IMG/VR virus record: IMGVR_UViG_3300050132_000038
Span: 124,001 to 188,000 of that record
Direction: 5' to 3' (one strand)
DNA length: 64,000 nt
In this document: positions 1 through 64,000 of the stretch, in pieces
How the letters are laid out: every line of letters starts with the position of its first letter
Position numbering within the stretch: the stretch's first letter is position 1
Notes under the pieces: generated by a model
What the model saw: only the letters and a program-made list of their open reading frames with translations
What the model was told of the DNA's origin: nothing
Database searches by the model: none
Position numbers and translations under genes: made by a program

Positions 1-294
1 TTTGCTTCCGTTAGCATCCTCTCGGAGTTCAAGCTTAATAGGAAACGGGTTATCTGCTGTCACTACCCAATCGCCCAATGGAGTGCTGGCCACCACGGCT
101 CTTGGATGTTGCATGGGCACACCCACGGAGACTTTGATTACGAGAAAGCCAACCTTGCAGATAAACGAATCTTGGACGTAGGCTTCGACAATGCCTATAG
201 GGTACTGGGCACCCATCGCCCTTTCTCCTTTGAGGACATTACTATACTATTTGAAGATCGGGTATCGATCGAACACCACGGGAAGGCAGACTAA
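1..294 (+). CDS. Calcineurin-like metallophosphoesterase, 5'-truncated by the window edge
   Basis: Frame 1 is open from base 1 and reads ...CHYPIAQWSAGHHGSWMLHGHTHG...DVGFDN, typical phage phosphoesterase C-terminal motifs. Confidence 0.8.
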   Translation, partial: FASVSILSEFKLNRKRVICCHYPIAQWSAGHHGSWMLHGHTHGDFDYEKANLADKRILDVGFDNAYRVLGTHRPFSFEDITILFEDRVSIEHHGKAD

Positions 295-296
295 TC

Positions 297-647
297 ATGG
301 GTACTCTACACTACGGTATAAATCTTAGCCGTAAAGAAATCTTCTGCCTTGGTAAGTACAGTAAGTATTCCATAGTACAGCCAATGTGGGACGGGGCCAC
401 AGATGAGGAGATTATCAAGCAGGCGATGGGAAGCGAGACTTCTGCTATTACGCGGACACACTTCACCTCCCTAGTTGCACGAATTCGGGTCTTTAATATT
501 CACAAGGTAATTCATGAAGACGATCTGGATCTGGATGGTGCGTGCACTGAGTACGAGGACTACATCTACAAAGACTCTGTGTACGTCAACGACTCCGATA
601 TGTTTGGCAAGACTGTTAGGCAACATAGTGATGAAAACGGGTATTAA
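297..647 (+). CDS. Hypothetical protein
   Basis: 116 aa ORF packed 2 nt after the previous stop. Confidence 0.6.
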   Translation: MGTLHYGINLSRKEIFCLGKYSKYSIVQPMWDGATDEEIIKQAMGSETSAITRTHFTSLVARIRVFNIHKVIHEDDLDLDGACTEYEDYIYKDSVYVNDSDMFGKTVRQHSDENGY

Positions 648-669
648 GATCACTACATAGGAGGGTAGT

Positions 670-942
670 ATGAACCACCAGATACTAATAGACTTTGCAG
701 TTGTAGTGGCCGGAACCTGCTTATACATAGTGGTCACCCGGCTGTTCTCTATGAACAGCACTACCAGCAAGGTCAACTTATACAACCGAGGTTACGTCCA
801 CGCCGCGTCAACACTACTCCGGAACGAGAGTACCCCAGACTCCCTGCTAGAGCTTGCACATAATCCCTTCCACCAAAATGAATTCGACGAAGGTATAAAA
901 CAAGCAGTGCATGACTTTATACACTATAGGGATATCTCATGA
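670..942 (+). CDS. Hypothetical protein with N-terminal hydrophobic segment
   Basis: GGAGGG RBS; ATGA overlap with next ORF. Confidence 0.6.
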   Translation: MNHQILIDFAVVVAGTCLYIVVTRLFSMNSTTSKVNLYNRGYVHAASTLLRNESTPDSLLELAHNPFHQNEFDEGIKQAVHDFIHYRDIS

Positions 943-1433
943 CTGATCTTGAATTCAATCAAGATGGTTGCCCTCTGCTACCCGACACCGTCGCCGAGAT
1001 ACAGCGTAGAATTACCGAAGCGCTTGCTGTCCCTAACATCATGCTAGAGCCTTCCCACGGACCACTAACTGAATGGCTGATGGAAGTTTCTGAGCACTAC
1101 CTGGAGTCTATGAAGAACCAGAAGTCTATTGAGGACTTCTCAGTTAATGTGGGTACCCCTTACGTCGTCTACAAGTTTCGGATCACCAAGAAGGGTTATG
1201 TGATTGAGCACCGCCGGGATACCATAACGGGAGCTCTATCTGAACACCGTGCGGATTACTGGGCTTTGAAAGGCCGCCAAGGGCCGCATAAGAGTCGTAG
1301 GCTTCTACGTAGGCTTGCACGTCATACACTCGGTGAGTACGCACCTGTGGATATGTTTTTCACACCTGTAAAGCCTGCTGAGTATATTACCTTAAACCTA
1401 ACCATTGATAAAGACGGAGCAACGTATGAGTGA
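939..1433 (+). CDS. Hypothetical protein
   Basis: 164 aa ORF, translationally coupled. Confidence 0.6.
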   Translation: MTDLEFNQDGCPLLPDTVAEIQRRITEALAVPNIMLEPSHGPLTEWLMEVSEHYLESMKNQKSIEDFSVNVGTPYVVYKFRITKKGYVIEHRRDTITGALSEHRADYWALKGRQGPHKSRRLLRRLARHTLGEYAPVDMFFTPVKPAEYITLNLTIDKDGATYE

Positions 1434-1713
1434 CGACGCTGGCCTAGCAAAGATTAACCTCCTGGGCGCCTTACCCTACTTTCGGCACGCTGTTTCCGAA
1501 GCGAAGAAGCTCGGTCCGGCGCAGCTAGGTATAATCGCTGTACTACCTGATGGTTCTAAGAAGCTTGAAATCAGTTTCGACTGCGAGGAGTTCTTTAAGG
1601 ACCTCGCAATTGTTTTAGGTGCCGGCCCACAGACTGAGGAAGAAACAGTCAAAGCCGACGCCCTAAAGTTCGTACAAATCCACAACATTACATCCGGAGA
1701 AGCACATGAGTAA
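1426..1713 (+). CDS. Hypothetical protein
   Basis: Start moved to ATG 1426 (GGAG RBS upstream); overlaps both neighbours. Confidence 0.6.
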   Translation: MSDDAGLAKINLLGALPYFRHAVSEAKKLGPAQLGIIAVLPDGSKKLEISFDCEEFFKDLAIVLGAGPQTEEETVKADALKFVQIHNITSGEAHE

Positions 1714-2191
1714 CGCAAGTAACTTGACCGCAATGATCGACAAGCTGGTAACGGAAAAGACCTTCACGATGGATGCTCTCCAGGCAATCCAGGAGCTGAA
1801 GGTTAAGGCAGAGCACCTTGAAGACTCCAATCTAAAGTTGGAAGCTCAACTCAAGGATTCCAAGGCAGAACGTAGCACCCTCAGTAACCAACTCGCGATG
1901 GCTAATGGTCTAGTAATAGACTGGAAGACCCGTGAGCAAGAATTGGTTAAGCGTGAACTGAAGGTCACTGAGCACGAGAAGACTGCAGCTGTTGCTAACG
2001 CAGTATCGGCAGCATACAAGGATGCCCTCAAGACGGTGTTCGCTCCTAACGTTGTTCGCCAACAAGTTATGACTAGCCGGAACTACACCAATGCCAATGG
2101 TCAGTACACATCGGATGGTGGGTGCGATACCACGACAACTGCAGAGGGCTACGAGACTCCTGGTATCCCCGGTATCCCTAGCTCACTGTAA
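1706..2191 (+). CDS. Coiled-coil hypothetical protein
   Basis: Heptad-like L/K/E-rich central region; GGAG RBS. Confidence 0.65.
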   Translation: MSNASNLTAMIDKLVTEKTFTMDALQAIQELKVKAEHLEDSNLKLEAQLKDSKAERSTLSNQLAMANGLVIDWKTREQELVKRELKVTEHEKTAAVANAVSAAYKDALKTVFAPNVVRQQVMTSRNYTNANGQYTSDGGCDTTTTAEGYETPGIPGIPSSL

Positions 2192-2194
2192 CCT

Positions 2195-2389
2195 ATGTTC
2201 TTCCTAGAGCGGGACGAAATACAAATGGAGCACATGAGGCAAAGTGGTAAGTACGAGGTACCAGATTCCTATCGAGTAGGCGGAGATAACTTGTGTGTAA
2301 TTTGTGGCTACAAATATTACGATCACCCTCGACATGTCCCTTACAATTATCTAACTTGTCTTTGTGATGGTAGAGTAGTCAAACTCTAA
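2195..2389 (+). CDS. Small Cys/His-containing protein
   Basis: CVIC...H...CLC pattern; packed in operon. Confidence 0.5.
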   Translation: MFFLERDEIQMEHMRQSGKYEVPDSYRVGGDNLCVICGYKYYDHPRHVPYNYLTCLCDGRVVKL

Positions 2390-2419
2390 TTTTATCCTGT
2401 CTACCACAGGAGTAACACT

Positions 2420-2872
2420 ATGACATTCCAAGCAGCGTTCTTTAAGGGCACATCTACCGGCCTAGGTGCTATTCTTGATTGGGCTATACAGACCCAGACA
2501 GCCGGCACGTACACCCATTGTGAACTTGTATTCTCAGACGGCCGTTCAGCTTCCTCTGTTCCCGGTGCCGGTGTACGATTTACTACTCCTGGTTCTATCG
2601 ACTTCACTGATACGACGCAGTGGGAATTGATGGACCTTGACGGCCTAGATGAACAAGCAGCTATAGACTGGTTCACTGCCAACGAAGGTAAGGGGTATAG
2701 CTATTGGGGCGATGCACGTTTCGTCTTAGGTATCCTCCGTCCCGATACTAAGGATGACTTCTGCAGTGAAGCCTGTGCCTATGCTCTAGGCTTTGTCGAA
2801 GGCTGGCGCTTCGACCCTAACTGTCTCAACGTTGTACTCACACGTTTGATGCAAGCTGTTCAACCTATGTAA
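2420..2872 (+). CDS. Permuted papain-like (NlpC/P60 superfamily) cysteine hydrolase
   Basis: His (YTHCELVF) precedes Cys (FCSEACA), the permuted order; AGGAG RBS. Confidence 0.65.
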   Translation: MTFQAAFFKGTSTGLGAILDWAIQTQTAGTYTHCELVFSDGRSASSVPGAGVRFTTPGSIDFTDTTQWELMDLDGLDEQAAIDWFTANEGKGYSYWGDARFVLGILRPDTKDDFCSEACAYALGFVEGWRFDPNCLNVVLTRLMQAVQPM

Positions 2873-2880
2873 ATAGTAAC

Positions 2881-2979
2881 TGGGGAGCATCTGCACTAAG
2901 TCTGCGGTGATGTTAGGTAAGGCTTGGCGGTCATTGCCCAATTAACCCTAGACCGACTGAGGCACGTAGATGCTCCCCA
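2881..2979 (+). ncRNA. Putative ~100-nt rod-like structured RNA
   Basis: TGGGGAGCATCTGC pairs with GTAGATGCTCCCCA (14 bp, one G-U); further internal stems; intergenic; TGTAAATA motif just upstream. Confidence 0.45.
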
Positions 2980-2997
2980 CCCCATTAGCCTTATTGA

Positions 2998-3198
2998 GAA
3001 CCCCCAGCACTAGGGACCTACTGGAAACATTCTAATGGCAACGAGTACCGAGTGCTAATAATTACCAACATTGAGACAAAGGACGCCTCTAAGTACCCGA
3101 CCACTGTTGTGTACATTAACGATGGTAACGGTAAAGCGTATTCCCGCCCGTTGTCCCGTTGGTACGCAAGTATGACCCTGGTTACTAATCCAAAATGA
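2998..3198 (+). pseudogene. DUF1653-like small ORF lacking an in-frame start codon
   Basis: Reads YWKHSNGNEYRVLIITN...KYPTTVVY...YSRPLSRW; in-frame TGA at 2995; ATGA coupling to next ORF. Confidence 0.5.
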
Positions 3199-3368
3199 GA
3201 TTAACTAATCGACTCAGCTTCAGCTACTGGGGTAAATGGGTTGGCCTGTACTATACCAACTACGACTACTACCAAGGTGACAAACCTCCTCGTTGGAGTG
3301 GGTTCCATCTTGGTCTAGGGTTCTCTACTCTTATGTACCATTTGCCTAGACACCTATTAGAAGCCTAG
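3195..3368 (+). CDS. 57-aa aromatic-rich small protein (not in the supplied ORF track)
   Basis: MRLTNRLSFSYWG...MYHLPRHLLEA; ATGA overlap; paralogous to 3904..3975. Confidence 0.55.
   Translation: MRLTNRLSFSYWGKWVGLYYTNYDYYQGDKPPRWSGFHLGLGFSTLMYHLPRHLLEA
3334..3364 (+). repeat. 31-bp direct repeat, copy 1
   Basis: TGTACCATTTGCCTAGACACCTATTAGAAGC; 29/31 identical to 3941..3971. Confidence 0.9.
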
Positions 3369-3369
3369 A

Positions 3370-3573
3370 ATGAAAAAGAAAGCTATGACTCTCGAAGCGC
3401 TGTTCAACAAGATTAAACCGCTCATTAACTCTGGGTTAGGTGACGCCTTGGTACACTGGCATACAGAAGTACATCTAGGCAATCCTAATGTCACCTGGGG
3501 CGACGTAGAAGATGTTCAACTAGTTGATTCTGAAAAATACGTGCGTCTAGTTATAGACCTCAATCACCCATAA
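3370..3573 (+). CDS. Hypothetical protein
   Basis: 67 aa ORF packed after 3368. Confidence 0.5.
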   Translation: MKKKAMTLEALFNKIKPLINSGLGDALVHWHTEVHLGNPNVTWGDVEDVQLVDSEKYVRLVIDLNHP

Positions 3574-3636
3574 TGTGGTGACGAAAGTCTATCGTGATTC
3601 AAATCCAGCTCGGCCTACCAATAACAGAGGAGAGTT

Positions 3637-3894
3637 ATGCCGTCAATAGATGAATACATGAAACAAGATAACCTAGATGGTACTTCTAAGCGTAGGGCAT
3701 CAAAGGTCAGTATCGAACTAACTCCGGGCAGCCGGGATCTACTTGAAAGCCTTGTTGATAAGGCGGATGCCTCGAGCATCCACGAAGTTGTTAAGACTGC
3801 GCTTCGTTTGTATGACTTCGTATTATCACAACCTGCTGGTAGCCAGCTTTTCAGTAAGCACCAAGATATTGAAACTAAGATTGTACTAGTGTAG
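3637..3894 (+). CDS. Ribbon-helix-helix (CopG-like) DNA-binding protein
   Basis: KVSIEL strand followed by two helices (SRDLLESLVDK; SIHEVVKTALRLY); GAGGAG RBS. Confidence 0.6.
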   Translation: MPSIDEYMKQDNLDGTSKRRASKVSIELTPGSRDLLESLVDKADASSIHEVVKTALRLYDFVLSQPAGSQLFSKHQDIETKIVLV

Positions 3895-3903
3895 GAGCAC
3901 ATA

Positions 3904-3975
3904 GTGCGTATAGCTAATCGATTGAATTTTGCCACTCCTGTGTACCATTTGCCTAGCCACCTTTTAGAAGCATAA
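3904..3975 (+). CDS. 23-aa mini-ORF, internally deleted paralog of 3195..3368
   Basis: AGGAG RBS, GTG start; MRIANRLNFATPVYHLPSHLLEA. Confidence 0.45.
   Translation: MRIANRLNFATPVYHLPSHLLEA
3941..3971 (+). repeat. 31-bp direct repeat, copy 2
   Basis: TGTACCATTTGCCTAGCCACCTTTTAGAAGC. Confidence 0.9.
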
Positions 3976-3994
3976 CTCAAACTGGAGAACTACC

Positions 3995-4378
3995 ATGATT
4001 ACCAAGTCGCATCATATTCACCAAGGAACCCTTAACACAGAAGGTTCCCTTGTGGACGTCTTTACCGCAGTCAGCTGTGCCCATCAACGAGTCTTGAAGT
4101 CGTTAGTACTCTCTAACGAGGTGTATGCTTTGTTGGTTGCGCGTATGTTCTCCGAAGAAGCCGAGTTCCCTGAACCTGCCTGCCCACTTGCCGAGTCCTT
4201 TGTAAACACAATGGATATAGTGACTAAGTTCTCGGAGATTGATAAGGCACGCCCCGGTGAGAAGTATCTAGGGGTTGCGTTCGGTGTTGACGTCTATTAC
4301 GAAACACCTGATGTACCTCCTCTCCTCGCACTTGAGGGCTTGTCCTACGTAGTGAACTACGTAGACTTTATTGGCTAA
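3995..4378 (+). CDS. Hypothetical protein
   Basis: GGAG RBS; 127 aa. Confidence 0.6.
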   Translation: MITKSHHIHQGTLNTEGSLVDVFTAVSCAHQRVLKSLVLSNEVYALLVARMFSEEAEFPEPACPLAESFVNTMDIVTKFSEIDKARPGEKYLGVAFGVDVYYETPDVPPLLALEGLSYVVNYVDFIG

Positions 4379-4781
4379 CCGGGAGTACCCCATGATTGAT
4401 GCACATTTTCTTGAAGTATTTAATGCAGTATCTTCAAGGTCCGAGCAAGTTGCGAAAGCTCTACCTGAGGGGACAGATCTACTTGTTACCCTAGTTGTTG
4501 ACACGGACGAATCTTTAGAAGCTGCCTGCGCGCGTCTAGGGCTTAACCTTAACATTCCCCACACCCGTCCTGAGATTATCAACGTCAATAATTTGAAATC
4601 TGACTTTGCCCCTACGCTTCGTGGAGCTACCCGACTACTAGTAGTGGTAGAGAATAGCATTTACGATAAATTCAAAGGGCCAGTTGAGTATGAATTTGGT
4701 TACTCTTTATCACTATCCTTGAAGTCTAGTGCTAACGTCCAAGGCTATGATTCTGCTGCAGACATTTTCTTCTTAGCATAG
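4371..4781 (+). CDS. Hypothetical protein
   Basis: 136 aa, overlaps the previous stop. Confidence 0.55.
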   Translation: MANREYPMIDAHFLEVFNAVSSRSEQVAKALPEGTDLLVTLVVDTDESLEAACARLGLNLNIPHTRPEIINVNNLKSDFAPTLRGATRLLVVVENSIYDKFKGPVEYEFGYSLSLSLKSSANVQGYDSAADIFFLA

Positions 4782-4820
4782 CCGCACTGACTCCCTAAGC
4801 TCAAACTGGAGTATTAAAGA

Positions 4821-5810
4821 ATGCCAACTAAACTAAGTGGGGCCGCACGTCTTCACGTTGTAGCGGTCTACTTCAATCACAATCACAGCAAGAACATACT
4901 GAATAACTTTCGTAAGTTTGAAGCTCATATGAAGGAACTTGGGGTCACTCTCTACAGTGTAGAGGTTGTACTCAATGATGCGGACTTCGAGGTAACGGAA
5001 GCCAGTAATCCGTACCACATTCAAAAGCGGGCCAAGTACGAATTGTTCCGCAAAGAAAACATGATTAACCTTGGTGTTCATCGCGCTATTGAACTCCACG
5101 GTGATGACGTTAAGTATCTGGCCTGGATTGATGCTGACATTACCTTCATCAACCCGAATATCGTTGAAGACACTATCTCTCAGCTGCAACGCTACAAAGT
5201 AGTGCAGATGTGGAACACTGCTGTTGACCTCGGTCCTGATGGACAACCACTGGTCTTCCCTGAGAAGGGTGGTTCGGTTATCAAGAGTTTTGCCTACGTC
5301 TATCAGACTGTAGGCTTAGAGCCACGTGAGAAACATTACAATCTCTACAGACACCCAGGATATTGTTGGGCAGCACGTCGTTCTGTTTGGGAGCAAACTG
5401 ATGGCCTCCTTGACATCTCGGTCTTAGGCACTGCTGACCACCAGATGGCGTGGGCTTGTGTAGGTGACATTGAAGTAGGCATCCACGGGGAAACCTCAGA
5501 CAACTATAAGCAACGAGTACGCGAGCACCTCACTAAGTTTAAGAATGTAGTGAACGGCGACCTCGGTGCAGTACAAGGCATGATCGTTCACTCCTGGCAT
5601 GGTACGAAGGAAAGCCGCCGCTACGGTGAGCGGTGGTCTGTGTTCACCGAAAACAACTTTGAACCAGATTTCGATTTGGTTCGTCGCCATGATGGTCTTA
5701 TCGAACTGACAGAACGTAACCCAGAACTCCGCAATGGCATTCGCCGTTACTTCTCACTCCGCAATGACGATTGCAACGTGACGCAGGACTTCTTCAAGCT
5801 TAAGCTTTAA
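4821..5810 (+). CDS. Putative GT-A fold glycosyltransferase
   Basis: KENMINLG...YLAWIDADITF (DxD)...HPGYCWAARR...LDISVLGTAD...HSWHG. Confidence 0.65.
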   Translation: MPTKLSGAARLHVVAVYFNHNHSKNILNNFRKFEAHMKELGVTLYSVEVVLNDADFEVTEASNPYHIQKRAKYELFRKENMINLGVHRAIELHGDDVKYLAWIDADITFINPNIVEDTISQLQRYKVVQMWNTAVDLGPDGQPLVFPEKGGSVIKSFAYVYQTVGLEPREKHYNLYRHPGYCWAARRSVWEQTDGLLDISVLGTADHQMAWACVGDIEVGIHGETSDNYKQRVREHLTKFKNVVNGDLGAVQGMIVHSWHGTKESRRYGERWSVFTENNFEPDFDLVRRHDGLIELTERNPELRNGIRRYFSLRNDDCNVTQDFFKLKL

Positions 5811-5874
5811 CTAACAATTTTATCGTAGGCGCATTATTTAGACTCATCGACAGCTTCACTGAGGAATAAGCACT

Positions 5875-6156
5875 ATGGTCTACTCCCGTTGGTCTGACTC
5901 GTTTTTCTATACTGCTGCCCAGACGGGAGCACCCCATATTTCAGCATCGAAGTTACAAATAAACCCAAGGATCGGTGATTCCAGGACAGTCCGTTATGAT
6001 TTTCTAGCGGACATAGACTCACATTGGGTTGCTCTTAATTTCCCTGATACCCCTATGCACCTACTTTCACAGCTAGTTAAGCTCGTGAAAGAATTTAGGT
6101 TCGACATGGAGCACAACGTTTATCCGTATAAGGGCTTTAAGCAACCCACCTGGTAA
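5875..6156 (+). CDS. Hypothetical protein
   Basis: GAGG RBS; 93 aa. Confidence 0.55.
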   Translation: MVYSRWSDSFFYTAAQTGAPHISASKLQINPRIGDSRTVRYDFLADIDSHWVALNFPDTPMHLLSQLVKLVKEFRFDMEHNVYPYKGFKQPTW

Positions 6157-6184
6157 CTGATCCATCATACCTGGAGTTGTCGTC

Positions 6185-6553
6185 GTGAGTACTATTTTAG
6201 CACCCTATGTTATTGTTCCTCCTGTTGACCAACCGCAGGCCCGCAGAGGTTTCAACGATAAGCCCGTAGAGATTTATACCAACGGAAAGCTCACTCAATC
6301 CTATATGTCGTATGTTCAAGTAGGACAACCGTGGCACGCTCTAGAAGGTAATGCGAAAGACAAGTGGTTCGTATGCCTAACCCCTGTCAAGCTCGATTAT
6401 TCGCGTGACCCGAAGAACCCTACACTTATCCTCGGTGCAATGAATGTACTGCAGGCAGACTCCCTGGATTCTAAGGTCCACAAAGCGCCTAAGGCTGTTC
6501 ACCGTCTTGGTGTCGAAGCACTAGCAGACGTACTAGACGTAGAATTTAAGTAA
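6185..6553 (+). CDS. Hypothetical protein
   Basis: GGAG RBS, GTG start; followed by terminator. Confidence 0.6.
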   Translation: MSTILAPYVIVPPVDQPQARRGFNDKPVEIYTNGKLTQSYMSYVQVGQPWHALEGNAKDKWFVCLTPVKLDYSRDPKNPTLILGAMNVLQADSLDSKVHKAPKAVHRLGVEALADVLDVEFK

Positions 6554-6559
6554 GACAAT

Positions 6560-6595
6560 AAGCCGCCCGACTTCAACAGGTCGAGGCGGCTTTTT
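6560..6595 (+). terminator. Rho-independent terminator
   Basis: AAGCCGCC/GGCGGCTT stem plus T-run. Confidence 0.85.
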
Positions 6596-6642
6596 CGTTT
6601 GTGTCTTGTAAATATAGTCATATACCTTTAAGGTTCCGTTCC

Positions 6643-9600
6643 ATGTTAGATTCAAAATTTCAATTCCCCTTCTCAGAGGCAGCAGCCGGTAAACGAGATC
6701 CATATGACCTCGTGCTCAAGCGCTGCTATAACTGGGATAATTCTAAACGTCGTATTCTAATTGTTCTCCAAACGGTAGACGGGCGTGACCTTAAAGCAGA
6801 AGAACTGTTAGGTGATCGTTCAGTCAAGACTGCCTTCCACTCGTCCATTGACTACACCCGCAAGTTAGCAGGGGCCTACAAGGAAGATGGAGTACCAGAA
6901 GCAGCTTACGCTGTACTCAACTATAATGGTTGGCGCCACTTGCACATGAAGGGCACTGCCAAGCACGAATCCGAACAAGCATTCGCTGCTCGTATCAATC
7001 AGGCTATCAAGAAGCTCAAGCCAACTCATATCCTGGTCTCTGGCGACCAAGCAATGAAGTCAATCTTCCCTCAGGTGGAGAACTCCGAATTCAAACGGGG
7101 CTGGGTTCATAACTTGACCTCCGGTGATCTTAAGTTCAAGGTGACCTCTACTTTAGACTTCGCACGGCTTCTGGAAAAGGGTGGCGAGAAAGCCAACCTG
7201 TTAGGCTTCTGGTGTAGACACTTCTCTTACTTGATGCTGGGTAAGAATCCTCATGACTTATCGCACATACAGAGTACCCCACGTTACATCGACACGCTTG
7301 AGAAGTTCGATAGACTGATGCAGCGATTTGATGACGCAGAGGTGTGTGCGGTCGATACTGAAACACGTAACCTATCCGTACTCCACAATAAGATCTACAC
7401 GATTCAGATGGCGACCAATCACAATGAGGAAGTCGGCTATGTATTAGCAGTTGACCATCCTCTGTGTCACTGGTCTGTAGAAGATAGGAAATATATCAAG
7501 AAGGAATTGCGTAAGCGATTCTCGGCTAAAACAGGTCCTGAGCTAGTCACGTTCAACGGTATGTTTGATCTTCGGGTTATACGACGCTGCCTAAAGATCC
7601 CTATCATCTGGTTAAAGGTGTGGGAGATTATGTACGGTGAGCAGTCACTTGATGATAACTTCGTTGATCTGTCCTCGCAGGGCGTGAAGGTCGGTAACTT
7701 AGCTGCCATACTCTGCTCATACGGGGATGACTTCTATTATACCAAGGAAGGATTCAGTAAGGCTGATCGGAGTACTACAGGTACCGTTGACCCACGAGAC
7801 AAAGGATTCCTACAGTATGGAGCAAAGGACGTTACCTGTCTGTTGGCAATGCGAAAGCAGCAGATAGCAATGGCTTCGCACATAACTATCGGGGGCAAGA
7901 ACTTCAAGCCTTACTTTGTCCGGCACATGTTACACCAGATGTCCGATACGGCACACCAGCTGTCACATCTTCGTGAAGACGGTTCAAATGTATCCCGGTC
8001 ATACCTCAAGCACTTGCTGTCTTCTGAGTCGCCATTACTGGCAGAACTGAAACGCACTGAGGGTGAGTTCAAGGTGTTCAAGGAAGTCCAACAGGCTAAC
8101 AAAGAGCTATTGGCTAACTCTGGATTTAAGGCAGGCTCTCTATTTGCTTCTGCAAGTCCCTCGTGGATGTTTAGCTTAGGTAAGAGTGCCCACAAGCAGA
8201 AGCTATTCGTTGAGATCTTGGGGCTCCCCGCACTGTCTAAGACTAAATCAGGTGCGGATCAGATTGACTCGAACTACATCGACTTCTACAAGGATAAGAA
8301 CAAGGTGGTCTCCTTGTATGGTGACCATCAAAAGTTATCCAAGTTGCGGTCAACTTACGTTAAGGGATTCTACAAGAAGATCACCACCAATCTCGATGGC
8401 GCAACCGATGACCACCTTCGTGCAGACTACGAGATTGTTACCACAGGTCGTACCTCGTCTAAGAATCCTAACCTACAGAACATTGTCAACCGAGGACCTC
8501 TGGCGAAGATCATCAAGCGCATGTTTGTGGCCCCCGAGGGTTACCTCCTAATCCGTTATGACTATTCAGCACATGAAGTTCGTGTATGGTCTATTATCGC
8601 TAACGACAAGGTACTGGCAGAGACATTTAAGGCAGGACAGAAACTTCGTAGGGCATTCATTCAAGACCCATCCGATGCAAACAAGAAGGCTATCAAAGAG
8701 AAGGGCGACGTTCATATCTTGAACGTCTTACGATTCTTTGGTCAGCTGGTCGATAAAGAACACCCATTGCGTGACGCAGTGAAAGCCGTTGTGTTTGGGG
8801 TGTTATACGGTAAGGGGCCAGAGGCCTTGGGCCAAGACACTAAGCAAGGCGAACTTAGTGAACTCAAAGGTAAGATCTCCGCACTCTACAATGAGACCCT
8901 GGTGTCGAAGGATAAGAAGCGCATTGTTGAGATAAATCGTATGCTCGAAGAACTAGACTTGAAGCTCACGGCATTGCTTGAGGAAGATCGTTCGGCATAC
9001 GCTCAGAATATTATCGATAAGATGTTCAATGAGTTCCGCGCCGGTGCTAAGTGGACGGAGCGCATGAGTGAATCGGCAGAAAACGAATACCAAGTGTACT
9101 CCCCAATTGGTAGGCGCAAGTATCTGCCCGCTGCCCTCACCAAAGATCGAATGATTGTTGCCAAGCAAGTACGTCGTGGTTCTAATGCGCCAGTCCAGGG
9201 CATGGCCTCGGAAGTAGGGATGAAGGCCGGGCGACTTATCTTCACCGAGTACTATAAGAATCTGAAAATCTTCAAAGAGAAGTTGGGTATTACCAAGAAG
9301 GAATGGGAGTTACGTGTGCCGTTTAATCGTAGTGTTCATGATGCGAATTACTATGCAGTGCCGTACTCTATGGTTATTCCATTCATCCATGTTCTGCAAT
9401 ACCAAGCAACGTATGGTGTTACTAAGGCATACAAGGATGAGTTCAACGTGGACTTTACCGTCGAGCCTGAGATCGAGTTAGAGGTATCGGCTAGGGATGA
9501 CTTGAGTTACAAATGGGACTGGGCGTTACCTAATCTGGTTGCCAATCTCAAGAAGGCAGTCCACGATGCTAATGAACTAGGCGTGCTCGTTGGTACAGAG

Positions 9601-9726
9601 GACGAAGTTATGGACGAGATACTAAAGCCGTGGAGAGATAAAGATATGCGGAACTTCCTGCAAAAGAAATTCCCACTTCTGAATGTGCTCAACTTGGATA
9701 AACAAATTGCGGAGGCAGTAGCATGA
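6643..9726 (+). CDS. polA: Family A DNA polymerase with 3'-5' exonuclease and an N-terminal UDG-like domain
   Basis: Exo motifs AVDTETR, FNGMFDLR, YGAKDV; Pol motifs RYDYSAHEVR, RDAVKAVVFGVLYG, SVHDA; start set at ATG 6643, downstream of the TGTAAATA motif. Confidence 0.92.
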   Translation: MLDSKFQFPFSEAAAGKRDPYDLVLKRCYNWDNSKRRILIVLQTVDGRDLKAEELLGDRSVKTAFHSSIDYTRKLAGAYKEDGVPEAAYAVLNYNGWRHLHMKGTAKHESEQAFAARINQAIKKLKPTHILVSGDQAMKSIFPQVENSEFKRGWVHNLTSGDLKFKVTSTLDFARLLEKGGEKANLLGFWCRHFSYLMLGKNPHDLSHIQSTPRYIDTLEKFDRLMQRFDDAEVCAVDTETRNLSVLHNKIYTIQMATNHNEEVGYVLAVDHPLCHWSVEDRKYIKKELRKRFSAKTGPELVTFNGMFDLRVIRRCLKIPIIWLKVWEIMYGEQSLDDNFVDLSSQGVKVGNLAAILCSYGDDFYYTKEGFSKADRSTTGTVDPRDKGFLQYGAKDVTCLLAMRKQQIAMASHITIGGKNFKPYFVRHMLHQMSDTAHQLSHLREDGSNVSRSYLKHLLSSESPLLAELKRTEGEFKVFKEVQQANKELLANSGFKAGSLFASASPSWMFSLGKSAHKQKLFVEILGLPALSKTKSGADQIDSNYIDFYKDKNKVVSLYGDHQKLSKLRSTYVKGFYKKITTNLDGATDDHLRADYEIVTTGRTSSKNPNLQNIVNRGPLAKIIKRMFVAPEGYLLIRYDYSAHEVRVWSIIANDKVLAETFKAGQKLRRAFIQDPSDANKKAIKEKGDVHILNVLRFFGQLVDKEHPLRDAVKAVVFGVLYGKGPEALGQDTKQGELSELKGKISALYNETLVSKDKKRIVEINRMLEELDLKLTALLEEDRSAYAQNIIDKMFNEFRAGAKWTERMSESAENEYQVYSPIGRRKYLPAALTKDRMIVAKQVRRGSNAPVQGMASEVGMKAGRLIFTEYYKNLKIFKEKLGITKKEWELRVPFNRSVHDANYYAVPYSMVIPFIHVLQYQATYGVTKAYKDEFNVDFTVEPEIELEVSARDDLSYKWDWALPNLVANLKKAVHDANELGVLVGTEDEVMDEILKPWRDKDMRNFLQKKFPLLNVLNLDKQIAEAVA

Positions 9727-9905
9727 TTAATACTATCACGGGTACTACGGTGGCCGCCTGGCTTGTAGGCAAGACTATAAAAGAAGTCACCAATAATGAC
9801 CAAGGTGACATACACATTGTCTTAACGGATGGATCTAGTTTCGAAGTAGGTTGCATAGGGGCTGTCCTGTACTACAGTCTGATTGTTAATGATGGTCCAG
9901 CATGA
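9723..9905 (+). CDS. Hypothetical protein
   Basis: ATGA coupling on both sides. Confidence 0.55.
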   Translation: MINTITGTTVAAWLVGKTIKEVTNNDQGDIHIVLTDGSSFEVGCIGAVLYYSLIVNDGPA

Positions 9906-10273
9906 GCGAACGCTACTCTCTCGATCGAGTTGGCGATGCTGAATGGGTTATGTTTGACCGAGAGAGACGGGGTACTCCGCATACGTACTTGCTGTTCCTT
10001 GTTCCCTTGGTTAAAGGCCCGTACAACTACCAACTGGTACTGACTGCCTACGATGCAGCCTCAGCCTCCAAAACCGCATTCCCCATTTTTACTGAGGAAC
10101 TGTTCTCCACCTTCTTCTATTCTGTACCGGAGGGTGTGGAGGACTTTGTATACTGTACGCATCAAGCACTACAAGACTTAGAGATCGATGACCCTATTGA
10201 CCTGCCTCACTTCCTCGGAGGTACGGTACGGTCTAGGGCTATCATGACTCCTGTAGTTCTAAACTCAAACTGA
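9902..10273 (+). CDS. Hypothetical protein
   Basis: 123 aa, coupled. Confidence 0.55.
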   Translation: MSERYSLDRVGDAEWVMFDRERRGTPHTYLLFLVPLVKGPYNYQLVLTAYDAASASKTAFPIFTEELFSTFFYSVPEGVEDFVYCTHQALQDLEIDDPIDLPHFLGGTVRSRAIMTPVVLNSN

Positions 10274-10298
10274 TGTACCCGACCCTAGAGGTTCTGCA

Positions 10299-10994
10299 AT
10301 GTCACTTATATACGGCTCGCTAGTTCTAGCAGCCACCACACCCGTTCAAGACTTTCCTGTCTTCCTTGACCCTAACACGCTTAAGGGTAGCCATGCTCTC
10401 CATCCATTCAAAGGTCAATACTTGTTATTGATTGATGGGGACTTTGAAGAACTGGAAGTCCCACTCCCCACCCGCAACAAGTACCTTACGGTTACGGTGT
10501 TATCTGAGTACGAGGAAGATAGAGTCCATCTGGTTAACTTCTGCGAAGACAAGCTGTTGGCAATTGACTCTATGTTTGAAGGCGCACGTCACCTCTACAA
10601 GATGCAGATGCTCATGGATGACATAGCTTATGATGAACCCTACACCATCTGTATCAACAATCAAAGCAACCACAGCTACTTCACGCTGCTCACTAACGGG
10701 CATACGCTATACGTCTACGGCATCTACGATACTGTAAATAGAAGTGTACGGTTAGTATGGACCAACGATCCTAAGTTCTTGGACAACACCAAGGAGGGTA
10801 CCCGTTATGTGTTCTATAGATACCCAGTGTTGAAGGATCGTCCTATGTTCATATACTCACAAGCAATCATTTCCAAGTGGGCTGAGTGGGTTAAGATATT
10901 CAATCAACCAGATGGTCTCCTACGATCTTTCAACGCCCTGGAACAGTTTTTATATAAGGACCCCACGGTCGCCAATCTAAGTATTCCGGGTTAG
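10299..10994 (+). CDS. Hypothetical protein
   Basis: 231 aa; GAGG RBS. Confidence 0.65.
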   Translation: MSLIYGSLVLAATTPVQDFPVFLDPNTLKGSHALHPFKGQYLLLIDGDFEELEVPLPTRNKYLTVTVLSEYEEDRVHLVNFCEDKLLAIDSMFEGARHLYKMQMLMDDIAYDEPYTICINNQSNHSYFTLLTNGHTLYVYGIYDTVNRSVRLVWTNDPKFLDNTKEGTRYVFYRYPVLKDRPMFIYSQAIISKWAEWVKIFNQPDGLLRSFNALEQFLYKDPTVANLSIPG

Positions 10995-10998
10995 TCTC

Positions 10999-12009
10999 AT
11001 GGATGCGGTCTTCAAACAGAAGAAGTTAGATTTCATAAAGACCCAGCTATCAACATATGGTGGAGAGAAGAAGGAGTACGGCGAACGAGTAATGATTCGC
11101 TGCCCATTCCACAATGATGGGACACCCAGCGGTTCTCTATCACTATCTCAAACGTGGCCCGGGTCGTTTCGTTGTTATGCGTGTGGGACCAAAGCTAGTT
11201 GGGACGAATTGGCACCTAAGCTCAATCTTCAACCCTTCAAGAGGGGTGAACCCAAAGAGGAGTTTGCGATTGACCTAGTGGCAGCCGCTACTCAGTACTT
11301 TGAGAGCAAAGAGAATTTCCGTCACGATAAATTCAAGTTCAGTCCCCTCCCGAAGAACAAGAAGTGGCGAGGCTTATCCACTAACCTCTTGATTGAGTTG
11401 GGTGGGCAGTTGTGTGTGAAGTGGAGTGACGAGTACCAGCACTGGAATTCCACAAAGTTCATACACCTTCCAGTTACTATTAACGACGAGCAGGTGGGAT
11501 TCTTTAGAGCACGGCTCAAGAAGGAAGCAGACCAGCCCTCGTATCTTAATGCAGCAGGTAAGTGGAGTCGTACACACGGTCTCTTTCCCTTCGACCATTC
11601 ACTGCAGCTTATGAAGGACATAGGCTCCAAGTCTATGGTCTTGGTAGAAGGTCAACGTGACGCCCTTCGCTTAGTATCTCATGGTATTCCGGCCATGTGT
11701 ATCTTCGGCACACAGAGTATAAGCATCAAGAAGATCGAACATCTGGAGCTGGCTGGTGTTAAGCGGTTAATAATTTTAATGGACGGGGACGAAGCAGGTA
11801 TAACTGCAACAGAGAAAATAAATGAGCTAGCACATACGATGTTTGATGTGCGTGTAGTAAAGTTGTGGAATATGAGGGGCTCTCCGTATCGTCAATTCGA
11901 GAATCACGATGACCCTACAAAGGCAGCTAAGGCCGCAGGCATGGAGCCCTGGGACCCCGGCTGTTGTCCTCAGCGTATCTTGGATAGAATCAAAGCGCAG
12001 TACTTTTAA
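10999..12009 (+). CDS. DNA primase (CHC2 zinc finger plus TOPRIM)
   Basis: CPFH...CYAC; LVEGQRDA; LMDGDEAG. Confidence 0.88.
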   Translation: MDAVFKQKKLDFIKTQLSTYGGEKKEYGERVMIRCPFHNDGTPSGSLSLSQTWPGSFRCYACGTKASWDELAPKLNLQPFKRGEPKEEFAIDLVAAATQYFESKENFRHDKFKFSPLPKNKKWRGLSTNLLIELGGQLCVKWSDEYQHWNSTKFIHLPVTINDEQVGFFRARLKKEADQPSYLNAAGKWSRTHGLFPFDHSLQLMKDIGSKSMVLVEGQRDALRLVSHGIPAMCIFGTQSISIKKIEHLELAGVKRLIILMDGDEAGITATEKINELAHTMFDVRVVKLWNMRGSPYRQFENHDDPTKAAKAAGMEPWDPGCCPQRILDRIKAQYF

Positions 12010-12032
12010 CCAGCCTTAATGAGGAGCATAGT

Positions 12033-12446
12033 ATGCTTGAAGCAGCATTAGTTAAATACGGAATCATCGGCCTAGCAGTTCTAGCCCTAGTTGGAGCGGC
12101 CTCGGTGTTAGCGTACAACCACGGATACTCCACAGGCTACAAGAGTGGATGGGATGCACAGCAAAAGACAATCGACAAGATGGTTACTGACGAGAACACT
12201 CAGCGCACTGCACAGAATACGGCTATCACTAGCCTGGAGCAGTCCGCTGCCAAAGCAGCCGGTGATGCATTCGCAGCTAAAGCAAAGGCAGCCTTGGTAA
12301 CGACCCAGATCATCACGCAATACAAAACCAAGTATGTGAAGATCGCAGCCTCGTGTGGTTGGTCGATTCCCACAGTTCAAACTATCAACAGCGTGCTCAA
12401 CGCTAATTCACTTGCACAACCAGCAATCGTAGGAGAAGCACAATGA
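12033..12446 (+). CDS. Inner-membrane spanin (Rz-like)
   Basis: N-terminal TM helix plus periplasmic coiled coil; coupled to a lipoprotein gene. Confidence 0.75.
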   Translation: MLEAALVKYGIIGLAVLALVGAASVLAYNHGYSTGYKSGWDAQQKTIDKMVTDENTQRTAQNTAITSLEQSAAKAAGDAFAAKAKAALVTTQIITQYKTKYVKIAASCGWSIPTVQTINSVLNANSLAQPAIVGEAQ

Positions 12447-12781
12447 AAAAGCTAATCATCATTTCATCCTTAGTGTTTTCTGGATGTGCTATTGCTCCGA
12501 AGAACTTACCGAAGCCCCTACCGCTTGTGCACCAAGACCAGACGGTAGTTATTCCTCCGTCACTCCTTGTAGACTGTACTCCATTGACACAACTTGATCC
12601 AACACACACCTACTCGCAAGGTGACTCAGTTACTGTGGCCTCGACGTGGGCAGCAGAACACCAAGACTGTATGCTCCGTTTCCAGAAGCTCCGTGATATA
12701 ACGGCCAAGGCGTTTAATATCAGCATCGACGGGCCTGGAAATACGGTTATTCCGGCGTCTTCGGTGGCAGCTTCAAAGTAG
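12443..12781 (+). CDS. Outer-membrane spanin lipoprotein (Rz1-like)
   Basis: MKK-hydrophobic-FSGC lipobox; Pro-rich mature region. Confidence 0.75.
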   Translation: MKKLIIISSLVFSGCAIAPKNLPKPLPLVHQDQTVVIPPSLLVDCTPLTQLDPTHTYSQGDSVTVASTWAAEHQDCMLRFQKLRDITAKAFNISIDGPGNTVIPASSVAASK

Positions 12782-12851
12782 ATTTACTCCTGTAAATAAC
12801 TAGTGTAGATACAAAGAATAACCCTTCCCAAATTTTCTGTAGAGGATCCTC

Positions 12852-14042
12852 ATGAGTATTTCTAACCTGCTCTCTCTGTTAACCCCCGGCGCTGTGTTTC
12901 TCAACGAGAAAGGCCGCACCGTAAAGTTTTTGATGTTGACCAATATGGACCTTCCGGCAAAGGTTCAGGTTAAGCACCCACCGCAAGTTGTGTATGCAGA
13001 CGACCAAGGTAACTTCTACAATCGTGACGTGGATAACTTCCTGGAATACTACAAGTTCTACAACGTTGATCCGGAATTGGAAGCACGTATTGAAAACCTG
13101 TTGGTGTTCAACGAGGACGACACGGATGAAGTGGAAGAGCCTGCAGAAGGTGAACCGCTGATTCAACTTACTGCAAAGGGGCTGGCAGAGATAGACGCAT
13201 TTGACGCTCGAGATCAGGCGCGTGCCGAACGCTTTGCCGATAAAGTTCAGCAGAGTAATGTTCCGCAAGCTACAACGATTCTTGCCCAAGCCCTGTCTGT
13301 CGAAACGGACGACGGCCTGTTGCTCCCACCGGAGAAAGTAACGGCTACAAAGAAGAAGTCGCCGTTGAAGGTTGAGTTCAGCACAATGAGCAGCACGGAG
13401 CGCACGGTTCCTCTGGTTCTCGATCCGGCCCAGCTTACTGCCTCACTGGTTGCGTATTCGCAGTACCCGGATACTGTACAGAGCATGATTATGCATCGCC
13501 TTACGTTTGCCCTCAGCGAGCAGGTAACTATCAAGGCGTTGCAAGACCTGTTCCAGCCTAACGATCCCGCTAAAGCACAGCGTCACACGATGGACATTGT
13601 GGACGTACACACGACATTGACAGAAGACCGTATTGTTTGGACTTCATACGTTGGTGTATTCCCTGAGTTCCGTATCGATGGTTTGTACGCCACGGTGATC
13701 CTGGGTACGGATGAATTCCGTGATGCAGAACCTGTAGACGAGCTGGCTGGTGACATCACTGATGCGAGCGATTTTATCGCAGCGCTCCGAGCAGAAGCAC
13801 CTGCGGTAGAATTGGACTCAGACCTCCGGGATGCAACCCAACGTGTTATGGACAGCATGAGTACTCAGGTGCAAGGCACGACTATCCATATCAACCCGGA
13901 CAACTTGGTTAGCCAGAATACTACAGCGCAGTTCAATACGGATAGTCTGACCCAGGAGCAGCGGGATACCGTTATTCAGATGACTCCCTCGTCCGAGCAG
14001 TTGTTCGATCAAAGTGGTACGGATGTTCCCGGTGCTCTGTAA
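12852..14042 (+). CDS. Acidic hypothetical protein with N-terminal DUF1653-like domain
   Basis: FLNEKGRTVKFLMLTN...HPPQVVY...FYNRDVDNF resembles the 2998..3198 peptide. Confidence 0.65.
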   Translation: MSISNLLSLLTPGAVFLNEKGRTVKFLMLTNMDLPAKVQVKHPPQVVYADDQGNFYNRDVDNFLEYYKFYNVDPELEARIENLLVFNEDDTDEVEEPAEGEPLIQLTAKGLAEIDAFDARDQARAERFADKVQQSNVPQATTILAQALSVETDDGLLLPPEKVTATKKKSPLKVEFSTMSSTERTVPLVLDPAQLTASLVAYSQYPDTVQSMIMHRLTFALSEQVTIKALQDLFQPNDPAKAQRHTMDIVDVHTTLTEDRIVWTSYVGVFPEFRIDGLYATVILGTDEFRDAEPVDELAGDITDASDFIAALRAEAPAVELDSDLRDATQRVMDSMSTQVQGTTIHINPDNLVSQNTTAQFNTDSLTQEQRDTVIQMTPSSEQLFDQSGTDVPGAL

Positions 14043-14075
14043 AGAAACCACTGGTTAAGACTTAAGTAGTATATG

Positions 14076-14115
14076 AGCCCACCTGAGCTAACTAACGGCT
14101 GGGTGGGCTTTTTTT
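14076..14115 (+). terminator. Rho-independent terminator
   Basis: AGCCCACC/GGTGGGCT stem plus T7. Confidence 0.85.
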
Positions 14116-14152
14116 CATTCCGCCCACCTAGCATCATTGAGGATTTAAGATT

Positions 14153-15178
14153 ATGGAGAAGGGACAGTATGCCATCGGGTTAGCCCGGTCAAACGAAGGT
14201 AAAGCAAAACCCTTCTTATTCAAAGTAACAGGACAGCATAAAGGTATCGTCTCTGGGTTTCTTACTAAGGACTCACACATATCAAGTCTCAAGTCTAGTG
14301 TAGAAGTTCCTATCAAAGACGTTATCATCAACCTTGGTGCAGAACCCTACCCTGGTAAAGTCCATGGCTGTGACTTGAACAACCTGTACACGGGGAAGAA
14401 GCTCCACACTCACTTCGGACAGATTCACTTCTTCTACAAGCCTGCTCCTGAGGTAGGTCAGAACCTCTTCGCTGCACTAGATAAAGTGTACAAGGTGTTA
14501 AAGCAGAATCGGTTAGAGTTCGTCGTCCAGCCTGATACCTGCATGTGGGAAGTGCTACCCTTCCACGGAGAGAAATACGCTGGTATGTACTGTCGATCCA
14601 AGAAGCCGGAGACTAGTCCCCATCGTCTCCAGATTCGCCCGGAGATCATGCCGTCCTCTGACTACCCATACGTTATCTACCATGAGCTCGCGCACCACCT
14701 CCACAAAGAGTTTGCTACAGGTTCCAAGCTTCAAGCCGCATGGATTCAACTATACAGCTCTACCATCAAGGTATCGTCAATCCGTAAGGATCAGTCCACT
14801 GAGATGCTTGAGGCATTGCTTACTCAGGAAGATCCCCCGTCTGCATATAAGAGTGTGCTGAGCGAGGAAGACGCTCAGATCTACAAACTAATATTGAAGA
14901 ACATTCAACAGAATCACCAGATCTCAGTTAAAGAATTGGACCTACTGTTTGAAGCTGACTACCGTGATGACATTCGCAGCGTGTGGCCGACCCGTGGCAT
15001 TGCTAAGAAGGACTTAGCTCCTGTAGTAAGTGAGTACGCCTTGACCAAGTGGACTGAACTTGTGGCAGAGAGCGTGGCCTACAGGCTTACGGGTAAGAAG
15101 CTGCCCAAGGAAGTTGAAGCACTTGTGGACAAGACATTCTCGTATGCCAGATCCAATCACGAGAAGCGGAGCAACTAA
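14153..15178 (+). CDS. Putative zincin-like metallopeptidase
   Basis: HELAH (HExxH) plus distal SEYA...ELVAES. Confidence 0.6.
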   Translation: MEKGQYAIGLARSNEGKAKPFLFKVTGQHKGIVSGFLTKDSHISSLKSSVEVPIKDVIINLGAEPYPGKVHGCDLNNLYTGKKLHTHFGQIHFFYKPAPEVGQNLFAALDKVYKVLKQNRLEFVVQPDTCMWEVLPFHGEKYAGMYCRSKKPETSPHRLQIRPEIMPSSDYPYVIYHELAHHLHKEFATGSKLQAAWIQLYSSTIKVSSIRKDQSTEMLEALLTQEDPPSAYKSVLSEEDAQIYKLILKNIQQNHQISVKELDLLFEADYRDDIRSVWPTRGIAKKDLAPVVSEYALTKWTELVAESVAYRLTGKKLPKEVEALVDKTFSYARSNHEKRSN

Positions 15179-15513
15179 TGTTCCTCGATAGACTTACTGA
15201 CGCAGGGATCATGATTCACGGGGATGGGTCAAAGGTTAGCGATCGTGTGCAGAGCATTGCGGATTCCACCGTATCGCTACTCCCTAAGATGGGTTCAGCT
15301 ATGATGGTCTCGGTCAATAAGAGTACCCTCCAGCTATTCTGGCAATCACGAGATAGGTCTATGCAGGTGTTGATTGATAGCGCCCTTAGGGTAGCCGTGA
15401 AGGTTAGTGACGGGACTATCAATCGCACTCATTATTGTGCAGGCGAGTCTAGTGCTCTGGGTGCATGCCTGGAGAAGGGGCTAACCATCTATCGAACTGT
15501 AAATAGGGTGTAG
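15178..15513 (+). CDS. Hypothetical protein
   Basis: TAATG coupling; 111 aa. Confidence 0.55.
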   Translation: MFLDRLTDAGIMIHGDGSKVSDRVQSIADSTVSLLPKMGSAMMVSVNKSTLQLFWQSRDRSMQVLIDSALRVAVKVSDGTINRTHYCAGESSALGACLEKGLTIYRTVNRV

Positions 15514-15529
15514 TTAAGGAGAATTAATT

Positions 15530-16024
15530 ATGGAACAACAGGGCCTCGGCAAGATCACCAAACAGATTTATCGGTCAACGAAGACGTACGGCCACAACGA
15601 AGGTCTCTCCTGCGCCTTCCGTCAGTGGCGTGCAACTCATTCGCACTGTAGCCTCATCCATGGCTATGCCTTGTCATTCAAATTCGTGTTCGCATGTTCT
15701 GTCCTGGATGAGCGCCATTGGGTTCAGGACTTTGGCGCACTAGCTGAACTTAAGGACGGGCTGAAGCAGCACTTCGATCACAAGACAGTAGTTGCGATGG
15801 ACGATCCTCTCCTAGACTCTTTCGAGGAGATGGAGCGTCTGGGACTACTGCGCTTAACCATCCTTCACTCCGTAGGATGTGAGGAGTTTGCCCAATTTGG
15901 ATGGCAACTAGCCAATGCCTTAGTTACTAAAGCTCATCCAGACGGCCGGGTGTGGGTGGAATCCTGTGAAGTTGCAGAGCACGGTGCCAATTCAGCTATC
16001 TATACGGTGGAGCCAGTATTGTAA
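15530..16024 (+). CDS. queD: 6-carboxy-5,6,7,8-tetrahydropterin synthase
   Basis: SHCSLIHGY, DFG, FDHK, GCE, EHGANSA motifs. Confidence 0.9.
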   Translation: MEQQGLGKITKQIYRSTKTYGHNEGLSCAFRQWRATHSHCSLIHGYALSFKFVFACSVLDERHWVQDFGALAELKDGLKQHFDHKTVVAMDDPLLDSFEEMERLGLLRLTILHSVGCEEFAQFGWQLANALVTKAHPDGRVWVESCEVAEHGANSAIYTVEPVL

Positions 16025-16707
16025 TGCGTAAGACAATTGTTTTGATCCAGGGCTTGCCTGGATCTGGTAAGACCACGCTTGCAGATATTCTGTCGGAGAA
16101 GACGGGTGGGGCTCGTGTTAATGCCGACTACGTGCGTAACAATGTCAACACTGATCTGGGATTTTCTCCAGAGGATCGTATTACCCAAGCACATCGCATG
16201 GGGAAGATTGCTAACATTGCACTATCAGGGGCAAACGATTTAGCCATCGTAGACTTTGTGTGCCCCACACCTGCTACACGTAAAGCGTTCAAGCAGGCAA
16301 CCGACTATCGCATCTTCAATGTATGGATGGACACTATTCAAATCGGTCGCTTTGAGGATACCAATAAGCTTTACGTAGGTCCCCAAGACGTGGACTACAA
16401 GGTTGAGATCTATCTGTCGGAAGAGGGCTTCCACAAGATCGCTGAGGACATAGCGTTTCAACTTGCCCTTGCTAGTAATCGAAAGACTAAACGCTATTAC
16501 CTGCGTTACAACACCTTGGTAGGGGACACTGATCTTCGCTGGCGAGTTATAGACGCTGACACCAAAGAGGAGCAGTTAGCAAAGAGCTTTAGAGTGGACG
16601 GCCTTACACTATTCCCCGCATCTTCAATAGAGCATGGGGTAGTCAAGTGGAATGTGGCAGTTGATGGTCAAGCTGTCTGGACTGATAACTCTGTATTTTT
16701 CAAGTGA
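16024..16707 (+). CDS. Adenylylsulfate (APS) kinase-like P-loop kinase with extra C-terminal domain
   Basis: GLPGSGKTT; NADYVR...DLGFSPEDR (APS kinase signature region); VDFVCP. Confidence 0.75.
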   Translation: MRKTIVLIQGLPGSGKTTLADILSEKTGGARVNADYVRNNVNTDLGFSPEDRITQAHRMGKIANIALSGANDLAIVDFVCPTPATRKAFKQATDYRIFNVWMDTIQIGRFEDTNKLYVGPQDVDYKVEIYLSEEGFHKIAEDIAFQLALASNRKTKRYYLRYNTLVGDTDLRWRVIDADTKEEQLAKSFRVDGLTLFPASSIEHGVVKWNVAVDGQAVWTDNSVFFK

Positions 16708-17546
16708 CCATGAAAATTCATATCGTTAGTCTACAACGCTCAGGCTCTAAGAGTCTGTACAACTCTATCCACAGTGCACTAAATAAGCCCCTCACATTCT
16801 CTAACGGAGACTCGTTGGGCGAGTATCTGCACTGCTGGTCGGAGTACGGCTACAAGTTTAGCTTTAGCGCTACGAAACCCTTCGATCCTACGGCCTGCAT
16901 ACTGTTTAGGACTCACCCAGAGTTTGGGGGCTACGTGGGTTCCAATTTCACGCCTGCCTACCATCAAGGTGTGCTCAGTTGGAAACCCACAGATTACAAA
17001 GAAGTCCTTAGCTACGCAGACATAGAGCACCGCCTAAAGGCGATCCACCTTAGCCGTAGTTTGGTGGTAAAGACCCAGCTTGCCTCACTCCTCGAGGAGT
17101 TCGACCCTGCACAGCGTGTATGTATTAAGAATGCCGTGTTGGATCCGAGCCTATTCAACCGAACCATATTCTTGGTTCCTGATGATCTCGAACGCTGGCT
17201 ATGCTCGAATTATCTGTGCGACCATTCAGGCGTGTTTGTACAGTGCAAGTCTCAGGCGGAGGCAGCGGCTGCTTTCAAGGCAACCCCTGTTACGATTCCC
17301 ACTGAATACTTAGACTTGTTGAGCTCTAGGTATCGAGTACATAAAAATCTTGCGTGTGGGGCTGATGGGTTAGTAATCCACACGTCTGCCCTTACTAGTG
17401 AAAGTACCCGTACGCTACTTGAGTTTACTCTCGGTATAAAAGTACACGTTAAAGACGAAAAGGAATTCTCCGCCTTTGACTACTCAACCATGATTAAGAA
17501 TTACGACGGGGTTATCCATGCGGCAGATCAGTTACGACGAGCTTAA
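16704..17546 (+). CDS. Sulfotransferase-like protein (Stf0-type P-loop fold)
   Basis: N-terminal IVSLQRSGSKSL 5'-PSB-like loop; GEY; VVK; IFL..D.L...S; C-terminal Y...IKNYD. Confidence 0.55.
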   Translation: MTMKIHIVSLQRSGSKSLYNSIHSALNKPLTFSNGDSLGEYLHCWSEYGYKFSFSATKPFDPTACILFRTHPEFGGYVGSNFTPAYHQGVLSWKPTDYKEVLSYADIEHRLKAIHLSRSLVVKTQLASLLEEFDPAQRVCIKNAVLDPSLFNRTIFLVPDDLERWLCSNYLCDHSGVFVQCKSQAEAAAAFKATPVTIPTEYLDLLSSRYRVHKNLACGADGLVIHTSALTSESTRTLLEFTLGIKVHVKDEKEFSAFDYSTMIKNYDGVIHAADQLRRA

Positions 17547-18003
17547 GATCATTGCGAAGAACGTGGCAAAGAGTATTTCTACGAAGGGCGGTACTTATAG
17601 GCTAGTAGCAGTAGCTCGTGGTGGACTAACCTTTGCCCAACTAGTGTCCTACTACTTGTCAAAGCCCCTAGAATTCTTTATCCCCGCATACTCAGAGATG
17701 ACTGGTAGTGACTATTGGGAAATGTACACCCACTTCATTTTTCTTGAGGACGTCATTGCAGAAGGTCGTACCTTCCGTATCATCGACGACTATGTTACCC
17801 GCCAGGGGTTACCTAGCTGGGAAATGATACCTGTGGTCCTGGATAGTAACGCCCCTGCCGATATACAGGACCGTGTAAATACATATGGAATGAAGACGTC
17901 CGACTGGATTGTGTTTCCCCATGAAGACGTTGCACACACAGTTGAAGGCGATCGTGGATTGTTCCGCGCTGGCACGTCTGCAAATTCCAACCCTATCATT
18001 TAA
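17518..18003 (+). CDS. Type I phosphoribosyltransferase (Gpt/Hpt-like)
   Basis: VAVARGGL; PRPP loop FIFLEDVIAEGRT; C-terminal WIVFPHE. Confidence 0.8.
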   Translation: MRQISYDELKIIAKNVAKSISTKGGTYRLVAVARGGLTFAQLVSYYLSKPLEFFIPAYSEMTGSDYWEMYTHFIFLEDVIAEGRTFRIIDDYVTRQGLPSWEMIPVVLDSNAPADIQDRVNTYGMKTSDWIVFPHEDVAHTVEGDRGLFRAGTSANSNPII

Positions 18004-18007
18004 GACC

Positions 18008-18778
18008 ATGAAGATCCTTATCTTATTCAGTGGTGGGCTCGATAGCCTTATTATGAAACGCTACGCAGAGGTTAACTACCCAGACGCTGAGGTAGTCTGT
18101 GCGTTCTACGATATTGGACAGGAGTACAATCATAAAGAGGTTGCAGCTCTCCCACCATTCGTTGAACAGTTAACGTTGGACTGGCTTACACCAAACGTCG
18201 AAGCCCAGAGTAAAGATGGCTCGGACTCGGGTAACATCTATATTCCTGGTCGCAACCTTGTTCTTGCAGTTGCCGCAGCCTGCAAGTACCTACCGGATCA
18301 AGTTTGGCTCGGTGCCCTGCTCGGTGAAGTACACGAGAGTGCTACCGATAAGAACTGGAAGTTCCTGGATCAAGCAAGTGACACGCTATCCTACGTGTTG
18401 TCTCCGTTCAAGCCTAACGGTGTACAGGTTAAGTTCCCCTTAGCTAACGCTGGATTCAACAAGCTGACGGCCACCAAGTGGGCATTAGACAATGGCGTTC
18501 CAGTTGAGGCAATCCTGAAATCTAGCTCCTGTCTATCTGGTGAGCACGGTAACTGCGGCAAGTGTGTAGTGTGCTTTAGACGTTGGGGAATCTTCAAACA
18601 ACTCGGAATACCCGAAGAACAGTACAATGTTCATCCCTTAGAATCTACAGAGAATGAATTGATAGCAGCCGAGATGCTGCTTGGAACTTATTACGATGAA
18701 CACCGCATCCAAGAAATTGTCCCCGCCCTCCCCGACTGGTACAAAGAAAAAGTTATCGAAAAGTACAGAACAAAATAA
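18008..18778 (+). CDS. queC: 7-cyano-7-deazaguanine synthase
   Basis: ILFSGGLDS PP-loop; YIPGRN; SSC...CGKCVVC zinc site; start at ATG 18008. Confidence 0.9.
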   Translation: MKILILFSGGLDSLIMKRYAEVNYPDAEVVCAFYDIGQEYNHKEVAALPPFVEQLTLDWLTPNVEAQSKDGSDSGNIYIPGRNLVLAVAAACKYLPDQVWLGALLGEVHESATDKNWKFLDQASDTLSYVLSPFKPNGVQVKFPLANAGFNKLTATKWALDNGVPVEAILKSSSCLSGEHGNCGKCVVCFRRWGIFKQLGIPEEQYNVHPLESTENELIAAEMLLGTYYDEHRIQEIVPALPDWYKEKVIEKYRTK

Positions 18779-20177
18779 GGTTGAAATCCTTCCTGCATCC
18801 GTTAACAGTCTGGCATTGAATGAGTTCATTGGCGTTAAGTACGGTCGGCCCAAACAGAAGGTATGGACTGCAGAACGTGTTAAGGGATTGTTCACGATCT
18901 ATCTACCTGATCGTACCGTTATGATAGGCCGTGGTAACTCAAACACGCTAGGCATTACCACTGAGGATCTGGACTCGTACTTCATGACCTCCCCAATGTC
19001 GAATCCCTCTATGCTGAAAGCTATTGGGTACAAGTACATGATGGTGACACCAGAGCGTCAGGCCACTTCGGATTACATGCGCCGGAATGGTATCATCAAG
19101 GTGTTCAGTGACTCCGGTGGGTTCCAGATGTCCAAGGGTGTTACTGAGTTCGTAGACCCCGACTTCGTTGCTTCCTTTTACAAGCAGCGTATAGACTACG
19201 GCATTGGCCTGGATGTACCACTGCCCAAGCATCTGCAGAACACCGATTGGTTCATGCGTATGTGTGACGTGCAGATCGCGAACAACAAGTACATCGCTGA
19301 ACGTCTTAAAGGTAGCCCCTGTGAATTGTATGATGTTAGCCATGGTCTTACACTAGAGAATAGAAAGCGATTCACTCACAAGGTGCTGGATAACAAAGTA
19401 GGTGTTGGCCTATCGCTAGGTGGTATTGGTCAAGCCAACTATGATACGTTGCACACGTCTACTATCATGGCCGTGCTTAATCTATGCTACGTACTGGACG
19501 CGTCAAAGGGCGTGTACGATAGATTCCACGTGCTGGGTACTACAGCCCCCTTCATGATCTCGGCGTATCACATCTTAACCGCGCTAGGAGTAGCTCCTTT
19601 CATTAGTGCGGATTCTTCGACGTACGCGCAGACCGGCCTAGCTATGAATACCAGGGGTACCATTTACCATAATGGGGCTGCCACTATCCCAAGCTTTCCT
19701 TTGGAGGATGAACACGTGTCCTATGGACTCCCTTGCTCCTGCCCGGTGTGTAGTATTGCTGGCTATCCGCAGGTGTATAGGTTGTCTGGCCCAGCTAATG
19801 GTATCCATACTCTGCACATAATGTATAAGTTGTCTGAAGTGGTTGGGGAGTACACTAAGCAGATGCTAGAGGGTCGTCCTACGCTAGAGCACCTACTTAC
19901 CCTAGTGGCTCCAAATAAATCCCAGTATCCAGTGTATCGCGCCCTCTACAAATTCTTGTTGTCGATGGACAAGGGCTTTAACAAGGCATGGGCTCTGCAT
20001 AAGGATTTCCTGCAACCGTATCTCCGCAAATCTAAGGAAGCTGACGGCCTGTTTAGTGCGTACTCTAAAATGCCAGAAGCTTTGAAGAAGGCGGAAGAGA
20101 ACACTACTAAGGCTATCTTGAGGTACGAGAAATTCCACGGCATTGGTCCTCAGGTAAAGACGAAGGGGAAGAAGTAA
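18681..20177 (+). CDS. dpdA: TGT-family transglycosylase, DpdA-like (start uncertain, 18681 or 18696)
   Basis: DSGGFQ, GLDVP, HVLG, SADSST catalytic motifs; CSCPVC...H zinc site; lies among que genes. Confidence 0.75.
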   Translation: MELITMNTASKKLSPPSPTGTKKKLSKSTEQNKVEILPASVNSLALNEFIGVKYGRPKQKVWTAERVKGLFTIYLPDRTVMIGRGNSNTLGITTEDLDSYFMTSPMSNPSMLKAIGYKYMMVTPERQATSDYMRRNGIIKVFSDSGGFQMSKGVTEFVDPDFVASFYKQRIDYGIGLDVPLPKHLQNTDWFMRMCDVQIANNKYIAERLKGSPCELYDVSHGLTLENRKRFTHKVLDNKVGVGLSLGGIGQANYDTLHTSTIMAVLNLCYVLDASKGVYDRFHVLGTTAPFMISAYHILTALGVAPFISADSSTYAQTGLAMNTRGTIYHNGAATIPSFPLEDEHVSYGLPCSCPVCSIAGYPQVYRLSGPANGIHTLHIMYKLSEVVGEYTKQMLEGRPTLEHLLTLVAPNKSQYPVYRALYKFLLSMDKGFNKAWALHKDFLQPYLRKSKEADGLFSAYSKMPEALKKAEENTTKAILRYEKFHGIGPQVKTKGKK

Positions 20178-20617
20178 TGCGTGAACTGAAATACATAGAC
20201 TTAGAGAACGTATACGGCTATCCCTCGTTATCTCCTACCTTTATCAAGTGGCTGAAAGCTCGTGGTAACGTTCAACTTGTTATAGCCTTACACAACTTGG
20301 AAAAGGTTGAGCGCACAAAAGAGTTCATCATAGTGGTAACTGGGCTACCTTATCTGGAGTCGTGTGGTGTACCCATCTTAGGGTATAACTGCACTGAGGT
20401 AGGTCTGTGGCATCGAGGTGATCTTCCAACTAAGTTGAGACCTAATAAGGTACACATCTTACTCCCCAAGTTCCAAGGGGAGATGGCGGACACAAAGACT
20501 CTATACAACTTGTATGTAAATGATGTTATGAGCGAAACTTTCAGTCCTCGCTTCACTACGTACCATACCACGGAATGCTTGAACGACCGAGTATTCCGTC
20601 ACAAGAGAAAGACATGA
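20177..20617 (+). CDS. Hypothetical protein in the deazaguanine cluster
   Basis: Coupled to the DpdA-like gene (TAATG) and queE (ATGA). Confidence 0.6.
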   Translation: MRELKYIDLENVYGYPSLSPTFIKWLKARGNVQLVIALHNLEKVERTKEFIIVVTGLPYLESCGVPILGYNCTEVGLWHRGDLPTKLRPNKVHILLPKFQGEMADTKTLYNLYVNDVMSETFSPRFTTYHTTECLNDRVFRHKRKT

Positions 20618-21414
20618 TTCCAATTATCCAGCACCGCGACAAGGCTATAACTCCAGCGAAGTATAAGCCATTCAAGGACAACCTACTTATAACTTCCGTG
20701 TTCCGCACGATTCAGTCCGAAGGTCCGTTCTCAGGTCACCCAGCGGTATTCGTCCGTACCGCTGGTTGTAACTTCGGAGCAAAAGATCCCAAAGGAATGT
20801 GCTCGTGGTGTGACACGGCCTTCGAGTTCGACAAAGGCTTACTGTACTCGCCTGAGAAGCTCCTAGAGGTTGTGCTGACCTTGCCTGGGTATAACTCTAA
20901 GGACATCTTGGTATTAACTGGTGGGGAGCCTACCCTCCAGCATAACCTGATTAAGTTCATGGAGATCGCGCAGCCTTGCTTCCGGGCTATTCAGATTGAG
21001 ACTAACGGGACACAACCCTCATTCTTCTTGGCACTCCTCAGTACTCAGGTACACCTCCCCCATGTAGTAGTGAGTCCTAAGGCATCGTCTACGACAGGGA
21101 CGTATCCAATGATCTCAGACAGAGTTCTAGGTGCGACTCGAGCACTCAAGTTTGTAGTCACGGCAGACCCTAGTGATCCGCAGCACGTAGTTCCTGAGTG
21201 GGCATTTAGGAATCAACACTATGGATACGAGCTTTACGTCTCCCCGATGGCTATATACAAACGAGCTTACGACGGTGAAGTATCCAACGCCTGGGACCCA
21301 ACGCTGATCGACCAAGAAGCAACCGCCCGCAACTATGCCTATGCTGCAAAGTACGCAATGGAACATAACTGCTTGCTTTCAATCCAGGGTCATCTCTTCA
21401 CGGCAGTTCCCTGA
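20614..21414 (+). CDS. queE: 7-carboxy-7-deazaguanine synthase (radical SAM)
   Basis: TIQSEGPFSG.PAVFVR; C-x10-C-x2-C; LTGGEP; IETNG; SPK. Confidence 0.9.
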   Translation: MIPIIQHRDKAITPAKYKPFKDNLLITSVFRTIQSEGPFSGHPAVFVRTAGCNFGAKDPKGMCSWCDTAFEFDKGLLYSPEKLLEVVLTLPGYNSKDILVLTGGEPTLQHNLIKFMEIAQPCFRAIQIETNGTQPSFFLALLSTQVHLPHVVVSPKASSTTGTYPMISDRVLGATRALKFVVTADPSDPQHVVPEWAFRNQHYGYELYVSPMAIYKRAYDGEVSNAWDPTLIDQEATARNYAYAAKYAMEHNCLLSIQGHLFTAVP

Positions 21415-21421
21415 GGCTGAT

Positions 21422-21751
21422 ATGCGCAAATTTCTGGTTACGGCTGATGGCAACGAGTATGAGTTGAGCCCACTCACGCAAGAAGAATTCACAAAAATCA
21501 ATCTGTGGTGCGGCGGTGACGATATGGCATTCGATGCTTGGCTGCGTGCCAACCGCCTGCATGAACTAGACAGCTTTCGTAGCGAAGTACTTCAGCAAAG
21601 CGTTATTGAGATGCGCAACGAAACTGTCGACCTCCTGTTCGATCCGTCGGGTGAGAATTTCATTCCCTATTCCGAAGTTCGCGCACAGTCCATTTCCTCT
21701 CAGACGTTTCAGAACAAACTCAACCAACAGCTCAGGGATGCGTACTCATGA
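21422..21751 (+). CDS. Hypothetical protein
   Basis: GAGG RBS before ATG 21422. Confidence 0.55.
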   Translation: MRKFLVTADGNEYELSPLTQEEFTKINLWCGGDDMAFDAWLRANRLHELDSFRSEVLQQSVIEMRNETVDLLFDPSGENFIPYSEVRAQSISSQTFQNKLNQQLRDAYS

Positions 21752-22071
21752 ACCCAAAGTGCAAAGTATGCGGTACACCGATGCCCTTGCGAGATGGTAA
21801 GTTTGGGCCTTTCTATTTCTGCCCTAGGTCGAAAGGATTCGTTAAGCACGGGACAATAACTAAAGCAGCCTACGACGCTCAACTTACTGCAGGTCTTGCT
21901 AAGGTATATAAACGAGACACAGAAGATCAGCAGATGGTGGATCATTTCAAGCGGGTAGAAGCCGCGGGTGCTGGCTCACTGTCGTCCTCAGTAATAGATT
22001 TCTATGTAGACCACTCACTGTCTTCCGATGAGAGCGATCCTGAGTGGGATAACATTTTACCTCTAGGTTAG
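21748..22071 (+). CDS. Protein with topoisomerase C4-type zinc-ribbon N-terminus
   Basis: CKVCGTPMPLRDGKFGPFYFC. Confidence 0.6.
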   Translation: MNPKCKVCGTPMPLRDGKFGPFYFCPRSKGFVKHGTITKAAYDAQLTAGLAKVYKRDTEDQQMVDHFKRVEAAGAGSLSSSVIDFYVDHSLSSDESDPEWDNILPLG

Positions 22072-22074
22072 ATT

Positions 22075-22728
22075 ATGACTTATTCAAAAGATAAAGATGT
22101 AGGTTTCGCAGTTCACCAGCACCTTGTAGAAGTTGGTGTTGAAACCCCGTTCACTCAGAAGAAGATCGACAAGACAAATCTTGAATATCTGTTCACCCAG
22201 ATCATGCGTGAGGTCGGGCTTGATCTAAAGGATGATTCTCTGAACGAGACCCCGCGCCGTCTTGCTAAGCTGTACTCAGACGAGTACTTCTACGGCCTGG
22301 ACTACAATAACTTTCCCAAGGCTACCGTAGTAGCGAACAAGTTTAACTATGACGAGATGCTTATCGAGCGTAACGTTAAAGTTAACTCGCTGTGCGAACA
22401 TCATTTTTTAAGTATCCTAGGTGGTGCCTTCATTGCATACATTCCCGAGAAGAAAGTATTAGGCTTGTCTAAGCTCAACCGCATTGTGGACTTCTTCTGC
22501 CGGCGTCCTCAGATTCAAGAGCGACTTACTGCCCAGATCTATCACGCACTATCCTTCCTTCTTGAGACAGAGAACGTTGCCGTGGTTATTGAAGCGGAGC
22601 ACCTCTGTGTCAAGACCCGCGGTATTATGGACGCGTGCTCGGATACCGTTACCTCGCAGTTAGGCGGCTCATTCAGGATTCCTGAGGTGCGTGCTGAGTT
22701 CATCTCCTTGTCTAAGGGGCTACGATGA
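22075..22728 (+). CDS. folE: GTP cyclohydrolase I
   Basis: ETPRR; SLCEHH; GLSKLNR; RRPQIQERLT; HLC. Confidence 0.95.
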   Translation: MTYSKDKDVGFAVHQHLVEVGVETPFTQKKIDKTNLEYLFTQIMREVGLDLKDDSLNETPRRLAKLYSDEYFYGLDYNNFPKATVVANKFNYDEMLIERNVKVNSLCEHHFLSILGGAFIAYIPEKKVLGLSKLNRIVDFFCRRPQIQERLTAQIYHALSFLLETENVAVVIEAEHLCVKTRGIMDACSDTVTSQLGGSFRIPEVRAEFISLSKGLR

Positions 22729-22922
22729 ATATTCAAGCAATCGCTACTGGTGTAATGATAGCCGAGTTTGAAGGTGCTGGGACAGTATTCAACGGTGAAG
22801 AGAAGATCGGTCTGCGGTTAGTCGGCCCAGAAGGCGTCTTCATTGCTTACCTACCCAACGATGCCGCAGCCGATCTCTCCGATCTTATTAAATCCTCACT
22901 AGAAACCGGTCGTATCGTCTAG
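22725..22922 (+). CDS. Hypothetical protein
   Basis: ATGA coupling. Confidence 0.55.
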   Translation: MNIQAIATGVMIAEFEGAGTVFNGEEKIGLRLVGPEGVFIAYLPNDAAADLSDLIKSSLETGRIV

Positions 22923-22965
22923 AGGATTGAAATGAGGAACATTGTAGTCTTCGATAAGGAATGAT

Positions 22966-23433
22966 ATGGGTCGCCGTAATCTCGTAGTCTTCGATATAGA
23001 TGGTGTACTTATGGACTCAGAGCATCGCCTACCTCATATGCTGGCAGGTGACTTCCCTAAGTACTTCAAGATGTGGCAGTACGATACACCTCTACCCCCA
23101 GGTATTGCAGTGTGCAAAATGTTTATTGCTAATCCTGAGTACCGTGTGATCTTCTGTACAGGAAGAAGCGACACGCTTGTGCACAGGATTGGTACCCTAA
23201 CTCAGTTGCAAAACAATATTAGCCCCAAGATCCGTGACTCGCAACTGTTAATGCGGGAGTATCCAGAGGTTGGTCCTCACCTGCACGATACAGTGAAGAA
23301 GCCGTTGATGATTGAACAGGCAGGCTACTCACTCGATAACATCTTCATGGTATTTGAAGACCGGAATTCAATAGTAGATATGTGGAGGGAACGGGGTATT
23401 ACTGTCTATCATACACAGGACGGAGATTTCTAA
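22966..23433 (+). CDS. HAD-superfamily phosphatase (polynucleotide kinase/phosphatase-like domain)
   Basis: VVFDIDGVL; CTGR; FEDR...VDMWR. Confidence 0.8.
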   Translation: MGRRNLVVFDIDGVLMDSEHRLPHMLAGDFPKYFKMWQYDTPLPPGIAVCKMFIANPEYRVIFCTGRSDTLVHRIGTLTQLQNNISPKIRDSQLLMREYPEVGPHLHDTVKKPLMIEQAGYSLDNIFMVFEDRNSIVDMWRERGITVYHTQDGDF

Positions 23434-23943
23434 ATGAAAGCTGTCGACATAAACAAAGGGAGTTGGCACTTCTGGTTGGCCTCCCAGGTTAGCTGGAAGC
23501 AGACCTACTACAGTAACAAACTTTGTAAGCGAGTACCTACTGACTTCTGTTACTATGTGCGCCGAGTCATCCTAGGATTTATTTGGGTAGCTATCTTAGC
23601 TTCAGTTGCACTAGCTCTAGCTGGTCTCTACCTGTACTCTGGGTACTACACAGTACAGTGGGTGCTAGATATGATCCACCAGGGTAAGTTCTTCCAAGGT
23701 CCAGGTGAGGCTGGCCCCTTCCTATTCATCACCAGCATGACCTTGGCCGTAGGTATAGCACTAGGTGTTATATTGTGTATCGCTCAAGCACTAAAGTGGC
23801 GTGATACTAGGTGCTATTTGGCACGAGAGCTTGCTCGTAGTAGAGCTGAGCCAACACTCCTTCTTAAAGAACCCTCCTTCGTACAAGTTGCGTATCGTTC
23901 TATCAAAGACAAAGTGTGTTTCCGTATTAACATCGTGGAGTAA
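23434..23943 (+). CDS. Membrane protein
   Basis: Two long hydrophobic segments. Confidence 0.65.
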   Translation: MKAVDINKGSWHFWLASQVSWKQTYYSNKLCKRVPTDFCYYVRRVILGFIWVAILASVALALAGLYLYSGYYTVQWVLDMIHQGKFFQGPGEAGPFLFITSMTLAVGIALGVILCIAQALKWRDTRCYLARELARSRAEPTLLLKEPSFVQVAYRSIKDKVCFRINIVE

Positions 23944-23947
23944 GACA

Positions 23948-24856
23948 TTGGACAATAAACTATTCACCGGCAAGCAGTGCTCCGTTACAATTATCGAAGA
24001 CTCAGTGTCGCAGTTGACTCGTAAGAGACTGACTACCCTGCAGTTGCGCTACTGGCGTGCTGTACACTCGGAGTTCATGACGCACCGGATGTTCTCCCGT
24101 AACGCTAGTTCGAGCCGTGCTATTCCTACTGAGAGGTTGCTTTATCAAGTTGAGGAATTTCCTGCGTGTCCTGTACACTGGGGTAAGAACGAGTCAGGTA
24201 TGCAGGCGCGCGAAGAGCACAATGAGTTGGTGAAGCACCCTGTAACCGGAGAGTTCATGTCCCGCGAGGAAGCCTGGCGAGAAGCTTCTCGCAGCTCTAG
24301 TGCCTGGGCTCGTACCTTCGCTGATGCTGGTTATCATAAGCAAATCGTTAACCGCTTGGTTGAGCCTGCGTCCTTCATCTCTGTTGTAGTGACTGCGAGT
24401 GAGTGGGATAACTTCTTTGCCTTGCGTGACCACGAGGACGCACAGCCTGAGATTCAAGACTTAGCACGAACCATGAAGAAGGCAATGGATGCTTCTTCGG
24501 CGCGTGTTATTCATCCGGGTAAGCTTAGTGACCCTCGCACTTGGCATCTCCCCTACATTCAGATGTACGAGCGCCAGGCTTATACCGTTCCTCAGCTTCT
24601 CGGAATGTCTGCTGCACGTAATGCTCGGGTATCCTACCTGACTCACGACAATCAGAACCCGAAGATCGAAAATGACATTGGGTTGTATCGTCGTCTGGTG
24701 GAGTCGAAGCCCTTGCATGCTTCACCCTTGGAGCACCAAGCGTACTGTTCTGCATCCAAGGAACCCTCGGCTAACTTCACCGGTGGTTGGATTCAGCATC
24801 GTCGCTTGCTGGAAAACGCAGGGTCGATTGACAACCTAGCAGTAGCTCTTAAGTAA
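23948..24856 (+). CDS. thyX: Flavin-dependent thymidylate synthase
   Basis: EFMTHRMFSRNASSSRAIP; FFALR; HASPLEH; start set at TTG 23948. Confidence 0.88.
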   Translation: MDNKLFTGKQCSVTIIEDSVSQLTRKRLTTLQLRYWRAVHSEFMTHRMFSRNASSSRAIPTERLLYQVEEFPACPVHWGKNESGMQAREEHNELVKHPVTGEFMSREEAWREASRSSSAWARTFADAGYHKQIVNRLVEPASFISVVVTASEWDNFFALRDHEDAQPEIQDLARTMKKAMDASSARVIHPGKLSDPRTWHLPYIQMYERQAYTVPQLLGMSAARNARVSYLTHDNQNPKIENDIGLYRRLVESKPLHASPLEHQAYCSASKEPSANFTGGWIQHRRLLENAGSIDNLAVALK

Positions 24857-24912
24857 AGACTAGGGTGCTCCATAAATTTTAGTAGTGTAAATAGTTATAT
24901 AAGGAGCACCCA

Positions 24913-25335
24913 ATGCTAACGCTTAAACAGATTGTACAAAAGGTAGATGCTTTTCGCAAAGAAGGTTCCCGGTACGTGCGTATAGTGCAGGTCAAGAAGG
25001 GCTTCGATAGCCTAGGGAGAGGCTTCATAGCGGCCGCCTCATACTCAACACACATCATAGGACCTGACGGTAAGCCTAAGGTCAACAGAGGTCCTCACCG
25101 TTACGTAACCGTTATAACGTTCCTCGATAAGAAGCTACACGTCCAGTGCTCGTGCTCATGCGATGACCAGCAGTACAGGTGGGAAGTTGCTCTAGCAGAG
25201 AAGGGTGCCGCAGAGATTGAATATTCGGATGGCTCTATGCCCAATACTACAAACCCATCTCGGCGCGCTGCCTGCTGCAAGCACCTCCGGGCCCTATACG
25301 ACCAGAAGCTAGCAGGTAAGATCCCAGGACTATAG
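24913..25335 (+). CDS. SWIM zinc-finger protein
   Basis: CSC...CCKH; AAGGAG RBS. Confidence 0.65.
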   Translation: MLTLKQIVQKVDAFRKEGSRYVRIVQVKKGFDSLGRGFIAAASYSTHIIGPDGKPKVNRGPHRYVTVITFLDKKLHVQCSCSCDDQQYRWEVALAEKGAAEIEYSDGSMPNTTNPSRRAACCKHLRALYDQKLAGKIPGL

Positions 25336-25338
25336 ACT

Positions 25339-26307
25339 ATGAGTTACCAGCACAGCAAAAGCTTTGAACAGCTAAAGGGCATCAACGAGTCGATCACCGG
25401 GAACCTTACTAGTCTGCAGTACCTACAGACTTTGGATATGTTTCTGTGGCGTGCTCTGGAACCTATTCACTCTGAGTGCCCCTCGCTGTTCAACAACTAT
25501 CTGGCTAAGGTGGTTGCGCACCAATCACTAAGAGCCTCAACCAAGTTTAGCTCAGATGACAGGACGAAGTTGCCTATCCTGTTGTTCAACCTGTTGTCTG
25601 AGCCGGACCCGAAGAAAGCACACGAGCATGCCAAGTCTATGCACATTAATCGTGGCATACTCTTCGGCTTCATCTCCATGTTCCTTAACAAGCTAAAGTA
25701 CTACGAAACGCTTAACTCCCCCTTCGTAGAGCTTGATGGTGTTTTCCGTAAGTCAGAGATGTATCGTATCGAGCAGGAGATGGGCTTACGCACAGGTGGT
25801 TCCCTCTACGCAGCAATGCAGCAGGTTCGCTACTGGGACGAGAAGGCTCGTGACTTCAAAGGTAAGATAATCCAGAAGTACACGCGCATGGCCCTGTTAA
25901 ACGCTAAGGCGGCCTATGCAGATTACAACCACTACGTTAAGCTAGACGACGTGGTACAAGTATATCTTATGATCGTCTCCAAGGCCATTGATCGCTGCGA
26001 TGCACGCCAGGGAGTACTTACTACCTTCATTCAGAGTTGGTTCAAGAGTGCCAAGTCGGAAGTCGCAAACATGGCTAAGGGTCAACTAGATCAATCCTAT
26101 GAAGCCTTATCAGAAGAACATGGTGATGCAGTCTCCGATATTATCGGATTCTCGTTACCCGATACAACCTCAGAGCTAGAGCAGCATATCTCATACGTTG
26201 CGAAGCAGATGGATCGACAAGGGTACATTAGAGCAGCCTTGCATATTCCTGAGTTCATGACGTTGGATCAGAAAGCTATTCTAGAACGCCACGCAGTGAG
26301 GAGCTAG
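25339..26307 (+). CDS. Phage sigma-70-like factor (region 2)
   Basis: LDDVVQ...KAIDRCDARQGVLTTFIQSWFK matches the sigma region 2.2-2.4 pattern; no clear region 4. Confidence 0.65.
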   Translation: MSYQHSKSFEQLKGINESITGNLTSLQYLQTLDMFLWRALEPIHSECPSLFNNYLAKVVAHQSLRASTKFSSDDRTKLPILLFNLLSEPDPKKAHEHAKSMHINRGILFGFISMFLNKLKYYETLNSPFVELDGVFRKSEMYRIEQEMGLRTGGSLYAAMQQVRYWDEKARDFKGKIIQKYTRMALLNAKAAYADYNHYVKLDDVVQVYLMIVSKAIDRCDARQGVLTTFIQSWFKSAKSEVANMAKGQLDQSYEALSEEHGDAVSDIIGFSLPDTTSELEQHISYVAKQMDRQGYIRAALHIPEFMTLDQKAILERHAVRS

Positions 26308-26309
26308 CT

Positions 26310-26513
26310 ATGCGAAAGACGATGACACCTGAGGCTGCGAGCGCCTACCTAGCTGATGATTCTAACTTCTGGCCGAATGACGAACTGTGTTACGTGTGCG
26401 GCGACCTGTACGATTCGCTCTCGGTGGAGTATCGAGGTAAGATTTTCTGTCGAGACAAATGTTGCCGAGATTACATGCGTGTGGTTTCCGCCGCTAGACT
26501 AACTAGGAATTAA
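26310..26513 (+). CDS. Small zinc-finger protein
   Basis: CYVC...FCRDKCC. Confidence 0.55.
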   Translation: MRKTMTPEAASAYLADDSNFWPNDELCYVCGDLYDSLSVEYRGKIFCRDKCCRDYMRVVSAARLTRN

Positions 26514-26515
26514 AT

Positions 26516-26653
26516 ATGGAACACGAACAAACAGAAGTCCTTGAAGTAACCCCGCAGGAATTTCAAAAGTTGACTGACGCTCTGGAAAAGTATTCGGAGC
26601 CGAATAATGCGCTAAAGAAAGCAATGGCAAGGGTTCGCAATGCAGAACATTGA
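26516..26653 (+). CDS. 45-aa peptide resembling the DUF1778 C-terminal segment (not in the ORF track)
   Basis: AGGA RBS; MEHEQTEVLEVTPQEFQKLTDALEKYSEPNNALKKAMARVRNAEH. Confidence 0.5.
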   Translation: MEHEQTEVLEVTPQEFQKLTDALEKYSEPNNALKKAMARVRNAEH

Positions 26654-27005
26654 AAGCTTGAACATGAGTATAACGGTGCTCAAGTCTTTGCTGTCGGACT
26701 ATGCACTACGAGCTAATCAGGCGGAGGCTATCACAGGCCGTCTCATGTCCGACAAATTAGATGACAAACAATTTAAGGCATTGATCTTGGCAATGAATGA
26801 GCAGATGGATGTACGTTCAAAGGAACGGGCGGTTCATCAACAGGCATTGATACAGGCTACCATCATTAGTCTGGAGGCAGCATCCAAAGAGGATGATGCT
26901 AAGTTTAGGGCTAGTGTGCAGGAGGTAGTGAAGCAGCTAGTTACTGCCCAATCAAACATGAATCCTTCGTCAAAAGCTCCTGTAAATAAACAGACAAACG
27001 TTTAA
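26640..27005 (+). CDS. Helical hypothetical protein
   Basis: 121 aa ORF. Confidence 0.6.
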   Translation: MQNIESLNMSITVLKSLLSDYALRANQAEAITGRLMSDKLDDKQFKALILAMNEQMDVRSKERAVHQQALIQATIISLEAASKEDDAKFRASVQEVVKQLVTAQSNMNPSSKAPVNKQTNV

Positions 27006-27029
27006 CCCTTTCCCTAGTTGGAGTGAACA

Positions 27030-28547
27030 ATGGCAAAGCAGCAAGGTACAGATTTCGATAGCGTGAAGACGAACAATCGTCAAGACAAGCAAAGCGTACT
27101 CGATAAGGTTACGCTTCTGAAATTTCCAGACGGTGACAAGTGGACAACTATTCGCCCAGCAGGTGGACTGTTTAGCTACGTGACGTACTGGTGCAAGATC
27201 GATGCAAAGGATATGAGTCCTAAGGCAAAGCGATTCCCGGTTATCAGTCCGTCATGGGATCCGAGCACCCAGCAATTCGATTCGACGATTTACGATCCTT
27301 GGCTCGAGCTCGCTAACGGCCAGACATTTGACAAGGACGACAAGGACGCACGTAACAAGCAACTAGTTCAGATTCAGAAAACGTTTTACATCAACGCAAT
27401 CTCCCGCGCTCTACAGAAGAGCGCACCTGCACGTTTGCCAAAGCCTACAGCTGCCGAACGTAAGAGTGGGTTTAAGGAGAAGGATTCAGAAACGTTTACT
27501 CCTTGGGCAGCTGTTGCAATGGGTACTGGTTTGGTTGGGAAGGTCAAGGACCTAATGGGTTTGAACGTAGTAGAGAGTAAGAAGACCGGAGCCTCTAAGG
27601 CATACCCGGTGTCACATGAGAAGTTTGGTTGTGAAATCCGTATCAAGTTTGACAACAGCAAGGCACCTGCTGATAAGTATTCTGTGCAACTCGGACAACG
27701 TGTTGCACTGACCGAAGAAGAACTGGCTAGTCTCAAATGGGACTTGTCAGAACTTGTAACCCCTGTGACGGACGAAGAAGCGAACCGTCGCGACTACGAA
27801 GGATGGGCAAAGAGAATGGGTCTCAAAACTAACAAGAAGCGGAAGCACGAAGTAGAAGAATTCGATGACGAAGATGTTGATAGCGACATTGAAGACGACG
27901 AGGACGACGAAGACGAAGCCCCGAAATCGAAAAAGAAAGCACCGGCTAAGAAGGCACCTGCTAAGGGTAAGAAGAAAATCGTTGAAGAGGATGACGACGA
28001 AGATGAAGAAGAGTTGGATGAAGAAGATGATGATTCGGACTTCGACGATGAAGAAGAAGACGAAGACGATGAACCCGTAAGCAAGAAGAAAGCCCCTGCC
28101 AAGAAAGCACCGGCCAAAGGCAAGAAGAAGCCTGTCGATGATGAAGACGAAGAAGACGAAGACGATTCGGACGATGAAGATGACTCGGACTTCGACGACG
28201 AGGATGAGGAAGACGAGCCAGTAAGCAAGAAGAAGACACCGGCTAAGAAGGCTCCCGCAAAGAAAGCACCGGCCAAAGGCAAGAAGAAAGTCGTAGAAGA
28301 CGACGAGGATGAGGAAGACGACGACCTCGATGATGAAGACGACGAGGATGAAGACGAAGCTCCAAAGTCGAAAAAGAAAGCACCTGCCAAAAAGCCTGTA
28401 GCCAAAGGCAAGAAGAAAGTCGTAGAAGAGGATGACGACGAAGATGAGGAGGACGACTCGGATGACTTCGACGATGAAGAGGATGACGACGAAGATGAAC
28501 CGGCTCCGAAAAAGAAGCCTGTAGCGAAGAAGAAAGCACGTCGGTAA
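27030..28547 (+). CDS. Putative gp32-like ssDNA-binding protein with long repetitive acidic/basic tail
   Basis: Globular ~280 aa N-domain (TIRP, FYINAI, YSVQ); low-complexity tail; adjacent to RecA-like gene. Confidence 0.6.
   Translation: MAKQQGTDFDSVKTNNRQDKQSVLDKVTLLKFPDGDKWTTIRPAGGLFSYVTYWCKIDAKDMSPKAKRFPVISPSWDPSTQQFDSTIYDPWLELANGQTFDKDDKDARNKQLVQIQKTFYINAISRALQKSAPARLPKPTAAERKSGFKEKDSETFTPWAAVAMGTGLVGKVKDLMGLNVVESKKTGASKAYPVSHEKFGCEIRIKFDNSKAPADKYSVQLGQRVALTEEELASLKWDLSELVTPVTDEEANRRDYEGWAKRMGLKTNKKRKHEVEEFDDEDVDSDIEDDEDDEDEAPKSKKKAPAKKAPAKGKKKIVEEDDDEDEEELDEEDDDSDFDDEEEDEDDEPVSKKKAPAKKAPAKGKKKPVDDEDEEDEDDSDDEDDSDFDDEDEEDEPVSKKKTPAKKAPAKKAPAKGKKKVVEDDEDEEDDDLDDEDDEDEDEAPKSKKKAPAKKPVAKGKKKVVEEDDDEDEEDDSDDFDDEEDDDEDEPAPKKKPVAKKKARR
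27915..28544 (+). repeat. Four full and one partial ~47-aa coding tandem repeats
   Basis: Unit of (EAPKS/EPVS)KKKAPAKKAPAKGKKK plus a D/E tract. Confidence 0.9.
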
Positions 28548-28572
28548 TACCTAACGTTGTATAGTTGAGCCC

Positions 28573-28610
28573 GAGACCCGACCTTGGTTATGCCTCGGTC
28601 GGGTTTTCTC
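28573..28610 (+). terminator. Terminator-like hairpin
   Basis: GAGACCCGACC/GGTCGGGTTTT stem. Confidence 0.7.
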
Positions 28611-28641
28611 ACTTGTGTTCTCACATTTAGGTATATAGACA

Positions 28642-30219
28642 ATGGCAACAAAGAAACCAATTAAAAAGCCTGTAGCAGCGAAGAAAGCTCCGGCGAAGAA
28701 AGCAATGGAAGTCACTATCAAGGAAGCTCCTCTTAGGAAGACTAAGGGTAGAGCTAAGCCTGTAGCTGACGACGTAGAGGAAGCTATCGAAGAAGCAGTG
28801 GGTACCAAGCGTAAGGGTAAAGCAGGACTCGACACTACCAAGTTTGACGTTAAATCCCTATACGCTTCTACAGTAGATGAAGTTGCACGTAAGCAGGACT
28901 TCGATAGTGACCTGCTGGAAGACACACCACCCATGAGCACCGGCATTCTAATGCTTGACCTTATCGAAGGTGGCGGTATTCGACCGGCATGGTACACGCA
29001 CTTTGGGCCGGAGCAATCGTGTAAGACCACAGGTGCTCTCACCATTATGGCGGCGGCTATCCAGGCTGAGGTGCCTATCATCGCCCTCGCCGATTATGAA
29101 GGTAGTACCCGCAACAGTCGTCCGTATGTAGGTAACATTCTCAAGACGTCTGGCCTAAAGGTTTCTATCAAGGACGTGTTCGGTAAGAAAGATCCTAATA
29201 CGGGTAAGTGGCTGATTGAGCCCCTGGTTCGCTATCGTTCAGAGACTCTCGGTGAGAAGTTCTTCGACTACATGGCTGACCTGCTGCGTAAGCTACCGGA
29301 TAAGAAGTTCATTGCGGGTAAGTGGTGGCTTGTGTTCGACGATGATAAGGCCAACAAAGCAAAGCTTGGCGATCACATTGTACCCTCGATGGCAAAGAAG
29401 TACGGTAAAGGTTTGTGGGTCGAAGCTCCGGACGGTAACTTGCAAGCACTGGTATTGGTAGACTCGTACCCGGCAATGAACCCTACGGCTAACGACGATG
29501 ACGATGCTAACAACAGCTTGGCATTGCAGGCACGTATGTTTAGTAAGCACCTGCCACGTGTTAAGGGTCGTATGGCTGCGAAGATGGTTGCCGTTATCGG
29601 TATCAATCAATTACGTGCTGTTCCTATGGCTATGTACGGTCCGAAGGAAACCGAACCAGGTGGTGTAGCTCTCAAGTTCAACTCTGACGTTCGTATTCAG
29701 TGGACACCGATTGGCTCTAACCTTCCGTTTATTCCGAAGTTCGATGCTGACGATCGCTTAGAGCATGAGCTCTCTGTAACTGGTAGTGGTAAGGATCGCT
29801 ATCGTTACATACGAATGAAGGCGATTAAGAACAAACTATGGACACCTGGTCGTAAGGGCTTTGTTCGTCTTTGGGTTGAAGACGGTACCGGCGAGGCTCG
29901 TGGTTTCGATCCCTTCTTCGACACGGTGATGTACCTGAAAGAAACAGGGCAGCTTAAAGGGAGCTCCTCGCGTAAGCCATTCCAACTGGATCTCGATGGT
30001 TTCGGTAAGGCCAAGAAGCCTGTTAGCTGGATGACACTAAAGCAGTGGGTGTTGGGTACGAAGGAAGAGAAGGTTAAGATTTGTACCACCCTTGGCTACA
30101 AACCCCTGGACTTGCGTAAGTACTGCTTCAAGCAAATGTCCACAGGTAAGGCAGAGGAATTGTTTGTTGCACTACGTGGTAGTAACACTAAGATTGCTGA
30201 CGACGAAGGCGACGAGTAA
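28642..30219 (+). CDS. recA: RecA/UvsX-like recombinase
   Basis: Walker A GPEQSCKTT; Walker B VLVDS; NQLR; PGGVALKF; K-rich N-terminal extension. Confidence 0.85.
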   Translation: MATKKPIKKPVAAKKAPAKKAMEVTIKEAPLRKTKGRAKPVADDVEEAIEEAVGTKRKGKAGLDTTKFDVKSLYASTVDEVARKQDFDSDLLEDTPPMSTGILMLDLIEGGGIRPAWYTHFGPEQSCKTTGALTIMAAAIQAEVPIIALADYEGSTRNSRPYVGNILKTSGLKVSIKDVFGKKDPNTGKWLIEPLVRYRSETLGEKFFDYMADLLRKLPDKKFIAGKWWLVFDDDKANKAKLGDHIVPSMAKKYGKGLWVEAPDGNLQALVLVDSYPAMNPTANDDDDANNSLALQARMFSKHLPRVKGRMAAKMVAVIGINQLRAVPMAMYGPKETEPGGVALKFNSDVRIQWTPIGSNLPFIPKFDADDRLEHELSVTGSGKDRYRYIRMKAIKNKLWTPGRKGFVRLWVEDGTGEARGFDPFFDTVMYLKETGQLKGSSSRKPFQLDLDGFGKAKKPVSWMTLKQWVLGTKEEKVKICTTLGYKPLDLRKYCFKQMSTGKAEELFVALRGSNTKIADDEGDE

Positions 30220-30465
30220 GCTGTAGTTCCCTAGCAGTACTGATAGCGACAATGAGCAGGCCAGCAACATTGAGAAATTAGTAGTTCTGATACCCACAGA
30301 GGTTCCTCCACTGGACTTCTGATCTTCTCTCTGCTTGACCCAGGGTTCCCTAGGAATCCCCCTCATATACTGCGAACCTCAGGCGTACCTGAGCACGCAC
30401 TGTCCAGATTCATTATCCCCAGCACCACTGAGACTTGATCTCCACCCTACTCTAAGGAGCAATCC

Positions 30466-30744
30466 ATGGACCTCAAAGGCCGAAAGCTAGTAGCAGTTGA
30501 TCCCGCACGTTACTATCAATACGCAGAGAACCTAATCACGATGGAGCTTCTTACTGGGCCTATCCGCACAATAGGTCCCTCTGCGTATTGGATGCGCGTA
30601 CTGCATGTAGATAAGAATACTCTCACATATGACTCATTCATTCAGAAGAAGGGCGGTGTTATAAAGCAGCTTTCCTCCAATCGAGTTCGTGAGCTTTCTG
30701 AGGTTCTTAGCTCTATTGCCTGCGGGCATCTTACCGTTGAATAA
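30466..30744 (+). CDS. Hypothetical protein
   Basis: TAAGGAG RBS. Confidence 0.65.
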   Translation: MDLKGRKLVAVDPARYYQYAENLITMELLTGPIRTIGPSAYWMRVLHVDKNTLTYDSFIQKKGGVIKQLSSNRVRELSEVLSSIACGHLTVE

Positions 30745-30745
30745 T

Positions 30746-31393
30746 ATGGAAAAAGAATCACTACTCCTAACCGATATTAAGAAAGAGGAGGAGGCTGATG
30801 ACTTGATGGCCTCCCTCACTAATATAGCGTATGCAACACCAAAAGAATTCCAACCAGAGGTTCAGCAACCCTCAGGCAAGCACAGGTCTCGCTTCTTCTA
30901 CAAGCCTACTCGTTCCTTCACCACTTCTATAGAGCAGAGTAAGAAGTCTCAAGAGCGTGATGACTCAGCAGTCACTGTTCTGGATAAGGAAGTAGAGGCA
31001 CGACGAAAGACCTACTCCAAGGAACTACCTAAAGCCCTGCAGTCTAACATTGCTCAGGTTCGTGAGTTCTTTCTCAAGGAGATTGCCCCACTCACACTAG
31101 CGGCCCAGGCAGGCACAGCACAAGCGCGAGAGGTAGCCCAGCGTGTACTAAGCACCGAGATTGATAACACTGGGTTCTTACAATTTGAACGTATGGTGAG
31201 CCGGGCATCCACTATTAAGATGGCTCGGTTCATTGCTGCTTACCTAAAGCTCCCAGTACGCACAGTAGAAGAGCTACTGGAAATAGTCAAACCGCAGGTC
31301 CCCAAAGAAATGATACTAGTGAACAACGACCCACTAAATGAGCGTAGGATACCCAAGGCCAAGGAAAAGCCAGAAACACCCCTAGGAGATTGA
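30746..31393 (+). CDS. Hypothetical protein
   Basis: Start set at ATG 30746, right after the previous stop. Confidence 0.6.
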   Translation: MEKESLLLTDIKKEEEADDLMASLTNIAYATPKEFQPEVQQPSGKHRSRFFYKPTRSFTTSIEQSKKSQERDDSAVTVLDKEVEARRKTYSKELPKALQSNIAQVREFFLKEIAPLTLAAQAGTAQAREVAQRVLSTEIDNTGFLQFERMVSRASTIKMARFIAAYLKLPVRTVEELLEIVKPQVPKEMILVNNDPLNERRIPKAKEKPETPLGD

Positions 31394-31424
31394 CCTAGGG
31401 GTAGTACGTAGTAGAGGGTGTACC

Positions 31425-33662
31425 ATGAAAGCTGTAAACTATGATAAGGTAAATGATGCTACTTCTAGACTTGAGCGGATTAAGGCAGACTCCTTGTTCC
31501 CCGGACTCCTTAGTGATCGCCAACTAGATGAGATTCAGCAGCGTAGGGTTAAGAAAGAAGCAATCAAGCGGAAGAAGACTGGCGTAAAGACAAAAGTAAA
31601 AGACGTTACGCCAAACGAGTATATAGTCAAAGGTGGCGGAGTCGATGATAACGGTATCATCGTAGACGACTTCAATATTGTTCAATACATGAATGATGCA
31701 GAAGACCCAGCTACAGGTACACTCCGTGACTTCAACGTAGACACGCGTGATCTACACCACGCTAAGAACTTCTACGACTTCACAATGAACATTCTAGCCC
31801 CAGATGCTCCTAAGTACAGCATCCCGTGGGCACGGCAGATGTGGATCGGTATCATGCTATTCGCTGAGGCATGTCCTTGCTGCTCGGACAAACGAGTGTT
31901 CGACGTTCATAACATCCCCAAGAATTTAGAACCTGACCGTATGCTTAAGCGTATGGTGCTTCTTGAGTACGGCATATGCCCCAAGTGTGGTCGGCACAAA
32001 TGGGAGCTTATTAAGAAGCACGGGCTGCGGAACTACCGCCAGCTAGTGAACGTGTTGGGTCAGCGAAGCGGAAAATCAAGTAGTGCTGCTCAGTACTACG
32101 CATACCTAACCCACCAGTACTTGATGTTCCCTAACATAGCGGAACTCGCACCGTCTATGTTCCAGGCGTCAACGCAGTTGACATGTACTATGGTGAGTCT
32201 AAACTTCGCTAAAGCGTTAGGCGTCATGTGGGTACCGTACAAGAAGCTAATAGAGAACTCTAGTTGGTTTGGGCAGTATTTCCAAATTCTTGATCGTGGT
32301 AAGGAGCGTACTGGGCACGAGATGTACCGTAATAGCTCGCAGTACATAACGTTCTACCACAAGAACATTAAGTTCTACCCTTCTGGTCCTAATAGCACCA
32401 CTTTGCGGGGCGACACGCGGATCGGAGCCGGTCTCGACGAGCTCGGCCTCTTCCCGCTCCCAAAAGGTAATGACGAGGAAGACGAGCAGAGTGAACGGGC
32501 TAACGCAGACGAAGCACACAAGTCATTGATGAACTCGTTACTCACTGCACAGACGATTAACACTAAGCTATTGAAGGACGGGTATTCCTCAGCACCGTCC
32601 CCTCTCCTGCTTTGCGTATCTTCCCCTATTAGCCAACGAGATAAGGTGATGCGGCTTTTGAAGGAGTCGAAGACAGAGATTGGCTCGCAGTTCATTCTAG
32701 GCGTTAATCTCCCTACCTGGGAAATGAACCCAGGTATGGATCGTGACTTCCCCGAAATTGTGATGGCCTACGCCTCCAATCCCGAGAAGGCAGAGCGAGA
32801 CTTTGGCGCTAACCCTCCATCTGTTCACTCACGATTCATCTATCCTAAGACTATTGAGGAGGGTGTGTTCATTAATGGGCAGAACTCACATACGCTTACT
32901 CACCAGTTCGATAAGCCAGGTGAGATCTATGGCAAGCTAGATAAGTTCCGTAACTTTAGGTATCCTGCATTGGTTACTATTGATGCAGGTGCAGTTGATA
33001 ACTCCTTTACCTTGATTGGCGGTCATTACGACTTCGACAATGCAAAGACGGTTATCACCACGGTACTAGAATGTGTACCCCAGGAAGACCGTAGGGTAAA
33101 CTTCAATATGATGTATCTGCATATCATACTCCCGATACTACGGGATCTTAATGCAGTAGCTCTGCTAGCTGACCAGTGGCAGTCATTAGATCTATTGAAT
33201 AGGGCTCAGGATGACATGGGATTAAACCCATTGGGTAAACCTCGATGCAGAGCACGTCAATACAGCCCACGTCGTAAGGACTTCAACACCACAGTAGCAA
33301 TGCTACAGAACAAGAACTTGATACTACCTTCCGTTACTAAGCAGGAGCAGGAATTTGTTCTCAGCGGTCAGGTGGATAACTACAAGGTGGACATGCTGAA
33401 TAAACCTGTACCCCACTTGATGCTACAGATGGTTACTGTTAAAGACGTTGGAGAACTTCGTTGTCCTGAGAAAGGTGACGGATTCACCGATGACATCTTT
33501 AGGGCATGTGTACTGTTTGCCTCTAAAATCCACGACGCCCGTATAATGGAACGCTTGGTGGAGGCAAAGCACTGGACTTACGGTGAAGCTAACCAGGCGA
33601 TCATGCCAGCACCTGTCTATGTGTCTCGCGGCGGCCGCGGGGCTTTCCAAGGTCTTCGTTGA
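31425..33662 (+). CDS. terL: Terminase large subunit
   Basis: Walker A GQRSGKSS; Walker B GLDE; CVSSP; nuclease TIDAG...DDIFRA. Confidence 0.85.
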   Translation: MKAVNYDKVNDATSRLERIKADSLFPGLLSDRQLDEIQQRRVKKEAIKRKKTGVKTKVKDVTPNEYIVKGGGVDDNGIIVDDFNIVQYMNDAEDPATGTLRDFNVDTRDLHHAKNFYDFTMNILAPDAPKYSIPWARQMWIGIMLFAEACPCCSDKRVFDVHNIPKNLEPDRMLKRMVLLEYGICPKCGRHKWELIKKHGLRNYRQLVNVLGQRSGKSSSAAQYYAYLTHQYLMFPNIAELAPSMFQASTQLTCTMVSLNFAKALGVMWVPYKKLIENSSWFGQYFQILDRGKERTGHEMYRNSSQYITFYHKNIKFYPSGPNSTTLRGDTRIGAGLDELGLFPLPKGNDEEDEQSERANADEAHKSLMNSLLTAQTINTKLLKDGYSSAPSPLLLCVSSPISQRDKVMRLLKESKTEIGSQFILGVNLPTWEMNPGMDRDFPEIVMAYASNPEKAERDFGANPPSVHSRFIYPKTIEEGVFINGQNSHTLTHQFDKPGEIYGKLDKFRNFRYPALVTIDAGAVDNSFTLIGGHYDFDNAKTVITTVLECVPQEDRRVNFNMMYLHIILPILRDLNAVALLADQWQSLDLLNRAQDDMGLNPLGKPRCRARQYSPRRKDFNTTVAMLQNKNLILPSVTKQEQEFVLSGQVDNYKVDMLNKPVPHLMLQMVTVKDVGELRCPEKGDGFTDDIFRACVLFASKIHDARIMERLVEAKHWTYGEANQAIMPAPVYVSRGGRGAFQGLR

Positions 33663-33700
33663 GTAGCAATTTCATACTATATAGAAGTATGGAGCTATAG

Positions 33701-34315
33701 ATGGCTAAGAAGAAGGGTAAAGAAAAGAAGGCTAACGCGGAATACGAGTTGAAGCCTGTACAGTTTAAATCGGGTACCCGGTGTATAGTAGGCTTCGATC
33801 CAGGGTCTCGCAATATGGGAGTGGCGTGCGTAGCAGTTAATGAGGAGATGCAGGTCAAGGTAGTGGCGAACTCGATCATCACTAATCCAGTTAACGATCT
33901 GGTAGCCTTTACCTCTTCCAGTGAAAAGTTTATGGCTGAGGTAGATCGCTGGACTTCCTGTTACTCGCCGCACGCTCTTATAGCAGAACGATTCCAGACC
34001 AGGGGAAATTCCGGCCCGCTGATTGAGTACTGCTCAGCTATGCTGGCGCTAATTCGGGGTATAAATAGAACGATACCCTTCAAGGCTATTACAGCTGCTA
34101 CCTGGAAGAACGCTTGGCACCGACGCTTCGAGCCCTTGCAGCTAGACGATATGTACAAGTTGACTCTGACTACCCCGCACCAGCTAGACGCTATCTTCAT
34201 TGGGATCTTTGGGCTAGAGCAGGGTCTACAGGTTGAGCTAGATTACGACCCATTCGATATTGTTAAGCAAGCAGAAGCAAGCTCTGCTGTGCGATTAATA
34301 AACAAGCGGAGATGA
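33701..34315 (+). CDS. ruvC: RuvC-like Holliday junction resolvase
   Basis: VGFDPGSRNMG; IAERFQ; HQLDA. Confidence 0.75.
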   Translation: MAKKKGKEKKANAEYELKPVQFKSGTRCIVGFDPGSRNMGVACVAVNEEMQVKVVANSIITNPVNDLVAFTSSSEKFMAEVDRWTSCYSPHALIAERFQTRGNSGPLIEYCSAMLALIRGINRTIPFKAITAATWKNAWHRRFEPLQLDDMYKLTLTTPHQLDAIFIGIFGLEQGLQVELDYDPFDIVKQAEASSAVRLINKRR

Positions 34316-34587
34316 ACATGAGTATTACCTCAATGCTGCAAAAGAGCCTAGGCGCACAACTACTACTTGATCCTGGTAAGGCCGCTAGAGTTGGCGATCG
34401 TATGGCAACTGAGGTTCACTGTCGGTGCGAAGTCGAGGCGGGCGCGTCCGACAACGAAATAGTAAAGCAGTTAACTCTGGCCGCGAAGCGGGCGCACAAA
34501 GGCCGCATCGTAACGTTCCGCGGAGTCGAGCTATACAATGTTGATGGTGGCAAGAAGATCGCAGTCGCCTGTGTTGGATTTATTTAA
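34312..34587 (+). CDS. Hypothetical protein
   Basis: Coupled to the RuvC-like gene. Confidence 0.55.
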   Translation: MNMSITSMLQKSLGAQLLLDPGKAARVGDRMATEVHCRCEVEAGASDNEIVKQLTLAAKRAHKGRIVTFRGVELYNVDGGKKIAVACVGFI

Positions 34588-34596
34588 GGAGCACAC

Positions 34597-34854
34597 ATGA
34601 TTAAGATCCCTAAAGCATTTATGGATGCTCCGGCCACTAAGACCGAGGCTAAGAAAAAGCAGGAAGCTACTAAACAAGTACAGGCTAAGACGGAAGTGAA
34701 GTCCCGTGTTGATATGAGCGCAGAGGTAGCCGGTGCTGGCCTGTGTCCTGACTGCCGCAAGCCTATGATCCCTTCGCATGCTAACGGCCACAAGGTAGTA
34801 ATCTGCCAACCGTGCCGAATCGTTATTCCGGTTAAGGACGAGGAGGTTGTGTGA
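34597..34854 (+). CDS. Zinc-ribbon protein
   Basis: CPDC...CQPC; TAAGGAG RBS. Confidence 0.65.
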   Translation: MIKIPKAFMDAPATKTEAKKKQEATKQVQAKTEVKSRVDMSAEVAGAGLCPDCRKPMIPSHANGHKVVICQPCRIVIPVKDEEVV

Positions 34855-35657
34855 AGGCCCAGATGAAGAAAACAAACAAGCCCCATGCTCCCAAGGGTGG
34901 GGTAAAGAAAGACCTTAGGGTAACTGTGAAACCGAAGACACAGACTCAGAGCATGGAGTTTACGATCTCCGAGGATCGAAAGAAAAGTGTAGTTAAAACT
35001 CCTAAGCTTAAGTCTATAGAAGAACCTATCAAAAAGAAAAAGAAGAAGCCAATCGTAGTCGATGAACTCGATGACGTTGAAGACTATAGTGAGCCAAGCA
35101 CCGCACTAGTCCCGGTATCCGTTACTCTGCCTAAAGCTCCGCTAGACCTAAAGAATATCTCGAAGCTAAAGACCAAGGGCATGCGGTCGATCATTGGGGA
35201 TTCGGCTGAGGACATTCAACAGCTACTTGAAGTCGGGGATAATGATAACGCTACTGCTCTGATGTTAAAGCGTATGCTACAAGCCTTAGTAGACTTGGTC
35301 CCCTACGCAGAGCATAACGTCCGCAAGAGCAAGGGTCAGCGTGGTGTGTACCAAATCAACTCATTGATTTCTTCTATTCGTGAGTTAATGATTGATCTCC
35401 AATCCGCACAGGATCGCGGGGCTATCGGAGAGGCTTTGAACGAGAAGGTGTTACGTCCTGCATTCCTAGACGTGGCAATGGAGTTGGTTAAGGAAACCGC
35501 GATGCTGTCTTCAGATGTTAAAGACCTGCTCTCAGTTGAGGACTACAATAATAAGTTTAGACCGTTAGTTCTGGCACAGCGTACTCGTATCGGTCAATTC
35601 GTACAGAAGCGCTACGAGGAGGCAGCCACCGCTACCAAACAATTCATGCAGCGCTAA
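34851..35657 (+). CDS. Hypothetical protein (K-rich N-terminus, helical C-terminus; possible terminase small subunit)
   Basis: Position between terL and portal; helical composition; function is inference only. Confidence 0.5.
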   Translation: MKAQMKKTNKPHAPKGGVKKDLRVTVKPKTQTQSMEFTISEDRKKSVVKTPKLKSIEEPIKKKKKKPIVVDELDDVEDYSEPSTALVPVSVTLPKAPLDLKNISKLKTKGMRSIIGDSAEDIQQLLEVGDNDNATALMLKRMLQALVDLVPYAEHNVRKSKGQRGVYQINSLISSIRELMIDLQSAQDRGAIGEALNEKVLRPAFLDVAMELVKETAMLSSDVKDLLSVEDYNNKFRPLVLAQRTRIGQFVQKRYEEAATATKQFMQR

Positions 35658-35675
35658 CCGCGTGCTGAGGTAACT

Positions 35676-35906
35676 ATGAAAGCGCAACTTATGTTAGACG
35701 AAGATGAAGTATCTATCGAGGATCTTATAGAGAAGTATAAGCTGTCTATAGACTACACTCACAGAGACGGCGAGCTGCTTCCCTTCTGGACAGCTAATCT
35801 AATTAGTCCTCAAGGGGTTACTCTGGCTATAGCGGCAGGTAATACTCTTCGCGATGCCGTTGAGGGTATGGTAGGTATTATAGGCAGTATGGACCTTACC
35901 GTTTAG
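35676..35906 (+). CDS. Hypothetical protein
   Basis: GAGGT RBS. Confidence 0.55.
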   Translation: MKAQLMLDEDEVSIEDLIEKYKLSIDYTHRDGELLPFWTANLISPQGVTLAIAAGNTLRDAVEGMVGIIGSMDLTV

Positions 35907-35919
35907 GAATATAGAACGT

Positions 35920-36372
35920 ATGTTGGCGCATAAATTAAAGACCGCTGTGGAGAAATACTTCCTGAAGAAGCGGATGGCCGTAACCTTCGAGCTAGGGTTA
36001 TGCAGGGGCGGAAGGCTACGCGCTGACGTACTCGCTGTATCCATGAGCCGCAAGATTATCTGTATAGAAACGAAGAGTGGGGTCCAGGATTTTCGTAGAG
36101 ACTCCAAGTGGCCTAAGTACAAGGACTTCTGTGACCAGTTGTACTTTGCTGTTGACCATGAAACATACCTGAAAATTAAATCAGAGATCCCAAAGGGTAT
36201 AGGCATCCTAGTTGTTAAGGAAGTACCTAACCGCACAAGCACTCGCACACTACTAAAGGCGTCCGTAGTGCAGAAAGCCAAGTGGGAACCTATAGATGAT
36301 GAACTTAGAATGGACTTGTTTGTTCGCATGGTGTTCCGCACTGCTGACTCCAATAGATACAGGAAGAATTAA
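35920..36372 (+). CDS. MmcB-like PD-(D/E)XK nuclease
   Basis: RADVLA...IETKS...DFRRDSKW..Y..FCDQLYFAV. Confidence 0.7.
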   Translation: MLAHKLKTAVEKYFLKKRMAVTFELGLCRGGRLRADVLAVSMSRKIICIETKSGVQDFRRDSKWPKYKDFCDQLYFAVDHETYLKIKSEIPKGIGILVVKEVPNRTSTRTLLKASVVQKAKWEPIDDELRMDLFVRMVFRTADSNRYRKN

Positions 36373-38247
36373 ATGTTTGCCAGATCTCAAATCGTAGGTG
36401 TCAACGGAGGGGCTATCAGTTATGCTAACGGGGGCGACAGCGCTCCCTTAGCATCGACTACAACCCGCGGATTCGCCCAGAAGCAAAAGATTACGGCTAG
36501 TGTGGGCGCAGGGTACGGCTCTGGTGGTGGTTCCTCCATGAGTATTAACTCATTCTACCAATCAAGTTATCAATATTACCTTACCGGAATCCTCCCAGCC
36601 GATCCTCACCTTATAGACACATCGACACTGGCGCTGTTTTATCGTGACATCTATCTGTTCGACAGTACAGCTGGTTCAGCTGTAGATATCCAATCTAGCT
36701 TTCCATTCTCTGGGTGGGAACTACGTGGTCTACCAGAAGACGAACTTCAACCGTTCAACACTGCATTAGAGCGTTTGAATCTTCAAACCATGATGCCGTT
36801 TCTTAGTACTGCCTACCTTACTGACGGCTTTTTCTGCGGCTCTCTAATCTTTGATCCACGATCTAAAGAGTTCATCGACACGTTAATTCACGATGCGCTG
36901 TCAGTAGCTGCCATTCCCTCCCCGTTCTTCAACATTGATCCGACAATCAACGTTCGGGTGGGTCAAGCAGCACAGCAGTTCATGCACGATACGTCAGAGT
37001 ATGCACGGCGTTACCTGGATGCAATGCCGAAGGACTTCATCGAGATGCTGAAGAGCGGAGCATTTACCCTAGACCCTGTTACCACGCTATTCATTCCTCG
37101 GCGTAGTACAACAGATCGGGCGTACACCTCATGGCTACATCGTATTCTTCCAATATACATGATTGAGAAGACGCTGTTCCGTGGAACACTAGTTGAAGCA
37201 CAGCGTCGCCAACGTGCTATGACTCATGTTACAGCAGGTGATGATACGTGGACGCCTAGCCCCCAGGAGCTGAATGCCTTAATTGGTGCATTCCAACAGG
37301 CTGAGATGGATCCTATGGGTGGTTGGATTGCTACTAGAGGTTCTGTTGCATCTAATGATTTGAGACCTGGAGGTGACTTCTGGAAGTTTACAGATATGGC
37401 GGATGTGCTTGTTCCCTACAAGCTGCGGGCTCTGGGTATCAGTGAAGGCTTCTTGTCCGGAGATGCCAGCTATGGGGTGGCCGAGTCTGCTTACTCTACT
37501 TTCCTAGAGAGCATGAATTCCTACCGGACTGGTTTAACTGAGAGAGTATTCTACTCCAAACTGTTCCCATTGATTGCAGTAGTAAATGATCTGTACAAAG
37601 ACGGAGCTGATAAGGCGAAGGCAGGTAAGATCGTAGAGTTCTTATTCAACAAGAGTAATCGTAGTAACCTGAAGATGCCTGAACTCCATTGGCACAAGGA
37701 GCTGGAAGCTAAGGGCGAAGAGAACATGGCAGAACTCTTGGAGACTGCTAGTCAGAAGGGCGTGCCAATTCCACTAAAGATGTGGATGGCAGCAGCGAAA
37801 ATTGATCCTGATTTGCTCCTACGTGAGCTATCGGAAGACGCGGCTCTACGCAAGGAGCTAGAGCAATTCACTGGTAAAGATACTTCACATGAAGGGGAGG
37901 AAGAAAGCCATGAATTTGATGATGACTACCAAGGTGCAGGAGACGTTCGTAATGAAACTACTGCAGGACTAGGTAAGATTATTCGCGGCCTACCTACACA
38001 ATCTTTAGTACACGGTCATCCTTCGTACAAGCAACCACTGTTGGCCCGTGAATTCGGAGACTCAGGTGATAACTTTGCACTTACCAAGACGGGTAAGATT
38101 AAGTATGTTCCTAACAGTAGGAACTTAAACAAGCAGATGAATGATAACATCTTGAAGATTGCAGCTAAGGCCGATAAGGATCCTAACTATCGTGCAGAGT
38201 TGAAGAAACGTAATCAAGAAAAACTTGGGCGCACGACCCTTCGTTAA
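36373..38247 (+). CDS. Portal protein
   Basis: 624 aa, downstream of terminase; portal-like segments (YRDIY...AVDI; KLRALGISEGFL). Confidence 0.65.
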   Translation: MFARSQIVGVNGGAISYANGGDSAPLASTTTRGFAQKQKITASVGAGYGSGGGSSMSINSFYQSSYQYYLTGILPADPHLIDTSTLALFYRDIYLFDSTAGSAVDIQSSFPFSGWELRGLPEDELQPFNTALERLNLQTMMPFLSTAYLTDGFFCGSLIFDPRSKEFIDTLIHDALSVAAIPSPFFNIDPTINVRVGQAAQQFMHDTSEYARRYLDAMPKDFIEMLKSGAFTLDPVTTLFIPRRSTTDRAYTSWLHRILPIYMIEKTLFRGTLVEAQRRQRAMTHVTAGDDTWTPSPQELNALIGAFQQAEMDPMGGWIATRGSVASNDLRPGGDFWKFTDMADVLVPYKLRALGISEGFLSGDASYGVAESAYSTFLESMNSYRTGLTERVFYSKLFPLIAVVNDLYKDGADKAKAGKIVEFLFNKSNRSNLKMPELHWHKELEAKGEENMAELLETASQKGVPIPLKMWMAAAKIDPDLLLRELSEDAALRKELEQFTGKDTSHEGEEESHEFDDDYQGAGDVRNETTAGLGKIIRGLPTQSLVHGHPSYKQPLLAREFGDSGDNFALTKTGKIKYVPNSRNLNKQMNDNILKIAAKADKDPNYRAELKKRNQEKLGRTTLR

Positions 38248-38257
38248 GGAGTTCACT

Positions 38258-38530
38258 ATGTACAGCTTTCTAACAGTAGCACGTAGGGTAGACGTAGAGG
38301 CCGCAATCAAATCTGAGGACGTGTACTCTTTCTTCACCTTCAAAGGTAGCAAGCCAGTTGCCCTGAACTTCCGAGGCAAAGAGGAGTATATCGAGAAGGG
38401 CGATAAGTTTGGTGTACGTAAGTCCGCTAACGGTAAGCAGATTCGGCTAATCCGCCCGGGTGCGGAGACTCGCGTGTTTACGCTTACGATGGATCAGGCG
38501 AATGCGTTGGCCCGAGGTATAAAGAAATGA
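38258..38530 (+). CDS. Hypothetical protein
   Basis: TAAGGAG RBS before ATG 38258. Confidence 0.6.
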   Translation: MYSFLTVARRVDVEAAIKSEDVYSFFTFKGSKPVALNFRGKEEYIEKGDKFGVRKSANGKQIRLIRPGAETRVFTLTMDQANALARGIKK

Positions 38531-38542
38531 AGGAGAAGTCTC

Positions 38543-39360
38543 ATGAGCTCTACAGTTGTTAGTCTCCAACCCAAGAAAGGATTTAAGCCTCAGTACTTTG
38601 GTGTAGTCTTCGACGCATACAACCCCCAGGTAGAAGCGCAGATGATGCGTGACTGCTTGGCAATGCAGAGGGTACTTCAAAATCATAAGCGCGAGCTAGT
38701 TATTGTGTGTGAGTCTGAAGCCCCTGACCGTATGCTCCGGGGTTTAAGTATTCGTAGAGTACCTACGCCTACGCTAACAAAGTCCTGGGCGATGTACAAG
38801 ACGAAAGCCGACTGGATGCCCGAACCAGAAGGTGCTGACGTGGTTGTACCCCGTGATCTGTATCAACCACTGAAGAAGAATACACTTCGAGTATTAGACG
38901 AGGCACACACTAATGGGTACTATTTACCGCCTTTGGAAACATTCCTTAGGGCCGCTTGACCGTGAGGTCATGTGATAAGGTTTTGAATTGTCTGGAAACT
39001 CCTTAGAGCCGTGTAGACCACAACGTAGCTATGAAATATGGGCAAGCGTGAGGGTTAAGAACTATACGGATTGGGCAACCAGCAGCGAAGTCCCGAATAG
39101 GGAAACGTTCAACGACTAGAGCGCAAGCTCGTACCCTCAAGTGAGGGGAAGCGGAACCCGTCTCTGTGAGACGAAGATATAGTCTGACCGTCTAGGGAAA
39201 TCCTAGAGCAGTTCATAAGAGAACGCTTGAGTACTAACGACACTCAGGGAACACAGTGCAAGGAAGATTGAGTCCAGAAACAGTTTCACTACTTAGACCA
39301 GCACCTAATGGTTTTTCTGTAGGCTACGGTGATAACTGGTTGAGCGCGCTCTATAGTTAG
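38543..39360 (+). CDS. Hypothetical protein interrupted by a group I intron (exon 1 to ~38947-38957, exon 2 ~39259-39360)
   Basis: Exon 1 reading frame stops at the intron edge; downstream frame QGRLSPETVSLLRPAPNGFSVGYGDNWLSALYS* can be joined in frame. Confidence 0.6.
38957..39258 (+). mobile_element. ORF-less group I intron, subgroup IA-like (boundaries approximate)
   Basis: P AATTGTCTGGAAA; Q AACCAGCAGC; R GTTCAACGACTAG; S AAGATATAGTC; P7 GACTA/TAGTC; P3 GGTTTT/GGAACC; P7.1, P7.2, P8 and P9 hairpins. Confidence 0.88.
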
Positions 39361-39383
39361 GGTCGAACACCCTACAATTTCAC

Positions 39384-39451
39384 AGTGAGCATAAAGCGAA
39401 AAGGTTTAGCGGCCCTGTCATGCCAATACATGACTAGCTTTATGTCTCACT
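39384..39451 (+). ncRNA. Structured leader (three-way junction), copy 1, upstream of endonuclease 1
   Basis: AGTGAG-CATAAAGC/GCTTTATG-T-CTCACT; GTCATG/CATGAC; conserved at 47315..47386. Confidence 0.65.
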
Positions 39452-39475
39452 TCTTAAACCTATTGGGGTTGCCAA

Positions 39476-40582
39476 ATGTCTTCATCTAAAGAGCATACTT
39501 ATGCTTTCCGTGTGCCATCGTCCTCACTTTTCGATAAAGCACTCACCAAATTAGTAAAACAAGTAGAGACGAAGGCTGCCTCTACTGACTCCGAGCTCGA
39601 CCCAGATCCAATCTACTATGTGTACGTACTGCTTGATCCACGAAAACCTGGAGCATTTGAGTACACACTTCCCGGTAGCAAGCTAATCGCTTTTAAGTAT
39701 CAACCCTTCTACGTGGGTAAGGGTAAAGGCGACAGGCTGAAGACTCATGTGAAGTCTACTCGTAAGCGTGTGGCTAGGGGTCGGAAGCTCACACATAAAG
39801 AAAACACGATTAAGAAGATCGAAAGTTTGGGTCTTAAAGTAATTGAGAAGCGTATAAGTTTCGACCTCCCTGAGGCAGTATCATTTGCCAAAGAGATAAT
39901 GTTAATCTCCACAATTGGTAGAGTCGATCTGGGTACAGGATTACTTACTAATTGGTCAGGCGGCGGTGAGGGCGTTATAGATTTATCCCCTGAGACGATT
40001 CGGAAACATAGTGAATCGCAGAAGGCCGTACGTGCTGCGTTAACTCCTAAGCAAAATGCAAAGCGTAATAAGCTCACCAGCGAAAGCGTAGCAGCTGAGT
40101 GGAAAGCTAGATCACCTGACGCTAAGAAAGTCCACGCACAGAAGACCATTGCCCAGATGGAAGCACTAACGGATAAAGAGCGGCGACAACTTACTGCCCC
40201 TGCCCGTAAAGCATACAAGAAAGTTCTAGATTCCCTAACTGATGAAGAGCGCAACAAGCTATTAGGTAGTGGATCTAAAGCTTGGTGGGCCTCTATGACA
40301 GACGAGGAACGAGAGTCACAGAACAAGAAGGCAGGTACTGCTCTGAGTAAGAGTCTACAGGCGAGATCCCCTGAGGCAAAAGCCAAGCACTATAACAATC
40401 AGCGTAACGCGCAGCTAGCTCGAATAGCTAATATGACTCCGGAAGAGCGGGAAGCTGAACGAGCACGAAAGCGCGCCCAACTTGACGCGCTACCTATACA
40501 GCAGTGTCCTCACTGTGGATATGAGGGTAAGGGGCCTAACATGAAGAAGTATCATTTTGATAGATGCAAGTATAAGTCTTAA
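39476..40582 (+). CDS. Free-standing GIY-YIG-family homing endonuclease
   Basis: YYVYVLLDPRKP...PFYVGKG.G.R...H; LTN; helical repeats; C-terminal CPHC...YHFDRC. Confidence 0.75.
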   Translation: MSSSKEHTYAFRVPSSSLFDKALTKLVKQVETKAASTDSELDPDPIYYVYVLLDPRKPGAFEYTLPGSKLIAFKYQPFYVGKGKGDRLKTHVKSTRKRVARGRKLTHKENTIKKIESLGLKVIEKRISFDLPEAVSFAKEIMLISTIGRVDLGTGLLTNWSGGGEGVIDLSPETIRKHSESQKAVRAALTPKQNAKRNKLTSESVAAEWKARSPDAKKVHAQKTIAQMEALTDKERRQLTAPARKAYKKVLDSLTDEERNKLLGSGSKAWWASMTDEERESQNKKAGTALSKSLQARSPEAKAKHYNNQRNAQLARIANMTPEEREAERARKRAQLDALPIQQCPHCGYEGKGPNMKKYHFDRCKYKS

Positions 40583-40604
40583 TGTATACCTAAGGAGAAA
40601 ACTC

Positions 40605-40886
40605 ATGGCAATGTTCCGCAAGAAGCCTGTCGTAGTAGAAGCCATTACCTTTGATGAACTAGTAGCGTATGGTATAGACTCAGGTGCAACTATTGTCGAT
40701 AGAATGCCTTGGTCGTTCCGATACAACGGTCACCCTATTACTCACGAGAACGACAACTGCTATTTGATCCTTACCTTAGAAGGTACTATGAACTTCACTA
40801 GGGAGGATATGCTAATCACCGGTGTTCAAGGTGAGATATACCCGTGTAAGCTCGACATCTTCAACGCTACATACGAGCCCACCTAA
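40605..40886 (+). CDS. Common phage protein (PGDYG-like domain)
   Basis: FRKKPVVVEA...TLEG.M...GVQGEIYPCK.DIF..TYE; TAAGGAG RBS. Confidence 0.75.
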   Translation: MAMFRKKPVVVEAITFDELVAYGIDSGATIVDRMPWSFRYNGHPITHENDNCYLILTLEGTMNFTREDMLITGVQGEIYPCKLDIFNATYEPT

Positions 40887-40895
40887 GGAGAAATC

Positions 40896-41150
40896 ATGTC
40901 CCTAAAACTAAAGGCGGCGTCAAGACTGTTAGCTGCGGAGTACACGGGTGGCATTTCAGTAGGTGACTTCGTTGAGGTCGTTCCGCAGGTTCATGGTAGG
41001 ACTTACGGTCGGGTGCGTGAGATCAAAGGTGACAGATTGGTGATCCTCCTAGCTGATAGCAAGTCTAATCTCCGCTTCGGTCATGGGGTAGTAGAGGAGA
41101 TCCCCCGTGCACAATGTACCCGAGTCAATGTCACTGACCTCCCAAGTTAA
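40896..41150 (+). CDS. Small beta-barrel (SH3/KOW-like) protein
   Basis: ISVGDFVEV...GRVREIKGD. Confidence 0.55.
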   Translation: MSLKLKAASRLLAAEYTGGISVGDFVEVVPQVHGRTYGRVREIKGDRLVILLADSKSNLRFGHGVVEEIPRAQCTRVNVTDLPS

Positions 41151-41169
41151 CCCTCAATTTTATTATGTA

Positions 41170-41278
41170 AGTCCCATACGGCGTACTCTGAGTTTTCTTC
41201 GGGAAGGGTGCTTGAAGTACGATTCGTAATTTGGGGCAGCTGCTAATAGGTGGGACCTTAGGCTGCCCTAATTTTTTA
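41170..41278 (+). ncRNA. Putative structured small RNA
   Basis: CGTACT/AGTACG stem with C(UUCG)G loop; TGGGGCAGC/GCTGCCCTA stem then T-run; GTCCCAT/GTGGGAC long-range pairing. Confidence 0.4.
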
Positions 41279-41400
41279 GTTACCAAATTTCATATACGGT
41301 ATTCCGTACATAGTACTTCATATAGCCCTGGAGCCCTGGCTGGCTTCCAAGAGGTTCGCAAGTCGGCCGTTCTCCAGTGCTCTGCTTTTAGGAGCACACA

Positions 41401-42366
41401 GTGTCCCTCTCAGATGCAATAAGCAGTGCTACAGCTTCATTCAATCCTAGTGCGTTTGCTTCAACGTTTGCTCCTGCGGCCGCTACTGGTGCTTTGTCCT
41501 TCTTAGGATCTAAGTTAGCGAGTGTAGCAGGCCCAGGTGCTCTTGGTACACTAGGTGCAGGTATGGCTCCTGGCAACGATTTGGCTGGCATACAAGCACG
41601 TAGTGATCCACTCCTATCCTTCTGTTGGTATGCACAGCTACCCACAATAACTCCTAACCCAACTAGTAGCAATACAGTCAATCAGAACACTGGATCTATA
41701 CTAGGTGGTATTCAGGCAGCAGCCTCATCTATAGCAGGTGCCGCAGTGTCTAGCTTGGCCTCTACTCTAGGTGGTTCCGTGTTTGCCTCAGGGTCAGCTG
41801 TTAGTCTTCCTTGGTACTACGTTGAAGAAGCACAGCTACCCTTCAGAAACTTTAGCTCGAAGCCCATCTTTAGGGAAGGTCGTGATAGACACTACGTAGA
41901 TAAGTACAGTGTAGATAACCTAACACTCCACTTCTATCTGGACTCGTCGAACACAGTACTACAGTATTTGCAAGCATGGCAGAACGCAATGATCTCCCCC
42001 TTTGCGGCTAACTCAGCAGCTACATCGGGTGGCGGATTCGGTAGACCCTCGCAGTACAAGCAGCCGATTTACATTTACATTTTAGACGTTACGAAAAGCC
42101 AGATGGCTATTGTTGAGTACACCGAATGTTGGCCTACTAATCTTAGTGCCTTACAGTTAGACTCCGGTGCCTCTAACAGATTGATAGCGCAAGTCCCTTT
42201 CTCAGTTGGTGACGTGTTTGTAAACATAGTAGGTGTAGCCCAATCGCTAGTTAATGGGGTTCTAGCCAACCCCTCACAATTCAAAAACCTGTTAAGTGCA
42301 GCAGGATCAAAGGTAATGGGGAATGCAGCTTCCTCAGTTAGCAGTTCCATCGGGTCCATGATCTAA
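41401..42366 (+). CDS. Tail-tube-fold baseplate protein (gp54/gp19-like)
   Basis: LPFRNF...LTLHFYLD...LQAWQN...ECWPTNLSALQLD; first gene of the baseplate module. Confidence 0.6.
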   Translation: MSLSDAISSATASFNPSAFASTFAPAAATGALSFLGSKLASVAGPGALGTLGAGMAPGNDLAGIQARSDPLLSFCWYAQLPTITPNPTSSNTVNQNTGSILGGIQAAASSIAGAAVSSLASTLGGSVFASGSAVSLPWYYVEEAQLPFRNFSSKPIFREGRDRHYVDKYSVDNLTLHFYLDSSNTVLQYLQAWQNAMISPFAANSAATSGGGFGRPSQYKQPIYIYILDVTKSQMAIVEYTECWPTNLSALQLDSGASNRLIAQVPFSVGDVFVNIVGVAQSLVNGVLANPSQFKNLLSAAGSKVMGNAASSVSSSIGSMI

Positions 42367-42389
42367 CCCTTCCGCCGTAGGAGTACTAA

Positions 42390-43493
42390 ATGAATAACGA
42401 AACAACAACTACAACGCAGAACTTTGCGTTTCCTCCTGAGCGACAAGCTCAGATTGAAGCCTTAACTAAAGCACGGCAAGCCCAGTCTCAACCGTTTCAA
42501 CGGCAAGACCCGCGTCAGCAGGCAGCCCAACAGTCTAATCAACAGCCACAGCCACAGCAACCGTACCAGCATCCTTATTTAGGTCAGCAGGTTGCACAAC
42601 AGCCAGTAGTACATCAGTCCCCTGTAGCACGTCCTGGTATTACTATGCCTGTGTCGAAAGAATTCCCTTCGGTGCCTAACGTAATGCCCGGGTTCACTGC
42701 ACCTGTTGCTGATCCAGAAGGTGTTTCGTTAACCTTACCGTCGAAGTTTGCTTACTACGCATTTAAGGATGTGTACGTTAAACCGTTTAAGGGTAAGCAC
42801 CTTTCCAAGCTGAGTCGCGCACACGCAGAGGGCTCACTGCAGCAACTAGTCGAAGCCGTGTCCTCGGTGTTGAGCACCACGACTCCTGGTGTAGGTCCAT
42901 TAGGTTTTGAATTAACGCTTCCTGACTTCACCTATGTGTTGTACTGGTTGCGTCAGAACTCATACACTAAATCGTCCTTCATTCATAAGACTCAGTGTAA
43001 TAACCCTGCACACATCGCACAGGTTCGAGAAGGTAAGCTAGCTCCTGAAACACTCCAGATTGCTGAGATCATTCGTAAGGGTGATCTTACTGTTGTGGAA
43101 TTGGATCAACTGCCAGACCCTGATTACTTCAAGTTCCCTGCTGACGTCCCCTTCTACTTCACTCCGCCTACAATGCGTACTGCTATTGAGTTCGCAGAAA
43201 GCCCGAGGATGCAGGCGGAAGATCATGAGGAGTTTGAGTACTTAGCCCAGCTTGGTTCCTTCATTCAGCGTACATCCTTCCTAACCGATCCACAAACTTA
43301 CTGGACAGTAGATCAACGGGCGCAGGCTATGGAGGAAGCAGAAGGCGGAGAGATTCAACTGATTAAAGAATTTGAAGAGGCTCTGAAAGGCTACGGCGTG
43401 GAAGAGAAGATTAACGTAACTTGCAAGGTGTGTGGCGCATCCAGGATGACGAAAGTCGTTCTCGATGCGCATTCATTTCTTTCCGCTAACTGA
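42390..43493 (+). CDS. Baseplate hub assembly chaperone (gp26-like)
   Basis: VKPFK...DFTYVLYWLRQNSY...C; C-terminal CKVC; Q/P-rich N-terminus. Confidence 0.6.
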   Translation: MNNETTTTTQNFAFPPERQAQIEALTKARQAQSQPFQRQDPRQQAAQQSNQQPQPQQPYQHPYLGQQVAQQPVVHQSPVARPGITMPVSKEFPSVPNVMPGFTAPVADPEGVSLTLPSKFAYYAFKDVYVKPFKGKHLSKLSRAHAEGSLQQLVEAVSSVLSTTTPGVGPLGFELTLPDFTYVLYWLRQNSYTKSSFIHKTQCNNPAHIAQVREGKLAPETLQIAEIIRKGDLTVVELDQLPDPDYFKFPADVPFYFTPPTMRTAIEFAESPRMQAEDHEEFEYLAQLGSFIQRTSFLTDPQTYWTVDQRAQAMEEAEGGEIQLIKEFEEALKGYGVEEKINVTCKVCGASRMTKVVLDAHSFLSAN

Positions 43494-43659
43494 CCCTAAA
43501 GAGATACTGGATAGGCACACGCTCATAGCTCAGGAGTTTCACTTTGCTGTGGATGACGAAATGCCTATCTACAGGTTCATGCAGCTCTCGGAGATTGCGT
43601 ACTCTAGGGCTGAAGCACGGAAAGAAGCAGCAAGGAATGGCCAACAGTACATAGGCTGA
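43465..43659 (+). CDS. Small baseplate assembly protein (gp51-like)
   Basis: Position after the gp26-like gene; EIL...LIAQEFHF...MP. Confidence 0.45.
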   Translation: MRIHFFPLTDPKEILDRHTLIAQEFHFAVDDEMPIYRFMQLSEIAYSRAEARKEAARNGQQYIG

Positions 43660-43678
43660 CTAAGTAAGGATACGTGTC

Positions 43679-45769
43679 ATGGCTGACAAACCAAAAACCC
43701 CTAAGTTTAGAAGTGACGCAGAACGGAAGAAATGGGACGCGCTGCAGCACAACGCTGGCCACTCTATATCTAAGATTGCCGAGGGTAAGGGCCAACCTCA
43801 AGACTTCCAGAAAATTGAGAAGACTCTTGAGGGCCTAAGTAAGTTAGCCAAGCGCGTATTCTCCGATGCAGTGAAGGCAGCTGAAGCACAGGTTAACATA
43901 GTACAAAAGGCTAACCTTAAGAAGACTAAAGAAGATCAGGCAGAGTTCTCCAAAGCAGTAGGGGAAGTTCTTAAGGAGCAGATGCCTGAGATCCTTGCTA
44001 AGATCAAAGACATTATTGAGATTGAGTCTCTGGATCAAGACACCCGTTTCGAGAAGACTCTTAGCTCTCAGTTGAATTCCTTTGCTTCGTTCCTGCCTCC
44101 TAAGGATATTCCCACCACAGACGATGTGATGGCTATCCACGAGGCTTCGCTAGAGCAGCAAGGTACTACCGATGATCGTAAGTGGGACAGTCGCCAACGT
44201 AAGCTAGTTGACTCCATTACTGATAGTGTGGCAGCTGTTATCAAAGCCACCATCCTTAGTGCGGCTATGGCTAGTGTTAGTCCTGCAGCTGCAGCTAGGT
44301 ACAGCACACCGTTACTAGGAGCACCTCAGGCATCCTCAAGTAGGGCAGCTTCTCAAGATTGGGACTTAGACGATGAACCTACAGTAGGTCGTCGTGGTTC
44401 GTCTATGCTGAGTGGGGCACATACTAGGGACACAGCTAGTTCTCCTTGGGAATTGACGGACGATGAACCTAGAGCTCAGACCAAATATAATACCGGGCTA
44501 ACCACTGTGCATGACGTAGGGAATGCGCTGGTGAAGTCTGGTGCTCCTGGCGGTGGCCAGAGTACGGCACTAACCTCTATAGCGCAAAGCTTAGGCACCC
44601 TAGCCCTAGCTGGCCCGGCTACGGCAGCTACAGCAGCTACCACAGGAGCACCTGCAGCAGCCGGTGCAGCTGCTGAGGACGATGAAAAGACCGCAGATGT
44701 ATGGTGGAGATCGTTTGGTACGTGGATTGGTGATAAGTATGAGTCTGTAGCCTCTAAAGCGGATACTGCTAAGGGTTGGCTAGCCGCTTTGGGTACTGGC
44801 TTGATGAGCATACTATTAGCTCCTCAGTTATACGAAACAATAGCGAAGAAGGCCAAGGAACTATTGACCTGGGATAACATTAAGAAGAGTGCCGAAGGTG
44901 CGTGGAACTTAATGTACGACAAGGGCAGTGAGCTTATAAAATGGGTCACTGATAAACTCGGACTAGGACCGGCTATCGATAAAGCAAAAGACGTATTTAA
45001 AGATATATCGGATGCCGTAGGTTGGGTCGCCAGTAAGTTAGGGTTCAGCAGTAAGAAAGAACCTACGAAGTTTAACTCTCGGCAGGCCACCGGAGGTAAG
45101 GGAACGACTGCCGGAGGGGGTGGTGGGGGTCGACAAGCAGTACAACCACTCACACAGGCACAGCAAGCCTCAGTTAACAAGAGTAATGCTGCAACTCTTG
45201 CTAAAGGTGAGTCATCTGTTGCTAGCGGAGCAAAACTGGTAGGTAGCGCCATAGGGAAAGGGGTATCCGCAGTAGGTCGTGGTGCAGCCACAGTTGGTAA
45301 GGCCCTGGTGGGTAGTAACGTGCCTGAATCCTCAATAGGCGGAGGGGACATAGGGGCACTGGGTACAGCTCTGGCTCCTGGATTAAAGTCTGCGGGTTCC
45401 TCTGTTGCCTCGGGAGCTAGCGCCTTAGTAAACGCTAAGAGTAGCACAGGCTTCGTCTCCCGACAGGGCGGGGCACGCCCTCCAGTAGTCAGCCAACCTG
45501 TTCCTACTTTGCCCACCTCGAGTGCTCCTGCTACCAGCTTTGGTACCTCAGGTATTACTAAAACCACTAGTGTCCCAGGTACTGCCGTAAGAACTACCCC
45601 AGCTGTTACTCATCCAGTTGCCGGGGCGGGTACTACTAGTACTGTAGGCGGGGCCTCAGGTGCTCCTAAAACTAATAGCACTAGCACGGTCGGCCTTGAT
45701 TCATTCAAGATTAGCTCTGGAGTAGATGATTCATTAGCCTTAATGAATATGAGTGTTATCACAGGCTAA
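43679..45769 (+). CDS. Tape-measure-like or baseplate hub protein
   Basis: Helical N-half, W-spaced segment, G/A/S/T-rich C-terminus; position in module. Confidence 0.5.
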   Translation: MADKPKTPKFRSDAERKKWDALQHNAGHSISKIAEGKGQPQDFQKIEKTLEGLSKLAKRVFSDAVKAAEAQVNIVQKANLKKTKEDQAEFSKAVGEVLKEQMPEILAKIKDIIEIESLDQDTRFEKTLSSQLNSFASFLPPKDIPTTDDVMAIHEASLEQQGTTDDRKWDSRQRKLVDSITDSVAAVIKATILSAAMASVSPAAAARYSTPLLGAPQASSSRAASQDWDLDDEPTVGRRGSSMLSGAHTRDTASSPWELTDDEPRAQTKYNTGLTTVHDVGNALVKSGAPGGGQSTALTSIAQSLGTLALAGPATAATAATTGAPAAAGAAAEDDEKTADVWWRSFGTWIGDKYESVASKADTAKGWLAALGTGLMSILLAPQLYETIAKKAKELLTWDNIKKSAEGAWNLMYDKGSELIKWVTDKLGLGPAIDKAKDVFKDISDAVGWVASKLGFSSKKEPTKFNSRQATGGKGTTAGGGGGGRQAVQPLTQAQQASVNKSNAATLAKGESSVASGAKLVGSAIGKGVSAVGRGAATVGKALVGSNVPESSIGGGDIGALGTALAPGLKSAGSSVASGASALVNAKSSTGFVSRQGGARPPVVSQPVPTLPTSSAPATSFGTSGITKTTSVPGTAVRTTPAVTHPVAGAGTTSTVGGASGAPKTNSTSTVGLDSFKISSGVDDSLALMNMSVITG

Positions 45770-45772
45770 CCT

Positions 45773-47233
45773 ATGAACTCTCTAACAGACGCAGCAGCAC
45801 TAGTACCTACGCCTAGAGAGCGCACTAGCGATTCTACTAAGGACCTAGAAGACCAGATTGATAACGCAGATCTCTCTACACTATTAGCAGCCTTGGAAAC
45901 TCCAGCAGTGGAAGAACACTTGACTGAAGGTGTTCAGGGGTTGGTGAACAAGTATCAGAAGAAGCAAAGCCCACCCCTTGCTGCCATTACTCTAGGGGTT
46001 GTTGAAACCTTCAGGGAGATGCAGGACTTAGAGGAGAAGTTCTCAAACGTAGAGGGTGAGGGCATTCACCTACTGAAGCGTGTAGCTAAGTGGGGAATAC
46101 ATAAGATCGTTAAGTACGTGTTCAAACTAGCATTAAAGCTAACGCTCAAGTTTGTACGCTGGATAGTTAAAAAGGTAATCGTGCAGGGTCTAAAGGCTCT
46201 AGTGGAATGGGTTGTACGCCCCATTCTTACGGAAGCCTTAGGATTCATCGGAGTCAACCCTGAACTGTGGCCGTTCATCGCAATAGCAGGGGGTGTTGCT
46301 GGTATCGGTCTCGCTAGTTGGAAGATGTTTTTCGATAAGCCAGCCTCTGACAAGACGGACTCTATAGATCCCACTACTGATGAGTTCCTGTCAGGTGCTC
46401 TACGTGATGTGCAGAAGGGGGAGACCGCCGGAGAGCCTACAGGAGAAACTACTGTAGCAGCTCAGGGTCAGGGTATGGTTGCTGCACCTCCTATTGCAGC
46501 AGGGTCTGTGGCAGTACCCCCAACGGGTGACGATAAAGCTATCATGGCAATGATTATGCGCCATGAGGGAGTAAAGCTGACGCCCTACAAAGACTCATTA
46601 GGATTATGGACAGTCGGTGTAGGTCACTTAATTGGAGATGGGCATAGCTTACCCCCTGAGTGGAACCGCACGTTCACTATGGATGAGATCCAGGCCTTGT
46701 TTGCCCAGGACTACCTCAAGCATAAGAAAGCTGCTATGAACATTCCAAACTTTGCACGCCTAAGTTCCGGCGGGCAGGCAGCCCTTATTGATATGACGTA
46801 CAATATGGGTCCGACTTGGTGGCATGGCTGGCCGACCTTTACTAAGTTCATGCAAGATCTGGACATAGCAGACGCAGCTGCAAGTCTGGAAAGCAGTAAG
46901 TGGTACACACAGGTTGGCGCACGTGCTCAGGAAGTGGTGGCACTGTTGAAGTCCAGTACGATTAACAGCGGAAGTACAGTAGCAGCCTCGGCTAATAAGC
47001 TTAGTGGTGCGCCTCCGGCCACCGCACCTACTACACAGATTGCTAGTAGTACACGCTCAGCTCCTAGTTATCCAGTGAAGCAGACCACCGCAGTTACCGT
47101 GGCATCGACTAATGTGCCTAGCGCACAGAGTACCCAGCAGTCCTCCGGTGCTTCAGGTGGTATTGTTAATCCACCACCAGCAGATAAGAATTACATCCAG
47201 GGTGCTAAAGGCACTCTGATAGCAGTAAGTTAA
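45773..47233 (+). CDS. Virion-associated lysozyme (GH24 domain)
   Basis: RHEGVKLTPYKDSLGLWTVGVGHL; ALIDMTYNMG; SKWYTQVGAR. Confidence 0.85.
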   Translation: MNSLTDAAALVPTPRERTSDSTKDLEDQIDNADLSTLLAALETPAVEEHLTEGVQGLVNKYQKKQSPPLAAITLGVVETFREMQDLEEKFSNVEGEGIHLLKRVAKWGIHKIVKYVFKLALKLTLKFVRWIVKKVIVQGLKALVEWVVRPILTEALGFIGVNPELWPFIAIAGGVAGIGLASWKMFFDKPASDKTDSIDPTTDEFLSGALRDVQKGETAGEPTGETTVAAQGQGMVAAPPIAAGSVAVPPTGDDKAIMAMIMRHEGVKLTPYKDSLGLWTVGVGHLIGDGHSLPPEWNRTFTMDEIQALFAQDYLKHKKAAMNIPNFARLSSGGQAALIDMTYNMGPTWWHGWPTFTKFMQDLDIADAAASLESSKWYTQVGARAQEVVALLKSSTINSGSTVAASANKLSGAPPATAPTTQIASSTRSAPSYPVKQTTAVTVASTNVPSAQSTQQSSGASGGIVNPPPADKNYIQGAKGTLIAVS

Positions 47234-47243
47234 GGAGTACCTA

Positions 47244-47288
47244 ATGTCGAATATAAATCCGAACTACATGGTGACTATCGCCCCTTAG
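47244..47288 (+). pseudogene. Orphan 5' stub (MSNINPNYMVTIAP*) of the gene at 48476
   Basis: TAAGGAG RBS; 10 of the first 12 aa identical to the 48476 N-terminus. Confidence 0.8.
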
Positions 47289-47314
47289 ACAACTTGCTAC
47301 CCTGTCAATTTAAT

Positions 47315-47386
47315 AGTGAGCATAGAGCGAAAGGGCCGGCCAGCCTCCGTCAGATCCATATCATCTGACTAGCTTTATGTTTCACT
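47315..47386 (+). ncRNA. Structured leader (three-way junction), copy 2, upstream of endonuclease 2
   Basis: AGTGAG-CATAGAGC/GCTTTATG-T-TTCACT; GTCAGAT/ATCTGAC (compensatory relative to copy 1). Confidence 0.65.
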
Positions 47387-47411
47387 TCTTAAATCGATAT
47401 GGGGTTGTCAA

Positions 47412-48473
47412 ATGTCCACGAACTACCAGGAGCTCGCTGAGCTCTACTTCCACGAGTACGACCAAAATTCCCTTGAAGACCCGTATGAAAAGAAGCGGCG
47501 CAAAGTCTTTAAAGAATTAGCAGCCGCTATAATAACCTCGGAATTCCCAGAGCTAGAAGCTCAGATCGCAATAGCTGCCTGGAACTTAACCGCAGAGTTA
47601 GCCGTTACTGGTAACAAAGGTAAAGGACGTAGACTTAAGTTAGATAAAATCTTCTACGTGTACGTTCTTATGGATCCCCGTAAGCCAGGCCAGTGGATTA
47701 TAGATCTCCCAGGTGGGAAAATTATTGAGCTTCCTTTCCTACCTTTCTACGTAGGAAAAGGGTACGGTGGTAGAATGAAGGCACACGCCCGACACGCCAG
47801 AGCTAAGCCCACTCCTGTAGCAGGTGAGCATAAAGCTAACACTATTCGTAGTCTTCATCGCCTTGGCCTAGAACCTATAGAGAAACGAGTCAGTGGATTC
47901 TCTATAGAGGCCGTAGCACTAATGAAGGAAGTGGGGTTAGTGAAAGCTGTTGGTCGTGGTAGGAATGGACCACTTACTAATCTTAGTGACGCCGGGGAGG
48001 GCCTAAGCGGCTACAAGCCCACTGAGGAAACTAAAGCTAAAATAGCTGCTAAGCTAGATCAGATCGTAGCCAAAAGAAAAGCTACCTATGCGGGCAAGAG
48101 TCAAGAAGAGTTAGACGCTATCAACGAGAAGAATAGCCTAGCGCATCGTGGTAAGAAACAGAGTGTTGAAACACTTGAGAAGCGAGTAGCACAATTACGT
48201 GGTACCACCCGCCCGACGGAAGTAGGTACTAAAATTAGTGCTTCTAAGATGGGGCATGAGACCTCAGTAGAAACACGGGCAAAGCAGAGCGCTGCAAAGA
48301 AAGGTCGACCGGCGCTCAATAAGGGTACTACTCATACTGAGGAAACTAAAGCTAAGATGCGCGCAGCTAAAGCTGCTCAGCCTATAAAAATTTGTGAGCA
48401 CTGTGGCACAGAAAGTAAAGGTACTGCCTTTACTAGATGGCATGGTGACAACTGTAAGTTTAAGAAGGATTAG
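47412..48473 (+). CDS. Free-standing GIY-YIG homing endonuclease with NUMOD3-like repeats
   Basis: FYVYVLMDPRKP...PFYVGKG; KGTTHTEETKAKM-type repeats; C-terminal CEHC...WHGDNC. Confidence 0.8.
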   Translation: MSTNYQELAELYFHEYDQNSLEDPYEKKRRKVFKELAAAIITSEFPELEAQIAIAAWNLTAELAVTGNKGKGRRLKLDKIFYVYVLMDPRKPGQWIIDLPGGKIIELPFLPFYVGKGYGGRMKAHARHARAKPTPVAGEHKANTIRSLHRLGLEPIEKRVSGFSIEAVALMKEVGLVKAVGRGRNGPLTNLSDAGEGLSGYKPTEETKAKIAAKLDQIVAKRKATYAGKSQEELDAINEKNSLAHRGKKQSVETLEKRVAQLRGTTRPTEVGTKISASKMGHETSVETRAKQSAAKKGRPALNKGTTHTEETKAKMRAAKAAQPIKICEHCGTESKGTAFTRWHGDNCKFKKD

Positions 48474-48475
48474 TT

Positions 48476-49372
48476 ATGAGCAATATTAACCCTGCGTATC
48501 AAGTCACAATTATGCAAAGCCATGTTCCAGCAGGGCAGACACCAATTATAGTACAGGCACCCTTACCTGAGACCTTTGCCTTCGACTCCAATGCTAGTTA
48601 CGCTCAATCACTACCTCAGGGTCCTACCTCTGGTGCAGTTGCTCAGGTAGCCTCGGCCTTTGGTATTCGATTAGCAGTACCAGCAATGACAGCCCAGTTG
48701 TGGCAGGGTGCCTCAGAGACTACCTTAACCCTTGCTCTTGAATTTCATACAGAGAGTGATCCAGTAGCAGACGTACAAACACCTATTCTCAACTTGAATA
48801 GGTTGACCATGCCCTCTGTTAGTTCTAGTACAGGGATGTTGCAGTCTCCGGGGCCTTCCTTGAATGTGTCGCAGATAACTACACTGGTTAAGAATGCCGG
48901 TACGCAGTTAGTTAACACCGCAACGGCCGTAGGTAACGGGCAGGTGCAACCTACCGCAGCGTCGATGACAAACACCTCTGTTAGTGCTAACCAAGGTTCT
49001 AACACTCCGGTTACTCAGTCGAACACACAGAACCCGCAGTTGGGTAGCTCTCAGTATTGGAAGTCACAGGTAGCCAATCAGATTTCAATTCGGATTGGTA
49101 ACTATATGTTCTTTGACTCGGTTGTTATAACAAACGTCCAGCAGACGTTCATGTCAAACATAGATGCTGCAACCGGATTGCCGCATCATGCTACGGTGAA
49201 CATAACGTTCAAGCCGTTCTTCATGCTGACTCAAGAAGACCTGTCCTCCGTGTTCATTAACAATCAGTCGAAGGCGGGCCTACCAACTACTAGTAACATA
49301 GGTAGTGGCATTATGGGCCCTCCTGTCTCCTTGTCCCAAGCTGCACTACTAGCACAGACTACTATTCGATAG
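48476..49372 (+). CDS. Baseplate/tail-tube junction protein (gp48-like)
   Basis: LWQGASETTLTLALEF; IRIG...FDSVVITNV...ATVNITF. Confidence 0.55.
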   Translation: MSNINPAYQVTIMQSHVPAGQTPIIVQAPLPETFAFDSNASYAQSLPQGPTSGAVAQVASAFGIRLAVPAMTAQLWQGASETTLTLALEFHTESDPVADVQTPILNLNRLTMPSVSSSTGMLQSPGPSLNVSQITTLVKNAGTQLVNTATAVGNGQVQPTAASMTNTSVSANQGSNTPVTQSNTQNPQLGSSQYWKSQVANQISIRIGNYMFFDSVVITNVQQTFMSNIDAATGLPHHATVNITFKPFFMLTQEDLSSVFINNQSKAGLPTTSNIGSGIMGPPVSLSQAALLAQTTIR

Positions 49373-49381
49373 GGGTACGAG

Positions 49382-49726
49382 ATGGCTATTGATACCGATT
49401 ACGACTGGACTAACTACACAGTAGTAGATAACACAGGTACCGACTGGGATGTGTTCAGTTCAGCTTACAAGAATTTGAGGTTCAACGTACCAACCAACCA
49501 GCAGGTACAGCTCACTGCCTCGACAGCAGCTAACCTTCCAGGGCTTGCTTATCTGTACTACGGGGATACGTCCTTGTGGCGTGCCCTCTTGGCGTACAAC
49601 GGCTGGTCTGATCCGCTCTCGGAGGTTGCGCCGGGAGTAGTAATGAACATTCCTACAAAGGCAGCACTCCTGCAATACCTGTCTTCACAGAAGGCTACTA
49701 ACGTCCCTGTGACAATTACGATCTAA
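49382..49726 (+). CDS. LysM-like baseplate wedge protein (gp53/tail X)
   Basis: LAYLYYGDTSLWRALLAYNG.SDP...PG..MNIP. Confidence 0.75.
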   Translation: MAIDTDYDWTNYTVVDNTGTDWDVFSSAYKNLRFNVPTNQQVQLTASTAANLPGLAYLYYGDTSLWRALLAYNGWSDPLSEVAPGVVMNIPTKAALLQYLSSQKATNVPVTITI

Positions 49727-49734
49727 GGTATAGT

Positions 49735-50856
49735 ATGTCCTATATTATTAAGGATCGCATAGAGATCAGCATTAGCATCAACGGTACTGACTACCCTATA
49801 AGCCCTGGCACAAACACGTTAAACTTTTTGCAGATGGGGTGTTCAGCGCGTCAGAAGCTTCCCACCTGTCACTTCATGGTGACAGACAATACGAAAGCCT
49901 TGGACAAGGTGTTCCTGCAGGATGGTATACCCCTCACAATAACTACTAAGGCGTATAAGTTCCCGACCCACACTTATACCTTCCGCCTGTTCCATAAGAG
50001 GAAGACGTTCGATGGTTCTTCCTTTAGGTATGAGATAGACGGCTATTGGGACTCCCCTATCTACTGGGCAGGTACTTCCGAAGCAGGGATGCAGGGAACC
50101 TCCAGTACGGTGTTGCAGACCATTGCAACACTGAGCGGCCTACAGTACAGGGGGATTACCACTAATGATCCACAGCTATGGATGCAGCGTAATCGTAGCT
50201 ATGGTGACTTCGTTAAAACCGTTTATCAACACGGGTACATCTCTGATAGCTCATACACCGTAGCCGGAGTGGATTTAACCGGAACCCTAATCTATGTAGA
50301 TGCTAACAATCTGCCTAAGCCTACGACTACATTAGTAGCGTATCAGAACATCGAGGGCATGTACACCGTAGCGGATTACAAGGCAACTACTAAGTCTGGA
50401 TTGAACAATAACCTAACGGGTTACAATAACGCTAGGTACACACAGAGTCAGACAGGGGTGCTCTCGACGGCTAACGACCAGCTAGCATTCACGCCGGACA
50501 CTACTTCACCGGCGTTCAACACCACAGTGAAGACGCAGGCTGCTCGTGGTTATCAGAGCTACGGCCCGATCGATGTAGGTAACGTTCATTCAAAGTACGA
50601 ACGTGCTGCCTACCAGAACATGCGGTATGCTAACCTACTTTCAATGGACGTGGACTTCCTGGTGTACACTCCGACCCCGCTAACGTTGTTCGACAAGTTT
50701 ACGTTCAGCTTGGAGACGGAGAATCACAAGCAAGATCCTGCATACTCCGGCGTATACACGGTATCAGGGTATGCTATGTTTGTACAGGGCACCACATATG
50801 CGCAGAAGATCAGCGCGTGCAGATCTGGCGTGGACGTCCCCTATACCAACGGATAA
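49735..50856 (+). CDS. Baseplate hub protein (gp27/late control D-like)
   Basis: Size and position between LysM and spike genes. Confidence 0.55.
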   Translation: MSYIIKDRIEISISINGTDYPISPGTNTLNFLQMGCSARQKLPTCHFMVTDNTKALDKVFLQDGIPLTITTKAYKFPTHTYTFRLFHKRKTFDGSSFRYEIDGYWDSPIYWAGTSEAGMQGTSSTVLQTIATLSGLQYRGITTNDPQLWMQRNRSYGDFVKTVYQHGYISDSSYTVAGVDLTGTLIYVDANNLPKPTTTLVAYQNIEGMYTVADYKATTKSGLNNNLTGYNNARYTQSQTGVLSTANDQLAFTPDTTSPAFNTTVKTQAARGYQSYGPIDVGNVHSKYERAAYQNMRYANLLSMDVDFLVYTPTPLTLFDKFTFSLETENHKQDPAYSGVYTVSGYAMFVQGTTYAQKISACRSGVDVPYTNG

Positions 50857-50867
50857 CGGAGAACTTC

Positions 50868-51650
50868 ATGGGATTGAATAGTACCAACGATGCAGTAAAG
50901 CATGGCGAGGATTATGGTGACGGCTACTACTTAGGAACCGTTACTAACAATGTAGATCCTCTAGGTATCGGTCGAGTGCAGGCTAGTGTACCCGGCTTGT
51001 ACAATCCGGCCAAGGGGCCTGTGCCTTGGGTTGGCCCTATTAAGGATTCCCCATTTGGTTTCGGAACAGGACCTAAAGGCCCCTACGGTGTGTACGGCAG
51101 CCCTTACGTAGGTTCCCAACTCATGGTGGAGTTGCAGAAAGGTGACGAGAACAACGCCCTGTACTCCCCTATACCAACTGCCCCTTCTGCTAACCCGGCG
51201 TTCGCTAATCCGTTGACCTGGGGCTTTCAAGATCCCTCGGGTAACATCCTCGTGGTCAACATGGAGACCGGGTTATGGATGTGGACTCATAGCTCTGGGG
51301 ATACCATTAGCTATGATGCAGCTGGTGACCGAGTAGTGGTGGTGAAGGGTAATGCCACGGAGAACATTACAGGGAACCTAAACATCACAGTGCAGGGTAA
51401 TGCCTCCTTCGATGTCACCGGCACCGCTACGTACACTGCTGCAGAGCACCAGTTCATGGGTCCTGTTACTATGAGCGAAACACTGATGGTGGCCTCTAGC
51501 ATTACAGACATGACGGGGTCTGGTAATACAGCTACCGTTATGGATATGCGTACATTCTTCGACGAACATATGCACGACGTGGATAATGTCATGCCTGGCA
51601 ACAGTACACTGACCACAACTACGCCTACCCCTCAGATTCCTAATGTGTAG
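50868..51650 (+). CDS. Baseplate central spike (gp5/gpV-like)
   Basis: GTV....DPLGIGRVQASVP OB-fold; beta-helix repeats; terminal HMH metal motif. Confidence 0.8.
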   Translation: MGLNSTNDAVKHGEDYGDGYYLGTVTNNVDPLGIGRVQASVPGLYNPAKGPVPWVGPIKDSPFGFGTGPKGPYGVYGSPYVGSQLMVELQKGDENNALYSPIPTAPSANPAFANPLTWGFQDPSGNILVVNMETGLWMWTHSSGDTISYDAAGDRVVVVKGNATENITGNLNITVQGNASFDVTGTATYTAAEHQFMGPVTMSETLMVASSITDMTGSGNTATVMDMRTFFDEHMHDVDNVMPGNSTLTTTTPTPQIPNV

Positions 51651-51689
51651 TTCGCAAATTTCATAGTAACAAAACACTAGGAGTATATA

Positions 51690-52106
51690 GTGGCAGCCCT
51701 AACAAATTTTCAAATCTCTCTCCAAGGTGCGACCTGGATTGATGTAAACTCATTGTTTACGATGAACACCTTACCTGATAGGTTACCCGATGCCTTGAGT
51801 CTACAGTACGGAAGTTTATATAATTTGTTCAACTGTAGCATCGGGGAAAGGAGTAGGACGTTCCAGCCCCAGTACGGTATGTATTGGAAAGAAGCACTTC
51901 AGGAGCCAATAGATAACATCACGGCCACCAAGATGCAGATCGGTATGATACAAGCACTAGCTAGATGGGAGCCTCGGATCACCGTGGACGTCGCTAACTC
52001 CTACGTGACTCCTGACCTTTCACTACCAGGCTATCAAGTGCAGGTTGCCTTCATGTTGAACCTCACCTCACAGCGCCAAGCAGTTTCGTTTGCAGTCACT
52101 ACTTAG
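51690..52106 (+). CDS. Baseplate wedge protein (gp25-like)
   Basis: GERSRTFQPQYG...EP...ALARWEPRI. Confidence 0.8.
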   Translation: MAALTNFQISLQGATWIDVNSLFTMNTLPDRLPDALSLQYGSLYNLFNCSIGERSRTFQPQYGMYWKEALQEPIDNITATKMQIGMIQALARWEPRITVDVANSYVTPDLSLPGYQVQVAFMLNLTSQRQAVSFAVTT

Positions 52107-52136
52107 CAGAACAATATAGTCCACTGAGATTCTATT

Positions 52137-53945
52137 ATGGCGACATCGACCACAACTAGTGTAACCACTCCTGCCCAAGTACTTTCGTTAAGTCCACTAA
52201 CCGCGGAAGTGACGGACTTTACCGGACAGTTCCATACGTACCTGCAGAACAACCCGACGTGGGTGGGCAACCTTACGACGCAGACTTCTGAGACCCTAGT
52301 TGAGCTGTTGTCTACGATTGGTACATACGCCCAAGCACGTATCACCCGTAAGTACGAGGATGCGTTTGCGGAGACTGCTCAATCAGACGATGCTATTCTA
52401 TCTATCACACAGATGCAGGGCCTCCGTATTACGCGGTACCTTCCTGCACAAGTATCAGTTACACTGACCTCGCCTACTGAGATTTCATTCAACCCTCTAA
52501 CTCAGTTCCAGGGGGCAGGCTCTTACTTCTTCAATCAGCAGCAGATAACGCTGTACGCTAACACTCCCCTCACTGTTACTTTGTGCGAAGGTCAGATCTA
52601 TGCCTATTCCATGAATGGTTTGGGCACAGAGAGACAAACCTATGTAGGGGTTCAGCCTGGGTTCGTTGTATCAGATCAGGATGTGCTAGTCCAGCTGAAC
52701 GGAGTTACCATTCCTAAAGCTTATGGTGGCTTATGGAACTTCGACGGTCTTCCTGGCTACGCAGATTTAACAATGAGTGACGGTCGTCTCCTCCTGCAGT
52801 TCGGTAACTTAGGTGGCCTATCCACTATCGGACAGTTCGGTACTATTCCTAAAGCTACCGATACCGTAGTGGTTAGTTATCCTGTAACTCAGGGCGCAAC
52901 AGGTAACGGTATCGTCTCAATGGGTAACCCTGTTACTGTAGTCGGGTTCCCTATGGTAGCCGGAACATTCCTCGATAATCCTAGTGGCGGTTCTAACGCT
53001 AAACCAACTCTAGTCTACAAGAACGTGGCTTCGGGTGGATTCGGAACATATAGCTCAGGTGTTACCAAGTCACAGTACCTGAGCATACTCGCTACTTATC
53101 CAGGTATTGTTGATATTGTGACGCAGGCGCAGCGGGAGATTAACCCGATGGCGGTGCAGTGGATGAACGTTATCCGCATCTCTGCACTGACCAACAGCCC
53201 GTGGTCGCAAACACAGATTCAGGAGTTCCTGACGTACGCACAATCAGTAACGCAATACGCACCGTACTTCATTTGGGTTGCACCGACAGCAGTTCCGCAG
53301 ACTGTTAATGTTTCGGTGTACGTATTTAACACTGCAGTACCGTCACAGGTGCAATCAGCAGTGCAGACAGCGATGGTGAACCTATTCGCTATCAAGCCAG
53401 GTATCTTAGCCACTGACTTCTTCCTGTCGGACATTGAGAACGCGGTGTTCGCTGCTGCTCCTGGTTTGGTATCCTACGTAGTGGTGAATGAACCTACAGG
53501 GCCGATGATTGTAACTGCTCCTCAATCTCCAATGCCTACTTACACACTGGTTATGGACGGAGGAACATTGGGACCTCTGGTATACGCCTATGCCATATCG
53601 ACCACTCTGATGAACGGTCAAGTTGGGACTCCCGTGAATTGGGTATTTCCGCAGGTTACATCTATGGCAGATAACTACGCAGTTACCCTGACCTGGCCCC
53701 CAGTAGTGAATGCAGCTTCGTATCAGATCTGGGGGCGCTCTGCTGCTATGGTAGGACTACTTGGAACAGTAGAGGCTAATATGCCCTTAACCTTTACGGA
53801 TACAGGGATGGTTATGCCTACTGGTAGCCCACCGAACGGCGTGGCGGATGTGCCCATACAATTTAATTCACTGGCAAGTTTAACGGTGAACGTGTATCCG
53901 TCGACGAGGCAAGCTAAACTCGGTAATACATTGTTTGGGACTTGA
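52137..53945 (+). CDS. Baseplate wedge protein (gp6/J-like)
   Basis: AFAETAQ; LLQFGN; GGSN; VTKSQY; follows gp25. Confidence 0.75.
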   Translation: MATSTTTSVTTPAQVLSLSPLTAEVTDFTGQFHTYLQNNPTWVGNLTTQTSETLVELLSTIGTYAQARITRKYEDAFAETAQSDDAILSITQMQGLRITRYLPAQVSVTLTSPTEISFNPLTQFQGAGSYFFNQQQITLYANTPLTVTLCEGQIYAYSMNGLGTERQTYVGVQPGFVVSDQDVLVQLNGVTIPKAYGGLWNFDGLPGYADLTMSDGRLLLQFGNLGGLSTIGQFGTIPKATDTVVVSYPVTQGATGNGIVSMGNPVTVVGFPMVAGTFLDNPSGGSNAKPTLVYKNVASGGFGTYSSGVTKSQYLSILATYPGIVDIVTQAQREINPMAVQWMNVIRISALTNSPWSQTQIQEFLTYAQSVTQYAPYFIWVAPTAVPQTVNVSVYVFNTAVPSQVQSAVQTAMVNLFAIKPGILATDFFLSDIENAVFAAAPGLVSYVVVNEPTGPMIVTAPQSPMPTYTLVMDGGTLGPLVYAYAISTTLMNGQVGTPVNWVFPQVTSMADNYAVTLTWPPVVNAASYQIWGRSAAMVGLLGTVEANMPLTFTDTGMVMPTGSPPNGVADVPIQFNSLASLTVNVYPSTRQAKLGNTLFGT

Positions 53946-55213
53946 AGATGACGACACCACTTCCACCATCATTATACGAGTACACACTCTCACCTCCCAC
54001 TACTGATAGCAAGGAGAATATTAGGCTAGGCTACAGGACCCCAAGATCCCTGTTGGCTCCTCCGTACATCTACCAAAATCCTTATTTTGTAGCCCTGCTG
54101 GATGCGGTAGACTATGTGTTCGAGACCACCGTCGATATTCCAACAGAAGTTTTAGGTGACCTACGTAAGATGTGGGTCACTAATCCGATGTTGGAAAACA
54201 ATCAGATTGCTAACTCAGAGTTGATCCCCTTCGAGGCATGGTCGCAACCTGAGTGGGAGATTTTGGTTAAGCAGGTCAATATGTTGGGCATGAAGTTGCA
54301 GTCAGCTTCGGTATTGACCAACGATAACTATCAGTCTATAGCTAGGTGGGTTGGTCAATACTGGTTTGGTAAGGGGACCTCAGCATTCATTAATTTTATA
54401 AATTATTGCCTGAGTTCTAGCCTAGCTATAGAACAGCTGTGGACCGCAGACTACATTACGTTTTACCCTACAGGAGATTCCCGCATAGGAACTCCAATAT
54501 GGGAGGGAGGCACTTGGTATCCTACTCCTAATGTAGCAATCACGGCTTCGGGTGGTCTACAATCACTAGATGTGCAGACGTTGACCACATTCTTCTACGA
54601 GATTGCGAATTACAATATAGTGTTGCATGACATAGCACTAACGTTTGATATTCCAATCACTACCACACCTACGGGTACCAATGCCCCTGTAGTAGCGTTA
54701 GGATTGAATATGGTTCAAGCGGTGCCGATCTCTAACTTGTACAGCTACGGTGCGAACTCTCCAGAGCTTACCATAACAGACGAAGTCCCCACCGCAGCGT
54801 GGACGACCAATCCAGGTAATATTGACCTTACTGGTGTGTATATGCTGGCAGCCCCTACGTCATGGATTCAAGATACTATGGGGCGCGTCTTTCCGCTGTA
54901 TGACGGCCCACAGCAAGTACCTGTACTAGAGACAGAACTCCCTACTACCCTATGTGGGCCCGTAGTAGCTGGAGCAACCTCTGTTATATATGGCCCTGTT
55001 ATGTGGCAGGCTATTCCGACCGGCACGTATAGCGGCGGACGCCTTCCGGTGTTCAGCACAATGCCTGTAGCAAAGACCGCAGACCTAGGAGAGGCCCCTA
55101 CTAATCTAGTAGGGTTCCCCACATGCCTATTAGTTAATCCTACAGGCTTTGCTGAGTTTGTGCTAGGCTCCGGTTTATACAGTCCGTATTGGACAGGTTC
55201 CCCAGTACTCTAA
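53942..55213 (+). CDS. Baseplate wedge protein (gp7/tail I-like)
   Basis: Follows gp6/J; KGT..FINF motif. Confidence 0.55.
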   Translation: MKMTTPLPPSLYEYTLSPPTTDSKENIRLGYRTPRSLLAPPYIYQNPYFVALLDAVDYVFETTVDIPTEVLGDLRKMWVTNPMLENNQIANSELIPFEAWSQPEWEILVKQVNMLGMKLQSASVLTNDNYQSIARWVGQYWFGKGTSAFINFINYCLSSSLAIEQLWTADYITFYPTGDSRIGTPIWEGGTWYPTPNVAITASGGLQSLDVQTLTTFFYEIANYNIVLHDIALTFDIPITTTPTGTNAPVVALGLNMVQAVPISNLYSYGANSPELTITDEVPTAAWTTNPGNIDLTGVYMLAAPTSWIQDTMGRVFPLYDGPQQVPVLETELPTTLCGPVVAGATSVIYGPVMWQAIPTGTYSGGRLPVFSTMPVAKTADLGEAPTNLVGFPTCLLVNPTGFAEFVLGSGLYSPYWTGSPVL

Positions 55214-55225
55214 AAGAGAAATCAG

Positions 55226-56341
55226 ATGGCATACGAACTTCCCACCTTCTATGATTCAATGGCCCAAGTAATCCGATCTATGGATACTGGAGATCAGATT
55301 CCCCCTATGCAGGTGCCCCTTAGTGCCACCATGGGAAACATTCTACAGATCCTTAGTGATGGCCTATACGTGGGGTCAACCTTAGCACTCCCTTCTGTGG
55401 TGTACATCAACAATGTAACTGGTGTAGACGCTCCCGGTAACGGCACTATGGCTATGCCATACGCTACAATCGACTACGCTGTGTCTCAGTTGACAATGGC
55501 TTCGGTCAATCACCAGTTATCGACCTCCACCGTATTGGCATTGCAGGCAGGGCAGACCTTCCCTATAGTAAACGACATTAATCTGTATGGAGGAACCTTA
55601 ACGTTTGCGTTCTACGGTGATATGAACTACGGTGCCTACTCTAGTCCGCCAGTAGGTACGGGTGCTATCCCTGCGATAATGACTGATCTCATGCGCCCGG
55701 TCCTTGTCCCTGCGGTGTCTCTGACGAGCACTAACCTTTGGCACATGTCTGGGGTTAATCTGTACGGAGGTAATATCTCACTGTTAGGTGTAGAGCTTGA
55801 GCTACCTATGGCACCCTCTGGTCCTTCTATCTCGTTGTACTCAGATGCAGCAGACTTTGTACGTTCAATGAACTATGCAACGCCTGGGTACCTAGATTTG
55901 CAAGGGGCTATAGTAAACCAGCAGGATCCAACTGCCTTCTGGGGAGTTCTAGGCGTCCACGCTAGGTCTACCTCATTCTCCTTGATTCAATACGCATCGC
56001 AATTTCAGGTAGCAGGGATGCTTATCGACTTGGCTAATATGTCGACCAGTCCTGAGCTGATGGCGCGTCCGTACTTCATTAAGTTCTACCCGGACTTTAT
56101 TGGTAGCAATCAGCAGCAGGGTGTTCTGTATGATACAGCAATTACGGCAACGTCTGCCTCAGGTCTGCTTAAAGTTTTGTGGGCGGATACACAGAGCTAT
56201 ACAATTGAGAGCACTAAGACTAACCTCATGTCCTTCCCAATTGCTTATGATCTAGTGTACGGCCTCCGCAATTATTTTTATGGAATTACGTATGATTCAC
56301 TAATGCGTCCAGTGAACGTAATCCCCAGTCGAACAATCTAA
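55226..56341 (+). CDS. Putative virion structural protein
   Basis: GNGT...PYATIDYA segment typical of fibre/adhesin N-domains; position. Confidence 0.5.
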   Translation: MAYELPTFYDSMAQVIRSMDTGDQIPPMQVPLSATMGNILQILSDGLYVGSTLALPSVVYINNVTGVDAPGNGTMAMPYATIDYAVSQLTMASVNHQLSTSTVLALQAGQTFPIVNDINLYGGTLTFAFYGDMNYGAYSSPPVGTGAIPAIMTDLMRPVLVPAVSLTSTNLWHMSGVNLYGGNISLLGVELELPMAPSGPSISLYSDAADFVRSMNYATPGYLDLQGAIVNQQDPTAFWGVLGVHARSTSFSLIQYASQFQVAGMLIDLANMSTSPELMARPYFIKFYPDFIGSNQQQGVLYDTAITATSASGLLKVLWADTQSYTIESTKTNLMSFPIAYDLVYGLRNYFYGITYDSLMRPVNVIPSRTI

Positions 56342-56357
56342 CCTTTGAGGTTCTTTC

Positions 56358-58142
56358 ATGAGTGGCACGCCCGTCTTCCAGATCACCTCAATTGGTTTAG
56401 CTACTGCTTCAATAGCTCTACCTACAGGCCCCTATATAAATATCACAAGCTTTGCCATCGGGAGTGGGTATGGTTATACCCCCTTACCTACTGATACCGG
56501 GCTGAGTGGTACTACGCTATTCTCCGGAACTCCCACCTCCTACCAGAACGTAGGTGGGGATACAATCGACATTCTGTGCTCGATACCTCCTAATGCCGGG
56601 CCTTTCCAGTTCGGGGAGATTGCACTGTATCTTCCTGGTAACGTAATGTTCGCCAAGGCGGTGTTCCCCACACCGCAGACCAAATTCAGTGCCCTAGGCT
56701 CTAACGTTGTTTCCTCGTATGAGCTCCACTGCTTGCTGACGTTGGCTCAGGGAACAGCGATCTTCCAGGTCACTACGTCTAGTCCTACTACCCTGTTACA
56801 GGTGTTCAACTGGTCGGATATTTACCCACCAAGCTTGAGTGCTAATCCCACGGTACCCTTACTACAGGTTATGGAGCTCTCGGAGTACGGTGATTCAACA
56901 CTACTCTCTAACTCTAGTGCTGGGACGTGGACGATTGACAGCACGTATGGTCGATATTCTCAGTACAACGATACGCCGTACTTTCAAGTAGCTAATGCCT
57001 CGACCACTTGGATTGAAGTACTAGCAACTGAGTTACACCCACAGGATATAACAAGTGTTAGTGAACGGTTTGTTATTGAAACTTCCAGTGGGTACTTCCG
57101 TTCTGTAAATAGTGTAGTAGCGTCGGGTATGAACTACCGGTTTAACTTGAACGGAGCCCCATTGCAAACTGTACCTATGGCCGGTTCCAACATAACGGTT
57201 TATCGTGATGACCTGGCAAAGGGTACTTCGTACTACTCACAGATTCTTGATCCACTGAACTACGACATCACTAACTATGCCGCAGACACGGGTACAACTA
57301 ATGCGTACGCAGCTACGTATAAGCAGAAGACTCCGGTACCACAAGTCGGGATGATTCGTTCTTTCCTAGTAGCCAATCCTAATACAGGTGCCTCTACTTT
57401 TGCACTAGACGGAGGGGCACCCTACCCGGTTTACGGTATGAACAATACGCCGTTACAGGGTGAAGAAATGAATGGTCGAGTTTGGGTAGAGTTCTCGGCT
57501 ACTAGTAACTGGATTCTAATTAACAGTAGTATGGGTCCCCTACAGATTCCCAATGCACTGTATAGTCAGCAAGCAGTTACCCTAGGGCAAGCGCAGGCGT
57601 TATCTCCTCCAGGGCAGATCATATATATGGCTGCGTCTACGCCCCCTACCGGGTTTCTCGTTGCCAACGGGTCTGCCGTGTCGCGTACTGCTTACGCTAA
57701 TTTATTTGCTACTATCGGTACCTACTACGGTACTGGTGACGGAGCAACGACGTTTAACCTTCCTGACTTACGCGGTGTCGTCCCCCGAGGATGGGATGAC
57801 GGTCGAGGACTAGACACTGGACGGGTCTTTGGTACGTACCAAGCTGACATGTACATGTCTCACAATCACGGAGTTAATGACCCGACGCACAATCACTATG
57901 TTAATGACCCAGAACATACGCATACTATGACGATGGGCAGTCTTGCTCAGTCGGGTAGCTCTACCTACTGCTATGTACCCAGTAGTCTGTATGGGTTTCC
58001 TAATCCCCACACAGAAACTACTAGCCCTGCTGCTACGGGTATCTACCTTAGTGCTGCTTACACTGGTATTAGTATTCAATATTCGGGCGGTAATGAGACC
58101 CGAGGAAAGAATTTTTCACTGCTAGCCTGTGTGAAGTTCTAA
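56358..58142 (+). CDS. Tail fibre with tail-collar domain
   Basis: ITSIGL N-terminus; PPTGFLVANGSAVSRTAYANLF...TTFNLPDLRG...ETRGKN. Confidence 0.85.
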   Translation: MSGTPVFQITSIGLATASIALPTGPYINITSFAIGSGYGYTPLPTDTGLSGTTLFSGTPTSYQNVGGDTIDILCSIPPNAGPFQFGEIALYLPGNVMFAKAVFPTPQTKFSALGSNVVSSYELHCLLTLAQGTAIFQVTTSSPTTLLQVFNWSDIYPPSLSANPTVPLLQVMELSEYGDSTLLSNSSAGTWTIDSTYGRYSQYNDTPYFQVANASTTWIEVLATELHPQDITSVSERFVIETSSGYFRSVNSVVASGMNYRFNLNGAPLQTVPMAGSNITVYRDDLAKGTSYYSQILDPLNYDITNYAADTGTTNAYAATYKQKTPVPQVGMIRSFLVANPNTGASTFALDGGAPYPVYGMNNTPLQGEEMNGRVWVEFSATSNWILINSSMGPLQIPNALYSQQAVTLGQAQALSPPGQIIYMAASTPPTGFLVANGSAVSRTAYANLFATIGTYYGTGDGATTFNLPDLRGVVPRGWDDGRGLDTGRVFGTYQADMYMSHNHGVNDPTHNHYVNDPEHTHTMTMGSLAQSGSSTYCYVPSSLYGFPNPHTETTSPAATGIYLSAAYTGISIQYSGGNETRGKNFSLLACVKF

Positions 58143-58164
58143 ACGAATATAAGGATAATAAACA

Positions 58165-58659
58165 ATGACTACCAAAACCGTTTATAACTATGACTCTAAG
58201 TCCTTTCGCTATCTCGGGGAGGGTACTGCCTTTGAATCCCCGCTGGAGGAGGGGGTCTACCACTATCCAGCTAACTCAACCACTGTTGCAGTACCCGAGT
58301 ATACTCCACAAGTTGCTCATGCTGTATGGAATGGTGAACGTTGGAACGTAGTAGCTCTCAGCACCCCAGAGCCAGGTTCAGCTGAGAGTGAGATGACTTC
58401 TTGGCAGCAGTACCAGATGAACGTGGTCAAGGTACTATCTCATAGTGACGCAGTAATGACAGGTATCTTGGATGCAGTGATTCTAGGACTGAACACCTTT
58501 GATAGCCCAGATGTAGTGGCGTTCGTGCAGTGGCGCATGAAGTTGAAAGCAATACTTAATATCCTCGAAGGAGATGCTAATATAGAGGTTCCGAAAATGC
58601 CACCACTACCAAAGGGGCTTACTCCCGAGGCCTTCAACGTATTACCAAAGAAGGGGTAG
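58165..58659 (+). CDS. Tail fibre assembly chaperone-like protein
   Basis: YNYD...ESPLEEGVYHYPANST...WNGERW. Confidence 0.7.
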   Translation: MTTKTVYNYDSKSFRYLGEGTAFESPLEEGVYHYPANSTTVAVPEYTPQVAHAVWNGERWNVVALSTPEPGSAESEMTSWQQYQMNVVKVLSHSDAVMTGILDAVILGLNTFDSPDVVAFVQWRMKLKAILNILEGDANIEVPKMPPLPKGLTPEAFNVLPKKG

Positions 58660-58661
58660 TC

Positions 58662-59174
58662 ATGAACAAACCTGTGTACGCACGCATTCTCTATGATGAA
58701 GTTAAGAATGCTAACCCAGAAGGTGGTCTCTATGTGTGGTGCACGCCTGACTCTAGATCAACGCTGAAACTGCAGAAGCTTATGGCAGGTGCTCCTTTTA
58801 AAACTCGGAATACTACACAGCTGCATTGTACGATTATGTACCACCATGATGTACTTCCTGAATCAGTTGATGTACCTGAAGACCGGGAGATGACAGGATT
58901 ACTAAGGGAGTTGGTGATCTGGGATGAACCTAACGGAGAGTCGATACTGGTGGGTGTTTTGCACTCCGAAGACCTACAGGAGCTCCACCAGGAATTAGAA
59001 GGGCAGGGATTAAAGCATTCTTTCGAGGACTATACTGCTCATATTTCACTAGGTAAGGATTTACAGAAAGATGAGCAGACCTTAGCCTGGATTCAAGAGA
59101 AGAATGAACTGCTAGATGGGCTGCCAATCGTTATTGATTTTGATGCTTGCTTGAAGGGTAGTTCGATCGTGTAG
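58662..59174 (+). CDS. acb1: 2H phosphoesterase, T4 gp57B/Acb1-like
   Basis: Two HxT/S motifs: LHCTIMY and AHISL. Confidence 0.7.
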   Translation: MNKPVYARILYDEVKNANPEGGLYVWCTPDSRSTLKLQKLMAGAPFKTRNTTQLHCTIMYHHDVLPESVDVPEDREMTGLLRELVIWDEPNGESILVGVLHSEDLQELHQELEGQGLKHSFEDYTAHISLGKDLQKDEQTLAWIQEKNELLDGLPIVIDFDACLKGSSIV

Positions 59175-59190
59175 TCTAACCAGACGTACA

Positions 59191-59228
59191 AAGAGCCACA
59201 CTACTTTTGATTAGGTAGTGTGGCTCTT
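59191..59228. terminator. Bidirectional terminator between convergent operons
   Basis: Perfect 14-bp inverted repeat AAGAGCCACACTAC/GTAGTGTGGCTCTT. Confidence 0.8.
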
Positions 59229-59254
59229 CTGCATTCAACCTGCTGTTGCAGAGC

Positions 59255-59680
59255 TTAACCACTGAAGGTGTACGGTATGTAGGCCAGAAAGCCTGATACC
59301 GTTGAACCCGCAGTAGGATTAACAATGGTGACACCTGATAGCATGTCATCCGTTAAATATAGCTGAGTCATGTACACGGTGTACATTGCAACCACAGGGG
59401 ACTCTAGTGTTCCCGTAGTCTTAGTCAAGTTGAGAACTAGCGGTCCTCCGTTGGATGTAATTAGCAGCCCGGCACTGCCCGTAGGCAATACTAGGCTAGT
59501 AGTAACACTAAACTGCTGGAGTACAGCCCCCTCTGTAGCATCGAATGACGTGTAGAAGTTACCTATGTTCCGCATGATCTGACCTTGCCCTAAGCTCCCC
59601 TTGACAGCGAAGTTCAGAGTGTTAGTCGGAGTAGCGGGTAGGCTAATGATATTACCCGTGGTGCTGAATACTGAACTCAT
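59255..59680 (-). CDS. Hypothetical low-charge beta-rich protein
   Basis: 141 aa; ATGA overlap with upstream gene. Confidence 0.65.
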   Translation of the reverse strand: MSSVFSTTGNIISLPATPTNTLNFAVKGSLGQGQIMRNIGNFYTSFDATEGAVLQQFSVTTSLVLPTGSAGLLITSNGGPLVLNLTKTTGTLESPVVAMYTVYMTQLYLTDDMLSGVTIVNPTAGSTVSGFLAYIPYTFSG

Positions 59681-59907
59681 CTAATCCTCCCTGCAATGGT
59701 TAGGAGCCTCCTCTCGTTCGCGTAATCTTTGGCGCACTCAGAATCGCAGAAAGCTTTTGGTGAATGTACATCCGACCCACAATAGTAGCAGGCTCCTGTG
59801 AATGGTAGGCTTGGCTTCTTTGCTTCCCTCCTAATACGTTGTATCTCATACTCTCTGAGCAAGTCCTCGGTCTCAGCTGAATGATCTATGCTGTCTGAAA
59901 ATCCCAT
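59677..59907 (-). CDS. TraR/DksA-like C4 zinc-finger protein
   Basis: N-terminal DSID; CYYC...FCDSEC; GAGGAG RBS before the internal Met. Confidence 0.65.
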   Translation of the reverse strand: MGFSDSIDHSAETEDLLREYEIQRIRREAKKPSLPFTGACYYCGSDVHSPKAFCDSECAKDYANERRLLTIAGRIR

Positions 59908-59932
59908 GATGTTTCTCCTCAGTATGGCTAAG

Positions 59933-60220
59933 TTATTCTTCTTCATCTTCTTGTTCTACACTGGAGATATGGGTGTCGTGATCTCCGGCTTGATTCGAGG
60001 GCATTATAGAAGCCTCCTTCTTCAACGTAACTACCAATCGGTGTGCTGCATTTAACTTGAAATTGGTAGCATTCAATAGGATCTCTGATTTAGGATGCAC
60101 TTCGGGCTCCAAGTCTACACCAGTTGGCAAGTAAGGTTCATCTAGGTTGTGATTAGGTGCTACCGTATTGAACGAATAATCTTCTGCTGTTATCTTTAGT
60201 GTACTTCGTATCTTTTTCAT
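59933..60220 (-). CDS. Hypothetical protein
   Basis: 95 aa, packed 1 nt after the upstream stop. Confidence 0.5.
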   Translation of the reverse strand: MKKIRSTLKITAEDYSFNTVAPNHNLDEPYLPTGVDLEPEVHPKSEILLNATNFKLNAAHRLVVTLKKEASIMPSNQAGDHDTHISSVEQEDEEE

Positions 60221-60221
60221 A

Positions 60222-61304
60222 CTAGAGCTCCGCAGAACAGCCTATAAAGAGATAGCCTTCATTGGGTGCACTATTTCTAGACGTTACTGGGTAATACGGA
60301 GAGAGTCCAGTAAACCCGGTTACCTGAGTCCATAAACCATAGGTAGTAGCTGCCCCGTTAGCCAAGACGGGAGGATTTGCTTCCCAATTGGCAGCACCTG
60401 ATCGTATCCAGGCAGGCAAACCCGGTATCAAAGATACAGTCGGTATAGCTCTCATAGGAACTATAAATTTCTCTGCTACACCGACTACCGTGGCAGCTTC
60501 TACAGAACCAAAAAGTCCATTACCTGCTAGTTGGTAGTACCTCTGGCATAACCCTAACTCCGTTGTATACAGTCTGTTCTCAAAAAGGGTTGCTACGGTC
60601 CCTGCTTCTAGCTGGAGATCAGTAACCGCTATGTAGTTACCTATCGTCATTCCCCAGTTAGTAGAACTCGTAGCTGAGAACCAATTTCCTGCCTGCCACG
60701 TGTTCAAAGTTGACGTCGTATAGTTCCCGGCATTCAATGCTCCTATAAGCACGCTTAATCCCATCATATTAGAATTAGGGACGTTAAGCGTTAGAGGTAG
60801 CACACTGATAGGTATTACTACTTTTACGGGTACACTGGCAACTGCCATAAAGGTTGAAACGTAAGAGTTAGTAGCGTTACTATCCTGTATAGTAACGCTA
60901 TACATACCACTAACATCGGTCTCAAATATAAAGGATATTGCTACAGGCTGACCGAGTAGGTCATAACAGTTAAGCCCTTCTATCCGCTGATATACACCAT
61001 ACGTGTAGTAAGCAGTACCTAGGGTAAACGGTGTAGTTACTGTTTGGACTACTGCATTCCTCAGCACTCCATTGTAGGTAATGGCACCCTGGCTCTGTGT
61101 GAACGCACCAGTGGCTAGGCCATCAACTGCGAGGTATCTATCAGGACCTGCGTACCCTTGCGTCATCGTTTGATTAAAGGTCATGCTAGGACGTTGAGCT
61201 ACGTTACATGCCCCATTTATAATACGATTACGGAACGCTACCTGAGTGGTAGCCAAGTTTGATAGTGCTTGCGCGTCCTGCGCTATATTAGCTGAAATTC
61301 CCAT
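60222..61304 (-). CDS. Tail-fibre-associated carbohydrate-binding-like protein
   Basis: RNRIINGACNVAQR...QLEAGTVATLFE...ELGLCQRYY. Confidence 0.7.
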   Translation of the reverse strand: MGISANIAQDAQALSNLATTQVAFRNRIINGACNVAQRPSMTFNQTMTQGYAGPDRYLAVDGLATGAFTQSQGAITYNGVLRNAVVQTVTTPFTLGTAYYTYGVYQRIEGLNCYDLLGQPVAISFIFETDVSGMYSVTIQDSNATNSYVSTFMAVASVPVKVVIPISVLPLTLNVPNSNMMGLSVLIGALNAGNYTTSTLNTWQAGNWFSATSSTNWGMTIGNYIAVTDLQLEAGTVATLFENRLYTTELGLCQRYYQLAGNGLFGSVEAATVVGVAEKFIVPMRAIPTVSLIPGLPAWIRSGAANWEANPPVLANGAATTYGLWTQVTGFTGLSPYYPVTSRNSAPNEGYLFIGCSAEL

Positions 61305-61313
61305 GAGTAATCC

Positions 61314-61703
61314 TTATGTTGCAGGGGTAGCGTTAGGATCAACGAAGGCCGGGATCAATGCTAAAGCCTGGGCTACTGTTGGCATTGCTATCGTCCCTGC
61401 CTTGATCTGAGCCAGCATTGTGTACGCAGTATTCCACACCGTTGATCTCCAGGTTAGGAACGCCATACCCTCTGCTTGGAATGGCTGTCCTACTGCTTGG
61501 GCTGCGTAACTGCAGGCCGAGATAATATCGTTGTAACCCTTCGACTGAGCAGTTGTATCCAATAAGTTTTGTACTGCTGATATAATCGAGGGCTCCAGGA
61601 GAGCTTGAGCCGCTGCAGCTATCTGAGCTTCCGTAGCCGCTACATCTCCTGGAACACAATCACCTTCGTATATTTGCCCTTGTGTGTTTATCCATTGTGT
61701 CAT
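61314..61703 (-). CDS. Putative fibre-associated phage protein
   Basis: LLDTTAQSKGYNDIISACSYA...EG.AFLTWRS.VW. Confidence 0.65.
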   Translation of the reverse strand: MTQWINTQGQIYEGDCVPGDVAATEAQIAAAAQALLEPSIISAVQNLLDTTAQSKGYNDIISACSYAAQAVGQPFQAEGMAFLTWRSTVWNTAYTMLAQIKAGTIAMPTVAQALALIPAFVDPNATPAT

Positions 61704-64000
61704 TTACCACCTCCTGCGAGTTAGTACACGGTAATATCCAGTGGTAATTACTGTACCAGTACCTGCAACAGTTAGCCCTACGTAATCAGCATCTGTCCAT
61801 ATAGCTGCACTATTTCTGGTGGTAATACCTGCCTGCCAGCCTGTGAGCGCATACCAGTAGTCAATAGCATAGCGTTCGTTAGTACCTACTGCGTCATCCG
61901 CTATGCGAACTTCCGTAGCAAATGCAGTGTACCCTAAGTTATGATTTTTGTTGTACATAGTATTAGTCGCTACCATAAACAACCCACTATCGTACTGGCC
62001 CTTCAACGCATAGCTAATAGCACTAGTAACTAGCGTGGTGCTAGTCATTGCCTCCCCTACATACACCCTGTTCTTCTGAGTAAACATAGGATTAGCTAAG
62101 GCTGTTGTAGATGGTCCACTCACCTGAGTCATCGTCATGTTAGGAACTGAGAAGAAGTCAGACGAGTAACCGACGGTTGCTATGTTGGGAGCGACAGTAG
62201 GAACCGCGTAGGTCATACCATTCGGATGCTGGCAATACGGTAGGAATTCAAACTTGTCGATGTAGCCTGCAAACCACTGGGTATTGTTAGCTCCCGCGCC
62301 GACTGCTATGTATGAGACTGGACATACCTTTATAGTACTGGCGAATGTAAAATCGAGCAGCCCGTTAACGTATCCATAGTACTTACCGTCTACTGAGTCG
62401 TATACGAGCTCTGTAAATTGCCACATTCCGCTGTTAATGGTGTTAGTTCCCGGCGTACCATTCACTATATCCCAGGTAGTCCCTGTAGATGATAAATAGT
62501 ATTGAATCTTACTCTCGTACACTACGATTTGAGCCCCATAGTTTGTAGTCGTACTTGAGCTAGCATCAAAAATATCCTGAACAGTAGTAGTCGCGGCGTT
62601 AGTGGGCCAAATCCAACATCTTAAAGACCAACTACCGTTCCCCAAACTCTTGAAACCTGAGCTCAGTATATAGTTAGATGTACCATTCAAAGCAAAGTTA
62701 GTACCAGTACCTCCTAGTGCCCCTGTACCAAACTTATACTGGGTATTCTGAATAGTTGCACCACCCATCGCAGTCCACATGTTCCCGAAGTCATCCAGGA
62801 TCATCGTAGAGCCAGAGGTACCATTAAACTGCAACACTGATTGAGCACTTTGATTGTAGGAGTACCCGTACTGCACGGGAGCTAACGTAGAGGTCCACGT
62901 AACCGAAGTAGGGCTTGTGTAGTCAGCACTAATGAACGATGTGTTGCTCATAGGTAGTGTAACTATGTTAGGCATATCCGCACTAATAGTTGCCCCATAG
63001 TTAGTAGCCCCTGCAGCAAATGAAATCACCATAGGCTGCATAGTGGCCGAAAGATTCACCGTCATCCCTGTACCCGGGGTCAACATCGAGGCATAACCTA
63101 AACTATTAGTCACCCCCATCTGCACGGTCTGTCTTGTGTAGCCTAGAGCTTGTGCTTGGGCTAATGGAACTAGCTGATTAGAGGAGGTAGCTACCGGACC
63201 CATCACTGGCCCAGTAAAGGTACCGCCAGTTATAGGTACCATATTAGCAACAGTAGAAGACTGCTGACTAATGATCTTAATCTCAGCTCCTAGCATCGCT
63301 GGAACATTCAGCATCACCGAGGTGCCATTACTTGCCGTGTAGTCAGTACTCAGTAATAATGTTCCATTCTCAAACACCTGTACAGCACCCGGAGTGTACC
63401 CTACGTTGAACGTTGTCTGCCCCGCAGTTGCGATGAATTCATAAATCGAGATTGCACCAATAGCAGAGAATGCGCTAAACGCTATCACTGATATTTCATC
63501 GTTCAAATTCAAACCAAACGGAAAGGTGATGTACGCACCTGTGGTCGCTACATAGTCCGTAGCAGGTAACTCTAGACCCATTCGCGTGACGATGATGTTG
63601 CCAGGAGTGTAACTCACATCAATCTGTGTCTGGCCTTGCGTGGTAGCGATAAAGTCATACTTCGTTAGCGTGTTAGCACCCGCAGATGACGCCAGAATAA
63701 CGTTTGTACCATCTGAGTACGCAATGATCGACTTACCTTGCGGAGCCACCGCGGTCATACCTCCACCAGATATAGGTGTCAACTGGAACATAGTCAACAC
63801 ACCGTTACCTGTACCAAACAGCATTGCAGTTACAGTACCTAACCTGCCTTCTGCATCTAGGTAGGTGCCCGTCCAGGTCAACGTATTACCAGTAGTTGGT
63901 GGCAGTGCTAACGTTACCAACCCTCCTGTAGTTATCATGTAGTCAGTGATCGTTACTGCAGTCGCAAATGTCTCAATGTATGAGGTTGCAGCCATCCCGG
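61704..64000 (-). CDS. Tail fibre/adhesin with LamG-like domain; 5' end possibly beyond the window
   Basis: Repeated ATAGQTTF...NG...DY Ig-like units; LQFNG...WQFTELVYD...YVNG...GYID LamG pattern. Confidence 0.7.
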   Translation of the reverse strand, partial: GMAATSYIETFATAVTITDYMITTGGLVTLALPPTTGNTLTWTGTYLDAEGRLGTVTAMLFGTGNGVLTMFQLTPISGGGMTAVAPQGKSIIAYSDGTNVILASSAGANTLTKYDFIATTQGQTQIDVSYTPGNIIVTRMGLELPATDYVATTGAYITFPFGLNLNDEISVIAFSAFSAIGAISIYEFIATAGQTTFNVGYTPGAVQVFENGTLLLSTDYTASNGTSVMLNVPAMLGAEIKIISQQSSTVANMVPITGGTFTGPVMGPVATSSNQLVPLAQAQALGYTRQTVQMGVTNSLGYASMLTPGTGMTVNLSATMQPMVISFAAGATNYGATISADMPNIVTLPMSNTSFISADYTSPTSVTWTSTLAPVQYGYSYNQSAQSVLQFNGTSGSTMILDDFGNMWTAMGGATIQNTQYKFGTGALGGTGTNFALNGTSNYILSSGFKSLGNGSWSLRCWIWPTNAATTTVQDIFDASSSTTTNYGAQIVVYESKIQYYLSSTGTTWDIVNGTPGTNTINSGMWQFTELVYDSVDGKYYGYVNGLLDFTFASTIKVCPVSYIAVGAGANNTQWFAGYIDKFEFLPYCQHPNGMTYAVPTVAPNIATVGYSSDFFSVPNMTMTQVSGPSTTALANPMFTQKNRVYVGEAMTSTTLVTSAISYALKGQYDSGLFMVATNTMYNKNHNLGYTAFATEVRIADDAVGTNERYAIDYWYALTGWQAGITTRNSAAIWTDADYVGLTVAGTGTVITTGYYRVLTRRRW

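What the first reader, a model, noticed from the sequence alone, without database searches (positions are those of the whole stretch)
47244..48511. Endonuclease cassette splits a baseplate gene and supplies a synonymously recoded copy of its 5' end
Seen: a strong RBS plus MSNINPNYMVTIAP* (47244..47288) precedes the leader and endonuclease, and the full gene restarts at 48476 as MSNINPAYQVTIMQ. Ten of the first 12 residues are identical, yet 8 of the 9 shared non-Met codons differ (tcg/agc, ata/att, aat/aac, ccg/cct, tac/tat, gtg/gtc, act/aca, atc/att). Inference: an intron-less element entered an essential virion gene and avoids inactivating it by carrying a new RBS and a recoded N-terminus, which would also remove its own target site. 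This would be a non-splicing alternative to introns and inteins.
Basis: partly seen in the sequence, partly recalled or inferred. Interest (0 to 1): 0.86.

Follow-up and report, generated by a model that had tools for sequence, protein, structure and literature searches.

The report
Homing endonuclease carrying replacement gene start
A selfish endonuclease gene sits 12 codons inside a jumbo phage's baseplate gene and keeps that gene working by bringing a new ribosome-binding site and a differently spelled copy of the displaced first 12 codons, a phage, 5'-end counterpart of a trick so far described for mobile endonuclease genes in fungal mitochondria.

Summary
A 14-codon stub (47244..47288) repeats 10 of the first 12 residues of the 298-aa gene at 48476, and 8 of the 9 shared non-Met codons differ. 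No other ORF in the window has such an upstream echo.

The two closest relatives lack the 1232-nt insert. About 45 more distant relatives also have the lysozyme-domain gene abutting this gene.

The insert (47280..48511) has four parts: an in-frame stop, a conserved structured leader, an apparently intact GIY-YIG/NUMOD3 homing endonuclease gene, and a Shine-Dalgarno sequence plus ATG with 11 further codons.

The "recoding" is most simply a foreign allele brought in with the endonuclease. In a parallel case found here (L110), the stub matches endonuclease-free relatives, while the restarted gene carries a roughly 270-nt divergent tract.

A survey of 81 other loci of this endonuclease family gave two more 5' stub cases and one 3' case. 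The closest known analogue is the fungal mitochondrial mobile ORF that replaces a gene's C-terminus.

Verdict: new variant of a known kind, with moderate to high interest. Nuclease activity, target-site immunity and expression are all untested.

The parts
45773..47233 (+). Upstream gene: a 486-aa protein with a lysozyme domain (tail or internal virion lysozyme). In relatives its stop lies 8-11 nt before the baseplate gene.
   Evidence: Pfam Phage_lysozyme, E = 2.3e-12. PHROGs matches: endolysin and tail lysozyme. Synteny in BCSR5, phiRSL1, BcepSaruman and Motura.
47232..47279 (+). Resident remnant: the native SD (aaggag), the ATG and codons 1-12 of the baseplate gene (MSNINPNYMVTI).
   Evidence: Together with the preceding ~40 nt, it is identical to the empty-site relative L018 through codon 5 plus 2 nt. 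Identity to L018 is 28/36 nt and to L017 19/24 nt, against 24/36 and 11/24 for the downstream copy.
47280..47304 (+). Left end of the insert. Two codons and an in-frame TAG (47286-47288) close the stub ORF. The origin of this stretch is unknown.
   Evidence: there is no other copy in the window. A TAG at the same distance precedes the leader of the second endonuclease gene, where it is the stop of the upstream gene.
47305..47411 (+). Conserved structured leader of the endonuclease gene. It is a three-way junction preceded by a CAATTT(T)A motif.
   Evidence: 90% identical over 51 nt to the leader at 39431-39480. All four copies fold the same way (z = -2.1 to -4.6). 9 of 21 pairs show compensatory changes. 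Covariance model R1 finds 5 copies. No Rfam family matches.
47412..48473 (+). Free-standing GIY-YIG homing endonuclease gene (353 aa) with NUMOD3 repeats and a C-terminal Cys/His zinc-finger-like motif.
   Evidence: Pfam LEM-3_GIY-YIG E = 1.1e-07 and NUMOD3 E = 7.2e-10. All family-invariant residues are present: Y82, Y84, Y113, G115, R121, H125, E173, N190. Absent from this site in about 45 relatives.
48465..48511 (+). Replacement translation start: an SD (aagga, 48465-48469) inside the last codons of the endonuclease gene, the ATG at 48476, and codons 2-12 (SNINPAYQVTI) in a divergent spelling.
   Evidence: 20/36 nt identical to the stub, with Ser switched from TCG to AGC. No sampled relative has this spelling or the A7/Q9 residues at this place.
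48512..49372 (+). Body of the baseplate gene from codon 13 on. It is a tube-initiator-like baseplate protein, labelled 'PmgG-like' in databases.
   Evidence: The AlphaFold model (pLDDT 67.5) matches phage P1 baseplate chains 9vzk_2 and 9ay5_G, the A-1(L) baseplate initiators, and Afp/PVC/T4 baseplate chains. PHROG 1114, E = 5e-30. Conserved in synteny in all relatives.

Best explanation
**What it is.** A free-standing GIY-YIG homing endonuclease cassette of 1232 nt (47280..48511) lies between codons 12 and 13 of a conserved baseplate, tube-initiator-like gene of a phiRSL1-like jumbo phage.

**Shown.**
- The resident RBS and first 12 codons remain upstream as a 14-codon stub, closed by a stop that the insert supplies.
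- The insert ends with its own SD, an ATG and 11 codons that rebuild a complete ORF.
- The baseplate gene is therefore simply restarted 2 nt after the endonuclease stop codon.

**Inferred origin.**
- The replacement 5' end is the orthologous 5' end of a diverged donor phage. In that donor the endonuclease gene sat immediately upstream of this gene, which is the usual position for this family.
- The endonuclease cut an endonuclease-free genome near codons 12/13 during a mixed infection.
- The right end of the break was repaired by homologous recombination with the donor.
- The left end was joined without resection, by illegitimate or 'one-sided' double-strand-break repair. This left the recipient's own 5' end as the stub.

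**Inferred consequence.**
- In the new arrangement the old target is divided. The half that is rebuilt next to codon 13 is spelled differently at 16 of 36 positions.
- The cassette-bearing genome should therefore be immune to its own nuclease.
- The two repeats are also too dissimilar to recombine and delete the insert.
For: **Empty sites.**
- L017 and L018 carry the lysozyme-gene end, the RBS and a stub-like 5' end running directly into codon 13.
- Four isolated phages have the two genes 8-10 nt apart.
- About 45 metagenomic loci have the two genes adjacent with no endonuclease gene between them.

**Which copy is native.** The stub is closer to relatives than the restarted copy is: 28/36 against 24/36 nt versus L018, and 19/24 against 11/24 nt versus L017.

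**Coding-type divergence.** Differences between the two copies are almost all at third positions, and 10 of 12 residues are kept. That is the signature of two sequences that each evolved as coding DNA.

**The endonuclease looks functional.** All conserved residues are present.

**Usual position of the family.** Relatives sit intergenically, abutting the next baseplate gene, in L024, L026, L027, L031 and L044.

**Parallel case L110, where close relatives exist.**
- The 45-codon stub is 45/45 aa and 119-120/135 nt identical to endonuclease-free relatives. The restarted copy is 88-91/135 nt identical.
- The first roughly 270 nt of the restarted gene are 63-78% identical to relatives whose remaining sequence is 89-99% identical. 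This is a co-conversion tract.

**Recurrence.** Among the other 81 endonuclease loci screened, L110 and L085 have 5' stubs and L067 has a 3' duplicate.

**Precedent for the repair step.** One-sided, microhomology-joined repair during homing in T4 is summarised in PMC2988022.
Against: - No donor lineage was found. The nearest endonuclease homologue is 39-45% identical, and no sampled relative has the AYQ 5' end.
- In the window itself no foreign tract can be seen beyond codon 12. The window, L018 and L017 are about equally distant along the gene.
- The left flank is about 97% identical to L018 over the 72 nt available. Ordinary two-sided homologous repair should therefore have been possible if the donor was similar there.
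- Residue N3 of the replacement copy is typical of the closest clade, not of distant relatives.
- Nuclease activity, the cleavage position and expression of either start are all untested.
Confidence: 0.65

Rival explanations
1. **Self-contained mobile unit.** The cassette (leader, endonuclease gene, SD and 12 divergent codons) homes repeatedly as one piece into codons 12/13 of tube-initiator genes. The stub with its upstream gene serves as left homology and the gene body as right homology, so every new host's own 5' end becomes the stub. The divergent spelling is maintained by selection because an identical copy would rebuild the target. This is the 5' mirror of a mitochondrial mobile ORF. It differs from the best explanation in how the element moves, not in its anatomy.
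For: - The stub is undecayed: its RBS, ATG and all 12 codons fit the family consensus. That fits a stub that is renewed at each homing event.
- In all three 5' cases the insert supplies a stop within 1-3 codons of the junction.
- In the L110 family, two endonuclease-bearing genomes share stub, endonuclease gene and target gene at 94-100% identity, while their upstream flanks are only 63-76% identical. The stub therefore travels with the block.
- Mitochondrial mobile ORFs behave this way.
Against: - Only one lineage carries this cassette; all six contigs have the same arrangement.
- No second genomic background with the same endonuclease was found.
- In L110 the foreign tract (about 270 nt) is longer than the duplicated part (135 nt). 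That fits a one-off capture from an intergenic donor better than a fixed unit.
Confidence: 0.3
2. **Duplication in place, then true recoding.** The resident segment was duplicated on both sides of the incoming endonuclease gene. The functional copy then accumulated synonymous changes under selection against self-cleavage and against repeat recombination.
For: - Third-position identity between the copies is 2/12. That is below the 0.36-0.48 seen among the window, L018 and L017 in the same region, and it is at or below random expectation.
- 8 of 9 codons differing is rare against the local background (p about 0.01-0.02).
- The aa sequence, including N3, stays close to the nearest clade.
Against: - 16 changes in 36 nt is twice the stub-to-L018 distance. 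The duplication would then predate the split from relatives that show clean empty sites.
- The Ser TCG to AGC switch, N7A and M9Q all require multi-step or non-synonymous paths.
- In L110 the divergent tract runs well past the duplicated part, which cannot arise from recoding of a duplicate.
Confidence: 0.12
3. **Removal at the RNA or protein level.** The insert is taken out by a degenerate group I intron, an intein or translational bypassing, and the stub supplies the real N-terminus.
For: The same genome does contain a genuine group I intron next to a paralogous endonuclease gene.
Against: - No intron model matches 46500-49500, even at E <= 1.
- The 123 nt outside the endonuclease ORF cannot hold a ribozyme core.
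- The junctions lack the exon-terminal U and intron-terminal G in any in-frame register.
- The stub ends in a stop codon, which excludes an intein.
- The downstream gene has its own SD and ATG and a complete N-terminus.
Confidence: 0.02

Closest known systems
Mobile endonuclease ORFs (mORFs) of fungal mitochondria that create 'gene hybrids': Allomyces macrogynus atp6, and Glomus sp. atp6, atp9, cox2 and nad3 (PMC3630166 and its reference 48, Paquin et al. 1994)
   Same: - An intron-less LAGLIDADG or GIY-YIG endonuclease ORF sits inside a protein-coding gene.
- It brings a replacement copy of the displaced terminal segment and leaves the native segment as a remnant.
- The native remnant is close to relatives in DNA (91-98%). 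The inserted copy is divergent in DNA (64-81%) but nearly identical in protein.
- This pattern is read as a foreign allele acquired with the endonuclease.
   Different: - In mitochondria the C-terminus is replaced. The endonuclease ORF is often fused in frame with the host gene, and the remnant lies downstream.
- Here the N-terminus is replaced, which requires a new SD and start codon.
- The three ORFs (stub, endonuclease gene, restarted gene) are separate, closely spaced cistrons.
- The host is a phage, so the setting is mixed infection rather than mitochondrial fusion.
Free-standing Seg/Mob homing endonucleases of T4-like phages and 'intronless homing' with co-conversion of flanking markers (review PMC2988022)
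   Same: - A GIY-YIG endonuclease gene with NUMOD-type DNA-binding repeats, outside any intron.
- It is present or absent among relatives and lies beside conserved essential genes.
- The flanking DNA is a divergent tract, clearly so in L110.
   Different: - Seg and Mob genes lie between genes, so no part of the neighbouring gene is duplicated. The 2010 review does not mention duplication at all.
- Here the insertion point is 36 nt inside the ORF.
Endonuclease insertions that split phage genes: mobE in Aeh1 nrdA, mobA between T4 genes 39 and 60, and a seg gene in gene 43 of phage 25 (PMC2988022)
   Same: A free-standing endonuclease gene lies inside an essential coding region with no splicing element, and the gene still works.
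   Different: In those cases the gene is cut into two polypeptides that reassemble. Here nothing is split: the short displaced end is replaced and the protein is made whole.
Illegitimate ('one-sided') double-strand-break repair in T4 intron homing (Parker, Belisle and Belfort 1999, as summarised in PMC2988022)
   Same: It offers a tested route by which a homing element enters using homology on one side only and a microhomology junction on the other. This is the step proposed for the left junction.
   Different: It was shown in engineered crosses. The natural outcome proposed here, a retained stub with a functional restart, was not described there.
Collaborative homing: an ORF-less group I intron next to a free-standing endonuclease gene (cyanophage psbA, T3/T7-like phages, ICP1; PMC10448857)
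   Same: The paralogous endonuclease gene in this same window (39476..40582) has exactly this layout. In both loci the nuclease's presumed target in its own genome is disrupted.
   Different: At 47 kb the disruption comes from a divergent replacement 5' end, not from an intron.

Membership tests
Free-standing GIY-YIG homing endonuclease (Seg-like) | GIY-YIG catalytic domain with the conserved Tyr, Tyr, Arg, Glu and Asn residues | tested here: met
   Pfam LEM-3_GIY-YIG, E = 1.1e-07, above the cutoff. Y82, Y84, Y113, G115, R121, H125, E173 and N190 are invariant or nearly so in 31 homologues and are all present.
Free-standing GIY-YIG homing endonuclease (Seg-like) | Separate DNA-binding module (NUMOD repeats, zinc finger) | tested here: met
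   NUMOD3, E = 7.2e-10. Repeated TEETKAK units (repeat D2). A C-terminal CxxC...H...C motif is conserved in the family.
Free-standing GIY-YIG homing endonuclease (Seg-like) | Present or absent among otherwise syntenic relatives, and not inside an intron or intein | tested here: met
   Absent at this site in L017, L018, four isolated phages and about 40 further loci. No intron model matches.
Free-standing GIY-YIG homing endonuclease (Seg-like) | Site-specific cleavage of the endonuclease-free allele and preferential inheritance in crosses | not testable with these tools
   Needs enzyme assays and mixed infections.
Mitochondrial-type mORF gene hybrid | Endonuclease ORF inside a coding region, flanked by two copies of the displaced terminal segment | tested here: met
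   Stub at 47244-47279 and restart at 48476-48511 flank the endonuclease gene.
Mitochondrial-type mORF gene hybrid | The native remnant is closer to relatives than the inserted copy, and the inserted copy is divergent in DNA but conserved in protein | tested here: met
   28/36 against 24/36 nt (L018) and 19/24 against 11/24 nt (L017), with 10/12 aa kept. The effect is strong in the parallel case L110. The window comparison rests on only 36 nt.
Mitochondrial-type mORF gene hybrid | The replaced segment is the C-terminus, and the insert is read in phase with the host gene | tested here: not met
   Here the N-terminus is replaced, and the stub, endonuclease gene and restarted gene are separate cistrons. 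One phage case of the C-terminal, in-phase type was found (L067).
Group I intron | Ribozyme core (P3-P9) and splice sites (exon-terminal U, intron-terminal G) that restore the frame | tested here: not met
   No match in 46500-49500 at E <= 1, whereas the real intron at 38933-39258 scores 65 bits. No in-frame U/G junction exists.
Intein | Continuous in-frame insertion without stop codons | tested here: not met
   The stub ORF ends at the TAG at 47286-47288, and the endonuclease gene has its own start and stop.

The most novel reading that the evidence does not exclude
Phages harbour a recurrent class of 'terminal-replacement' homing cassettes. These are endonuclease genes that live inside essential genes without any splicing. 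They carry a translation restart and a differently spelled copy of the displaced gene end. They home as a unit so that each new host's own gene end becomes the stub, and they depend on the divergent spelling for immunity to their own nuclease. Under this reading, the same endonuclease family in one genome would use two interchangeable self-protection devices: an intron at 39 kb and a replacement 5' end at 47 kb.
Probability: 0.35. Interest if true: 0.72.

Novelty: new variant of a known kind. Interest (0 to 1): 0.58.

Why it matters
- It shows how a homing endonuclease gene can colonise the inside of an essential phage structural gene at no cost and without an intron or intein. This extends to phages, and to 5' ends, a mechanism so far documented for the 3' ends of mitochondrial genes.
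- It gives a testable rule for target-site immunity. The rebuilt half-site has to be spelled differently.
- It offers a natural experiment in one genome: an intron-protected target and a replacement-protected target for paralogous nucleases.
- Short 'orphan' ORFs upstream of endonuclease genes, which annotators ignore or call as hypothetical proteins, can be remnants that mark the exact insertion and probably the cleavage point.
- The divergent 5' tracts mark horizontal exchange in virion genes.

Tried and rejected
**Searches that found nothing.**
- DNA searches of the region against 50,697 phage records, in near and distant modes, gave no match. Only protein-level relatives exist.
- No donor was found. 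No sampled protein or locus has the AYQ 5' end, and the nearest endonuclease homologue is 39-45% identical.
- The linker 47280-47301 has no other copy in the window.
- Simple promoter and terminator scans of 47100-48600 gave nothing above shuffled expectation.
- Literature searches found no phage description of a duplicated or replaced 5' end next to a homing endonuclease gene.

**Tests that were inconclusive.**
- I looked for a foreign tract downstream of codon 12 using identity profiles against L018 and L017. The three sequences are about equally distant and mosaic, so no boundary can be placed.
- A possible upstream extension of the duplication remains unresolved. The repeat 47210-47236 / 48439-48465 is 70% identical and in register within 3 nt. 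However, its second copy encodes the family-conserved C-terminus of the endonuclease, and other chance repeats of similar quality occur in the region.

**Readings rejected.**
- Intron, intein and bypass readings are rejected (and the sequence itself).

**Tool issue.**
It succeeded later.
Full report
**1. What is in the sequence**

The window is part of IMGVR_UViG_3300050132_000038, a 218,861-bp metagenomic jumbo phage. It is related at the protein level only to phiRSL1, BcepSaruman/Sauron, BCSR5 and Motura.

The gene order around the finding is:
- a 696-aa ORF at 43679..45769 that matched no family;
- a 486-aa protein with a lysozyme domain (45773..47233);
- the stub (47244..47288);
- a 123-nt leader region;
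- a 353-aa GIY-YIG/NUMOD3 endonuclease gene (47412..48473);
- the 298-aa gene (48476..49372);
- a 114-aa ORF at 49382..49726 (PHROG labels: tail sheath, baseplate wedge subunit);
- a 373-aa ORF at 49735..50856 with no annotated function, in the position before the spike-like gene;
- a gpV-like spike gene, whose Pfam match is below the curated cutoff;
- a gpW/gp25-like wedge gene.

A model of the 298-aa protein (pLDDT 67.5) matches baseplate chains of phage P1, cyanophage A-1(L) 'baseplate initiators', Afp/PVC particles and T4. The database label is 'PmgG-like head morphogenesis', but calling it a baseplate gene is justified.

**2. The observation**

- The stub reads MSNINPNYMVTIAP* behind an aaggag SD. 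The full gene starts MSNINPAYQVTIMQ.
- 10 of 12 residues are shared, 8 of the 9 shared non-Met codons differ, and 20 of 36 nt are identical.
- A scan of all 70 + strand ORFs for an upstream echo of their first 12 residues gives 3-7 matches for every other ORF and 10 for this one.
- All six public contigs that hold this protein have the same arrangement. It is therefore neither chance nor a mis-assembly.

**3. The empty site**

- In four isolated relatives, the lysozyme-domain gene ends 8-10 nt before the homologue of the 298-aa gene.
- In about 45 metagenomic loci the two genes are adjacent with no endonuclease gene between them.
- The two closest relatives decide the matter.
  - L018 (88% aa) matches the window in the last ~55 nt of the lysozyme gene apart from 2 differences, and matches exactly through the RBS and the first 17 nt of the stub. 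It then continues ...ACA ATT ATG CAG TCG, that is codon 12 straight into codon 13.
  - L017 (80% aa) has AAC TAC ATG GTA ACG ATT ATG CAA AGT. It shares the stub's NYMVTI and its spelling.
- Stub against downstream copy: 28/36 against 24/36 nt versus L018, and 19/24 against 11/24 nt versus L017.
The stub is the resident 5' end, and a 1232-nt insert (47280..48511) lies between codons 12 and 13.

**4. The insert**

- It opens with two codons and a TAG that close the stub frame.
- Next comes a leader that is shared with a second, 34%-identical endonuclease gene in the window (39476..40582) and with relatives in L027, L024 and L013.
  - All copies fold into the same three-way junction.
  - 9 of 21 pairs show compensatory changes.
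  - No Rfam family matches.
- The endonuclease keeps every residue that is invariant in 31 homologues.
- Its last codons contain an aagga SD. Its TAG is followed after 2 nt by the restart ATG.
- Relatives of this endonuclease sit between other baseplate genes, abutting the next gene, in L024, L026, L027, L031 and L044. An intergenic position directly upstream of a conserved gene is therefore the norm for this family.

**5. Is it recoding?**

- The differences between the copies are nearly all at third positions and the protein is kept. That pattern is expected when two orthologues diverge under purifying selection.
- The background between the window and its closest relatives is already 46-50% of shared codons different. 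Against it, 8 of 9 has p of about 0.01-0.02, and it would be unremarkable for a somewhat more distant donor.
- The Ser TCG/AGC switch and the N7A and M9Q replacements also point to a separate lineage.
- I could not see a foreign tract beyond codon 12 in the window, because no relative is close enough.

**6. A parallel case that can be resolved**

I screened 84 places holding this endonuclease family for peptide echoes across the gene. Three of them are the window's own locus, leaving 81 others. The screen gave three further outliers.

*L110.*
- A 46-aa stub of a sulfotransferase-family gene precedes the endonuclease gene.
- The stub's stop overlaps the endonuclease ATG, and the endonuclease stop overlaps the restart ATG.
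- Eighty relatives of this gene were fetched. Only one lineage carries the endonuclease gene at this site.
- The stub is 45/45 aa and 119-120/135 nt identical to endonuclease-free relatives. The restarted copy is 88-91/135 nt identical.
- The first roughly 270 nt of the restarted gene are 63-78% identical to relatives whose remaining sequence is 89-99% identical. This is a co-conversion tract, so the replacement 5' end is foreign DNA that came with the endonuclease gene.
- Two endonuclease-bearing genomes of this family share the stub and everything downstream at 94-100% identity, but their DNA upstream of the stub is only 63-76% identical.

*L085.* It shows the same layout in a portal gene, with a 48-aa stub.

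*L067.* It is the 3' version. The last 19 residues of the upstream gene recur as the last 19 residues of the endonuclease ORF.

**7. Mechanism proposed**

*Shown:* the insertion point, the retained native start, the supplied stop, the supplied SD and ATG with 11 codons, and the intact gene.

*Inferred:* the endonuclease cut an endonuclease-free genome near codons 12/13. The right end was repaired on a diverged donor. The left end was joined illegitimately, so the recipient's 5' end stayed behind. One-sided repair with microhomology junctions is documented for T4 homing (PMC2988022).

The divergent spelling matters for two reasons:
- An identical copy placed before codon 13 would rebuild the target.
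- Similar repeats would recombine and delete the insert.

Whether the cassette now homes as a unit, with the stub acting as left homology, remains open.

**8. Comparison with what is known**

- The nearest analogue is the mitochondrial mobile ORF that replaces the C-terminus of atp6, atp9, cox2 or nad3 and leaves the native C-terminus behind. There the native remnant is 91-98% identical in DNA to relatives and the inserted copy 64-81%, with nearly identical protein (PMC3630166).
- The phage literature describes intergenic Seg/Mob genes, co-conversion, and endonuclease insertions that split genes into two polypeptides.
- My searches found no phage case of a replaced and duplicated gene end.
- The finding is therefore a new variant of a known kind: a phage host, a 5' end, a restart by SD and ATG, and separate cistrons.

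**9. Context in the same window**

- The paralogous endonuclease gene at 39.5 kb lies 116 nt downstream of a gene that is interrupted by an ORF-less group I intron (38933..39258).
- Exon 1 ends in U and the intron ends in G.
- The spliced product reads GYYLPP|QGRLSPETV, matching the contiguous phiRSL1 ORF209.
- One genome thus shows two layouts for the same endonuclease family: an intron beside one copy and a replacement 5' end beside the other.

**10. Limits**

- Everything about activity, cleavage position, immunity, promoter use and translation of the stub or the restart is inference.
- The window's own comparison rests on 36 nt and two relatives.
- The donor is unknown.

Noticed in passing
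window 38933..39258 (intron); exons 38543..38932 and 39259..39360; endonuclease gene 39476..40582: An ORF-less group I intron (Rfam, 65 bits) interrupts the homologue of phiRSL1 ORF209 / BcepSaruman gp250. Splicing would join ...GYYLPP to QGRLSPETV..., as in the uninterrupted relatives. A free-standing GIY-YIG endonuclease gene, 34% identical to the one in the finding, starts 116 nt after the exon-2 stop. This is the 'collaborative homing' layout.
   Followed up: yes
window 47305..47414 and 39374..39478; L027 2137..2241; L024 10472..10579; L013 10624..10733: A conserved structured leader of about 105 nt (three-way junction, 9 of 21 pairs with compensatory changes) lies directly upstream of the ATG of this endonuclease subfamily. 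It is preceded by a CAATTT(T)A motif and matches no Rfam family. It may control translation or carry a phage promoter. In the two window copies, a CCCU stretch upstream of the motif can pair with the GGGG before the ATG.
   Followed up: partly
L110 2527..5212 (IMGVR_UViG_3300044516_000147): A second 5' replacement case. A 46-aa stub of a sulfotransferase-family gene is followed by the endonuclease gene and the restarted gene, linked by two ATGA stop/start overlaps. There is a clear divergent tract of about 270 nt relative to 75 endonuclease-free relatives.
   Followed up: yes
L085 3282..6555 (IMGVR_UViG_3300002097_000062): A third 5' case. A 48-aa stub of a portal gene is followed by the endonuclease gene 3 nt after the stub stop. 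The portal gene restarts overlapping the end of the endonuclease gene. The only endonuclease-free relative found (83% identical) shares features with both copies.
   Followed up: partly
L067 3049..4304 (IMGVR_UViG_3300035698_020380): A 3' (mitochondrial mORF-like) version in a phage. The last 19 residues of a 126-aa gene are repeated, with only 5 synonymous differences, as the last 19 residues of the adjacent GIY-YIG ORF.
   Followed up: partly
window 47210..47236 and 48439..48465: A 27-nt direct repeat, 70% identical, lies in register (within 3 nt) with the stub/restart duplication. Its second copy encodes the conserved C-terminal Cys/His motif of the endonuclease. It could be chance, or a microhomology used in recombination.
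   Followed up: partly
L027 2125..2140 and 3330..3360: In this relative, the same leader-plus-endonuclease cassette follows a lone ATG directly after the upstream gene's stop. The downstream spike-like gene begins with TTG GGA CTC AAT where relatives have ATG GGA .. AAT. This could be an insertion right after the start codon, giving a one-codon stub.
   Followed up: no
window 49232..49291 against L017: This 60-nt stretch is 100% identical to a relative that is otherwise about 60-90% identical. It is a local recombination mosaic inside the baseplate gene.
   Followed up: no
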